Origin: Coriobacteriaceae bacterium
GTDB taxonomy: Bacteria; Bacillota_I; Bacilli_A; RFN20; CAG-826
DNA: 64,000 nucleotides
Direction: 5' to 3'
Assembly (NCBI GenBank): GCA_963612925.1
Contig: CAVDXG010000001.1
Coordinates: forward strand, 3,824-67,823
Shown: positions 1-64,000 of the stretch, piece by piece
Numbering within the stretch: the stretch's first letter is position 1
Layout of the letters: each line of letters begins with the position of its first letter
Translations under genes and position numbers: made by a program
The notes under the pieces: generated by a model
The model's database searches: none
Told to the model about the DNA's origin: nothing
What the model saw: only the letters and a program-made list of their open reading frames with translations

Positions 1-8680: not shown

Positions 8681-10798
8681 TTAGATTTTCGATAAGACGA
8701 CTTTGTTATCTAGATAATCCACTTTGAATTTGTGTTTAGTGTCGACTGTGCCATCGATAATGGCTCTAGCGATGACAGTTTCAATCTCGCTTTGGATGAA
8801 GCGTTTGATTGGTCGAGCTCCAAATTCATAAGAGTAGGAAGAATCAAGAATATATTTCTTCAAGTTATCGCTGAATTCAAAGGAATAATAATTTTCTTTA
8901 AGTCGATTGTTCAAGATATTTAACATCTTCTCAACGACTTTATATTGGACATCCTTTGAAAGAGGATTGAAGTAGACAATTTCATCGATACGATTCAAGA
9001 ATTCTGGTCTAAAGGTGCGGTGGAGAAGTTCATTAACTTCATCCTTTTTGCCTTCTAGCAATAAATCACTTCCTAAATTTGAGGTCATGATAATAATCGT
9101 ATTCTTGAAGTCAATTACTCGGCCTTGAGAATCGGTTATTCGTCCATCATCAAGAATTTGTAAGAGCAAATTGAAGACTTCTGGATGCGCCTTTTCGATT
9201 TCATCGAATAAGACGATGCAATAAGGATTTCTTCGCACTTTTTCAGTGAGTTGTCCGCCTTCTTCATAACCAACATAGCCTGGTGGGGCTCCAATTAGTC
9301 TAGAAGTGCTATATTTCTCCATATATTCGCTCATGTCGATGCGGACCATGTGCGTTTCGCTGTCAAATAGCGCTTCCGCAAGAGCGCGAGCGACTTCGGT
9401 TTTGCCAACACCAGTCGGTCCTAAAAAGAGGAAGGAACCAATTGGTTTATTTTGATCTTTAATGCCTGCTCTTTGACGCAAGATTGCATCGCTAACTAAT
9501 GAAATAGCTTCATCTTGACCGATTACGCGTTTTTCAAGAATTTCTTTTAGATGCAGCACTTTTTCTTTATCACCTTGGGAAATTTTGCTCACCGGAATAT
9601 TGGTTTGCTTTGAAACGATCTTAGCAATTTCTTCTTCAGTGACTACTTCAGAGAGAATGTGATCGTGCTTTTCTTTATCTTCAATAACTGACAATTCTTT
9701 TTCTATCTCCGGAATTTCTTTGTATTGAATTTGACTTGCTCTTTCATAATTTGCTGAAGTGAAGGCATTATTTAGTTCGAATCGAGCTTTATCGAGTTTA
9801 ACTTTTAATTCCTTAGCTTTGCTAATTTCTTGTTTTTCGTCTTGCCATTTCTTGTAGATTTTATCTTGTTCAACTTTTAGGTTATCGAGATTTTCTACTA
9901 ATTTTTCAAGACGTTTTTTGCTTGAATCATCGCTTTCTTTTTCAAGAGCAACTCTTTCAATTTCTAACTGCTTAATTTTACGATTGAGTTCATCAAGTTC
10001 AGTTGGAGTTGATTCAATTTCCACTCGGATTGAAGCACAGGCTTCATCGATTAAATCGATGGCCTTATCTGGCAAAAATCGATTAGTTATATATCGATTA
10101 GATAATGTGACCGCGGCGATAATGGCATTATCAGTGATTTTCACGCCGTGATGAGATTCGAATTTTTCTTTTAAGCCTCTTAAAATAGAAATTGTATCTT
10201 CCACGGTTGGTTCGTTGACCATTACCGGCTGAAATCTTCTTTCGAGTGCGCGATCTTTTTCGATGTATTCGCGATATTCATTTAAGGTTGTCGCCCCGAT
10301 ACAATCGATTTCACCTCGAGCAAGCATTGGTTTAAGCATATTGCTAGCATCAAGTGCTCCATCAGCCTTTCCGGCTCCGACGATTAAATGGATTTCATCG
10401 ATGAAAAGAATGATTTTGCCTTCGCTAGCTTTAATTTTGTTTAAAACTGCTTTTAATCTTTCTTCGAATTCTCCACGATACTTTGCGCCCGCGACGAGTG
10501 CGCCCATATCCAATTCAAATATAGTTTTATTTTTTAGTGAAAGAGGAACATCATCTTTGACAATTCGTTCCGCTAGTCCTTCAAGAATGGCGGTTTTACC
10601 AACACCTGGTTCACCGATTAAGATGACATTGTTTTTATTTTTTCTAGCCAAAATTTCGATGATTTTTCTTATTTCATCATCGCGACCAATGACTGGATCA
10701 ATTTTGCCATCTCGAACTTGCTGAGTAACATCACGACCAAATTTTTCAAGGATATTTTCGTCTTTGGAATAATCTTCCATACCGTCCATATTGTTCAT
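8681..10798 (-). CDS. clpB: ClpB-type AAA+ disaggregase chaperone lacking the N-terminal domain
   Basis: Two AAA+ modules (GEPGVGKT and GPTGVGKT Walker A motifs) are separated by a long coiled-coil M-domain. At 705 aa there is no N-domain, as in mollicute ClpB. The RBS is AGGAGG. Confidence 0.9.
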
Positions 10799-10817
10799 AA
10801 GTTTACCTCCTTGTATT

Positions 10818-10844
10818 TTGGCACTCTTAATATCTGAGTGCTAA
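10818..10844. promoter_or_regulatory. CIRCE operator (HrcA site), one mismatch
   Basis: TTGGCACTC-N9-GAGTGCTAA, compared with the consensus TTAGCACTC-N9-GAGTGCTAA. Lies between the clpB -10 element and its RBS. Confidence 0.75.
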
Positions 10845-10848
10845 CATT

Positions 10849-10876
10849 ATTATAGTAAAAAATTAGCACTCGTCAA
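10849..10876 (-). promoter_or_regulatory. Sigma-A-type promoter of clpB
   Basis: On the minus strand: TTGACG (-35), a 16-nt spacer, then TATAAT (-10). The -35 element sits inside the spacer of the second CIRCE. Confidence 0.55.
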
Positions 10877-10889
10877 CTTTGAGTGCTAA
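10863..10889. promoter_or_regulatory. CIRCE operator (HrcA site), perfect match
   Basis: TTAGCACTC-GTCAACTTT-GAGTGCTAA. Confidence 0.85.
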
Positions 10890-10918
10890 ATTTCGTGAAT
10901 AATACCTATTATTCGGAA

Positions 10919-11296
10919 CTATTTTTTATTTTTAAGCGATTTTTTAATCGCGTTTAAGGTCTCTTTTGAGATGACATGTTCTAGGAGACAGCAATCCTTA
11001 TCGGCGGTTTTTTCACTTACCCCGATTTGGATTAGAAAGTCGCGAATCGTGATGTGAATGTTATAGACTTTTTTGCCGATTTTTCTTCCTTCATCGGTTA
11101 AAGAAATTGAGCCATATCTTTCTTTTTCAATATAGTTTAATTTTAAAAGTTCGTTCATCGCTTTGGTAACAGCTGGTTTAGAAACGCCAATCATTCTAGC
11201 GATTTCTACTGATTTTGCTTGTTTACCTTTTTGTTCGAGAATGTAGATAGCTTCAATATAGTCTTCAATTGATTGAGATAATTGGGAATGTTTCAT
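10919..11296 (-). CDS. DtxR/MntR family metal-dependent transcriptional regulator
   Basis: 125 aa. The N-terminal DYIEAIYILEQKGKQAKSVEIARMIGVSKPAVTKAMNEL wHTH followed by a ...LTDEGRKIG dimerisation helix is characteristic of the MntR/DtxR family. Confidence 0.75.
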   Translation of the reverse strand: MKHSQLSQSIEDYIEAIYILEQKGKQAKSVEIARMIGVSKPAVTKAMNELLKLNYIEKERYGSISLTDEGRKIGKKVYNIHITIRDFLIQIGVSEKTADKDCCLLEHVISKETLNAIKKSLKNKK

Positions 11297-11379
11297 ATAA
11301 AAAAATATAGTGAGTAAATTCTAAGAATTCAAGAATTTGCTAATTTAATTTTTTAGTTAAAAAAAGTAATATAGAAAGC

Positions 11380-12282
11380 ATGGATAATCTTGAAACACTT
11401 TTTGATAAACAGCAGTACGATTTAATCATCAAATTAACGGAAGATTCTTTTGATTATAAGGAATGTTTTTTGCATCTTCTTTCACTGGTGATGCTTAAGC
11501 GATATGACGATGCTTTAGTAGATATTGCTAATCATCAAACTATCTTAGAAAAAGGGAATTTGTATAAGCTTATTAAACTTCATTTTGAATTGCTTTTTTC
11601 TTTAGCGTTATTTGATGAGGCTAAAAAAGCTTTAAAGCATTATCAAGATTTGCCCTATGATTCGCAGAAAGTGGAGGAGTTACTTATAGATTTGCCTAAG
11701 CAAATTGAAGAGGAAGAACACCCTAATTCTAAAGTACTAACTTTAGATGAGGCCAACGAAATTCTTTTAAAAGAGAGTGATAACGCTTTGCTAGCTGAGG
11801 CTTTATTTTCGCTAAAAGAATTAAATTTTAAAGGTTATGTTGATGCCTTAAAAACTGTAATTGTAAATGAAAAAATCCATCCTAATTTAAGAACTTTTGG
11901 CTTAATCGTTTTAAAAGAAAATGAATACGATAAGGAAGTTGAATTTTTGACTCCAACAAAGGAATTAATAAAAGTAAATCCTCATAAACTGGAAGCCCCT
12001 TTTTGTTCTAAAGCCTACTTTGAAGTTCGCAAAGGAATTGATGAATTAGCTAAGAAAGATGTGAGCATGCATCAAACTGCTTTTCAATTATTAAATTGCT
12101 TAGTTATGGATCTTTATCCTAGCGATATTAATTTAGCGGAACCTCTAAAAGTAGCTCGAGCCATCATATTGTTAGCTAAAGAATCGATGCAGCAGAAAAA
12201 TATCAATGAAGATGATGATATTATTCTTCTAAAGAATAAAATTAGCGATATTGCTAAGGAAATTCCTGATCTAGTTCTTTGA
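11380..12282 (+). CDS. Hypothetical all-helical protein
   Basis: 300-aa ORF transcribed divergently from the MntR-like gene. No recognisable motifs. Confidence 0.5.
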   Translation: MDNLETLFDKQQYDLIIKLTEDSFDYKECFLHLLSLVMLKRYDDALVDIANHQTILEKGNLYKLIKLHFELLFSLALFDEAKKALKHYQDLPYDSQKVEELLIDLPKQIEEEEHPNSKVLTLDEANEILLKESDNALLAEALFSLKELNFKGYVDALKTVIVNEKIHPNLRTFGLIVLKENEYDKEVEFLTPTKELIKVNPHKLEAPFCSKAYFEVRKGIDELAKKDVSMHQTAFQLLNCLVMDLYPSDINLAEPLKVARAIILLAKESMQQKNINEDDDIILLKNKISDIAKEIPDLVL

Positions 12283-12391
12283 TTTTTAAGCGATAAAAAT
12301 AGGTGATTATTATTTTATCTTTTTGCTTGTATTGATATAAGCATTTTTATATACTTTTACTTAGTAAATTTAAGGAGACACAATAAAATTT

Positions 12392-13681
12392 ATGAAAAGA
12401 GTAATCAATAAACTTGAAAATTCTAAAGTCGAAGTCATCTGCGACATCGACACAAAAACTTGGCAAGATGAACAAGAAAAAGCTTTTGAAAAATTAGCTA
12501 AAGATTTTAGTTTGCCCGGTTTTAGAAAAGGAAAAGTTCCGGCTGAAATGGCTCGCAAGCACATCGATAAAATGAAAATCTTAAATGAAGCTATCAACGA
12601 TTTGCTTCAACCTACCTTTGATGAAGTTTTAAAAGAAGAAAAACTCACTCCAATGGTTCGTCCAACTGTTGATGTTACTAAAGTAAGCGATACTGAACTT
12701 CAGCTTAAATTCGTCATCGTTTTACCTCCAGAGGTCAAGCTTGGAACTTATAAAGGCTTAGATTTAGTCCGCGATAAAGTTTCAGTTACCAAAGAAGAAA
12801 TCGATAAGGAAGTTGAAAAATTAGTTGCTCAAAACGCAAATCTAGTTGTGAGCGAAAATCCAGCGAAAATCGGTGACACTGTCGTTATCGATTTTGTCGG
12901 TTCGATTGATGGCAAAGAATTTGATGGAGGAAAAGCTGATAACTTCTCCTTGGAACTTGGATCGCATCAATTTGTCCCTGGTTTTGAAGAACAATTAGTT
13001 GGCGTTAAAAGCGGTGATATAGTCGATGTTTTAGTCACTTTCCCTGAACAATATGTCAAAGACTTAGCCGGCAAGAAAGCTAACTTTAAAGTCACTGTTC
13101 ACGAAGTGAAAGAAAAAGTCGTTCCCGAATTGAATGAAGAGCTCATCAAAGAACTTGCTATTCCAGAAGTCAATGATGTTGCTTCTTTACATGAACATCT
13201 TAAAAAACAATTGACATCTCAAAAAGAAAATCAAGCTAATAATAAATTGTTAGATGCGATTATTGCTAAAGTTGTCGATTCTTCAAATGTCGAACTCTCT
13301 AAAGAGATTGTCGATGAAGAAATCGAAGGCATGAAACACAACATCGAAAATCAAGTCAAAGGCCGTGGTTTAACAATGGAACAATATTTAGATATCACTG
13401 GTCAAAATAAGGAACATTTTGAAGAACATCTTCGTAAAGACGCTGAAAAGAATCTTCGTTCAGTGCTCGTGATGGAAGAAATCGCGAAAGCTGAAAATAT
13501 TAAAGTTGAAGAAAAAGATCTTGAAGAAGAATTTAAAAAGATTGCCGACCAATACAAAATGGACGTCAAGCAAGTTAAAGAAATTCTCTCTAAAGACCTC
13601 AATCGTTTTTCAATGGAGATTAGAACTCGTCGAATCCAAGACTTCTTAATTGAAGCTAACGAAAAGAAAAACGTAAAATAA
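12392..13681 (+). CDS. tig: Trigger factor
   Basis: The N-terminus ...FSLPGFRKGKVP is the trigger-factor ribosome-binding signature. Length is 429 aa, the RBS is AAGGAG, and lon follows. Confidence 0.9.
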   Translation: MKRVINKLENSKVEVICDIDTKTWQDEQEKAFEKLAKDFSLPGFRKGKVPAEMARKHIDKMKILNEAINDLLQPTFDEVLKEEKLTPMVRPTVDVTKVSDTELQLKFVIVLPPEVKLGTYKGLDLVRDKVSVTKEEIDKEVEKLVAQNANLVVSENPAKIGDTVVIDFVGSIDGKEFDGGKADNFSLELGSHQFVPGFEEQLVGVKSGDIVDVLVTFPEQYVKDLAGKKANFKVTVHEVKEKVVPELNEELIKELAIPEVNDVASLHEHLKKQLTSQKENQANNKLLDAIIAKVVDSSNVELSKEIVDEEIEGMKHNIENQVKGRGLTMEQYLDITGQNKEHFEEHLRKDAEKNLRSVLVMEEIAKAENIKVEEKDLEEEFKKIADQYKMDVKQVKEILSKDLNRFSMEIRTRRIQDFLIEANEKKNVK

Positions 13682-13701
13682 AATTGTAAGGAGAGCAATT
13701 G

Positions 13702-16023
13702 ATGGATAAAAAAAGTAAAATTTCGCTTCCGTTATTGATAACGAAAAATTTCGTTATCTTTCCTGGAAAAAAAGACGAAAAAGTTGATGCTGGTCGTGAT
13801 TTTTCGATTAAAGCTATCAATGCGTCTCGAGATTTAAATAGCTCTTTACTTTTAATTACTAGCCAAAAAGATTCATCAGTTGAAGCACCGAGCGATAAAG
13901 ATGTTTATTCAGTTGGCACTTTAGCCAAGATTGTCTCTTATAGCGACATGAAAGGCTATGTGAGAATCCGCATCATTGCTGAAGATAGATTTTCCTTTAA
14001 ATCAATAAATTTTGACCCTCAAGGTTTCTATGTTGGCGAAGGTTATATTTTAGAAAGCATTGAAAGCAATGAAAAAGAAAGTGCCAGTTTGATGAAAAAG
14101 ATATGGTCGATCATCAACACTTTGAATAAATTTATCGCGACTTTGCCTCGCCAAATCTATTTAGAACTATCATCTTTAAAATTGAGCGCTTCTGAATTTG
14201 CTGACATTTTAGCTCCTTATTTATTCACAACTGAAAAGAAGCGTCAGGAGTTGCTTGAAGAAGCGGATGCTACTAAACGACTTGAATTTGTTTTAGATAT
14301 TGTCAATGAGATGAAGTTAGAAAACCAAGTCGACGCTGACATTGAAAAGCGCGTTGCTAAAAGCGTTGAGAAAAACCAAAAGGATTTTATCCTTCACGAA
14401 AAACTCAAAGCTATCAAGGAAGAGCTTGGCGATAAAGATGGAGATAATCCGGAATCAATTTTAGAAAAAGTTGAAAATAATCCATATCCTGAGCACATTA
14501 AAAATAGAATAAAAGCTGAACTTAAGCGTTATGATATGCTTCCGCAAGCTTCGCTTGAATCTTCTCTATTGATGTCGTATATTCAAACGCTTTTAGAAGT
14601 GCCTTGGTATCAAAAGACCGAAGATAATGATGATTTAAATAATGTTAAAAAGATTCTTGACGAAGACCATTATGGTCTAAGCAAAGTCAAAGAAAGAATT
14701 GTTGAATATTTAGCGGTCAAAAAGATGACTGGCAATTTAAAAGCTCCGATTCTTTGCTTCTATGGACCTCCGGGCTGCGGAAAAACTTCGCTAGGCCGTT
14801 CTATTGCTAGAGCCTTAGGCAGAAAATTCTTTAAAGCTTCTTTAGGTGGAATTTCTGATGAAGCTGAAATTAGAGGCCATCGTCGAACTTATGTTGGCTC
14901 GATGCCTGGACGAATTATCGCTGGCATGAAAAAAGCCGGTGTCATCAATCCAGTATTTTTACTTGATGAAATCGATAAATTGTCTTCCTCTTATAAAGGT
15001 GATCCTTCCAGTGCGCTTCTTGAAGTGCTTGATCCAGAACAGAATTTTGCTTTCAACGATAATTATTTAGAAGAGCCTTACGATTTAAGCAATGTCTTAT
15101 TTATTTGCACGGCGAATTATCTTGATAATATTCCAGGACCGCTTAGAGATCGTCTTGAATTAATTGAAGTCAATTCCTATACCGAACTTGAAAAGGTTCA
15201 AATCGCCAAACATTTCCTTCTAAAGAAGCAACTTAAGGCGAATGGGCTTGATGCTAAACATGTCAAATTTAGTGATGATGCTTATAAATTTATCATCGAG
15301 AAATACACGATGGAAGCTGGTGTTCGTGAACTAGAACGCAAAATAGCTGCCATTTTAAGAAAGGTTGTTGTTGAAATACTCACTTCTGAAAATAAAAATG
15401 AAGTTGTTTCGATTACGCCTAAACAAGTTGAAAAATATTTAGGTATTCCTCTATTTGAAAATTCTAAAAAAGAGAAGAGCGAACAAGTTGGTGTTGTCAC
15501 TGGACTTGCCTACACTCAATATGGCGGAGATATTCTTCCAATTGAAGTCAACTATTTCCCAGGAAAAGGTGGCTTAGTTTTAACTGGAAAATTAGGCGAC
15601 GTCATGAAAGAGAGCGCCTCAATTGCTCTAGATTATGTCAAAGCTAACGCCAAAAAATATAAAATCGATAGCAAACTTTTCGCGGACAATGATATTCATA
15701 TCCATGTTCCTGAAGGAGCGGTTCCTAAAGATGGACCAAGTGCCGGCGTTGCGATTACAACGGCGATTATTTCCTCTTTAACCAACCGACCAGTTGATAA
15801 CAATGTGGCGATGACGGGTGAAGTTACTCTTCGCGGAAGAGCTCTTCCAATCGGAGGACTTCGCGAAAAATCGTTAGCGGCTTTAAGAAGTGGCGTTAAA
15901 ACGATCATCGTTCCTGATGAAAATAAAAAATCTGTCGATGAACTTCCTAAGGAAGTCAAAGAAGGCCTTAATATCCTTTATATGAAAAATGTTGATGACG
16001 CGGTTAAAGTCGCCATTAAGTGA
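13702..16023 (+). CDS. lon: ATP-dependent Lon protease
   Basis: GPPGCGKTS Walker A motif and the PKDGPSAG catalytic-Ser motif. I chose the ATG at 13702 (RBS GGAGAG) over the TTG at 13699. Ends TGA at 16021-16023. Confidence 0.9.
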   Translation: MDKKSKISLPLLITKNFVIFPGKKDEKVDAGRDFSIKAINASRDLNSSLLLITSQKDSSVEAPSDKDVYSVGTLAKIVSYSDMKGYVRIRIIAEDRFSFKSINFDPQGFYVGEGYILESIESNEKESASLMKKIWSIINTLNKFIATLPRQIYLELSSLKLSASEFADILAPYLFTTEKKRQELLEEADATKRLEFVLDIVNEMKLENQVDADIEKRVAKSVEKNQKDFILHEKLKAIKEELGDKDGDNPESILEKVENNPYPEHIKNRIKAELKRYDMLPQASLESSLLMSYIQTLLEVPWYQKTEDNDDLNNVKKILDEDHYGLSKVKERIVEYLAVKKMTGNLKAPILCFYGPPGCGKTSLGRSIARALGRKFFKASLGGISDEAEIRGHRRTYVGSMPGRIIAGMKKAGVINPVFLLDEIDKLSSSYKGDPSSALLEVLDPEQNFAFNDNYLEEPYDLSNVLFICTANYLDNIPGPLRDRLELIEVNSYTELEKVQIAKHFLLKKQLKANGLDAKHVKFSDDAYKFIIEKYTMEAGVRELERKIAAILRKVVVEILTSENKNEVVSITPKQVEKYLGIPLFENSKKEKSEQVGVVTGLAYTQYGGDILPIEVNYFPGKGGLVLTGKLGDVMKESASIALDYVKANAKKYKIDSKLFADNDIHIHVPEGAVPKDGPSAGVAITTAIISSLTNRPVDNNVAMTGEVTLRGRALPIGGLREKSLAALRSGVKTIIVPDENKKSVDELPKEVKEGLNILYMKNVDDAVKVAIK

Positions 16024-16604
16024 TGATTAATTTTGCTAATGCCACTTTTATAAAAAGTGCACCTAATTATTTAGATCGACCAGACTCACATTTAGATGAA
16101 GTTTGTTTTGTTGGCCGAAGTAATGTTGGCAAATCTTCGCTTATCAACGCTTTAACTAAAAAGAAAAAATTAGCCTATACTTCATCTAAACCTGGCTACA
16201 CTAAGCTTTTAAATTATTATTTAATCGATAATTCCTTTTATTTGGTGGATGCGCCAGGCTATGGCTATACCTCATCAGGTAGCAAGCACTTAAACGCTTT
16301 TTCAAAGATGATGGAGAATTATTTCAAAAATCCGCATCTTAAATTAGTAGTTCTTCTTCTTGATTCAAGACGAGTGCCTAATGAAGATGATTTATCATTT
16401 GTAGATTTTCTAAAAGAAAACTATGTCCCATTTTTACTTGTGATGAGCAAGATTGATAAACTGAATCAATCTGAGACATCACAGATGAAAAAGAATATAT
16501 TAGACTCTTTTGGAGAAGTTAATTATTTAACTGTATCGATAAATAAGAGTCAAACAATTGAACAATTAAAAGAAGAAATTGCTCATAGAATTAAAACTAA
16601 GTAG
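16023..16604 (+). CDS. engB: Ribosome-biogenesis GTPase YihA/EngB
   Basis: G1 motif GRSNVGKSSLINAL and G3 motif DAPGYG. The start overlaps the lon stop (TGATG). The tig-lon-engB order is conserved in Firmicutes. Confidence 0.85.
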   Translation: MINFANATFIKSAPNYLDRPDSHLDEVCFVGRSNVGKSSLINALTKKKKLAYTSSKPGYTKLLNYYLIDNSFYLVDAPGYGYTSSGSKHLNAFSKMMENYFKNPHLKLVVLLLDSRRVPNEDDLSFVDFLKENYVPFLLVMSKIDKLNQSETSQMKKNILDSFGEVNYLTVSINKSQTIEQLKEEIAHRIKTK

Positions 16605-16924
16605 TTTCTTCTTGCTTTACGAAATCTGAAGCGGTGTATTCCTCACAGGGTTCATCACTTCTTTTTATAGGCCATTATTGGCACCGCTCTTGCTTTAAAC
16701 CTTTTGAAGTTTTGATAGCTATAAGCAATATTTATTATGTTACAGTGTTCAAGTTTCTTTTAAATAATGCTGTTAGTATCGATACTATCATTTTGTTTTA
16801 TTCTTTTAATTTATTCTATTGATGAAGATTTGATGTTTTTAATTGCATATCTAGATTCTTTATCGCTTGCCGATGAATAAAATTTTTATTAAAATTTAGT
16901 TGCTGTTGACAAAGAGGTTGATAT

Positions 16925-17105
16925 CCACCTTGTTCTTAGAGAGGGCTAATTGCTGAAAAAGCCTAACAAGAAATATCATTGTCGCTTTCGAGGCTGAATA
17001 GGAATATTCCGTAATTCTTGCGTTAAAGATAAATTAAGTGCATATCATAAGATATGAATTAAGGTGGTACCACGTTAATGCGTCCTTAAAATTAGGACGC
17101 TTTTA
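16925..17105 (+). promoter_or_regulatory. T-box riboswitch leader of valS (probably Val-specific)
   Basis: AGAGA (GA/K-turn) near 16938. The T-box motif AATTAAGGTGGTACCACG is at 17057-17074. A terminator hairpin GCGTCC...GGACGC (17079-17100) is followed by TTTT. A GTC triplet at 16981 is a candidate specifier. Confidence 0.75.
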
Positions 17106-17125
17106 TATTGTTGGAGGAAAAAAAG

Positions 17126-19669
17126 ATGCTCGATAAAAGATATGATCACAAAAAAGTAGAAGAAGGCAAATACGAATTTTGGAAGAGCAAAGGCTATTTC
17201 ACAGCTGGCGATGTAAGCAAAACGCCTTTCTCGATGGTTATCCCACCTCCAAATGTTACCGGAAAACTGCATTTAGGTCACGCTTGGGATACGACAATTC
17301 AAGATATTACAGCCAGATATAAACGATTAAGAGGATACGATGTTTTATGGCTTCCTGGAGTGGACCACGCCGGTATTGCCACACAGGCGAAGGTTGAAGA
17401 AAAACTTAGAGGTCGAGGCATTTCTCGATACGACTTAGGCCGAGAAGAGTTTTTAAAAGTAGTTTGGAAATGGAAAGAAGATTACACCCTAAACATTCAC
17501 GATCAGTGGGCAAAAATGGGCCTTTCGCTTGATTATACTCGCGAAAGATTCACTCTTGATGAAGGTCTTAGCTTAGCGGTCAAAACAGTTTTTAAAAGTC
17601 TATACGATAAAGGACTTATTTATCGTGGAGAGCGAATCGTTAACTACGATCCAGTTTTAAAGACTGCTTTATCGAATATTGAAGTAATTTATGAAGACAC
17701 CAAAGGTGAATTTTATTATTTTAAATATCCAATCGTCGGAGAGGAGGGCTTTTTAGAAGTTGCCACTACACGTCCTGAAACGATGTTTGGTGATGTTGCA
17801 GTCTTTGTCAATCCTAACGATAAGCGTTATAAACACTTAATTGGCAAAAAAGTAATTAATCCTGCAAACGAAGAAGAACTTCCAATTTTGGCTGATGAAT
17901 ATGTCGACATTGAATTTGGTACAGGCGCGATGAAATGCACACCTGCTCACGATCCAAACGACTTTGCTTTATCGACAAAATACAATTTAGCTCGCATTAA
18001 AGTCATGGATGAAAATGCTAAGATGAATGAAATTTGTGGCGAGTTTAAAGGCTTAGACCGTTATGAATGCCGTGCAAAATTGGTCGAAAAAATTAAGCGT
18101 GATGGGCGATTAATCAAAATCGAAGATATTGTTCACCCAGTTGGACATAGCGAACGAAGCGGAACGATTGTTGAACCAACGCTCAGCAAACAATGGTTTG
18201 TGAAAATGAAACCTTTAGCGGAGCAAGCTTTAAAAGAGTCAACTGTTAACTTTGTACCTGCTCGCTTTAAAAATACTTGGAAACAATGGATGGAAAATGT
18301 CGATGATTGGTGCATTTCTCGTCAATTATGGTGGGGCCATAGAATTCCAGCATATTATAACGATAAAGGGGACATTTTAGTTTCGATTGATGAAGTTAAA
18401 GATCCAAACTATCATCAAGATGAAGATGTCTTTGATACTTGGTTTTCTAGCGCCTTATGGCCGTTTGCTACCCTTGGTTGGCCTAAAGAAAGCGCTGATT
18501 TTAAGCGATATTTCCCAACATCACTTCTTTCAACTGGCTACGACATTATCTTCTTCTGGGTTTCTAGAATGATTTTCCAATCGATTGAATTTACTGGCAA
18601 GTCACCTTTTAAAGATTGCTTGATTCACGGTTTGATTCGTGATGAAAAAGGCCGAAAGATGTCCAAATCTTTAGGAAATGGCATTGATCCAATCGATGTT
18701 ATTGATAAATATGGAGTTGATGCCCTTCGCTATTTCTTAACGACTGGAAGTGCACCTGGACAAGATATTCGCTATATCGATGAAAAGGTTTCTGCAAGCA
18801 GCAATTATTTAAATAAGATTTGGAATAGTGCGAGATATGTTTTGGAAAATCTTGGTAATGACTTTAAAAGGGAAGAAATTGACTTTAAAGAATTACTTCC
18901 ATTAGAACGAGATATCTTAATTAAATTAAATAACACCATTAAGAGCGTTCGCGACGCGATGGATAAATATGAATATTCTTTAGCGAGTTCGTATCTATAT
19001 AATTTTGTCTATGATGATTTTTGCTCAGCTTATTTAGAGATGAGTAAAGTTTCATTGCAAGGAAATGATGAATCATATAAGAGAAAAGTCTATAATGTGC
19101 TCTTTTATGTGCTAAAAAACATTATCATCATGATTTATCCGTATGCTCCTTTTATTGGCGAGGAATTATATCTTGCTTTGCCTGAACATTTAGAATCGAT
19201 AATGCTTGAAAGCTATCCAGAAGTTAAAAAATACCCTTCGATAGATTTAAGTGCAGTATCTATCCTTTATAAGATGATTCAAGATATTCGAAATTACAAA
19301 GTCGATAACAAGCTCGCTCCTAATGCCGATTTAAAACTTATTGTTGAAACTAAGATGAGCTTATTTTCTAATTTCCTCGATTGCTTAAAACGATTCTCTT
19401 TCTCTAAAAATATTTCAGTTGTTGAAAAGGCTAACTCCAAAGGAGTTAAATATGCTTATACTAAAGCGAATCTCTTTATTGAAGACAATATTAGTGAAGA
19501 AGAAAAAGCCGCTAAAAAAGCGAAAGACATTGCTTTCTTAAAAAGTGAAATAGAGCGAAGTGAAAAGATGCTTAATAATCAAAATTTCATCTTGAAAGCT
19601 CCTAAAGAAAAAGTGGAACTTGAAAGAAAGAAACTAGAAGAATACAAGAAGCGATTATCCTCCTTATAA
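17126..19669 (+). CDS. valS: Valyl-tRNA synthetase
   Basis: Class-I HIGH motif (PNVTGKLHLGHA) and KMSKS motif. Has a C-terminal coiled coil. The RBS GGAGG lies 8 nt upstream of the ATG at 17126; the track's TTG at 17108 is rejected. Confidence 0.9.
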   Translation: MLDKRYDHKKVEEGKYEFWKSKGYFTAGDVSKTPFSMVIPPPNVTGKLHLGHAWDTTIQDITARYKRLRGYDVLWLPGVDHAGIATQAKVEEKLRGRGISRYDLGREEFLKVVWKWKEDYTLNIHDQWAKMGLSLDYTRERFTLDEGLSLAVKTVFKSLYDKGLIYRGERIVNYDPVLKTALSNIEVIYEDTKGEFYYFKYPIVGEEGFLEVATTRPETMFGDVAVFVNPNDKRYKHLIGKKVINPANEEELPILADEYVDIEFGTGAMKCTPAHDPNDFALSTKYNLARIKVMDENAKMNEICGEFKGLDRYECRAKLVEKIKRDGRLIKIEDIVHPVGHSERSGTIVEPTLSKQWFVKMKPLAEQALKESTVNFVPARFKNTWKQWMENVDDWCISRQLWWGHRIPAYYNDKGDILVSIDEVKDPNYHQDEDVFDTWFSSALWPFATLGWPKESADFKRYFPTSLLSTGYDIIFFWVSRMIFQSIEFTGKSPFKDCLIHGLIRDEKGRKMSKSLGNGIDPIDVIDKYGVDALRYFLTTGSAPGQDIRYIDEKVSASSNYLNKIWNSARYVLENLGNDFKREEIDFKELLPLERDILIKLNNTIKSVRDAMDKYEYSLASSYLYNFVYDDFCSAYLEMSKVSLQGNDESYKRKVYNVLFYVLKNIIIMIYPYAPFIGEELYLALPEHLESIMLESYPEVKKYPSIDLSAVSILYKMIQDIRNYKVDNKLAPNADLKLIVETKMSLFSNFLDCLKRFSFSKNISVVEKANSKGVKYAYTKANLFIEDNISEEEKAAKKAKDIAFLKSEIERSEKMLNNQNFILKAPKEKVELERKKLEEYKKRLSSL

Positions 19670-19676
19670 AAAAATT

Positions 19677-19701
19677 GATGGAACATAGTTCCATCTTTTT
19701 T
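19677..19701 (+). terminator. Rho-independent terminator after valS
   Basis: GATGGAAC-ATA-GTTCCATC (8-bp stem) followed by TTTTTT. Confidence 0.65.
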
Positions 19702-19754
19702 AATTTTGGCACTTTTGGTTTTATCTGCATATACAAGTATATGGAGGTAAATTT

Positions 19755-20300
19755 ATGGCTAAAATATTTATAGCAGTCTTAGTTGTTACTATTGGGCTAA
19801 TCGTTGTCTTCCAATTCATCGATCCTAATTTAACAACTAGTACAGTCAATAGCGGCACGACCGCGCTTGTTAATAGTGGCGATTCAATAAGCGTTTCTAT
19901 CAGCGGAGAAATTGTTAGAAGTGGAACTTATATAGTGGATGTAAATTCCACGCTCGGCGACTTAATTGAAGTTGCTAACGGAGTAAACACCAATGCTGAT
20001 GAACTCGCATACGATACTTCTTATTTATTAGAAGATGGATTAAGTTTTTATATCGCTCCTAAATATGACAACACAGATGTTTGCTCATTAGAGCCAATCA
20101 AGAAAGTTAACATTAATTCGGATAACGAAACCAAATTGCAAGAAGTAAGTGGGATTGGCTCTTCAATTGCTAAAGCAATTGTTGCACATCGCGAAGGTGG
20201 AAATACTTTTAAACGAATTGAAGAATTAAAAAATGTTAATGGCATTGGGAATGCCACCTTTGAGAAAATTAAAAACTATGTAGTGCTCAGAAGCGCTTAA
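19755..20300 (+). CDS. comEA: Competence protein ComEA (helix-hairpin-helix DNA receptor)
   Basis: N-terminal TM helix. C-terminal tandem HhH (...VSGIGSSIAKAIVAHRE...NGIGNATFEKIK). The RBS is GGAGGT. Confidence 0.8.
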   Translation: MAKIFIAVLVVTIGLIVVFQFIDPNLTTSTVNSGTTALVNSGDSISVSISGEIVRSGTYIVDVNSTLGDLIEVANGVNTNADELAYDTSYLLEDGLSFYIAPKYDNTDVCSLEPIKKVNINSDNETKLQEVSGIGSSIAKAIVAHREGGNTFKRIEELKNVNGIGNATFEKIKNYVVLRSA

Positions 20301-20303
20301 GCG

Positions 20304-22331
20304 ATGTTTGCTTTTCTAATATTTATTAGTTTTATTCTTGGTTTATTCTTCTTTAAAGGCAACATATTCGTTTCTGTTGCCTTTATTGTTATTTTTGTTA
20401 TTTATTTAATCTATCGCTTTAGAAATAAGAAAATTATCTATTTTTTATTAGCTTTAACAATAGGAATAATAATTCCTAAGATTGATGTAAGTTATAATCC
20501 AGAGGATAATTGCTACACAGGAATAGTAATAGAAAGCAAAGAAAATTATTTTATTTTTCAATCTCGATTTGAAAAATTTTATATTTACGAAGCTAACAAT
20601 GAACGAGAAATAGGCGATGTTTTACTTATCAAATCTAAGGCATATACATTTGAAAGCACCAGTTATGAATCGCGATTTGATTTTGCTTCATATTTAGAAG
20701 ATAAAGGTATAAAAAGACAGTTATATTCGAATAGCATCGAAGTGAAGCACGCATCTTTTCTTCGAAGGAAAAAGATAAAAAATAATTATTTAAATAGTTT
20801 CGATGAGCCATCAAAATCAATATTGTCCGCCCTTTTGTTTGGTGATCGGAATTATGATAGCGAAGCAATTGCATTGGCTAATGAATTAAATATTATTTTC
20901 CTTTTTTCAATAAGTGGAATATATCTTAGTTTCTTTATTAAAGTAGTTAAAAAAATTCTTAGCCTTTTTTTAAAAGAAGAGTTAGCAACATTGATTCCGA
21001 TATTATTTCTATTTCCTTTAATGTTATTTATTTTCCCAAAAGTCGGTCCAACAAGAGCATATTTAATGGCGGTTTTAACTCTTTTAAACAGAACATTATT
21101 AAAGCGAAAATATAGTCGCTTGACGCTAATATCTTCTTTAGGATTGACATTTTTATTAGTCGATTTTCATCTTGTTTATCAGGCTAGTTTTTATATCGGT
21201 TTTGCTATGTCGATATTTAGCCAATTCATAAGAAGACCTTTAAGAGGATTTTCGAAGGTTAAACGCCAATTATATTTTAGCCTTTTTGCCTTTGCTTTTA
21301 TTTTGCCTTTTAGTAGTTCGTTAGTGTATAAATGGTATATTTTTTCACCAATTTTCCAATATTTATTAACCCCTTTAAATGAGATTTATATTTTTCTAGC
21401 TATTTTCTCGTTTTATATTCATGTACCTTTTACTCATATTTTTCAGTTTTTATCGAACTTTATTGTTTTTTCAATGCGACAATTTCAAAGCATAAATTTT
21501 GCTATTTATTACAATTCAATTTTTAACTATTTTGTGCCTTTTTATTATTTTTGTTTTCTCTACATTGCCAATTTACTTGAGCAAAAAAGATATTACCATT
21601 TTAAACTAGGCTCTATTTCACTTATTTCGCTGCTACTTATTTGCTTTGTTCCTTTAAAAATTTATGTCACAAATTCAATCTACTTTATCAACGTTGGCCA
21701 AGGCGATTCCATCCTTATTCAGAATAAAAACAATATTGTTATGATTGACACTGGAGGAAATAAAAGTTTTGATATGGCTAGCGAGGTGCTCATCCCTTTT
21801 TTAAGAAGGCATGAAATAAAACATATTGACGCTCTTATAACTACTCACAACGACTTTGATCACGCTGGGGCTGCTTCTTCTTTAATATCCAACTTCAAAG
21901 TTAACAATTTTTATACTTGTTACGATTTTTCTTACTATGAAATCGGCGAAATTAAGCTTCAAAATATAAATCACTATACCGCTATAGACGATAATGATAA
22001 ATCGTTAGTCTTCAATCTCTCTTTTTTATCTTCTAAATGGCTTTTGATGGGCGATGCTAGCATAAATGTTGAGAATTATTTAATTAAAGAAAGCGTTGAT
22101 ATTGACTGCGATTATTTAAAAGTAGGGCATCACGGCAGTAATACATCGACATCTGATGCATTTTTGAAAGCATCGTCGCCAAAAGAAGCGATTATTTCTG
22201 TCGGCAAGAAAAATAGTTATAAGCATCCAAGTAAGGAAGTTATTGACCGACTCAATAAATACAATGTGAAAATTCGCCGGACCGATTTAGAAGGAACGAT
22301 TTGCTATAGCCAATATACTTTTTCTTATTAA
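20304..22331 (+). CDS. comEC: DNA-internalisation competence protein ComEC/Rec2
   Basis: Large polytopic core plus a C-terminal metallo-beta-lactamase domain (HNDFDHAG, VGHHGS). Confidence 0.85.
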   Translation: MFAFLIFISFILGLFFFKGNIFVSVAFIVIFVIYLIYRFRNKKIIYFLLALTIGIIIPKIDVSYNPEDNCYTGIVIESKENYFIFQSRFEKFYIYEANNEREIGDVLLIKSKAYTFESTSYESRFDFASYLEDKGIKRQLYSNSIEVKHASFLRRKKIKNNYLNSFDEPSKSILSALLFGDRNYDSEAIALANELNIIFLFSISGIYLSFFIKVVKKILSLFLKEELATLIPILFLFPLMLFIFPKVGPTRAYLMAVLTLLNRTLLKRKYSRLTLISSLGLTFLLVDFHLVYQASFYIGFAMSIFSQFIRRPLRGFSKVKRQLYFSLFAFAFILPFSSSLVYKWYIFSPIFQYLLTPLNEIYIFLAIFSFYIHVPFTHIFQFLSNFIVFSMRQFQSINFAIYYNSIFNYFVPFYYFCFLYIANLLEQKRYYHFKLGSISLISLLLICFVPLKIYVTNSIYFINVGQGDSILIQNKNNIVMIDTGGNKSFDMASEVLIPFLRRHEIKHIDALITTHNDFDHAGAASSLISNFKVNNFYTCYDFSYYEIGEIKLQNINHYTAIDDNDKSLVFNLSFLSSKWLLMGDASINVENYLIKESVDIDCDYLKVGHHGSNTSTSDAFLKASSPKEAIISVGKKNSYKHPSKEVIDRLNKYNVKIRRTDLEGTICYSQYTFSY

Positions 22332-22356
22332 GAAGATGCAAATTGTTTAGTTTTGT

Positions 22357-23322
22357 TTGATAATTGTAACTATGAATTACATCCTTTATGGAAAGCAATA
22401 TCCAATGATTAAAAAAAGATTGGATAAAATCTTGAAAGATCGGCTTGGTGAAATCGATGATTTTAATGTTTCTAAGTATGATTTAGAAAATGCCAATTTA
22501 GATGACGCGATTGACGATGCTTATGCTCTTCCATTAGGCTATGATAGAAAAGCCGTTATCTTTGATAACGTCACCTTTATTTCAAAGGGCGCAAAGAAAG
22601 AAGATGTCAAAAAGGTAATGGAGCTTATTAGCATTCCTAACGATGACATCGATTTATTATTCATTATTCGAGAAGAAGATGTGGATAAAAAGTCGCCAAT
22701 TTATGAGCTTGTTGAAAAAGATGGCCATGTCTACAACTTGATGGATTTAAGTAAAGACGATTGGGATAAATATGTTCGCAAATACTTTTCTGACCGAGAT
22801 GTAAAAATCGACAATGACGCAGTAAGTGAGTTAATTTTAAGAGTCGATGGAGACTTAAATCGATTTATTAACGAAGCAGATAAACTTTGTTTATATAAAA
22901 AGGAAATTAAATTAGTGGATGTAGTTCTAATGGTGGCTAAGCCATTAGAGGATAATGCATTTGAAATGTGCAACGCTCTTTTAAGAGGAGATAATGCAAT
23001 CGCCTTATCAATTTATCGGGATTTAAAAATGCTAGGTTCACGAGCTACAGATTCATTAATTCCTTTGTTATCAAGTCAATTTAGATTTATTTCACAAGTC
23101 TTTTATCTTTACGCAAAGGGTTTTGACGCTAATGAGATAACAAATGAATTAAAAGCTAATAGATATCGAGTCATTCAATCTCTAAAGCTTAGATCACATT
23201 TAAAATTTAGCGATATTTTCCACGCTTTAGATGATTTATATAATCTTGATCTCAACATTAAAAGCGGTCAAGTCGACCGCTTCTATGGTTTTGAATTATT
23301 TTTAATCAATTTTCCTAATTAA
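22357..23322 (+). CDS. holA: DNA polymerase III delta subunit
   Basis: 321 aa in the conserved comEC-holA-rpsT context with the usual delta-subunit length and helical pattern. The start could alternatively be the ATG at 22372. Confidence 0.7.
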   Translation: MIIVTMNYILYGKQYPMIKKRLDKILKDRLGEIDDFNVSKYDLENANLDDAIDDAYALPLGYDRKAVIFDNVTFISKGAKKEDVKKVMELISIPNDDIDLLFIIREEDVDKKSPIYELVEKDGHVYNLMDLSKDDWDKYVRKYFSDRDVKIDNDAVSELILRVDGDLNRFINEADKLCLYKKEIKLVDVVLMVAKPLEDNAFEMCNALLRGDNAIALSIYRDLKMLGSRATDSLIPLLSSQFRFISQVFYLYAKGFDANEITNELKANRYRVIQSLKLRSHLKFSDIFHALDDLYNLDLNIKSGQVDRFYGFELFLINFPN

Positions 23323-23582
23323 TTCAATGAATTAACTAATTTGGCTAAAGCAGCTTTTTTGCGATTAGCAGTATTACGAGCATAAACGCCATCGCTAACG
23401 CTTTTATCGATTAATTTAGTTGCTACTTTTAAGGCTTCTGTAGCAGCAGCAACATCTTTCTTTTCAACAGCAAGACGAACTTTTTTACTTTCGGTGGCAA
23501 TGCGTGAACGAATTGCAACATTGCGAACTCTTGCTTTTTCGTTGGTTTTTATTCTTTTAATTTGGGATTTAATTTGAGCCAT
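23319..23582 (-). CDS. rpsT: 30S ribosomal protein S20
   Basis: MAQIKSQIKRIKTNEKARVRN... is the S20 signature. The RBS is GAGGTG. Its stop overlaps the holA stop by 4 nt, convergently. Confidence 0.9.
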   Translation of the reverse strand: MAQIKSQIKRIKTNEKARVRNVAIRSRIATESKKVRLAVEKKDVAAATEALKVATKLIDKSVSDGVYARNTANRKKAALAKLVNSLN

Positions 23583-23646
23583 TTTCTTAACACCTCTTTT
23601 TTATATCGCAAATAAGTTTATCAAACTTAATAGTTCATAACAACTT

Positions 23647-25647
23647 TTATTTGCTTTTTTGCTTTCCTTTCAAAGAAAGGATTTCTTCGGTAAAATCGTT
23701 TACGCTTGTCAACAAAGCATATTTATCTTCTGGAATGTTGATCCCGAATTCTTTGTTAATTGTGTCTATTAATTCAACATAAGACATCGAGTCGCCACCT
23801 AAATTGTTAATCCAGTGATCATCATCGCCAACTTTAACTATCGGTAGAATTAGAATCTTCGCGAATATTTTTCGCACTTTTTTAACAATTGGTTCAACTT
23901 CTTCTTTTGTGTAACCATCGAACTTTTTAATTTTCTTTTTCATAGAAAAATCGACGAATAAATCAGCTTGTTCACTTAGGAACTGTTTGACTCTAAAGCG
24001 TTTAACTTTCATCGAAGCAGTTAAAGGCAAACGGTTTTTACTGATTAAGAATTTTTCAACTCTCTTTTCATTTGGCAGTGTGAGATTTATTTCTTCGCAA
24101 CGCTTTTTAATTGTTTCTAAATCTTCCTCACCGACATCGCTTGTAATTTCAATTACACAAGTAATAGCTTCGTGATGAGAGCCTTTTTTAATTCCGACTA
24201 CGCAAACTTTATTAACACCTGGAATGCCTTTGAAATAATCTTCGATTTCATCTGGATAAACATTTTCACCATTAGCGTTTATGATGACATCTTTGATTCG
24301 ACCTTTTAAATAGTAGTGGCCTGTTTCGTCAACAGAAGCGATATCTCCAGTATGCAAATAGCCATCTTCTAAAACTGGTTTTTGTTTGACTCCATCGATA
24401 ATTTCTAAGTAGTGAGTAATCGGGGATTTAATCAATAGTTCTCCGGTGTTAGGCTCGATTGCAGTGGTGCCAACAAGCTTATATTCAACTCCGTGAAGAG
24501 GATGACCAATGCTACCTTTTAAGCGCTGCTCGACATTCATTGACAATTCGACGGAAGTAACACCGACTTCAGTCATACCAAAGCCATTATAAAGAGGATA
24601 ACCAACTCCGTTAATTGTATTTAAAGTATCAAGCGAAAGATAACCGCCTCCCGAGATGCAATAACGGATCTTTTTACCTAAAAGTTGATTTTGTACAGCT
24701 GATAAAGTCATCGAATAGGCGCTGCTACCAGCTTCATCGCTAGAAATCTTTTTGGTTTGATAAGCAATCATTTTAGCCAACGCATCGACTTTTTTCTTGC
24801 CTTCTAGTTCTGCTTTTCTAGTGATTTGTTGCGCTAGAGAATCCCAAAATAGTGGCACACTATAGATGTGTGTAATTCCACATTTTTGCGAAACATTAGC
24901 AACTTCTTTAGGCGATAAGTCTTTGGTGAAAACGATGTTCTTGCCAAAGAATGTATACCATAAAAAGACCGCCACAAATCCAAAGATGTGGTGGAAAGGA
25001 ATGATGGCTAAAATATTGATTTCGCCTGGATACATGATATCTTTTGTCTCTTCTGGCATATCTAATGCGGCAGCAATTTGATGGCACATATTTGCTCCGT
25101 TATAGACCATCAGTTTTACATTGCCAGTTGTTCCGCTTGAACAGAAAATGATATCGTTAGCCCACTTTGTAGCAAATTTAAAGTTAACTTTTGTTTCCTT
25201 AAGCGCGGTGATGTTGACATTTACCACCTCGTAAGTAGAAATTTCATGGGTAATAATTGCTCCGGCGTGCGACTCTTTTAAAAGAATTTCAGTGTTTTCT
25301 TTTGGGAGTTTTGAGTCGATTAAAAATGGTACATAACCACTCATAAGAATTCCCCAGAAAATAAGTGGCCAGTCTGGACAATTGTGAAGTTTTAAGGCAA
25401 CAACTGAATCAAGAGGCAATGTTTTTAATTTTTCCGAAATTCTTGAAGCGAATTCGAAACAATATGAACGATAATGCTTGTATTTTATGGATATCGTTTT
25501 GCCTTTTTCATTGATCCAAGTGATGGCTTTTTCTTTTTTGTGCAAAGATGTTGCTTTGTTGAAAATATCTTGCATCGTCTTTGATGTTTTTAATAAATCT
25601 TCTGCCGATGAGAAGAATTGCTTTACTTGCTTATATTCGTTATACAT
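23647..25647 (-). CDS. Adenylate-forming enzyme (acyl-AMP/acyl-CoA ligase-like) fused to a C-terminal phosphopantetheine carrier domain
   Basis: AMP-binding core CSSGTTGNVK, GFGMTE and YLHTGDIASVDETGHYYLKGRIKD. The C-terminal ~80 aa carry LGGDSMSYVELI, a PP-binding Ser motif. The RBS is GAGGT. The gene stands alone. Confidence 0.75.
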   Translation of the reverse strand: MYNEYKQVKQFFSSAEDLLKTSKTMQDIFNKATSLHKKEKAITWINEKGKTISIKYKHYRSYCFEFASRISEKLKTLPLDSVVALKLHNCPDWPLIFWGILMSGYVPFLIDSKLPKENTEILLKESHAGAIITHEISTYEVVNVNITALKETKVNFKFATKWANDIIFCSSGTTGNVKLMVYNGANMCHQIAAALDMPEETKDIMYPGEINILAIIPFHHIFGFVAVFLWYTFFGKNIVFTKDLSPKEVANVSQKCGITHIYSVPLFWDSLAQQITRKAELEGKKKVDALAKMIAYQTKKISSDEAGSSAYSMTLSAVQNQLLGKKIRYCISGGGYLSLDTLNTINGVGYPLYNGFGMTEVGVTSVELSMNVEQRLKGSIGHPLHGVEYKLVGTTAIEPNTGELLIKSPITHYLEIIDGVKQKPVLEDGYLHTGDIASVDETGHYYLKGRIKDVIINANGENVYPDEIEDYFKGIPGVNKVCVVGIKKGSHHEAITCVIEITSDVGEEDLETIKKRCEEINLTLPNEKRVEKFLISKNRLPLTASMKVKRFRVKQFLSEQADLFVDFSMKKKIKKFDGYTKEEVEPIVKKVRKIFAKILILPIVKVGDDDHWINNLGGDSMSYVELIDTINKEFGINIPEDKYALLTSVNDFTEEILSLKGKQKSK

Positions 25648-25681
25648 TTAAACTAACCTCTACTTCTTCACTTTCACTCAA

Positions 25682-25710
25682 TTGAAAATGAGTTGTAACT
25701 TTTTTATAAT
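25682..25710 (+). promoter_or_regulatory. Sigma-A promoter of fmt (near-leaderless transcript)
   Basis: TTGAAA (25682-25687), a 17-nt spacer, then TATAAT (25705-25710). The ATG at 25721 is about 4 nt past the predicted TSS. Confidence 0.45.
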
Positions 25711-25720
25711 AACTTACGTT

Positions 25721-26656
25721 ATGAAAAAAGAGAACAATTATCGCTTAATTTTTATGGGAACGCCATCTATCGCTTCAAAAGTTTTTGAAGCATTAATTGA
25801 GGATGGTTTTAATTTTGTTGCTTTAATTTGCCAAGAAGATAAAGTGGTGGGACGAAAAGCAATTTTGGAAGCGTCGCCAACTAAAAAAGTAGCTTTAATG
25901 CATAATATTCCGGTCTATCAACCTCATAAAATTCGTTTGGATTATGAATTTGTTAAAGAGCTCAAACCTGATTTAATTCTCACAATGGCCTATGGACAAA
26001 TCGTTCCTCAAGAACTTTTAGACATCCCAAAATATGGTTGTTTAAATTTACATGGCTCTCTTCTTCCTAAATATCGTGGGGCAGCGCCAATCCAAAGAGC
26101 AATTATTGATGGAGAAAAGAAAACCGGCATCACTTTAATGGAAATGGTTGACAAGATGGATGCTGGCAAAATGTTTGCTAAAGAAGAAGTCATAATTTCT
26201 GATGATGATAACTACACATCGCTATGCGATAAGATGTCTTTAGCGGCCATAAAAATTTGTAAAGATAATCTTCTTAAATACCTCAATGGCGAATTAATTG
26301 GAGTTAATCAAGACGAGCAGCTTGTTACTTTCGCAAATAAGATTAAACCCGAAGATGAAAAGCTCGATATATCGCTAGGTTATCGCGATTTTATTAATTA
26401 TGTCCGTGGATTATCCGAAGAGCCTGGAGCTTATTTAAATTTAATGGACAAAAAAATAAAAATTTATAAAGCCCATTTATTAAAGGAAGGCCCTCAGCAA
26501 GATGTTGGTAAACTCTTCATTCATAAAGGCGTGTCTCTTGTTTTAAAAGATGGCATTATATCTTTAGATATTCTTCAATTAGAAGGCAAGAAGAAAATGG
26601 ATGGGAAAAGCTTTGCGAATGGCAATGCTTCTTTTAACGGAAAATATCTTCATTAA
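25721..26656 (+). CDS. fmt: Methionyl-tRNA formyltransferase
   Basis: RLIFMGTP...formyl-transferase N-domain with HGSLLPKYRGAAPIQRAI. I chose the start at 25721 to match the usual Fmt N-terminus; the track's TTG at 25682 is rejected. Confidence 0.85.
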   Translation: MKKENNYRLIFMGTPSIASKVFEALIEDGFNFVALICQEDKVVGRKAILEASPTKKVALMHNIPVYQPHKIRLDYEFVKELKPDLILTMAYGQIVPQELLDIPKYGCLNLHGSLLPKYRGAAPIQRAIIDGEKKTGITLMEMVDKMDAGKMFAKEEVIISDDDNYTSLCDKMSLAAIKICKDNLLKYLNGELIGVNQDEQLVTFANKIKPEDEKLDISLGYRDFINYVRGLSEEPGAYLNLMDKKIKIYKAHLLKEGPQQDVGKLFIHKGVSLVLKDGIISLDILQLEGKKKMDGKSFANGNASFNGKYLH

Positions 26657-26661
26657 TTAAT

Positions 26662-28989
26662 ATGCAAAAATATTTCGAGCTATCAGTCCATGAATTAGTT
26701 GATTTTTTGCTTAGAAGAGGCGATATCGACAATCGCATCTACAATCAGTCGACAATGCAAGAAGGTAGTGCGATACATTCCATCTATCAATCTAAACGAA
26801 ATAGTTCTTATATCAGCGAATATTTTCTAAAAGAAAAATTCAGTGTTGAAGATTTTGTTTTTTCTATCGAAGGTCGAGCTGATGGAATATTTTGCAAAAA
26901 TGATAAATATTATGTCGAGGAAATTAAATCGACAACAGATGATTTGTCTAACTATTATGACAGTCAAAAAGAATGGCATCTAGGGCAAGCTAAATGCTAT
27001 GCCTTAATGCTTGCACATGAAAAAGGCTTGAAAAATGTCAACTTAAAGTTGACATATATTAGTCAATTAAATCAAAGAATTAAACTTTATAAGCGCTTCT
27101 CTTTCAGCGTCGATGAGCTTGAAAAAGATGTTTTTTCCTACATGAGCGATTATCTTAATTTCTTTAGAATCATCTATCAAAGAACAATGAGACGAAATGA
27201 ATCGGCTAAGGAATTACCTTTTCCGTTTGAAAAATTTCGAAAAGGGCAGCGTGAACTTGCCAAATATTCTTATAAAGTCGCTAACGACGGTGGTTTTTTA
27301 TTTGTAGAAGCTCCAACTGGAATTGGTAAAACGATGTCTACTTTATATCCTTCAGTTAAGTCTTTCGCCAATGATACAAATCAAAAAATCTTTTATTTAA
27401 CAGCAAAAACATCCGGAAAAGAAGCAGCTTATCAAGCTTGTAAATTATTGAAAGAAAAAGGTTTAGATGCTAGCGAGATAATCATAACCGCCAAAGAAAA
27501 GATTTGTCCTTTAGAGAAGCCTAGTTGCAATCCTGATGATTGTCCTTTTGCTAAAGACTATTACACCAAATTAAAAGATGTGCTGCTTTCTTCAATTAAA
27601 AATTACGATTCCTTTTCTAAGGAAACTATTTTAGAAATTGCTAATAAAAATACGATGTGTCCATTTGAATTATCGTTGGATTTATCGCTTTTAATGGACA
27701 TTATTATTTGCGATTACAATTACTTCTTTGATCCGTTTGTTTATCTAAAAAGATATTTTGATGGACCTCAGACTAACGATATTGTCCTTGTTGATGAAGC
27801 ACACAATTTAGTCGATCGCGGTCGAGAGATGTATAGCGCTTCTTTATCTCGTCGTTTATTTTTTAAGGCAAGGAAATGCTTAAAAGATATTAATCATCCA
27901 AAAATTAAGTTAGCAGCAAAGAAGATTGCGCAATTTTTTGATTCTTATTCATCGATGGATGGAGAAAGCGTTATTCCTCTTTTTCCAAGAAACATCATTT
28001 TAGATTTTGATAAATTTAATGTTGCAGCCGTGGATGTCTTAAAACATTTTCAAAAAGATACAAATCAAGAATTCATCGATTTTTCTTTCGATTTAATGAG
28101 ATTTAGAAAACTGCTCGATTTTTATGATTCATCATTTTCATTGTCGGTTAAAAATAATGAATACGATTTAGTGTTTAATCTATTTTGCCTTGATCCAAGC
28201 GAATTTTTGTCTGACACGCTTAAAAAGGTTCGCAGCAAGATTATCTTTTCAGCTACTTTGTCGCCTTCTCAATACTATTTGAGGATGATTGGAAATGATA
28301 GCGAACTTCCGATGTTGTCGCTTAAATCTCCTTTTGCTAAAGATAATTTATGCATCATGGTAGCGCCGAATATTTCTGTGAGATATAAAGACCGAGATAA
28401 TACATTAGAAAAAGTTGCTGGCTACATTAAAAGCGTTATCAAGATGAAAATAGGTAATTATTTTATCTACGCCCCAAGTTTTGAATACCTCAATAAATTA
28501 TTGCCTTATCTTAATTTCGATGATGCTGAACTTTTAATTCAGCAAAAAGATATGAATGAATTAGATAAGGAAAAATTCCTTGCTCATTTTGTCAATGAGC
28601 CAAAAAGAAGCACAGTTGCCTTGGCGGTTGTCGGCGGTGCTTTTAGCGAAGGCATTGATTTGGTTAGTGATCGCCTTATCGGAGTCATCATTATTGGCGT
28701 CGGTTTCCCTCAAATTTGTTTTGAAAGAGAAAGAATCAAAGAATATTTCGATTTGAACGAAGAAAAAGGTTTTGTTTATAGCTATATCAATCCAGGAATT
28801 AATAAAATCATGCAAGCCGTTGGCCGAGTCATCCGCAGTGAAAACGACCGAGGGATTGCTTTACTTATCGATGATCGTTATTTAAATGCGACATATCACA
28901 ATTTATTTTCTAACCATTGGAGCAACTACAAAGTCGTGACTTCTAAAGAAGATATTGAGAAAAACTTATCTAAATTTTGGAAAGAATAG
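26662..28989 (+). CDS. PD-(D/E)xK nuclease domain fused to a DinG/XPD (Rad3)-family Fe-S DNA helicase
   Basis: The N-terminal ~150 aa carry GRADGIF...YVEEIKST...QAKCYAL, a RecB/Cas4-like D...ExK plus QxxxY pattern. The helicase part has motif I VEAPTGIGKT and a DEAH box (VLVDEAHNL). The 4-Cys insert is CPLEKPSCNPDDCPF...MCPFE. Confidence 0.75.
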   Translation: MQKYFELSVHELVDFLLRRGDIDNRIYNQSTMQEGSAIHSIYQSKRNSSYISEYFLKEKFSVEDFVFSIEGRADGIFCKNDKYYVEEIKSTTDDLSNYYDSQKEWHLGQAKCYALMLAHEKGLKNVNLKLTYISQLNQRIKLYKRFSFSVDELEKDVFSYMSDYLNFFRIIYQRTMRRNESAKELPFPFEKFRKGQRELAKYSYKVANDGGFLFVEAPTGIGKTMSTLYPSVKSFANDTNQKIFYLTAKTSGKEAAYQACKLLKEKGLDASEIIITAKEKICPLEKPSCNPDDCPFAKDYYTKLKDVLLSSIKNYDSFSKETILEIANKNTMCPFELSLDLSLLMDIIICDYNYFFDPFVYLKRYFDGPQTNDIVLVDEAHNLVDRGREMYSASLSRRLFFKARKCLKDINHPKIKLAAKKIAQFFDSYSSMDGESVIPLFPRNIILDFDKFNVAAVDVLKHFQKDTNQEFIDFSFDLMRFRKLLDFYDSSFSLSVKNNEYDLVFNLFCLDPSEFLSDTLKKVRSKIIFSATLSPSQYYLRMIGNDSELPMLSLKSPFAKDNLCIMVAPNISVRYKDRDNTLEKVAGYIKSVIKMKIGNYFIYAPSFEYLNKLLPYLNFDDAELLIQQKDMNELDKEKFLAHFVNEPKRSTVALAVVGGAFSEGIDLVSDRLIGVIIIGVGFPQICFERERIKEYFDLNEEKGFVYSYINPGINKIMQAVGRVIRSENDRGIALLIDDRYLNATYHNLFSNHWSNYKVVTSKEDIEKNLSKFWKE

Positions 28990-29016
28990 CGAAAAATATA
29001 TTAAGATATAAACATT

Positions 29017-30828
29017 ATGGATTTTGATAAACGTTATATTAGAAATTTCTCGATTATTGCTCATATTGACCATGGCAAATCAACATTAGCAGATCGCATT
29101 TTAGAATTGACTGAAACTGTTTCTAAGCGAGAAATGAAAGAGCAATTCCTCGATTCCATGGATTTAGAAAGAGAAAGAGGAATAACTATTAAGTTAAATG
29201 CGGTGACGCTTAAATATCGCGCCGATGATGGGCACGATTATTTGTTCAATCTAATCGACACTCCGGGGCATGTTGACTTTTCTTACGAAGTTTCTCGCTC
29301 TTTAGCAGCTTGTGAAGGCTGTCTATTAGTTGTCGATGCTTCCCAAGGAGTGGAAGCTCAGACCTTGGCAAATGTCTATCTAGCAGTGGATAACAATCTA
29401 GAAATTATCCCAGTTATCAATAAAATTGATTTGCCTAGCGCCATGCCGGAAGTGGCTATTAAAGAAATTGAAGAGCGAATTGGCATTCCTTGCGATTCGG
29501 CTTGCCTAGTCAGTGCGAAAACCGGAAAAGGCGTAAAAGAAGTTTTAGAAGCAGTAGTTAAATATATTCCTTCTCCTAATGGAGATCCTAATGCTCCTTT
29601 ACAAGCTTTAATATTCGATTCCTTCTACGATTCTTATCGAGGAGTAATCATTTTAGTTTGCATTAAAAATGGCACGGTTAAGGTTGGCGACACAATTACT
29701 TTGATGGCGGCTAATACAGATTATCTAGTCACTGAAGTTGGTATTAGAACTCCTAAAGAGTTGAAGAAAAATGAATTAAGTGCTGGCGAAGTTGGCTATA
29801 TTGCCGCGCAAATAAAAAACATTAGAGATGTTTTTCCTGGTGAAACTGTTACTTTAAAAAATAATCCTGCTAAAGTGGCGTTGCCAGGCTATCGAAAGAT
29901 GAATCCGATGGTCTATTGCGGCTTGTATCCAGTTGATAGCAAAAAGTTTTTAGATTTAAAAGATGCATTAGAGAAACTATCTCTCAATGATGCTTCGTTA
30001 GTGTTTGAAGCCGAGACTTCTCAAGCTTTAGGATTTGGCTTTAGATGCGGATTTTTAGGGCTTTTGCACATGGATGTTGTTCAAGAACGACTAGAACGAG
30101 AATATGGATTGGATTTAATTTTAACCGCTCCAAGCGTTATTTATCATATCTATCTCACCAAAGGTGAAATGATTGAATTAGACAATCCATCAAAACTCCC
30201 TGATTTGACTCTTATAAAAGAAATTCAAGAGCCATATGTTAAAGCGGAAATTATGACACCGAAAGAATATGTCGGGCCAGTTATGGAGCTTTGTCAAAAT
30301 AGACGAGGTATCTATAAAGATCTGCAATATTTTGATGATACAAGAATGGTGGTAACTTATGAATTACCTCTATCAGAAATTGTTTACAATTTCTTTGATA
30401 AACTTAAAAGTTACACAAAGGGTTACGCTTCTTTTGATTATGAATTTTCAGGATATAAGCCTGGCCAACTTGCTAAAATGGATATCTTATTAAATGGCGA
30501 AGTTATCGATGCTTTATCAATTATTGTTCATCGTAGCACCGCCTATGAAAGAGGAAGTATTGTCGTTAGAAAGTTAAAAGAAATAATCCCGCGTCAGCAA
30601 TTTGAAGTCCCAGTGCAAGCGGCGATAAATGGAAAAGTCATCGCACGCGCAGATATAAAAGCTGTCCGAAAAGATGTTTTAGCTAAGTGCTATGGTGGAG
30701 ATATTTCTCGTAAACGCAAATTGCTTGAAAAGCAAAAAGAAGGTAAGAAGCGCATGAAAGCGATTGGATCTGTCGAAGTTCCTCAAGAAGCATTTATGAG
30801 CGTATTATCGATTGATGATGACGATTAA
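29017..30828 (+). CDS. lepA: Elongation factor 4 (LepA)
   Basis: [18 protein letters not shown]-domain and the LepA-specific C-terminal domain. Confidence 0.92.
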
Positions 30829-30914
30829 TAGTGAAAAATTAGTTTAAAATTAGTAATTTCTTATTGTATAAGTTTTATTGAAGTGCTAAATTTTAGTAGA
30901 AGGAGATAATTTTT

Positions 30915-32336
30915 ATGTCTAATACAAATTTAGCTATTCGTTTTACAGATGAAGTTTATGCTTCTAGGCAAATGGTTGCCAGAGAACTTGGCACTAACTT
31001 AATCGATTCTATTTGGAAACAAATTCTAGATTACCGTAAAGGATCTTCGATTTCTTTATCGCTTTATGATGTTAATAAAGTACCTTTTAGTTTAACTTTG
31101 ACTGATGCAGTTAAAGAAAGCTGCCGTCACTTATTTGAAAAGATAACTAATGCAAACGATGAATTCCTTGCTCTACAAAATGGCATCATCGGTAAAGAAG
31201 TTTTATGTTCTGATATGCTAAAGATTTCCTTGAAGTATCTTGCTCATTTTAAAGGCATTATCGTTAACGATATCGGACTAAACAACATTCTTAAAGAAGA
31301 AAACAATAATCTTTTATACGAACCACTTGTTTCTTATTTAAATGCTTTGGAGCAATTAAAAGAATATAAATCCGATAAAATCGACGAAAATCTGCTCGCC
31401 TTTTATTTAGAAGCATTATCAGGACATCGCGAATTATCGTTCTTTTACCGCAACAAAGAAATTGAATCACCATCGCAAAAAGTGCTCATTAATCGCGAAT
31501 ATAATGGGGCTCCTGTTTCTTTGATTGAACCTTTGATGAATTCTTTATTCGCCTTTATTAACGATGAAAGAAATGATTTAGTTGTCCGAATTGTCTCGTC
31601 ACTATTCATGATTAATTATATTAAACCTTTTGAGAAATATAACGAAGAAATCGCTGTTTTAATCGCGAAAAGTTTGCTAGGCAAATACAAAAATAGTGAA
31701 TTTGTAAGCATACTTCCATTAGAAGTTGTTCTTTATGAAAGTAAAGATTGCCTTAATACTGCGTCAAAAGAAACACAAAGAAATCATGATTTAACTTATT
31801 ATTTGAATGAAATAATTCGTCTTTTTGAGGATGTAACATCATCGTTTAATAATCGCTTAGTCCAATTAACTCATGATTCTTTAGCAGAGGAATATTTCGA
31901 TAAAGGCGTAACTCCAAGTGAAAAAGTTGAAGAGAAAAAAGAACTCTTTGTTAACAAAGAAAGTTTTGTAGAGACACCGATTAAAAAAGAAGAAGCAACT
32001 CCGGTAAGCAATAAAGAGGTGAAAAAAGAAAAAGTTGAAATTGCTAATAATGAGCCAATGGTCAATGTCCATAAGTTCGAAGAACTCGATGAAAAAGCAT
32101 TGAATAGAGCCGCTACTGATTTGCTTGAAAGCGATCCTAATTTAAGGCCGAGTCAAGCTCATTTCTATGTTAGACATTGCACACTTGGCAAATATTACAC
32201 CATTCAGCAATTTAAAAAATGTGAAAAGGTTGTCTATGAAACCGCGAGAACATCGATGGAATATCTTGCGCGGGCTGGATATTATCGGCGCGAGCAGGTG
32301 AAAAATAAGTTTGTTTACACCCCAATTTCAAAATAG
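30915..32336 (+). CDS. Hypothetical protein: possible degenerate Fic-like core, K/E-rich linker and C-terminal wHTH-like tail
   Basis: 473 aa with RBS AGGAGA. IKPFEKYNEEIAVLIAKSLL sits where the Fic HPFx[DE]GNGR motif would be, but the motif is degenerate. The tail is ...YYTIQQFKK...ARAGYYRREQVKNKFVYTPI. Confidence 0.5.
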   Translation: MSNTNLAIRFTDEVYASRQMVARELGTNLIDSIWKQILDYRKGSSISLSLYDVNKVPFSLTLTDAVKESCRHLFEKITNANDEFLALQNGIIGKEVLCSDMLKISLKYLAHFKGIIVNDIGLNNILKEENNNLLYEPLVSYLNALEQLKEYKSDKIDENLLAFYLEALSGHRELSFFYRNKEIESPSQKVLINREYNGAPVSLIEPLMNSLFAFINDERNDLVVRIVSSLFMINYIKPFEKYNEEIAVLIAKSLLGKYKNSEFVSILPLEVVLYESKDCLNTASKETQRNHDLTYYLNEIIRLFEDVTSSFNNRLVQLTHDSLAEEYFDKGVTPSEKVEEKKELFVNKESFVETPIKKEEATPVSNKEVKKEKVEIANNEPMVNVHKFEELDEKALNRAATDLLESDPNLRPSQAHFYVRHCTLGKYYTIQQFKKCEKVVYETARTSMEYLARAGYYRREQVKNKFVYTPISK

Positions 32337-32359
32337 TAAAATAACCGAGGTGAAAAAGT

Positions 32360-32632
32360 ATGAAAATCTTAAATAGCAGTGTATGGACAAATCCATTTGT
32401 AATTATCGGCCTTGTTTTAGTGTTCTTTGGTTTAATTATTTTAATAATTATTCTTGTAAAACGACATGTTAAACCTTTGCAGATTAAAAAGGATGAAATC
32501 GATGAACAAGAAGCAGTTAGACAAGAACTTGATCGCATTTTAGTTCCTATTGATGATGAAAAGATTCAAAAGGAAATGGAAGAAAAAGCTGATAAGAGCG
32601 GTACAAAACCAGTTGATGAGAAAAAAGATTAA
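32360..32632 (+). CDS. Small single-pass membrane protein
   Basis: 90 aa with RBS GAGGTG. One TM helix followed by an acidic/K-rich tail. Its end overlaps the hemW start. Confidence 0.45.
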   Translation: MKILNSSVWTNPFVIIGLVLVFFGLIILIIILVKRHVKPLQIKKDEIDEQEAVRQELDRILVPIDDEKIQKEMEEKADKSGTKPVDEKKD

Positions 32633-33710
32633 CGCCTTATATGTTCACATTCCTTTTTGCGAACATATCTGTGCTTATTGTGATTTTACAAAATTATTTT
32701 ATAACTCTAAATTCTCTGAGCCTTATTTAAAGGCTCTTTTCTTAGAAATTGATTCTTATAATATCGATAAAGTTAAAACTATCTATGTTGGCGGTGGGAC
32801 GCCGAGTGCTTTAAGTGATGAAGAATTCGAACTACTTTTGAAAAAACTTTCATTTCTCTTAGATGAAAATGGCGAATTCACAGTTGAAGGAAATGTTGAA
32901 AATCTTTCGCTTAATAAACTTCAATTGCTTAAAAAGTACGGCGTTAATCGTTTATCTATTGGAGTTGAGGCAACAAGCGAAAAAGCTTTAAAACTTTTAA
33001 ATCGTCATCATAGTTTTTTAGATGCAGTTAATGTTGTAGCTAATGCTAGAAAAGTTGGATTTAATAACATTAATGTCGATTTAATCTATGGCTATCCTTC
33101 TGAAACTATGCTTGATTTGAAGCAAGATTTAAAAAATATTTTGTCGTTGGAAACTGAGCACATCTCTATTTACTCTTTAACGGTCAGTCCAAATACTTCA
33201 TTTTTTAATGCCGGCGTTAAAGAACAAAATGAGGATGAATCGCGTCTTTTCTATGAATGTATCTTAAAAACGCTTAGAGAGTATGGTTACATTCGTTATG
33301 AAGTTAGCAATTTTTCTAAGCCGGGATTTTATTCAAGGCATAATTTAGTTTATTGGAAAGATGAAGAATATTATGGCGTCGGTCTAGGTGCTTCTGGCTA
33401 TATTGATGGAATTAGATATACCAATACCAAGAATATGAAAAAATATTTAAATCATGAATACATTGATGTTCAAGAAAAGCTAACTAAAAAAGAAGAAATC
33501 GAGGATTTTTTATTAACTAATTTTCGGCTAGAAGAAGGATTTAGTTTATCCGCATTTAAAAATCGATTCTCTTTTGACTTCTTAAAGAAATATGAAAATG
33601 AGGTTAATAAATTAATTGATACTAAATTGTTGATATTAAATGATGATACAATTAGAGCAAGCGACGAGGGTTTAATGCTTCTTGATCGCATTTTATTGAA
33701 ACTATTATGA
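32616..33710 (+). CDS. hemW: Radical-SAM heme chaperone HemW (HemN-like, oxygen-independent coproporphyrinogen-III oxidase family)
   Basis: LYVHIPFCEHICAYCDF radical-SAM CxxxCxxC cluster and a HemN C-terminal domain. I chose the ATG at 32616 over the track's frame-overlapping 32550. Confidence 0.85.
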   Translation: MRKKINALYVHIPFCEHICAYCDFTKLFYNSKFSEPYLKALFLEIDSYNIDKVKTIYVGGGTPSALSDEEFELLLKKLSFLLDENGEFTVEGNVENLSLNKLQLLKKYGVNRLSIGVEATSEKALKLLNRHHSFLDAVNVVANARKVGFNNINVDLIYGYPSETMLDLKQDLKNILSLETEHISIYSLTVSPNTSFFNAGVKEQNEDESRLFYECILKTLREYGYIRYEVSNFSKPGFYSRHNLVYWKDEEYYGVGLGASGYIDGIRYTNTKNMKKYLNHEYIDVQEKLTKKEEIEDFLLTNFRLEEGFSLSAFKNRFSFDFLKKYENEVNKLIDTKLLILNDDTIRASDEGLMLLDRILLKLL

Positions 33711-34135
33711 ATCCAGCCAAATTTCCTAAACGAGTAATATCTTATGTCTTTGACATGGTTTTATCTTTCATTATCTCTTTAACACTTATTATTTTAGGAA
33801 GTATCTTTTTAGATGGATTCGCAAATTTAGGCATTTTTTATATTGTTTTAATCTTTTTTGGACTGCTTTGGTTTGTCTACACCTTTATTTTTACTTTTTG
33901 GCTATTTTTAAGCAATGGACGAAGTTTGGGTATGCTAATCTTTGGACTACGAGTAGTGCACAAGGATGTTTCCCGCCTTTCTTTCGGCGACAGTCTTGCT
34001 AGATGTGCTAGTGAAGGAATGTTAGTTTTTATTATTATCGATTTATTTTATGTCCTTATAAATAACAGCGAAAGAACGGCTTTTGATCGCATCTCCAACA
34101 CCTATGTTGTGGACTGGCGACATCGTTCAAATTGA
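33707..34135 (+). CDS. RDD family membrane protein
   Basis: KRVISYVFDMVL..., GRSLGMLIFGLRVV and RTAFDRISNTYVV match the RDD-family motifs. Confidence 0.7.
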   Translation: MNPAKFPKRVISYVFDMVLSFIISLTLIILGSIFLDGFANLGIFYIVLIFFGLLWFVYTFIFTFWLFLSNGRSLGMLIFGLRVVHKDVSRLSFGDSLARCASEGMLVFIIIDLFYVLINNSERTAFDRISNTYVVDWRHRSN

Positions 34136-34196
34136 GACTAACTTAGCTTGATTTTTAAAATTAATAGCTTTGCTATTCGAAAATATTTTTTATTTT

Positions 34197-34223
34197 TTAG
34201 CACTTTATGCTTGACAGTGCCAA
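34197..34223. promoter_or_regulatory. CIRCE-like operator (degenerate) overlapping the hrcA -35
   Basis: TTAGCACTT-TATGCTTGA-CAGTGCCAA, with 3 mismatches to the consensus. Confidence 0.5.
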
Positions 34224-34238
34224 AAAGCTTTTTATAAT
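34211..34238 (+). promoter_or_regulatory. Sigma-A promoter of the hrcA-grpE-dnaK-dnaJ operon
   Basis: TTGACA (34211-34216), a 16-nt spacer, then TATAAT (34233-34238). Confidence 0.65.
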
Positions 34239-34243
34239 TATGA

Positions 34244-34270
34244 TTAGCACTCCAAAAGAATGAGTGCCAA
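34244..34270. promoter_or_regulatory. CIRCE operator (one mismatch) between the -10 and RBS of hrcA
   Basis: TTAGCACTC-CAAAAGAAT-GAGTGCCAA. Confidence 0.8.
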
Positions 34271-34283
34271 AAAGGAGGCCAAT

Positions 34284-35366
34284 ATGAATAGACGAGAAAA
34301 AGTTTTGAAGCTTATAGTCGAGCACTTCATAAAAAATGCCCAACCTGTTGGCAGCAAAACTTTAATTGATGAATATGGTCTTGATTATTCCTCGGCGACG
34401 ATTCGTAGCGAGATGAATGCGCTCGAACAAGATGGTTATCTAGAGAAAACGCATACTTCCAGCGGTCGCGTGCCTTCATCTAAAGGTTATCGATATTATA
34501 TTGAACACCTGCGTGAAGGAAGTCTTGATCAAGAGTTCAAATACCAAATGCAATCCATATTTGATCAAAAAGTGCAATCCATCCAAGATGTTATTTCCCA
34601 ATCTTGCGAAATATTGTCTCAGATGACTAACTTAGCAAGCATTGTGCTTGGACCTGATTCAAATAGTGAACATTTAGTCTCAGTTCAATTGGTCCCGATC
34701 ACTGATTCAAGTGCGACATGTGTCTTTGTCACCGACCAAGGCTATGTCGGTAACAAAACCTTCTTAATCGAAGATAAGAGCAAATTACAAGATGTTGAAA
34801 AATGCGTAAAGCTCTTCAACGATCGATTAAAAGGTACGCCGATTAGTGAACTCTTGAATAAAATGAAAGCTATTCGTCCATTGCTCAATGACCTCGTAAT
34901 TGATCACGATATCATCTACTCAGCAATGGTGAAGACCTTCATGGAATTTGCTAAAGACCGCTTGTTTGCATTTGGAAAAGAAGAACTCTTCGCTCAGCCA
35001 GAGTTCGCCAATGACGCCGCCAAGATCAAGCGCATGATTGAACTATTCGATAGACCTGACATCTTCCGAGAAGTTGAAGAAAGCGCTTCGGGTAGCATTG
35101 CTATTCACATTGGAGGGGAAACTAATGGCGATGATGATGTCTCGATTGTCCAAGCAAAACTTAAAATGCCAGGAAAGCAAGAGAGATCCATCGCGGTGGT
35201 TGGTCCAAAGAGAATGGATTACGACAAGGTCGTTTCATCACTTGAATATCTAATTAAACAATTGAATTCTTATTATGATGAATCGCCTAGAAAGGACGCT
35301 AACAGTGAAAGAAAAGAACAAAGAAAATATCAAAACAGAAAACAAAACAAGCGAAGAAATCGATAA
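34284..35366 (+). CDS. hrcA: Heat-inducible transcription repressor HrcA
   Basis: MNRREKVLKLIVEHFIKNAQPVGSKTLIDEYGLDYSSATIRSEMNALE is the classic HrcA N-terminus. The RBS AGGAGG lies 8 nt upstream. The track's ATG at 34260 lies inside CIRCE and is rejected. Confidence 0.9.
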   Translation: MNRREKVLKLIVEHFIKNAQPVGSKTLIDEYGLDYSSATIRSEMNALEQDGYLEKTHTSSGRVPSSKGYRYYIEHLREGSLDQEFKYQMQSIFDQKVQSIQDVISQSCEILSQMTNLASIVLGPDSNSEHLVSVQLVPITDSSATCVFVTDQGYVGNKTFLIEDKSKLQDVEKCVKLFNDRLKGTPISELLNKMKAIRPLLNDLVIDHDIIYSAMVKTFMEFAKDRLFAFGKEELFAQPEFANDAAKIKRMIELFDRPDIFREVEESASGSIAIHIGGETNGDDDVSIVQAKLKMPGKQERSIAVVGPKRMDYDKVVSSLEYLIKQLNSYYDESPRKDANSERKEQRKYQNRKQNKRRNR

Positions 35367-35868
35367 GTTAAAAGCGGATGTAGAACATTGGAAAAATGAA
35401 TACTACCGCGCTTATGCAGATATGCAAAACCTTCGAAAGCGGATTGAAGCTGACCACAAGGAAGCGATGAAATACCGAGTTGAAGGCTTTGTCGGAGACT
35501 TGCTACCAATATTAGATGGCTTCCATATCGCCTTACAAAATGAGGCCAAAAATGAGGAAATGAAAAATTTCTTAACTGGATTTGAATACATCTACAAAAA
35601 CCTTGTAGCTGTACTAGAAAATGAAGGTGTTAAAGAAATATCGCCAAGCATAAACGATAAATTCGATTCTCGTTATATGCAAGCTATCGAGACGAAAGTG
35701 GATGAAAATAATCCCGATAAAGTACTGAAGGTTGTAACTAAAGGCTACAAACTTCACGAACATCTTGTGCGACCAGCAATGGTGGTCGTATCCGTCAAAG
35801 AAAAAGTTGACGAAACTAAAAAAGAAGAAAATTCTAAGGAAGATAATAATCCGGAAACGGATGCCTAA
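35275..35868 (+). CDS. grpE: Nucleotide exchange factor GrpE (start uncertain: 35275 ATG or 35305 GTG)
   Basis: Long N-terminal helix plus the GrpE core (...YRAYADMQNLRKRIE...). Overlaps the 3' end of hrcA. Confidence 0.8.
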   Translation: MMNRLERTLTVKEKNKENIKTENKTSEEIDKLKADVEHWKNEYYRAYADMQNLRKRIEADHKEAMKYRVEGFVGDLLPILDGFHIALQNEAKNEEMKNFLTGFEYIYKNLVAVLENEGVKEISPSINDKFDSRYMQAIETKVDENNPDKVLKVVTKGYKLHEHLVRPAMVVVSVKEKVDETKKEENSKEDNNPETDA

Positions 35869-37701
<1,833 letters not shown>

Positions 37702-37722
37702 TTATTAATCTAAAATTAGCGT

Positions 37723-37737
37723 GGGGACTTTGTCCCC
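37723..37737 (+). terminator. GC-rich hairpin between dnaK and dnaJ (partial terminator or attenuator)
   Basis: GGGGAC-TTT-GTCCCC is a perfect 6-bp GC stem in an AT-rich genome, followed by CGCTTT. Confidence 0.4.
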
Positions 37738-37768
37738 TCGCTTTGACGATTAGAAAGGAAGTGTAGCA

Positions 37769-38908
37769 ATGGCGAAAAGAGATTTTTACGAAGTATTAGG
37801 GATTTCCAAATCTGCTTCAAAAGATGAAATCAAAAGTGCTTATCGAAAATTAGCTAAAAAATATCACCCAGATTTAAATCATGAACCAGGTGCTGCTGAT
37901 AAATTTAAAGAAGTTCAAGAAGCCTATGACATCCTTTATGATGATAAGAAACGTCAAATGTATGATCAATTTGGTATGGCGGCTTTTGAGCAAGGCGCTT
38001 CTACCGGCGGAGCTGGCAACCCATTCCAAGGCGGTGGATTCTCTTCTCAAGGCTTTGGAGACATTGATTTAGGCGATATATTTTCTTCTTTCTTTGGCGG
38101 TGGCACTAGAAGTTCTAGACAAAGCTATGGACCAAGAAGAGGCGATGATACCCTTCAAAGAATTCGCGTTCCGTTCATGGATGCCGTTTTAGGTAAAAAA
38201 GTTCTCGTGCCAGTTAGCTACGATGAAAAGTGCGCGACTTGTAATGGAACCGGCGCAAAATCTGCGAGTGACATCGAAACTTGTCCAAACTGTCAAGGCA
38301 AAGGTTATGTTAAAACTCAACAGAGAACTATCTTTGGCGTGATGGAAGGGCAGAGCACATGTCCTAAATGCGGTGGAACTGGCAAAATCATCAAAGAAAA
38401 ATGTCCTGATTGCCAAGGCAAAGGCTATAAGCATATCAAACGCGACATGGAAGTTAATATTCCAGCCGGCATCAACGAAGGACAACAAATTGTTATTCGT
38501 GGTAAAGGCGGTCGTGGAGTTAATGGAGGCGATAACGGAGACTTATATCTAGAAATCGTTATCATCCCGCATGAATACTTTAAACGCGATGGAAACGATA
38601 TTCATATCGACGTGCCTATTAGCTTTATCGATGCAACATTAGGCAAAAAGATCGATGTTCCAACTGTCTATGGCGATGTTGAAGTGGATATTCCATCCGG
38701 AACTCAGCCAAATCAAATACTGCGATTAAAAGGACGCGGCGTTAAAGATTTAAGAAAAGGTACACCGGGCGATGAATACATTCATGTGCAAATTAAAACA
38801 CCTACCAAGTTAAGCAAAGAGCAAAAAGAACTTCTTGAGCAGTTTAGAAAAACTGAAGATAAAGAAGAATCCTTCTTCGATAAGTTCAAAAAGAACTTTA
38901 AAAAGTAA
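37769..38908 (+). CDS. dnaJ: Chaperone DnaJ
   Basis: J-domain HPD (KKYHPDLN), a G/F-rich region and four CxxCxGxG zinc-finger repeats. Confidence 0.95.
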
Positions 38909-38998
38909 ATCTTAAAAAGATTTAAATAGGTCGGATTATCCGGCCTTTTTGAATGAAAATTAAACTATGATAAAATAAATATTTGTGAGGTCTAAGCA

Positions 38999-39454
38999 AT
39001 GAATAAATATATGAAAATTGCTCTTGGCGAAGCTAGAAAAGGTATTCGTCATGGGCATGGTGGCCCTTTTGGAGCGGTCATCGTTAAAGATGGTGTTGTA
39101 GTTGGAAAAGGTCACAACCAAGTTGTTAAAAATAACGATCCAACTTGCCATGGTGAAATGATGGCTATTCATAAAGCGTGCAAAACTCTTGGCACATTCG
39201 ATTTAAGTGGATGTGAAATTTATACCACCGGTGAACCTTGCCCAATGTGTATGGCGGCGATTCTCTGGGCAAATATCGAAAAAGTTTACTACGGATGTAA
39301 TATTCTTGATGCTGAAGATATTGGTTTCCGCGACAAGAAATTCTACGATATGAGCGAAGAAGAACGAAATGCAATGGTCGTTGAACTTGACCGCAAAGCC
39401 GTTTTAAAACTATACGCTGAATATAAAGCGAATAAAGACAAAATTGCTTACTGA
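38999..39454 (+). CDS. guaD: Guanine deaminase GuaD-like CDA-fold nucleoside deaminase
   Basis: GGPFGAVIVKDG...HGEM...PCPMC zinc motif. The overall sequence is close to B. subtilis GuaD as I recall it, including the C-terminal extension. Confidence 0.7.
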   Translation: MNKYMKIALGEARKGIRHGHGGPFGAVIVKDGVVVGKGHNQVVKNNDPTCHGEMMAIHKACKTLGTFDLSGCEIYTTGEPCPMCMAAILWANIEKVYYGCNILDAEDIGFRDKKFYDMSEEERNAMVVELDRKAVLKLYAEYKANKDKIAY

Positions 39455-39472
39455 TAAATATTATTTATAATC

Positions 39473-39494
39473 GAGGTGGAGACACCTCTTTTTT
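39473..39494 (+). terminator. Rho-independent terminator after guaD
   Basis: GAGGTG-GAGA-CACCTC followed by TTTTTT. Confidence 0.65.
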
Positions 39495-39511
39495 GATGCT
39501 AAAATAAGCGC

Positions 39512-41047
39512 ATGGCTTTAGTAGAACTTGTTGATGTTGATTTCAATTATTCTGATAAAGAGCTCTACCGTTCCTTATCTTTAAAAATTAATGATGGCGA
39601 ACATTGTGTTTTAGTTGGCGTCAACGGCTCAGGCAAAACTACTATTTTAGATTTGTTGACTAAAAAACTAACTCCTGATCGAGGAAAAGTTGTTTGGACG
39701 CCACATGTAACTTTTTCTTACTTAGATCAAAATTTAAAGATTGATCAGGATTTATTGACTCGTGAATATTTGCATCAAACATATGCTTCTTTATTTTTAA
39801 AGGAAGCAGAAATGGAAAAATATTATGAATTATCCGCGACTGATTTAGCTAACTATGAACGTCATCTCCTCAAAGCTCAAAAACTACAAGATGAACTCAT
39901 GCAAGTCGGCTTTTATTCGATTAAAGAAACCATCGATAAATTAATTGATGGATTAGGAATAAAACAAGATAGACTTGATATTTCACTTTCTAAACTATCA
40001 TCTGGTCAAAGAGAAAAGGTTTATTTAGCTAGAATGCTTTTAGAGAATAAAGATGTTTTATTTTTAGATGAGCCGACCAACTTTTTAGATGAATCACAAG
40101 TCGATTGGCTTGCTAATTATCTTATAAATTATCCAAAAGCCTTTTTGGTGGTTTCTCATGATCAATCCTTTTTAAGGAAAATAGCGACAGTGGTATTTTC
40201 TTTAGAAAATAAAACAATTGTTCGTTATCGCGGAAGTTATGATCATTTCTTAGAGCAAAATGCTTTAGATAAAAAGATGTATGAAAAGCGTTATATCGCT
40301 CAACAACGCTACATCAAAAACGAAGAAGACTTTATCCAAAAGCATATTGTGAGGGCGACATCCTCTAAAGCTGCTAAGAGCCGTAGAACTCGCTTAGAAC
40401 ATCTTGATCGACTTGAAACACCTGCAAAAGAAGAAGGCGTTGTTCATTTTGCCTTTCCATCTTTAAAAGCTACTGGTAAGGAAACATTAGTTGTTGATAA
40501 TCTTGAAATTGGCTACGACAATAAAAGCCTTCTTGATCCAATTTCATTTCGTCTACTTCGAAACGAAAAGATAGCTATCATCGGGAAAAATGGTGTCGGT
40601 AAGACCACATTTTTAAAGACCATTCTAGGTTTATTAAAGCCGATTGCAGGTAGCTATGAATGGTTTGAAAAAACAGTTATCAACTTCTATTCTCAGGAAG
40701 CGAAACTTGATTTGAATCAATCTCCTTTTGAACTTGTAAAAGAAAAATATCCATCTTTAACGAACACCGAAATTAGAACGCTTTTAGGCTCTTTTGGCCT
40801 CAGAAAAGAATTGGCTGTGCGCAAAATGAAAGAACTCAGTGGCGGTGAAATCACCAAAGCGCGCCTTGCTTTGATGAGCTTAAAGAAATCAAACTTTTTA
40901 ATCTTTGATGAGCCGACTAACCATTTAGATATAAAAGCAAAGGAAGCTCTATTTAAAGCGATCGATATATTTGATGGAGGCGTCATAATTGTCTCTCATG
41001 AAAAAGATTTTTATGATGGCTTGGTCGATTATGAAATTCATTTTTAA
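39512..41047 (+). CDS. ABC-F family ATPase (tandem ABC domains, no TMD)
   Basis: Two Walker A motifs (GVNGSGKTT and GKNGVGKTT) and two LSGG signatures (LSSGQ and LSGGE) with an inter-domain linker. 511 aa. Confidence 0.85.
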   Translation: MALVELVDVDFNYSDKELYRSLSLKINDGEHCVLVGVNGSGKTTILDLLTKKLTPDRGKVVWTPHVTFSYLDQNLKIDQDLLTREYLHQTYASLFLKEAEMEKYYELSATDLANYERHLLKAQKLQDELMQVGFYSIKETIDKLIDGLGIKQDRLDISLSKLSSGQREKVYLARMLLENKDVLFLDEPTNFLDESQVDWLANYLINYPKAFLVVSHDQSFLRKIATVVFSLENKTIVRYRGSYDHFLEQNALDKKMYEKRYIAQQRYIKNEEDFIQKHIVRATSSKAAKSRRTRLEHLDRLETPAKEEGVVHFAFPSLKATGKETLVVDNLEIGYDNKSLLDPISFRLLRNEKIAIIGKNGVGKTTFLKTILGLLKPIAGSYEWFEKTVINFYSQEAKLDLNQSPFELVKEKYPSLTNTEIRTLLGSFGLRKELAVRKMKELSGGEITKARLALMSLKKSNFLIFDEPTNHLDIKAKEALFKAIDIFDGGVIIVSHEKDFYDGLVDYEIHF

Positions 41048-41076
41048 AACGAGGATGATATACTAGAATAGTATTT

Positions 41077-41511
41077 ATGCTGAAATGTAAAAATTGTCAC
41101 GCCAATTTGTCTCGATTAGATAAGGATATCTGTCCTTTTTGCGGAACTAAAAAGCCTCTTGAAGGCCAAGAAGATGTCACCGAAGACATCACCAAAGCTT
41201 TTGATCCGATTAAATGCGAGGAAAAAGTAGTTCATAAAAAGAAAATTGTGGCTTTCTTTTTAACCATTTTCCTTGGAGTTTTTGGCGTACATATGTTTTA
41301 TTTAGGCAAGAAAAAGAATGGGTTAATTACTTTAGGTGTTTCTTTGTCTTTTATAGCGGTTTTAGGTTTAATTCTTTTCTTCACTTGCTTAAAAAATGTC
41401 TTCGCCTTTTTAATCCCTTATTTTGCAGTTGAATTGTTGATGATTATTTCAGCGATTCTAATTTTAGTTAGAAACGATTTAGTCGATGGAAACGGAGAAT
41501 TTTTAGAATAA
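41077..41511 (+). CDS. Zinc-ribbon plus TM2-domain membrane protein
   Basis: N-terminal CxxC...CPFC zinc ribbon. TM2-domain core KKIVAFFLTIFLGVFGVHMFYLGKKKNG. Confidence 0.7.
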   Translation: MLKCKNCHANLSRLDKDICPFCGTKKPLEGQEDVTEDITKAFDPIKCEEKVVHKKKIVAFFLTIFLGVFGVHMFYLGKKKNGLITLGVSLSFIAVLGLILFFTCLKNVFAFLIPYFAVELLMIISAILILVRNDLVDGNGEFLE

Positions 41512-42230
41512 TGCAAAGATATTTTGGCTCAATTGTCGAAAAAAGAGTGCTTTTAGAACGCGATGATGTTTTCCATCTAACTAAAGTAATGCGAGCTAGA
41601 GTGAACGAAGATATTGAAGTAGTGGCTGATGAAATTCCGTTTTTATGCACAATTAAATCGCTTAAGCCATTAGAAATCGTCGTTAAAAAACAAATTCATG
41701 AAAAACGAGAGCTCGATAATAATATCACTTTAATATGCGCGCTTTTAAAGGGCGATAAATTGAATTTTGTTTTACAAAAGGCAACAGAACTTGGTGTTTA
41801 TGAAATTGTGTTATTATCTACTGACCGCACCATTGTAAAAAGTAAAGATTTTGACACTTCAAAAAAACTCGAAAGATATAATCGCATTTTAAAAGAGGCT
41901 AGCGAGCAATCGCATCGCTCACGAATTCCTTTGATGTATCGACTAATTAATATCGATGAATTAGGCAAAATTAAAGGCGACATCAAGATGATAGCCTATG
42001 AAGAAGAAGCCGGGAAAACCGATTCTTTTTTCTCACAAATTAAAAAGATTAACAAAGGCGACAAAGTTAGCATTATTATCGGTCCAGAAGGCGGTTTCAA
42101 CGAAGAGGAAGTCGAAACAGCCAAGAAAATGGGCTATGTGCCAGTTTCATTAGGAAGAAGAATCCTTCGCGCGGAAACTGCATCTATTTATGCGCTAAGC
42201 GTTATAAGTGCTTCATTAGAGAGGAAATAA
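41511..42230 (+). CDS. rsmE: 16S rRNA (uracil1498-N3)-methyltransferase RsmE
   Basis: RsmE C-terminal SPOUT motifs (...IIIGPEGGFNEEEV...LGRRILRAETA). Confidence 0.85.
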   Translation: MQRYFGSIVEKRVLLERDDVFHLTKVMRARVNEDIEVVADEIPFLCTIKSLKPLEIVVKKQIHEKRELDNNITLICALLKGDKLNFVLQKATELGVYEIVLLSTDRTIVKSKDFDTSKKLERYNRILKEASEQSHRSRIPLMYRLINIDELGKIKGDIKMIAYEEEAGKTDSFFSQIKKINKGDKVSIIIGPEGGFNEEEVETAKKMGYVPVSLGRRILRAETASIYALSVISASLERK

Positions 42231-42231
42231 A

Positions 42232-43017
42232 ATGCACTTTTTCGAAACATTATCGCGTTATCAAAAAGGTGTTAATTTCCATAAAAGTGGAGATTATTAT
42301 TTTTATATAAATAATCGTCACTTATTTTCTAATATTGAGATGTATCATTTCCTATTGGACGCTAAAAACGAATTCGATGTCATCAGGGCTAACATTTTAA
42401 TTCAAGCTATTCAAAATAAAGAAAAATTCGAAAAAGCCATCATTTATGCTTTCAAAGAAAGCAATTTAAGAACTAATGAGGTAGCAAAATACATCGAGAA
42501 AGAAGTAGAAAATTTACCTTATTTAGTTGATGGAAACAATAAAATCTATATTCCGATTTTTTCTCGAAGTATGAATGTTTTATACAATTCACAATACGGA
42601 AAGCTTTTACGCGAGCCATATTCTAAACTCATCACTAATTTCAGCACTTCTTGCATCGACTTATTTGAAATGTATAATTTCGCTCTCTACGATTCATTGT
42701 TTACAAAATTTGTAACGATTTATCGCGATGACAAAGTGATGGTGGTCTATCATTTCGATTTTAAAACTGTCTATATCATCAACAACCAAGGTCGATTAGA
42801 TGCTCGCATTGCTCTATTTGATAAATATTTAAAAAATCCTGATGATATGCATATTATTGAACGAATTAAACCGGTAATTGAACGATATTTAGATTCTGAT
42901 CGCGAAGGAATGTATCAATCCTTGATTGCTAATAATTTAATTTCAGAAAAAATGATTTATAAAATCAAGCACAAAGAATATCGCTTCCAAAGAAAACTGA
43001 AAAGAAAATCAAAATGA
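42232..43017 (+). CDS. Hypothetical soluble protein inserted between rsmE and mtaB
   Basis: 261 aa with no TM helices or recognisable motifs. Overlaps mtaB by 4 nt. Confidence 0.5.
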   Translation: MHFFETLSRYQKGVNFHKSGDYYFYINNRHLFSNIEMYHFLLDAKNEFDVIRANILIQAIQNKEKFEKAIIYAFKESNLRTNEVAKYIEKEVENLPYLVDGNNKIYIPIFSRSMNVLYNSQYGKLLREPYSKLITNFSTSCIDLFEMYNFALYDSLFTKFVTIYRDDKVMVVYHFDFKTVYIINNQGRLDARIALFDKYLKNPDDMHIIERIKPVIERYLDSDREGMYQSLIANNLISEKMIYKIKHKEYRFQRKLKRKSK

Positions 43018-44264
43018 ATATTAAAAATATAACGCTTGGTTGCAAAGTTAATTTTTATGAAAGTAATGCAATTAAGCAATGCATTATTGATGATGAATCT
43101 CTTAAGGAACAAAATGTAGGAGACATCATTTTAATTAATACTTGTTCAGTAACCGCAATCGCTGATCAGAAATCTCGCCAAATAATTCGTCGTGAGAGGC
43201 GAAATAACCCTCATTCACTCATCGTGGTTATGGGCTGCTATTCGCAAAAAAATGCTGAATATGTCTCATCAAATTGTAAAGCGGATATAGTTATTGGAAC
43301 TAGTTATCGCGATGAATTAGTAAGTCTTATTAAACAATTTTTGCTAGATAGAAAACCGATTATTAAAATCAATAAAGCTACCCGAAATCTTACTTATGAA
43401 TCATTTGGAGTTTTTCCTCTTCCAAACACCACCAGAGCATATGTAAAAATTCAAGATGGATGCAACAATTTTTGCACCTATTGCACAATTCCTTATACTC
43501 GTGGAGAAGCCCGTTCGAAACCAAAAGAAGAGGTGTTAAAAGAAATAGAATATTTAGTCAATAACGGCTATAAAGAAATTGTTTTAACTGGCATTCATAC
43601 CGCTCATTATGGTCTAGATTTAAAGAATGTAACTTTTTCTGATTTAGTCGAAGAAATCTTACAAATTAAAGGATTGTATCGCTTAAGAATTTCTTCAATA
43701 GAAGAAAGCGAGATTGATGATAAATTAATTTCACTTTTAAAAAATAAGAAGTTAGCTAATCATCTTCACATTCCTCTTCAAAGCGGTTCACCTTCAATTT
43801 TAAAAAGAATGAATAGGCGTTATGACATCGCCTCTTTTGAAAAGAAAGTGGCAAAGATTAGAGAAATCTCTCCTGATATTGCATTAACTACTGATGTAAT
43901 TGTCGGTTTTCCTGGTGAAAGCGAAGAAAATTTCTTAGAAACTAAACATTTCATTGAAAAGATTAAATTTGCTGAACTTCATGTATTTCCTTTCTCACCT
44001 CGCGAAGGAACTCTAGCCTATTCTTTTTCTAATCAAATTGACAGCCAAATTAAAGCAAAAAGAGTTAACGAATTAATCGCTCTTTCAAAAAGATTAGAAA
44101 ATGAATACAAAAATAAATTTAAGAATCAGGAATTAGAAGTCATTCTTGAAGAACGCAATAAGTTGAGTCATAAATTAAGCGGATTTACATCCAATTATTT
44201 GAAGTTATCGACTGATTTGCCTGATGACTATATCGGTAAAATAGTCAAATTAAAAGTAGAATAA
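43014..44264 (+). CDS. mtaB: tRNA methylthiotransferase MtaB (MiaB-like radical-SAM)
   Basis: N-terminal MTTase Cys triad (GCKVN...NTCSV...GCYSQ), a radical-SAM CNNFCTYC motif and a C-terminal TRAM domain. The rsmE-mtaB order is conserved in Firmicutes. Confidence 0.85.
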   Translation: MNIKNITLGCKVNFYESNAIKQCIIDDESLKEQNVGDIILINTCSVTAIADQKSRQIIRRERRNNPHSLIVVMGCYSQKNAEYVSSNCKADIVIGTSYRDELVSLIKQFLLDRKPIIKINKATRNLTYESFGVFPLPNTTRAYVKIQDGCNNFCTYCTIPYTRGEARSKPKEEVLKEIEYLVNNGYKEIVLTGIHTAHYGLDLKNVTFSDLVEEILQIKGLYRLRISSIEESEIDDKLISLLKNKKLANHLHIPLQSGSPSILKRMNRRYDIASFEKKVAKIREISPDIALTTDVIVGFPGESEENFLETKHFIEKIKFAELHVFPFSPREGTLAYSFSNQIDSQIKAKRVNELIALSKRLENEYKNKFKNQELEVILEERNKLSHKLSGFTSNYLKLSTDLPDDYIGKIVKLKVE

Positions 44265-44363
44265 AATCGAATAAAATAACAATAATTTTAAACGTTGTAT
44301 GAAAAACAATTGCTTTTATTTTAACTTAATTTATAATTAACACGTTATTTGGAGGAAGAAAAT

Positions 44364-44624
44364 ATGGCAGTACCATTTAGAAGAACATCAAAAACTTCGA
44401 AAAGAATGCGTCGTTCGCATCTTTCATTAAAAGTCTCTGGGCTTGTTAAATGCCCAAATTGCGGAGCAACTATTAAATCACATCATGTTTGTCCAAAATG
44501 CGGTCATTATGATGGAAAAGATGTCCTCAGCAAAAAAGACAAAAAAGTTGTTGATGTCAAACCAGTAGCTAAGAAGGAAAAGAAGGCAAAAGCAAAAGCA
44601 GCGAAAGCAGAGAAAAGCGAATAG
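44364..44624 (+). CDS. rpmF: 50S ribosomal protein L32 with a K/A-rich C-terminal extension
   Basis: [19 protein letters not shown] and CPNCG...CPKCG. The RBS is GGAGGAAG. I re-started the ORF at the ATG at 44364. Confidence 0.9.
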
Positions 44625-44674
44625 TTTCTATAAATCATTAGCTATGCTATAATCAACAAAAGAGGTTGAAAACT

Positions 44675-45319
44675 ATGGAATTAAATAGAATGATTGATCA
44701 CACCTTGCTTAAAGCCGATGCTTCAATCGATTCAATTAAGCAATTGTGTGAAGAAGCTAATAAATATAATTTTGCATCTGTTTGTGTTAATCCTTGCTTT
44801 GTGCCGGTAGCAAAAAAATTGTTAGTTAATTCACCTGTTAAGGTTTGCACAGTTATTGGTTTCCCTTTAGGCGCAACATTGCCTGAAGTTAAAAAGTTAG
44901 AAGCTAGCGAATCAGTTAAAGCTGGCGCAGACGAGATTGACATGGTTCTTAACGTCTCGATGGCTAAAGAACATGATTATGATTTTATTGAAAAAGAAAT
45001 TCGCCTTGTCAAAGAAGGCTGCAAAGGTCGCTTATTAAAAGTAATTTTAGAAACATGCTTACTTAGCGATGAAGAAATCGTTAATTGCTGCAAAGCAGCA
45101 GTAAGAGGCGGTGCCGACTTTGTAAAAACATCGACTGGATTCTCAAAAGGCGGAGCGACTGTGCATGCTGTTCAACTCATGAGAAATACAGTTGGATCGA
45201 CATTTGGAGTTAAAGCTAGCGGTGGAATCCATAATCGTGAAGAAGCCGAAGCAATGGTTCTAGCTGGAGCTAATCGCATTGGTGCCTCCTGCGGTGTTAA
45301 AATTGTAACTGGCGAATAA
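44675..45319 (+). CDS. deoC: Deoxyribose-phosphate aldolase
   Basis: DHTLLK...VCVNP...KVCTVIGFPLG...KTSTGF, containing the Schiff-base lysine motif. The RBS AGAGG lies 9 nt upstream of the ATG at 44675. Confidence 0.9.
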   Translation: MELNRMIDHTLLKADASIDSIKQLCEEANKYNFASVCVNPCFVPVAKKLLVNSPVKVCTVIGFPLGATLPEVKKLEASESVKAGADEIDMVLNVSMAKEHDYDFIEKEIRLVKEGCKGRLLKVILETCLLSDEEIVNCCKAAVRGGADFVKTSTGFSKGGATVHAVQLMRNTVGSTFGVKASGGIHNREEAEAMVLAGANRIGASCGVKIVTGE

Positions 45320-45364
45320 TAAATTCGATTAATTCTAATTACGTAAGAAAGGAAGTGATTAAAA

Positions 45365-45538
45365 ATGCCTAAAACAGTCGTTCGCGAAAACGAAACATTA
45401 GATGAAGCTCTTCGACGTTTTAAACGTCAAGTAAACAAATCTGGCGTTCTTCTTGAAACACGTAAAAGAGAATATTATCTTAAAAAAGGCTTGAAGCGCA
45501 AACTCAAAAGCGAGATGGCCAGACGTAAATCTTATTAA
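45365..45538 (+). CDS. rpsU: 30S ribosomal protein S21 (missed by the ORF track, 57 aa)
   Basis: Translates to [57 protein letters not shown]. The RBS is AGGAAG. Confidence 0.9.
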
Positions 45539-45570
45539 TTAAAAAATTAAAAGAAAACTTGAAAAAAAGA

Positions 45571-45592
45571 GGAAGTACTTAGTACTTCCTTT
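45571..45592 (+). terminator. Terminator after rpsU
   Basis: GGAAGTAC-TTAG-TACTTCC hairpin followed by TTTAAATTTTATT. Confidence 0.5.
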
Positions 45593-45652
45593 AAATTTTA
45601 TTGACACTTTTTCACAAAAGGAGAATACAAATATATGAGGGGGTGAAAATTG

Positions 45653-46825
45653 ATGTCGAGATATTTCTGCTATCAAGCTAACGATTCTGATTGCGGGTTC
45701 GCTTGTTTGAAAATGATTTTGGCAATTAAATACAAGAACGAAGGTTGCCTAAATATTTCGAAGAAGAATAAAAGAACCAACTACTCTTTTGCTGATCTTA
45801 TAGCAATTGGTAAAGATTATGGGCTTTCATTGACTGGATATCGATACGAAGAAAAGGAAAAAGTTTCGGTAAAAACTCCATTTTTAGCTTTGCTGGAGCA
45901 AAACCATCTAGTTGTTGTAACTCATCTTAACTCTTTTAAGGTTACAGTACTTGACCCTTCCAAAGGTGAGCTAAGAATGACTAGAGCAGAGTTTAATAAA
46001 ATATGGAGTGGTGACACATTAGAGATAGAATCATTTAAAGCAGTGAAATTTAATTCGAGGCGTTTAAAAGTTACGCCTTTTCTCCCTAAATTGATAAATT
46101 TCATATTATCGATATCATCATTAGCCTCCTTACTCGTTGGATTTTTCTTCATCAAAGATGATGCATATATATTTATTCCTTTAATATTGTTAGGAGCATT
46201 TATTAGTATAGAATTAGTACAAAAATGGTATCTTATCAAACAATTAAATTTGTTTGATGAAAAATATACACTCCTATATTTCAAAGATATCAGCAGCGTT
46301 AATAGAGAAGAGTTAATTGAATATAGCGAATTCAAAAAGACTTATTTTTCTTTTGAAAGTAAAATCATTGTTTCTTTATGCGCGAGCATTGTAATCATCG
46401 TCGCTTTAATTATTAACGCTCCGATAAATGCTTTAGGTGTTTTATTCATTTTGCTTATGAATGTCGTCTCTAAAATTATTTTTAAGAATAAAGATGAAAA
46501 GCGCCTAAATATCATCAACGAAGCCGAAGATGGTCTTGTTAAAACTAAAAATGCTTCGGCGAATGACATATTAAAAATGTGCAATCTATCGAATAAATAT
46601 GCTTTTAATATCTCGTTAAGAAACTGTGTTTACTCCTTTTTAATACTTCTGTTAAGTTTCTTTGTGATGCTTGCAAATAAAATCGCCAGCGTCAACTTTT
46701 TGATTTTCCATTTTGGGCTTTATTATGTCTTAAACACTTATATCGATACTCTGGTTAGCTACAATGACCAGAAAAAAGAATACGAGAGAAGTAAAGCTAG
46801 ATTTCTAGATAAGTGTAATTTATAA
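45653..46825 (+). CDS. Peptidase C39-like domain fused to a ~6-TM domain, with no ABC ATPase
   Basis: The N-terminus YQANDSDCGFACLKMI carries the Q/C of the C39 motif, with later HLVVVTH and DPSKG providing the His and Asp. About six hydrophobic helices follow, and there are no Walker motifs. An RBS (GAGGGGG) and TTGACA at 45601 precede it. Confidence 0.7.
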   Translation: MSRYFCYQANDSDCGFACLKMILAIKYKNEGCLNISKKNKRTNYSFADLIAIGKDYGLSLTGYRYEEKEKVSVKTPFLALLEQNHLVVVTHLNSFKVTVLDPSKGELRMTRAEFNKIWSGDTLEIESFKAVKFNSRRLKVTPFLPKLINFILSISSLASLLVGFFFIKDDAYIFIPLILLGAFISIELVQKWYLIKQLNLFDEKYTLLYFKDISSVNREELIEYSEFKKTYFSFESKIIVSLCASIVIIVALIINAPINALGVLFILLMNVVSKIIFKNKDEKRLNIINEAEDGLVKTKNASANDILKMCNLSNKYAFNISLRNCVYSFLILLLSFFVMLANKIASVNFLIFHFGLYYVLNTYIDTLVSYNDQKKEYERSKARFLDKCNL

Positions 46826-46866
46826 ATAAATTTTAAAAATGTATGCTATAATCATTTTCCCAAATT

Positions 46867-47712
46867 ATGGAACTTGATTTTTCAAACCTCGGACCTCAAG
46901 ACTTAAACTCTTACGAAGAGACATTTTTTAAGTTAGCCCAAAAGGTGTTTTCGCATTTAAATGTGAATGATAATTATCTTATTGATGTCGCTATCGTAGA
47001 TAACAAATCTATCCAAGAAATCAATCGAGATTATCGAAACAAAGATTGCCCTACTGATGTGATTAGCTTTGCCTTTTTAGACGACAAAAAAGAAATATTC
47101 AACACAGATTGTCCCAATTCATTAGGGCAGATCATCATTTCTTATGAAAGGGCTAATGAACAAGCGAGCGCTTATAAGCACACCTTTATGCGCGAAATGT
47201 CATTTTTGTTCGTTCACGGTTTGCTTCATCTTTTGGGTTATGACCACATGAAAAAATGTGATGAATTAATTATGTTTTCTATACAAAATGAAATATTAGG
47301 AGGATTTAGAATGGAAAAAGAAGAACTAGTTGCTAAAGCAATTGAAGCACGAGAATTGGCTTATGTGCCTTATTCTCATTTTAAAGTGGGAGCTGTAATA
47401 CTTACAAAAGATGGACGCTTATTTTTAGGTGCGAACATCGAAAACTCCTCATATCCTTGCTGCATGTGCGCTGAAAGAAATGCAATCTTTAATGCTTATT
47501 TGCATGGCGTTAAAAAAGACGATATTGCGGCTTTAGCGTTATCGGCCGATACAGATGGGCCTTGTTCACCTTGTGGAGCTTGTCGTCAAGTTTTAAGCGA
47601 ACTCATGCCTAGCAATGCGCCTATCTTCATGTCAAATTTAAAAGGTGTAATCAAGGAAACAACTATCGCTGAACTTTTGCCATACGCTTTCTCGGAGGAT
47701 GATTTGAAATAA
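46867..47712 (+). CDS. ybeY: In-frame fusion of endoribonuclease YbeY and cytidine deaminase Cdd
   Basis: Residues 1-150 are YbeY (TDVISFAF, HGLLHLLGYDH). Residues ~153-281 are Cdd (CMCAERNA, PCSPCGACRQ). A TTAGGAGGATTTAGAATG Shine-Dalgarno plus ATG is retained in frame at the junction. Confidence 0.8.
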   Translation: MELDFSNLGPQDLNSYEETFFKLAQKVFSHLNVNDNYLIDVAIVDNKSIQEINRDYRNKDCPTDVISFAFLDDKKEIFNTDCPNSLGQIIISYERANEQASAYKHTFMREMSFLFVHGLLHLLGYDHMKKCDELIMFSIQNEILGGFRMEKEELVAKAIEARELAYVPYSHFKVGAVILTKDGRLFLGANIENSSYPCCMCAERNAIFNAYLHGVKKDDIAALALSADTDGPCSPCGACRQVLSELMPSNAPIFMSNLKGVIKETTIAELLPYAFSEDDLK

Positions 47713-48584
47713 TGCAATCCGGTTTTGTCGCAATCATTGGAAGAGCCAACGCCGGGAAATCTACGATTTTAAATTCGCTTTTGAATCGTGATGTTTCAAT
47801 TGTTACTGATAAAGCTCAAACGACGCGAAATTTAATTCGTGGTATTTACGATGATGGTGAATATCAAATTGTTTTTATCGATACGCCAGGAATTCATAAG
47901 GCACATCATTCGTTAGGAAAAATGATGAATCAAGATGCTTTTGATTCCACAAAAGATGTTGAAGCAATCGTTTTAGTGGTGGGCGCATCTAAAAGATTTA
48001 ATGCCGGAGATGAACTAATTGTCAGTAAAATTCCTCAGAACATTCCTCTATTTATTGCAATTAATAAAATTGATTTATTAAGATTGCCTGAGGTTCAAGA
48101 AGTTAAAAAGCTTTATCAAGAACGTTATCCAAATGGAAAGCTTATCGAGATGAGTGCGATTAGAGACTTTGGAGTTTCTGATTTATTAGAAGAAATTAAA
48201 AAACTAATGCCGGAAGGCCCACGCTTTTATCCAGAAGAGCAAATCGTTGATAAGGATGCTGCCTTTTATGTTTCTGAAATAGTTCGAGAAAACGCTTTGA
48301 ATCTTTTAAAAGAAGAAGTGCCACACGAACTTGCTGTGCGAGTTGATGATATTAAACATAAAAAAGAAGCAGTTTATATCAAATCAACAATAATTGTTGA
48401 CCGCGAATCGCATAAAGGTATTGTCATCGGCAAAGGCGGCAAGAAAATCAAAGCCATTGGCTATAGATCGAGAATAAAACTCGAAAAATATTTCAACAAA
48501 CATGTTTATCTTGAACTCTTCGTATCAGTTAAAGAAGATTGGATAAATAATCCTCGAATTCTAAAAGAATTAGGATATAAATAA
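47712..48584 (+). CDS. era: GTPase Era
   Basis: GRANAGKST, DTPG and the C-terminal KH domain. The TAATG overlap with the upstream gene is seen. Confidence 0.9.
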   Translation: MQSGFVAIIGRANAGKSTILNSLLNRDVSIVTDKAQTTRNLIRGIYDDGEYQIVFIDTPGIHKAHHSLGKMMNQDAFDSTKDVEAIVLVVGASKRFNAGDELIVSKIPQNIPLFIAINKIDLLRLPEVQEVKKLYQERYPNGKLIEMSAIRDFGVSDLLEEIKKLMPEGPRFYPEEQIVDKDAAFYVSEIVRENALNLLKEEVPHELAVRVDDIKHKKEAVYIKSTIIVDRESHKGIVIGKGGKKIKAIGYRSRIKLEKYFNKHVYLELFVSVKEDWINNPRILKELGYK

Positions 48585-49303
48585 TGTTCGAAGTAGAAGG
48601 AATTGTCATCAAATCAACGCCTTTTAAAGAGAGCGATGCGATGATAACTTTGCTGACTAATGAAAAAATATATTCTTTTTTAGCAAAAGGTGTTTTAAAA
48701 GCAAATAGCAAAAACGCTGCTTGTGTGAGAATATACAGCCTCTCACAGTTAAATTTGTATAAAGGCAAGGATGGACTTTGCCTTAGAAGTGGGACAGTTG
48801 TAAACGGCTTTAGCAAGCTGAATTCCTCACTTAATAATTTGCTCGCTGTTAAAGCAATTGGCGAGATTACAAATGTAATGCTTCAAAAAGATGACTGTGA
48901 AAAAGTCTATAAAGCTTTGAATAAATCGCTTCTTTTGCTAAATGAAGATTTTTCACCTTTAACAGTTGTATTAGTCTACTTTGCTTATTTATTACGTGTT
49001 TCAGGGCTTGGCCTAGAAGTTGATAAATGCGTTATTTGCTCAAAAAAGAGCCAAATCGCAAGCTTTTCTTATCGCGATGGGGGATTTATCTGCCAAGACT
49101 GTTTTTCGCCTTCAAAACACGAAAAGCGCAGTCAAAGATATTTAAAGATTATGCGCTACATCTTTAAAGTCGAGCCTGAACAATTTGACAAAGTAGTCTT
49201 TGATGATGGTGAAAATAAATTCATTTTAAATGAATTGGATGATTTTCTCTATCAAAGCGTTCAAACTCGGATTTCTAGCTTAAAACTAGTTTTAAATATT
49301 TAA
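48584..49303 (+). CDS. recO: DNA repair protein RecO
   Basis: OB-fold N-terminus and a C-terminal zinc motif (CVICSKK...CQDC). The era-recO order is conserved. Confidence 0.8.
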   Translation: MFEVEGIVIKSTPFKESDAMITLLTNEKIYSFLAKGVLKANSKNAACVRIYSLSQLNLYKGKDGLCLRSGTVVNGFSKLNSSLNNLLAVKAIGEITNVMLQKDDCEKVYKALNKSLLLLNEDFSPLTVVLVYFAYLLRVSGLGLEVDKCVICSKKSQIASFSYRDGGFICQDCFSPSKHEKRSQRYLKIMRYIFKVEPEQFDKVVFDDGENKFILNELDDFLYQSVQTRISSLKLVLNI

Positions 49304-49334
49304 ATAGTACACTTATAGTGGGTTGACAACATGC

Positions 49335-49357
49335 CTCTCTGGTGAGAGACTTTTTTT
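49335..49357 (+). terminator. Weak terminator after recO
   Basis: CTCTC-TGGT-GAGAG (5-bp stem) followed by ACTTTTTTT. Confidence 0.35.
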
Positions 49358-49379
49358 CGTTATTTTGGAGTGCAAAAAA

Positions 49380-50747
49380 ATGGATAAAAAATTCGATGAA
49401 ATCGTTACACATTTGATTACAAGTGGCTTTGTTTACCAAGATTCTGAAATCTATGGAGGCTTGTCCAATTCTTGGGATTTCGGTCCTCTAGGCGTGGAAC
49501 TTAAAAACAATATCAAAAAGTTGTGGTGGAAGAAATTCGTTCAAGAATCCCCTACAAATGTCGGAATTGACGCCGCAATATTGATGAATCCGCGCGTTTG
49601 GCAAGCTACTGGTCACGTCTCGACCTTTGCAGATCCTTTAATTGACTGTAAAGAATGCCATACTCGACATAGAGCTGATGATTTAATCGCTAAAGCTTGT
49701 CCTGATGTTGATGTAAACGGCATGAACAACGAGCAAATGATTGCCTTTATCAAAGATAATAAAATCAAATGCCCTAATTGCGGCAAATCCAATTTCACTG
49801 ATATTCGTCAATTCAATTTGATGTTTAGAACACACATCGGAGTCACTGAAGAATCTGAAAGTTTGGTTTATTTAAGACCAGAAACCGCTCAAGGGATGTT
49901 TGTCAATTTCAAAAATGTTCAAAGAACTACAAGACGCAAAATACCATTTGGTATTTGTAATATTGGTAAGAGCTTTAGAAACGAAATTACACCAGGCAAC
50001 TTCATCTTTAGAGTTCGTGAATTCGAGCAGATGGAAATGGAATTTTTCTGCAAGCCAGGTACTGACTTAGAATGGTTTTCCTATTGGAAAGATTATTCTT
50101 TAAAATTCCTCGAATCATTAAATATTAGTCAAGATAATCTTCGCTATCGCGACCATGAAAAGGAAGAATTAGCCTTTTATTCGAAAGCAACAACCGATGT
50201 TGAATATAAATTTCCATTTGGTTGGGGAGAAATCTTAGGTGTTGCCGATCGAACTGATTATGATTTAAAGCGACATATGGACGCCAGTGGGCAATCTTTA
50301 GAATATCTCGATCCAGAAACCAATGAAAAATATATTCCTTATTGTATCGAACCTTCAATGGGCGTAGAACGCATCTTTTTGATGATTTTATGCGAAGCAT
50401 ATGATGTTGAACAATTGGAAAAAGATAAACGAATTGTGATGCATATTAAACCATCACTTGCTCCTTATTTAGCGGCTATCTTACCATTGAGCAAAGAGTT
50501 AGCTCCGAAAGCAAAAGAAGTGCAATCTTTATTAAATAAACATTTTTCAACTGTTTATGATGAGACTGCTTCTATTGGTAAAAGATATCGTAGACAAGAT
50601 GCGATTGGGACTCCATTTTGCATCACTTACGACTATGACAGTTTAAATGATAATTGTGTAACAATCCGCGAACGCGATTCAATGAAACAAGAAAGAGTAA
50701 AAATTGCGGATTTAACAAATTATCTTTTAGATAAAATTGAAGATTAG
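49380..50747 (+). CDS. glyQS: Glycyl-tRNA synthetase, alpha2 (GlyQS) type
   Basis: Starts [38 protein letters not shown]. Class-II motifs are present. The RBS GGAGTG precedes it. The track's 49323 start is rejected. Confidence 0.85.
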
Positions 50748-50772
50748 TATATTTTTAGTATTTAATTAGTTC

Positions 50773-52578
50773 ATGAAATTTGATTACGATTTACTTCAAG
50801 ACATCAAACGACACGCCGATATTGTCGACGTCATTTCTTCTTACGTAAATGTCATTAAAAAAGGGCGTCGTTATGCCTCTTTGTGTCCGTTTCATGATGA
50901 CCACAATCCATCGATGGATATCAATAAAGAACGTCAAACATATCATTGTTATGTTTGCCATGCCGGCGGTGATGTTTTCTCTTTTGTTTCTGACTATGAA
51001 AAAATTTCATTTTCAGAGGCTGTAAAGAAAGTTTGCGAAATCATCAATTATGATGATCCTAGATTGCATCAAATTAAAATTGACAAGCCGATAGACCTGG
51101 ACTTACAAGTTTTATATAACTGCATTAACGAACTTCAAAAATTCTATGAATACGGCTTGCAAGTTGATGAAGGGCGAGATGCTAAAGAATATTTGTCTAA
51201 AAGACAAATTAGTCCTGAACAGGCTAGCAAATTTCATCTAGGTTATTCTTTAAGCGATGGAAAGAAGACGATTTCTTATCTTCAGCAAAAAGGCTATTCG
51301 CTTAAAAATATTGAAGACATCGGAATAGCTTTAGCTAGGATAAGTGACACCAGCGATTCAAATGCTGGTCGACTTATTTTCCCTATTAAAAATAACGATG
51401 GTCAAGTTGTTGGCTTTTCCGCGCGCAATATCAACGAGAAGAGCGATGCACCTAAATATATCAATTCTCCGGAGACTAAAATCTTTCGTAAAGGCGATAT
51501 TTTATATAATTTTGATTTGGCTAAACAGTCTGCAAAGCATGATGGCTATATATATTTAGTTGAAGGCTTTATGGATGTATTTGCATTCGATACGATCGGT
51601 ATAAATTCAGTCGCCGCTTTAATGGGAACTAAATTAACAAATAAACATTTGGAATATTTAAGACGATTAAATGTGGAAGTTCGTCTTTGCCTTGACGGCG
51701 ATAAAGCTGGCCAGTCAGCAATGATGGCTATTATGAGTCGACTTGACAAAGCTGAAATACATTATCGTTTAGTGTCAATGCCAAAAGAAATACGCGATCC
51801 AGACGAGATTTTAAAGCAAGATGGCAAAGAAAAATTGACTATCTTTGTTAATTCTTTGATGGAACCATTCGATTTTGCTCTTAATTATTACAAAAATACC
51901 TCGCCTTTAAGCACAAGCGAAGGCAAGCGAAAAGTGATCTCTCATTTCGCTCCAATATTAGCTGGAATTAATGATAAACTCGAATTTGATGATTATATTT
52001 ATAAACTTGCCGATGTTACAGGCTTTAATCCCAATGCGATTAGAGATTATCTTAAAAGCTATAAACCTTCTAATAAAAGCGATGATGTGCTCCTTAATTA
52101 TCGAACGCAAGCGCCTGAAACAAGCGCTTCGCTAAATCTAAATCGTGATTTGCGTAGATTAAGCAATGCTGAAAAGATAGTTTTAAAACTGATGGCCAAC
52201 AGCAAACAAGCGGTAGATTTTTATGAGAAGAATATAAAATATTTTTCCACTGAAATCTATCGACAATTAGCCAATTATTTTGTTGAATATGCTTCAAAAT
52301 ATGATGATATAAATATATCGATGATTGTCGATTTAATCGAAGAAAGCAATCCTAAAAATAAAAAGGAATTGATCAATGTCTTACTCTCTTTACCCCAAGA
52401 GGACATTGAATTCGATAAGTTGATTAGTATCCTTAAAGATTGTCTTAAGGTAATTGAAGAAGAAAGGAATCGAACATACGAGAAGTCGCTACTAAAGAAG
52501 GCTTTCGAGGGAAAGGATCCGAAAGAACAAGCCAGACTTCTTGATGATTATATAAAGCGGACTAATAAAAATAGCTAG
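50773..52578 (+). CDS. dnaG: DNA primase
   Basis: CHC2 zinc finger ([11 protein letters not shown]...[10 protein letters not shown]) and a TOPRIM domain (EGFMDV...DGDKAG). Confidence 0.9.
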
Positions 52579-52597
52579 CAGAAAAGAGGAAAGAATT

Positions 52598-53881
52598 ATG
52601 CCAGGAAAAACAAAAGAGAAAAAAGAGAAGAAACCAACTAAGAAAGTGACTAAATCAAGCAAAGAAAAAGACGAATTTGATGATGATCTTGAATTTGAAG
52701 CTAATGAAATCGAAACTTTAGATTCAATCAAGAAAAGATTGCTTAAAAAAGCAAAGGAAAACGAAAATCAAATCGAAGAATCTGAGATTTTTGAAGAAAC
52801 TTCCAACTTGGATTTAACAGATGATGAAACAAGTGAACTTCAAAATTATTTTTTAGATAATGGAATCAGTATCATCTCTGACGAAAATGAAGATGACATC
52901 GATAATTTAGAATATGATAGCAATTTAAAAGATGACAATACTCTTCTTGACGACGACAATCTTGATGAAGAAGATTTTGAAGAAGATGTTCCATCTGAAC
53001 AAGAGCTCAATGATTTGTCCAAGTTGGTGGCTGGAGAAGTAAAAGTAAACGATTCGGTTAAGATTTATCTTAAAGAAATTGGAAAAGTGCCTTTACTTAC
53101 CGCTAAAGAAGAGACGGAGTTAGCTAAGCGCATCGCGGCTGGTGATGAAGAAGCTAAAAAACAATTAATTAACGCCAACTTGCGTTTGGTCATTTCAATT
53201 GCTAAACGTTATGCTGGACGAGGAATGCCTTTCCTTGATTTGATTCAAGAAGGAAACATGGGCTTAATCAAAGCGGTGGAAAAATTCGATTACACCAAAG
53301 GATTTAAGTTTTCAACTTATGCTACCTGGTGGATTAGACAAGCTATTACCCGTGCGATAGCTGACCAGGCGCGAACGATTCGTATTCCAGTGCACATGGT
53401 CGAAACGATTAACAAAATTACCCGTGCTCAACGCGAATTAGTGCAAAAATTAGGCCGCGATCCAACCGCAGAAGAAATTAGTGAAAAATTAGCTGGAGCG
53501 CTATCTCCAGATAGAATTAGAGAAATTCAACGTGTCAACCAAGAACCTGTTTCTTTAGAAACACCAATTGGCGAAGAAGACGATTCTCGCTTGGCTGATT
53601 TTGTCGAAGATAAAGAAACATTATCTCCTAGCGAATACACTAGAAAAGCTCTTTTAAAGCAAGAATTATACGAAGTTATGCGTGAAAGCTTAACCGACCG
53701 TGAAGAAAAAGTTTTGCGTCGTCGATATGGCTTAGATGATAATCATCCACGCACATTAGAAGAAGTAGGCAAGGAATTCGGCGTCACTCGTGAACGCATT
53801 CGTCAAATCGAAGCCAAAGCAATTCGCACTCTCCGTAAGAAAAATAAACTTAAAAAGCTTGGGGATTATCACGAGATTTAA
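52598..53881 (+). CDS. sigA: RNA polymerase sigma factor SigA (RpoD)
   Basis: Acidic region 1.1, region 2 [18 protein letters not shown], and a region 4 HTH. Confidence 0.92.
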
Positions 53882-53884
53882 TCG

Positions 53885-54535
53885 ATGGTTTTATCTAAAA
53901 GACTAAAAACAGTTGCTGAACTAATTCATCCAGGTTCATCAGTTTTCGATGTTGGAGCTGATCATGGTCAATTAGAAAAATATCTTCTAGATAATAAATT
54001 AGTTAAGAAAATCATCGCAGTTGAAAATAAAAAAGGACCATATCTTCAATTAAAAAGTAATTTAAAAGGTTATCCGCAAGTTGATATTCTTTTAAGCGAT
54101 GGAATAACTGATTTGCCTAAGGAAACTAATGTTATTGTTTTAGCGGGCTTAGGTGGATTAAAAATTGTCGATATTTTAGTAAGCAATAAAGAAAAACTTG
54201 CTAGTGTCGAGCAAATCGTTGTCGATGCTCATCGCGATATCACTCATGTTAGAAAAGAAATCACAAAACTTGGTTTTAAAATCGAAAAAGAAGCAATAGT
54301 TTTCGAAAAAGACATCTATTATTTCGTAATTTCTTTTTTAAAAGGCGAAGCTAAATATGATGAAGACGTCTTAGAGTTTGGCTACCAAATTAAAAGCGAC
54401 AAACTATTTCCTTATTACAAGGAAAACTTTATTAAAGAGAATGAACTTATTTTAAGTAAGCTTGCTTCTTCAAACAAAAATGAGGCTAAAATTAAAGAAA
54501 TAGAAGAGAAGATAAGGAGAATTGAAAATTTATGA
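53885..54535 (+). CDS. trmK: tRNA (adenine22-N1)-methyltransferase TrmK (YqfN)
   Basis: SAM-binding motif VFDVGADHG. Follows sigA in the B. subtilis order. Confidence 0.75.
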   Translation: MVLSKRLKTVAELIHPGSSVFDVGADHGQLEKYLLDNKLVKKIIAVENKKGPYLQLKSNLKGYPQVDILLSDGITDLPKETNVIVLAGLGGLKIVDILVSNKEKLASVEQIVVDAHRDITHVRKEITKLGFKIEKEAIVFEKDIYYFVISFLKGEAKYDEDVLEFGYQIKSDKLFPYYKENFIKENELILSKLASSNKNEAKIKEIEEKIRRIENL

Positions 54536-55305
54536 AAACCTTAAAAATCTTGAGAAGACTGTCGACTAGATTTCCAAAGTCAATTGCCACGCACGGCGAT
54601 CATGTCGGTCTAATGACCGGAAAGTTAAAAGAAGACACTAACTGCATTCTTTTATGCCTGGATTTTGATGATACTGTCTATAATCAATTGCTTAAACTAG
54701 ATAAAAAGCCTGATTTAATTCTTACTCATCACCCTTTTATTTATGGGACAAAATATAGAGTTTTTCTCCACGATGAGGTGAAGAAAAATTTGTGCGAAAG
54801 AATTGATAAATTAGGCATTCCTGTCTATAGCATGCATACCAACTTCGATACTGGGAAAGACGGTATGAATGACGCTTTAGCTAATGCTTTAAAACTAAAA
54901 GATATTAAGCCTTTAGAAACTTGCCCGATGGCAAGAGGTGGGCTTTTAGATAAACCGATGGAAATTCATGAATTTGCAAAATACGCTAATAAATGTCTTA
55001 ACATCGAGTATTCTCATTTAATTCACGGCGGTAAATCTACTGTTTCTAGCGTCGCTATCTTAGGTGGCGGAGGTTCATATAAATATATCAACGCCATGAA
55101 TGAAGGTTATGACATTTATATAAGTGGAGATACGCCTCATCACATTCGTCGCGATGTTATTTCTTATAAATACAATTATTTAGATGTTTCTCACGAGGTT
55201 GAAAGAATTTTTATGCCTCAAATGAAAAAAATTCTTCATGAAATCGATCCTTCCTTAGATATTGTTATCATCGATCATGAAGAATTGCCTGAATTAATCG
55301 TTTAA
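54532..55305 (+). CDS. Nif3-family dinuclear metal centre protein (YqfO-like)
   Basis: ...ILTHHP... and a C-terminal HH motif (GDTPHH). ATGA overlap with trmK. Confidence 0.75.
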   Translation: MKTLKILRRLSTRFPKSIATHGDHVGLMTGKLKEDTNCILLCLDFDDTVYNQLLKLDKKPDLILTHHPFIYGTKYRVFLHDEVKKNLCERIDKLGIPVYSMHTNFDTGKDGMNDALANALKLKDIKPLETCPMARGGLLDKPMEIHEFAKYANKCLNIEYSHLIHGGKSTVSSVAILGGGGSYKYINAMNEGYDIYISGDTPHHIRRDVISYKYNYLDVSHEVERIFMPQMKKILHEIDPSLDIVIIDHEELPELIV

Positions 55306-56169
55306 TTCATTAATATAATCTTTTATCTCTTCAATAATTCTTTTAGGCGTTGAAGCTCCGGAAACAATTGCGATATTTTTTAAATTAAGAAAATCGTTTT
55401 CCTTTAAATCACTTTTATTTTCAACCATCATGACTTTTGAATTTGTAAAATTAGCTTTTGCCAAAGAATATAAAGTTATGGTGTTGTTAGAATTTTTTCC
55501 ACCTATAACAAGGATTAAATCAACATTTTTGTCGATGTTTAATAAAGCTTTTTGCCGCAAAAGAGATGAGCTACAAATGCTAGGATAAAAGACTACATTT
55601 TTTATCTCTTTTTTAATTCCTTCTAGATGAGTGTTTACTTCTAAGGAAGAAAAAGTCGATTGAGAAACCACTAATGTTTTTTTGCTATTTTTCATTTCTT
55701 CACTAAGCGAGGAAGAAAGAGTTAAAAGATGTACATTCTTAGAAAGCGACAAAGCAGCATCGCTTTCAGGGTGATGTGCTTTACCAATATATATTATTGA
55801 ATAGCCATCTTTTAGATAATTTTGCATATCATCCATCGCTTTTTTAACAAATGGGCAAGTTGCATCGACAAATTTTAATTTCCTTGAATTTAGTTTGTCT
55901 TCTATAGCTTTACTATGACCATGAGCAGTTAAAATCACAATAGAGTCTTCCTCTATTTCATCGATTAAATCAATTATATTTTTGTCTTTAGAAAAAAGTG
56001 TTTTAATCTTTAAATCTTCGATTTCTTTAAGTGCATCAAGGTTATGAACAAGCATTCCTAAAACCACAACATTTTTATTAGGATTATCTAATTTCGTTTT
56101 CTTCGCGATTTCTAAGGCGCGTTGAACGCCCTTGCAGTAGCCTGATGGCTCAACAATTCTTACATTCAT
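55294..56169 (-). CDS. ispH: 4-hydroxy-3-methylbut-2-enyl diphosphate reductase IspH
   Basis: Starts MNVRIVEPSGYCKGVQRA with the conserved Cys ligands. I chose the start at 56169; the track's TTG at 56220 would sit only 6 nt from the divergent gene. Confidence 0.8.
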   Translation of the reverse strand: MNVRIVEPSGYCKGVQRALEIAKKTKLDNPNKNVVVLGMLVHNLDALKEIEDLKIKTLFSKDKNIIDLIDEIEEDSIVILTAHGHSKAIEDKLNSRKLKFVDATCPFVKKAMDDMQNYLKDGYSIIYIGKAHHPESDAALSLSKNVHLLTLSSSLSEEMKNSKKTLVVSQSTFSSLEVNTHLEGIKKEIKNVVFYPSICSSSLLRQKALLNIDKNVDLILVIGGKNSNNTITLYSLAKANFTNSKVMMVENKSDLKENDFLNLKNIAIVSGASTPKRIIEEIKDYINELND

Positions 56170-56201
56170 CGGTTTAATAATAGCATAGCTAAGCGTTTGA
56201 A

Positions 56202-56209
56202 TGTATAAT
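56202..56209 (+). promoter_or_regulatory. Extended -10 (TG-TATAAT) for the DEAD-box helicase gene; short leader
   Basis: TGTATAAT at 56202-56209, 18 nt before the ATG at 56227. No clear -35 or RBS. Confidence 0.35.
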
Positions 56210-56226
56210 AAAGCGAGCAAAATATT

Positions 56227-57585
56227 ATGTCGTTCAAAGCTATAAATTTATCTGAGAAAATGATTACTTCTTTGTCTAGACAAGGCTATTTTGAACCATC
56301 TCCAATTCAGTTAAAAGTAATTCCGAAAGCGTTAAAAGGAAATACTCTAATGGTCCAATCAGCAACTGGCACCGGAAAAACTTTATGTTTTCTAGTTCCA
56401 ATTATTGAAAATATCGATTACTCGCAGCAAAATTTGCAGGCTTTAATCATTGCTCCGACTCGTGAACTGGCTAATCAAATATATAATTTCGCCATTCCTT
56501 TTACTAAAGATTTTCCTAAATTAAAAATTCGATTGTTAAAAGCTGGCGAAGAACTAGACGAATCCTTAAAGGGGTTATCCGAAAATCCTCACATTATCAT
56601 CGGCACTCCAGGCAGATTAACTGATGTTTTAGTTAAAGCAAGTGCTTTAAAACTTAATAATGTAAAAACTGTTGTTCTCGATGAAGCGGATATGCTTTTA
56701 AAAGAAGGCTATTTTGCTGAAATCGATCAAATTGTGGCTAAGCTTAAAAAAGTTCAATTTCTCGTTTTTTCAGCTACTTTAGAAAAAACATTAGCAGCCG
56801 AACTAGATAAATATGTTGGATCTAATTTATCGATTATTAACGAAGAAATCTTAACTTCTAACAATGTAAAACATTATCTAGTCGATATTAAGCATTCATC
56901 AATGCTTGCTTCTGTTGAAAATTTCATTAAGATTATCAATCCTTATCTTTTGCTCATATTCGCTTCTAAAAAGGAAACTGCGAATGAGATTTATTCCTTC
57001 TTAAAAGCTGAAAAATATAAAGTAGGTCTTCTTACTGGCGATCTTTCTTCAAGAGAGAGAAAAAATGTCATGAAATCATTATTAAACGAGCAAATCTATA
57101 TTTTAGTTTGCTCTGATATGGCTGCTAGAGGACTTGATATTAATGATGTAAGCGACATTTTAAATGTCGATTTGCCTTCTAATTTAGATTTCTATTTCCA
57201 TCGAGCGGGAAGAACCGGTCGTTTCTTAAAAAAAGGCAATTGCTATACTTTCTATAATTCGGATTCCACAAAAAAACCTTTAGAATTAATTTCTCGAGGC
57301 GTTCAATTTGAATATCTAGTGCTGAAAGATAATGCTTTAATAGAGGGCAAAGGTTTAGCTAAAAAAGAATTGAAAGCTAAACGGGTTGACGAAGAGCTTA
57401 ACAAAGAAATCAAAAAGATAACCAACATCTCGAAGGCTAAAAACAAAAAAGTTAAACCGGGATACAAGAAAAAAACTCGATTAGCAGTTGATAAAGCTAA
57501 AAGAAAGCATCGAAGAGAAATAATAAAAAAAGATATCCGTCGGCAACGCGTTGAACGATACAAAAGGGAAAATAATGGAAAATAA
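56227..57585 (+). CDS. DEAD-box ATP-dependent RNA helicase (CshA/CshB-like) with a basic C-terminal tail
   Basis: Q-motif (F..EPSPIQ), Walker A ATGTGKT, PTRELA, DEAD, SAT, and motif VI HRAGRTGR. Confidence 0.9.
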   Translation: MSFKAINLSEKMITSLSRQGYFEPSPIQLKVIPKALKGNTLMVQSATGTGKTLCFLVPIIENIDYSQQNLQALIIAPTRELANQIYNFAIPFTKDFPKLKIRLLKAGEELDESLKGLSENPHIIIGTPGRLTDVLVKASALKLNNVKTVVLDEADMLLKEGYFAEIDQIVAKLKKVQFLVFSATLEKTLAAELDKYVGSNLSIINEEILTSNNVKHYLVDIKHSSMLASVENFIKIINPYLLLIFASKKETANEIYSFLKAEKYKVGLLTGDLSSRERKNVMKSLLNEQIYILVCSDMAARGLDINDVSDILNVDLPSNLDFYFHRAGRTGRFLKKGNCYTFYNSDSTKKPLELISRGVQFEYLVLKDNALIEGKGLAKKELKAKRVDEELNKEIKKITNISKAKNKKVKPGYKKKTRLAVDKAKRKHRREIIKKDIRRQRVERYKRENNGK

Positions 57586-58459
57586 AATACTGATTGGCTC
57601 ACATGTCTCACTTAAATCACCTGATTATTATTTAGGAAGCGTCAAAGAAGCGCTGAGCTACAATTCTTCGACATTTATGTTTTATACTGGGGCTCCGCAG
57701 AATTCTTTTCGTCTGCCTTTGGAAAGACTAAAAATTGAAGAAGGAAGAGACTTGATTAAGCAATCTTCTTTGGATGAATCCAAGATTATTGTTCACGCAC
57801 CTTATATCATCAATATTGCGAATAAATTAAACGAAAAATTATTTGAGATGAGCAAAGATATTTTGCTAAATGAAATTAAACGAGTTGCTGGTTTTAATTT
57901 AAAAATTTTAGTTTTGCATCCCGGTAGTCATGTTGGAACAGGCATTGAAAACGGCTTAAATTCGATTGTCGAAGCTCTTGATGATGTCTTTTCTAAAGAT
58001 GATAGCGATGTAAAAATCGCTTTAGAAACCATGGCGGGAAAAGGCAATGAAATGGGGGTTAATTTTGAGCAACTTGCTTATATCATAAAGCATGTTAAAG
58101 ATAATCATCGTTTAGGAGTTTGCTTTGATACTTGCCATGTAAACGATGAAGGCCTTGATGTTAAAAATGTTAATAAAACACTTGAAGAATTCGATAGAAT
58201 TATTGGTTTAGATCGACTTCTTTGCATCCATATAAATGATTCAAAAAACCCTTTAGGGTCGCATAAAGATCGACACGAAAATATTGGCTATGGAGAAATT
58301 GGCTTTGATTGCATCTATCAATATGTTCATCATCCAAAATTAGTAAATGTGCCTAAGATTTTAGAAACCCCATATGTTGATGGGAAAGCACCATATAAGC
58401 AAGAAATAAAAATGCTTTTAGATGGCAAATATATTCCTTCCTGGAAAGACAATTTATAA
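57575..58459 (+). CDS. nfo: Endonuclease IV
   Basis: Starts MENKILIGSHVS... with TIM-barrel AP-endonuclease His/Asp/Glu ligands. The RBS is AAGGGA. Overlaps the helicase 3' end. Confidence 0.85.
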   Translation: MENKILIGSHVSLKSPDYYLGSVKEALSYNSSTFMFYTGAPQNSFRLPLERLKIEEGRDLIKQSSLDESKIIVHAPYIINIANKLNEKLFEMSKDILLNEIKRVAGFNLKILVLHPGSHVGTGIENGLNSIVEALDDVFSKDDSDVKIALETMAGKGNEMGVNFEQLAYIIKHVKDNHRLGVCFDTCHVNDEGLDVKNVNKTLEEFDRIIGLDRLLCIHINDSKNPLGSHKDRHENIGYGEIGFDCIYQYVHHPKLVNVPKILETPYVDGKAPYKQEIKMLLDGKYIPSWKDNL

Positions 58460-59512
58460 ATTGTTAATTTCTTTAATTAGTTCGTTATAGATATCTTTAT
58501 CTTTAACTTTTTTAATGATTTTATCTTTTTTAAAGATAACCCATTGGTCTTTCCCGCCGGCGCAACCTAAATCTGCTCGCTTGGCTTCTCCTGGACCATT
58601 GACAATGCAGCCCATGATGGCGATGATTTTATTGATTTTATTTTCTTCTAAATAGTTTAATACTTTATTTGCTAAAGGAACCAAATTAACTTGCGTTCTC
58701 CCGCATGTTGGGCAAGAAATTAAATTTGGATAATCATTTCTTACTCCTAAATCTTTCAATAGGCGACGACAAGCTTTGATTTCTTCTTCTGGTTCATCGC
58801 TAAGCGAAATTCTAATTGTGTCGCCTATTCCTTCAAGAAGTAGTGGAGCAATTCCAGCAACGCTTCTAATTAATCCGATATCTTTCGGACCGGCTTCTGT
58901 GATACCGATGTGTAATGGATAATTAAATTCCTTGCTTGCGAGTCGATATGCCTCAATTGTTTCGAGAACATGAGAACATTTCAGCGATAAAACGATGTTA
59001 TGAAAATCTAAATCTTCCAATATTTTCACCATATTTTTTGCGGATTTAACTAACTCTTTAGCTTCGACGACAGAAGTGTTGTTATTTATCTTTGCATCAA
59101 TCGAACCTGAATTAACGCCCACTCGAATTGGGATATTTTTCTTTTTGCATAATTCTGTAACCTTTTCGACATTCTCTCTTTCTCCAATGTTTCCAGGATT
59201 TAGTCTGACCGCATCAGCGTTGGAATTAATCGCTTCTATAGCAAGACGATAATCGAAATGAATATCCGCAATTAGAGGGATAGAAATATGTTCTTTGATT
59301 TCTTTAATCGCTTTGGCATCATCCATATCGAGGACGGAAACACGCATTAAATCAGCGCCTAGCATTGCACAGCGATTAATTTGAGCGATTACTTCTTTTA
59401 CCTTCGATGTTTTTATATTGCACATCGACTGAATTAGAACTTTATTCGCTCCGCCAATAGTTATATTTCCAACATTTATTTTTTTAGTAGTTTCTCGAGC
59501 TAATTTTTTCAT
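58454..59512 (-). CDS. ispG: 4-hydroxy-3-methylbut-2-enyl diphosphate synthase IspG (GcpE)
   Basis: ...INVGNITIGGANKVLIQSM... and a C-terminal Cys cluster (CPTCGRT...GCIVNGPGE). I chose the ATG at 59512 over the track's TTG at 59590. Confidence 0.8.
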   Translation of the reverse strand: MKKLARETTKKINVGNITIGGANKVLIQSMCNIKTSKVKEVIAQINRCAMLGADLMRVSVLDMDDAKAIKEIKEHISIPLIADIHFDYRLAIEAINSNADAVRLNPGNIGERENVEKVTELCKKKNIPIRVGVNSGSIDAKINNNTSVVEAKELVKSAKNMVKILEDLDFHNIVLSLKCSHVLETIEAYRLASKEFNYPLHIGITEAGPKDIGLIRSVAGIAPLLLEGIGDTIRISLSDEPEEEIKACRRLLKDLGVRNDYPNLISCPTCGRTQVNLVPLANKVLNYLEENKINKIIAIMGCIVNGPGEAKRADLGCAGGKDQWVIFKKDKIIKKVKDKDIYNELIKEINNL

Positions 59513-59602
59513 CTTATATGTATTATAAACTCTCAAAATATCTTGTAGATATCTTTTTTCTATTGTGCTATTATCTATCTTGCTAAACAAAGGAGTGAGT
59601 TT

Positions 59603-59764
59603 ATGGCTAACAAAGTTCGAAGCAGCATCACATTAAAATGCACTGTCTGTGGTGAGGAAAATTATATTACTTCAAAGAATAAAAAAGAGCATCCTGACAG
59701 AATGGAAATCAAAAAATATTGCCCAAGATGCAAAAAACAAACTATCCATAAGGAGAAAAAATAG
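59603..59764 (+). CDS. rpmG: 50S ribosomal protein L33 (missed by the ORF track, 53 aa)
   Basis: Translates to [53 protein letters not shown]. The RBS is AAGGAG. Confidence 0.9.
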
Positions 59765-59782
59765 GACTTTGTCCTTTTTTTT
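59763..59782 (+). terminator. Terminator after rpmG
   Basis: AGGAC-TTT-GTCCT followed by TTTTTTTT. Confidence 0.55.
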
Positions 59783-59793
59783 AAATTTAAATA

Positions 59794-60417
59794 ATGCTTG
59801 ATATTTATACATCTGAATTCGCTTGTAATACTTATTTAGTCTATAACGATAATCATCAAGGTTTTTTAGTTGACCCCGGTTACAATGAAAATAATGCTTA
59901 TTTAAAGCACATCAAAAGACTAAATGTCGAAATAAAAGCAATTTTATTGACACACGCTCATTATGATCACATTAGTGCTTTAGAAGATATTTGTAAAGAA
60001 TTTCCAAATGCGATTGTCTATATTTCATCTGATGAAGTTGAATTATTAACTAATCCAAAATTAAATTTGAGCATCTATGGCAAAATATTAGATTTTAAGC
60101 CAAATAAACTGATAGAACTTTTTGATAGCGAAACTTTTGAAGTGGCTAACTATAAGATCAAAATGATTGAGACGCCTTTTCACACTAAAGGAAGTGCTTG
60201 CTATTATTTAGCAAATGAGAAAATTCTTTTCTCTGGTGATACTTTATTTTATTCTTCAATCGGTAGAACTGATTTGCCAACTGGCTCAAGTCGAAGTGTA
60301 ACAGCTAGTTTATCTAAACTGCTTAATTTAGATGATGACACAATAGTTTATCCAGGACACGGCGCGAAAACGACGCTTTCGCGTGAAAAGAAATACAATC
60401 CATATTTGAAGATTTAA
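59794..60417 (+). CDS. MBL-fold metallo-hydrolase
   Basis: HAHYDH and GDTLF... motifs. 207 aa. Confidence 0.75.
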   Translation: MLDIYTSEFACNTYLVYNDNHQGFLVDPGYNENNAYLKHIKRLNVEIKAILLTHAHYDHISALEDICKEFPNAIVYISSDEVELLTNPKLNLSIYGKILDFKPNKLIELFDSETFEVANYKIKMIETPFHTKGSACYYLANEKILFSGDTLFYSSIGRTDLPTGSSRSVTASLSKLLNLDDDTIVYPGHGAKTTLSREKKYNPYLKI

Positions 60418-60460
60418 TGAATATAAGTATAATATTCATATTCTTTAGGAGGAGTGAAAA

Positions 60461-64000: not shown

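Follow-up and report, generated by a model that had tools for sequence, protein, structure and literature searches.

The locus

The window (the whole 64-kb stretch of DNA that was analysed) holds, between rpsU (45365-45538) upstream and ybeY downstream, a complete gene for a C39 peptidase joined to a six-helix membrane domain, here called the C39/TM protein; its parts and immediate neighbours are listed in Table 1. This placing agrees with a preliminary description of the same DNA, and the motifs quoted there (QANDSDCGFAC, HLVVVTH and DPSKG) are all found in the ORF. The length needs a small correction: from the ATG to the TAA stop at 46823-46825 the gene encodes 390 aa, and the 391 aa given earlier includes either the stop codon or an in-frame TTG start at 45650. 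The hairpin 3' of rpsU separates that gene from the C39/TM gene. Of the expression signals proposed earlier, the ribosome-binding site stands, as the GAGGGGG element lies 8 nt 5' of the ATG, but the promoter is not well supported: no good -10 hexamer follows the TTGACA at 16-18 nt, and the promoter scan made no call. The fused ybeY-cdd gene begins 41 nt past the C39/TM stop codon, with era and recO next. Two ORFs antisense to the C39/TM gene (45922-46335 and 46342-46584, minus strand) are taken to be chance ORFs in AT-rich sequence. An Rfam search of the window gave no match, and no rRNA.

Table 1. Features at and around the C39/TM gene (positions in the window)
Feature	Position	Strand	Basis
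Terminator-like hairpin 3' of rpsU, 11-bp stem and T-run	45568..45592	+	terminator scan
Upstream signals: TTGACA (45601-45606), Shine-Dalgarno-like GAGGGGG (45638-45644)	45601..45644	+	sequence
NBD-less C39 peptidase + 6-TM protein, complete gene, 390 aa	45653..46825	+	ORF list, sequence
Cytoplasmic C39 (double-glycine-type) cysteine peptidase, residues about 5-126	45665..46030	+	Pfam PF03412
Catalytic Gln8; Cys14; His85; Asp101	45674-45676; 45692-45694; 45905-45907; 45953-45955	+	alignment, conservation
TM domain, ABC-exporter (PCAT-type) fold, six long helices	46079..46813	+	AlphaFold, Foldseek, profile alignment
KARFLDKCNL C-terminal motif, conserved in the closer subfamily	46793..46822	+	alignments
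ybeY fused in frame to cdd, 281 aa	46867..47712	+	Pfam YbeY residues 15-144, cytidine deaminase 150-248

The peptidase domain

The N-terminal domain scores as C39, with 72.3 bits against a cutoff of 22 for Pfam Peptidase_C39 over residues 5-126, and it appears from its sequence to be catalytically intact, as had been proposed. Gln8, Cys14, His85 and Asp101 align to the catalytic positions of LahT and PCAT1 and are conserved in 98, 99, 98 and 99%, respectively, of 174 cluster representatives of the family. At Cys14 the remainder are gaps, so that every aligned member has the cysteine. The family profile matches the LahT peptidase (6mpz) with an E-value of 3e-17. Foldseek comparison of the model with 6mpz, 5xe8 and 7n87 finds the papain-like C39 fold (target-normalised TM-scores of 0.65-0.74, rmsd 3.1-4.6 A; 0.71-0.74 for 6mpz and 5xe8 alone). 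We strongly infer that the peptidase is active, and as PCAT1 cleaves without ATP, it is very likely, by analogy, that the protein still cleaves leaders of the double-glycine type.

The membrane domain

The AlphaFold model of the C39/TM protein (pLDDT 84.6) has helices at residues 143-165, 174-209, 218-255, 259-297, 303-341 and 347-387, five of the six being 36-41 residues long, and the positive-inside rule fits a topology with both termini inside. The top 13 Foldseek matches are all chains of PCAT1, aligned over peptidase and membrane domain with E-values of 5e-14 to 1e-9 and query-normalised TM-scores of 0.43-0.60 over the full query length. Generic ABC exporter membrane domains and the NBD-less SbmA come lower in the ranking (E about 1e-3 to 1e-2). 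The family profile likewise aligns to residues 12-423 of PCAT1. None of the Pfam ABC_membrane models reaches threshold on the window protein, the best being ABC_membrane_3 with an E-value of 0.15. The domain is about 50-70 residues shorter than that of PCAT1, and the cavity may therefore be too small for folded cargo.

Four polar residues of the domain, D202, K228, N255 and E292, are conserved in 93-98% of the 174 representatives. The conserved charged residues sit in the cytoplasmic extensions of the helices and not in the membrane core, and the conserved N255 and N259 lie at the outer turn between TM3 and TM4. ABC exporters touch their NBDs through cytoplasmic loop tips. The corresponding tips here, residues 211-220 and 301-310, have conservation scores of 0.26 and 0.23, two of the three lowest block values in the protein, and ICL2 forms no helix in the model. 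The protein ends within the cytoplasmic extension of TM6, at the point where a full-length transporter would enter its ATPase domain. Conservation of the KARFLDKCNL motif at this end does not extend to the distant half of the family; a pattern similarity with protein P0197 suggests that the motif may be equivalent to a pre-NBD linker.

Family size, conservation and selection

An exhaustive profile search recovered 359 clusters (50% identity) at E<=1e-30, and the best 150 of these were matched essentially end to end, with lengths of 377-415 aa except for two shorter members (302 and 355 aa). No member of about 700 aa is found among these 150. The ORF is intact in 26 of 26 species in a scan of a genome collection with a 10-sequence family alignment. 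In two independent close pairs, dN/dS is 0.10-0.13 overall, 0.05-0.08 for the peptidase and 0.13-0.16 for the membrane domain. Neither Pfam nor NCBIfam has a dedicated model for the family, whose members are currently labelled only 'C39 domain-containing' or 'hypothetical', and no description of an NBD-less PCAT family was found in the literature.

The missing ATPase and substrate

The earlier observation that the protein stops after about six TM helices without an ABC ATPase is confirmed by the predicted helices and by the ORF itself, in which there is no Pfam ABC_tran match, no Walker A or Walker B and no LSGGQ motif. The accompanying claim that no NBD gene lies nearby holds only in part. 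An ABC ATPase gene with two Walker A and two signature motifs is present 4.6 kb upstream (39512-41047), but its homologue in the related locus L001 carries ABC_tran_Xtn, the linker that characterises soluble ABC-F proteins, and no partner ATPase was found. The gene is missing from the neighbourhood in most relatives and present in the closest subclade only. With two NBDs, an ABC-F linker in the homologue and no conserved place in the neighbourhood, it was rejected as the lost ATPase. A scan for Walker A and signature motifs around the gene in 26 or more species, covering about 10 kb on each side in the relatives, found only this double-NBD protein, and a fused or adjacent ATPase occurs in none of the best 150 of the 359 family clusters.

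The search for a substrate had a similar outcome. No ORF with a double-glycine leader was found in the window, nor within about 10 kb in the flanks of 26 or more relatives (L001-L031), in line with the earlier remark that no substrate gene is adjacent. Immunity, modification, accessory and regulator genes of the kind found in PCAT clusters are also missing from the window and from the relatives' flanks; the classic exporter cluster around protein P0280 contrasts with this bare locus. Additional genes at two loci were considered as partners and rejected, since none of them encodes an ATPase or a leader peptide. Next to the family member, L029 has genes for a membrane protein and a protein resembling lipoproteins, and L025 has three minus-strand ORFs, which by eye look like a membrane-bound PP2C/SpoIIE-type phosphatase, an anti-sigma-kinase-like protein and a STAS-like protein.

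Synteny and the mycoplasma counterpart

Wherever a fetched locus is long enough for the comparison, the C39/TM gene is immediately followed by ybeY-cdd-era-recO, and the order [C39/TM]-ybeY-cdd-era-recO-glyQS-dnaG-sigA is kept in 26 of 26 species-level loci, down to 23-28% identity of the protein. In Mesomycoplasma ovipneumoniae (L035) and M. conjunctivae (L036) the same slot is filled by a full-length C39-ABC transporter of 679 and 678 aa, respectively, belonging to the Mbov_0121 family (NF045998), followed by an ORF of 125-127 aa and then ybeY-cdd-era. The 127-aa ORF was considered as the substrate and rejected. Lacking a double-glycine leader and with a TM helix at its N-terminus, its product resembles an accessory subunit more closely.

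A 679-aa C39-ABC transporter of the Mbov_0121 family is also the single non-family protein reached by the profile search. Alignment of the two with hhalign gives a probability of 97.6% over the peptidase and TM1-TM2, and the NF045998 model scores 48.1 bits on the window protein against a cutoff of 500, over residues 8-165 only. As homology is detectable only through TM2, orthology rests mainly on position, and the positional criterion, a slot upstream of ybeY-cdd-era, is our own and lies outside the curated definition of NF045998. Searches with the mycoplasma transporter brought up no intermediate forms; most of the matches were near-identical entries from M. ovipneumoniae. The term 'orphan' applied to the gene in the preliminary description is misleading, as the gene is the positional counterpart of a full-length transporter.

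In M. genitalium, where MG_390 is annotated as an ABC transporter of the Mbov_0121 type, we take MG_388 and MG_387 to be ybeY and era; the direct evidence for the shared slot is that of the two Mesomycoplasma genomes. The sigma-20 recombination regulon includes MG_390, and deleting this gene cuts recombination-dependent transformation ten-fold; the coordinates given in that study fit a contiguous MG_390-389-388-387 block (PMC4446450). Candidatus Fiminaster (L026), whose protein is 27% identical to that of the window, is the sole member of the C39/TM family with a published GTDB placement, in the order RFN20, family CAG-826 (PMC8957277). RFN20 is related to the Mycoplasmatales, with which it has a common inferred ancestral node (PMC10868615). 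We take the C39/TM gene to be a core gene inherited vertically in an uncultured lineage of gut Bacilli with reduced genomes, RFN20-like on the basis of this one anchoring genome and of the shared gene order. Some families of this RFN20-like lineage are predicted to lack peptidoglycan.

Relation to known systems

The Mbov_0121 proteins resemble the window protein in their N-terminal C39 domain with intact Gln, Cys, His and Asp, in sequence through TM2, in their slot in the two Mesomycoplasma species and in their hosts, which are related genome-reduced Bacilli. They differ in being full-length proteins that match ABC_membrane and ABC_tran of Pfam and contain Walker A and signature motifs, and in the single-pass membrane protein encoded by the next gene, which the window lacks. 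The best structural match for both domains is PCAT1 of Clostridium thermocellum, and the catalytic residues and predicted topology are those of the AMS/PCAT exporters (ComA, LagD and LahT). Unlike these, the window protein has a shortened membrane domain, no ATPase domain and no adjacent precursor peptide gene. It thus has the C39 domain and six helices of a PCAT but neither the NBD nor the cognate precursor.

SbmA, a proton-driven transporter structurally related to the TMDs of ABC transporters (PMC8442886, PMC13316013), shares with the window protein an ABC-exporter-like fold without an ATPase, the handling of peptides and a similar size (388 aa in 9g3d). The fold match is weak (E 7e-3, ranked 45th), no better than that of generic ABC exporters, and there is no sequence match. 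SbmA/BacA also lacks a peptidase, and it is an importer, not an exporter. It serves as an analogy of mechanism, and the window protein is not assigned to the SLiPT class. The CLD found in HlyB and other ABC transporters of type 1 secretion is likewise a C39 fold N-terminal to an ABC-exporter TMD (HlyB structures match in Foldseek at E 2e-8), but HlyB has an ATPase. CLDs have no proteolytic activity (PMC6363468), whereas the window protein keeps Cys14 and so is not a non-catalytic CLD.

Proposed function and its alternatives

What the data above show is the architecture and fold of the protein, its conservation, purifying selection on it, the synteny, and a position equivalent to that of the mycoplasma transporter. 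Our reading of the family is that of a lineage-wide, NBD-less derivative of a mycoplasma-type PCAT. The explanation we prefer, at a probability of roughly 0.55, is that it is a selectively maintained PCAT descendant in which a competent C39 domain and a six-helix membrane domain carry out leader cleavage and cargo release without ATP. Of the options raised in the preliminary description, a non-ABC protease or translocator is the one favoured by the evidence. PCAT1 recruits and cleaves its substrate when ATP-free and inward-facing, and its TM core is needed for cleavage (PMC6959990). Like other ABC exporters, the C39/TM protein would most probably form a homodimer in the membrane, and its peptidase would dock where the helical bundle opens to the cytoplasm, as in this state of PCAT1. 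The docked peptidase would bind and cleave a double-glycine-type leader on a substrate encoded elsewhere in the genome. The freed cargo would then pass into or across the membrane domain with no ATP spent, by an alternating access that might be facilitated or, as in SbmA, driven by the proton-motive force. We are less sure of the dimer, of translocation without ATP and of what the substrate is than of the activity of the peptidase. A more specific version, in which the PCAT has turned into a secondary or facilitative transporter that processes and exports a housekeeping peptide or protein of double-glycine type, in a role descended from that of MG_390-type transporters, is put forward tentatively and considered rather unlikely. 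The conserved charges, lying in cytoplasmic extensions, offer no obvious proton-coupling site as expected for a proton-driven transporter.

The six helices might instead serve only to position and activate the peptidase, in a membrane-tethered maturation or regulatory protease that transports nothing. Its products would stay in the cytoplasm or membrane, and its substrate would not be a secreted peptide but a protein of the cytoplasm or the membrane. This is conceivable but doubtful. It agrees with the ATP-free, core-dependent cleavage by PCAT1 (PMC6959990) and with the absence of the energy module, and the highest conservation of the membrane domain (D202, K228 and E292) falls where the peptidase would dock; the gene also lies in a housekeeping neighbourhood that contains no peptide gene. 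Yet one helix would be enough as an anchor, and all six are kept in 359 clusters under the purifying selection noted above for the membrane domain. Conservation of N255 and N259 suggests that the outer face matters as well, and the mycoplasma counterpart retains the full transport machine. Less probable again is a split exporter, a conventional ATP-driven PCAT whose ATPase has become a stand-alone subunit encoded elsewhere in the genome. Fold and topology are indeed those of a PCAT minus its last domain, the protein ends where the NBD would begin, and the inspection of relatives spanned only about 10 kb per side. Within that span, however, no ATPase was found apart from the double-NBD protein of the closest subclade, and none is fused or adjacent in the best 150 of the 359 clusters; furthermore, conservation is poor at the loop tips, where the coupling helices would be, ICL2 lacks its helix in the model and the helices are shortened relative to PCAT1.

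The suggestion that the gene is a decaying remnant, or an assembly artefact, of a full-length exporter of a bacteriocin or competence peptide can be regarded as refuted. Individual strains of M. ovipneumoniae do sporadically carry the full-length gene in truncated or split form (P0277, of 434 aa, and P0278 and P0274, which lack the peptidase). In the C39/TM family, in contrast, the form of about 390 aa is fixed in the best 150 of the 359 clusters, the two shorter members aside, the catalytic residues are 98-99% conserved, dN/dS is about 0.1, the ORF is intact in all 26 species and synteny persists to 23% identity. As the gap between the stop codon and ybeY is only 41 nt, no correction of a sequencing error can give a full-length transporter, and a protein 100% identical to that of the window (P0001) is found in an independent public record.

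Implications

PCATs are ATP-driven machines in which cleavage of the leader is strictly coupled to ATP-powered export. Here, a large and old family under purifying selection has discarded the motor and kept an intact protease together with the six helices of the exporter, so the membrane domain must have a use that needs no ATP. The family offers a natural minimal system for three questions: what the core of a PCAT contributes to cleavage, whether the PCAT fold can use another source of energy, as SbmA does, and what the housekeeping substrate is of the MG_390-type transporters of mycoplasmas, the position at ybeY/era being common to both lineages. As there is no dedicated Pfam or NCBIfam model, a definition of the family would improve the annotation of metagenome-assembled genomes of gut and rumen Bacilli. 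If the protein does prove to be an ATP-independent translocator, it would be the second independent case, after SbmA, of an ABC-exporter fold working without an ATPase, and the first to keep an attached enzyme domain.

A C39 peptidase with an exporter-type membrane domain and no ATPase

The C39/TM gene encodes 390 aa, and its N-terminal domain is a C39 peptidase, as the preliminary description had proposed: residues 5–126 reach 72.3 bits with the Pfam model Peptidase_C39, whose cutoff is 22, and the three catalytic motifs quoted there are present in the ORF. A Pfam search of the 390 aa detected no ABC ATPase domain, and the sole ABC membrane model hinted at, ABC_membrane_3, is sub-threshold (E 0.15). 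NCBIfam models for full-length peptidase–ABC proteins (the NHLP type and the mycoplasma ‘Mbov_0121’ type) match the N-terminal 160–170 residues only. The gene lies between rpsU and ybeY, as described earlier. As ybeY starts only 41 nt after the stop codon, no sequencing-error correction could restore a full-length transporter, an origin considered in that description.

Coordinates of features in the window and in related loci
Feature	Location	Strand	Remarks
ComEC-type gene and adenylation enzyme gene	window 20304-22331 and 23647-25647	+ and -	listed together
Double-NBD gene	window 39512-41047		511 aa
261-aa protein gene	window 42232-43017	+	between rsmE and mtaB; no Pfam match
rpsU	window 45365-45538		upstream of C39/TM gene
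Terminator-like hairpin	window 45568-45592		between rpsU and C39/TM gene
C39/TM gene	window 45653 (ATG) to 46823-46825 (TAA)	+	in-frame TTG at 45650
Extended -10 element	window 46844-46852		perfect TGcTATAAT
ybeY-cdd ORF	window 46867-47712	+	281 aa; ybeY ATG at 46867
Insertion, locus L025	7472-9743	-	three ORFs (519, 143, 103 aa) between rpsU and C39/TM
Insertion, locus L029	11263-12543		C39/TM and ybeY separated by genes for a lipoprotein-like protein of 175 aa (minus strand) and a membrane protein of 189 aa
125-127-aa protein gene	L035 (M. ovipneumoniae) 10012-10395; L036 (M. conjunctivae) 7018-7395		between C39-ABC transporter and ybeY

AlphaFold, given the family alignment, yields a confident model (mean pLDDT 84.6, pTM 0.74), in which an alpha/beta peptidase domain precedes six helices; five of these are 36–41 residues long. 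The top 13 Foldseek matches in the PDB are all to the peptidase-containing ABC transporter (PCAT) PCAT1, and their alignments extend across the peptidase and the membrane domain (E 5e-14 to 1e-9); inward-facing states reach a query-normalised TM of about 0.6. Next comes HlyB, then generic ABC-exporter membrane domains and SbmA, which has no ATPase domain (NBD), at E about 1e-3 to 1e-2. The family profile alignment spans PCAT1 residues 12–423. The PCAT1 membrane domain is roughly 50–70 residues longer. Positive residues (Lys+Arg) are concentrated in the segments predicted to be cytoplasmic, which hold 6, 7 and 6, and are scarce in the outer turns, which hold 1, 0 and 1; this fits an N-in/C-in topology with a cytoplasmic peptidase.

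Conservation of the family

A first search found 33 relatives, of 388–403 aa except for one N-terminally truncated entry, with identity down to 23%. When 1.84 billion cluster representatives were searched exhaustively with a profile, 359 clusters matched at E<=1e-30. The best 150 of these match essentially end to end and are 377–415 aa long, apart from two of 302 and 355 aa; none approaches 700 aa. Among 174 cluster representatives the catalytic residues are almost invariant (Gln8 98%, Cys14 99%, His85 98%, Asp101 99%), Cys14 being present in every aligned, non-gap sequence. Polar residues of the membrane domain are also conserved (D202 98%, K228 94%, N255 95%, E292 93%). In the predicted topology D202 (TM2), K228 (TM3) and E292 (TM4) lie 5–11 residues past the edge of the membrane, and we infer that they make up the docking or entry region.

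Two independent close pairs give an overall dN/dS of 0.10–0.13 (peptidase 0.05–0.08, membrane domain 0.13–0.16), so that purifying selection acts on both halves. The earlier suggestion of a decaying exporter fails against the fixed length, the conserved catalytic residues and this dN/dS; decay or artefact is excluded, with a negligible residual probability.

Gene order and hosts

The order (deoC-rpsU)-[C39/TM]-ybeY-cdd-era-recO-glyQS-dnaG-sigA is shared by 26 of 26 species-level loci in the genome collection and by all other fetched loci of sufficient length. Even at 23–28% identity the gene adjoins ybeY, with dnaJ rather than rpsU upstream, and the ybeY link persists in the lowest-scoring of the best 150 clusters. 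By eye, the ORFs inserted in L025 read as a membrane-bound PP2C/SpoIIE-type phosphatase, an anti-sigma-kinase-like protein and a STAS-like protein. The 261-aa protein is kept in place in many, not all, related loci.

Family hosts are all uncultured MAGs from gut, rumen or digester with inconsistent NCBI labels. Those with L006, L007, L009 and L013 are titled Bacteroidaceae, Lachnospiraceae, Staphylococcaceae or Oscillospiraceae; their loci are Bacilli-type and share one 15-gene order with the rest, and the titles look unreliable. The lineage is anchored by the one family genome whose placement has been published: Ca. Fiminaster equi (L026) belongs to GTDB order RFN20, family CAG-826 (PMC8957277). 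Peptidoglycan deficiency is predicted for CAG-826, and RFN20 is described as a relation of Mycoplasmatales, the two sharing an inferred ancestral node (PMC10868615).

In the window ybeY and cdd (cytidine deaminase) form one ORF, with YbeY at residues 15–144 and the deaminase at 150–248; in more distant relatives and in mycoplasmas they are separate neighbouring genes, whose products are about 150 and 133 aa long. Start positions from tblastn suggest that the fusion is common to the closest subclade (L006-L009, L011, L012, L015, L019, L031). The extended -10 element lies inside the gap after the C39/TM stop, 14 nt from the ybeY ATG, with no Shine-Dalgarno sequence between. Besides read-through, ybeY might be expressed from a very short-leadered or leaderless transcript.

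The mycoplasma counterpart

Outside the family the profile search reached one protein only, a 679-aa Mbov_0121-family C39-ABC transporter of Mesomycoplasma ovipneumoniae (hhalign probability 97.6%, over the peptidase and TM1-TM2). In M. ovipneumoniae and M. conjunctivae the order is full-length transporter, 125–127-aa single-pass membrane protein, ybeY-cdd-era, and the shared slot makes the NBD-less gene the positional counterpart of the mycoplasma transporter. On the simplest history, the ATPase and the small membrane protein were lost in situ within the family's lineage. In some M. ovipneumoniae strains the transporter is split or truncated (P0277, P0278, P0274), the pieces being of 434 aa with peptidase and membrane part, and of 432 and 560 aa without peptidase; this sporadic truncation contrasts with a family fixed at 390 aa.

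The small protein, absent from the window, has its single TM helix at the N-terminus and matches no Pfam model, and its gene slightly overlaps that of the transporter; it may be an unrecognised accessory subunit. MG_389 of M. genitalium occupies its slot. MG_388 and MG_387 we take to be ybeY and era. Published coordinates are consistent with this (PMC4446450). MG_390, annotated as an ABC transporter, is non-essential and co-transcribed with MG_389. The alternative sigma factor sigma-20 (MG428) induces MG_390, and recombination-dependent transformation drops ten-fold when the gene is deleted (PMC4446450). Because the mycoplasma counterpart sits in a recombination/gene-transfer regulon, the window's ComEC-type DNA-uptake channel (Competence and metallo-beta-lactamase domains) is of interest. 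Also in the window is the gene for a 666-aa protein that joins an adenylation enzyme to a carrier-protein domain (AMP-binding and PP-binding).

Possible mechanism

A split transporter, its ATPase encoded at an unlinked site, is improbable. The coupling helices of ABC exporters, at the cytoplasmic loop tips, grip the ATPase; both tips here are among the three blocks of the protein with the lowest conservation (174 cluster representatives). Scanning the window and L001-L031 for Walker A plus signature motifs turned up only the 511-aa double-NBD protein, which is limited to the closest subclade and whose L001 homologue has an ABC-F linker domain. The preliminary statement that no NBD gene lies nearby thus holds but for this one gene. 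The lack of a double-glycine-leader peptide gene was borne out, strict and loose scans of small ORFs in the window and the relatives' loci giving no credible candidate. In contrast, P0280, a genuine bacteriocin-type PCAT used for comparison, lies beside a YcaO gene, a 49-aa ORF and a LytTR regulator.

In PCAT1 the substrate is recruited and its leader cleaved in the ATP-free, inward-facing state, the peptidase docks on the lateral opening, cleavage requires the transmembrane core, and the pathway turns outward only upon subsequent ATP binding (PMC6959990). An NBD-less version therefore retains all that cleavage needs and is without the known power stroke. A membrane-activated protease without transport is a minority reading, less doubtful than the split transporter. 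In the preferred reading, cleavage with ATP-independent export, the C39/TM protein would rest inward-facing with its peptidase docked and would cut a double-glycine-type leader off a substrate encoded at an unlinked site; the cargo would then leave through the helical bundle, either by facilitated release or driven by the proton-motive force. The same fold can run as a proton-driven secondary transporter in SbmA (PMC8442886, PMC13316013).

A literature search found no description of a catalytically intact C39 peptidase joined to an exporter-type membrane domain without an ATPase as a core gene. The C39/TM protein, searched against Pfam and NCBIfam, has no dedicated family model in either, and members are labelled only ‘C39 domain-containing’ or ‘hypothetical’ at source. 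The parts are known; to judge from that search their combination is new, and an order-level lineage keeps it as a fixed core gene at the position that the transporter has in mycoplasmas.
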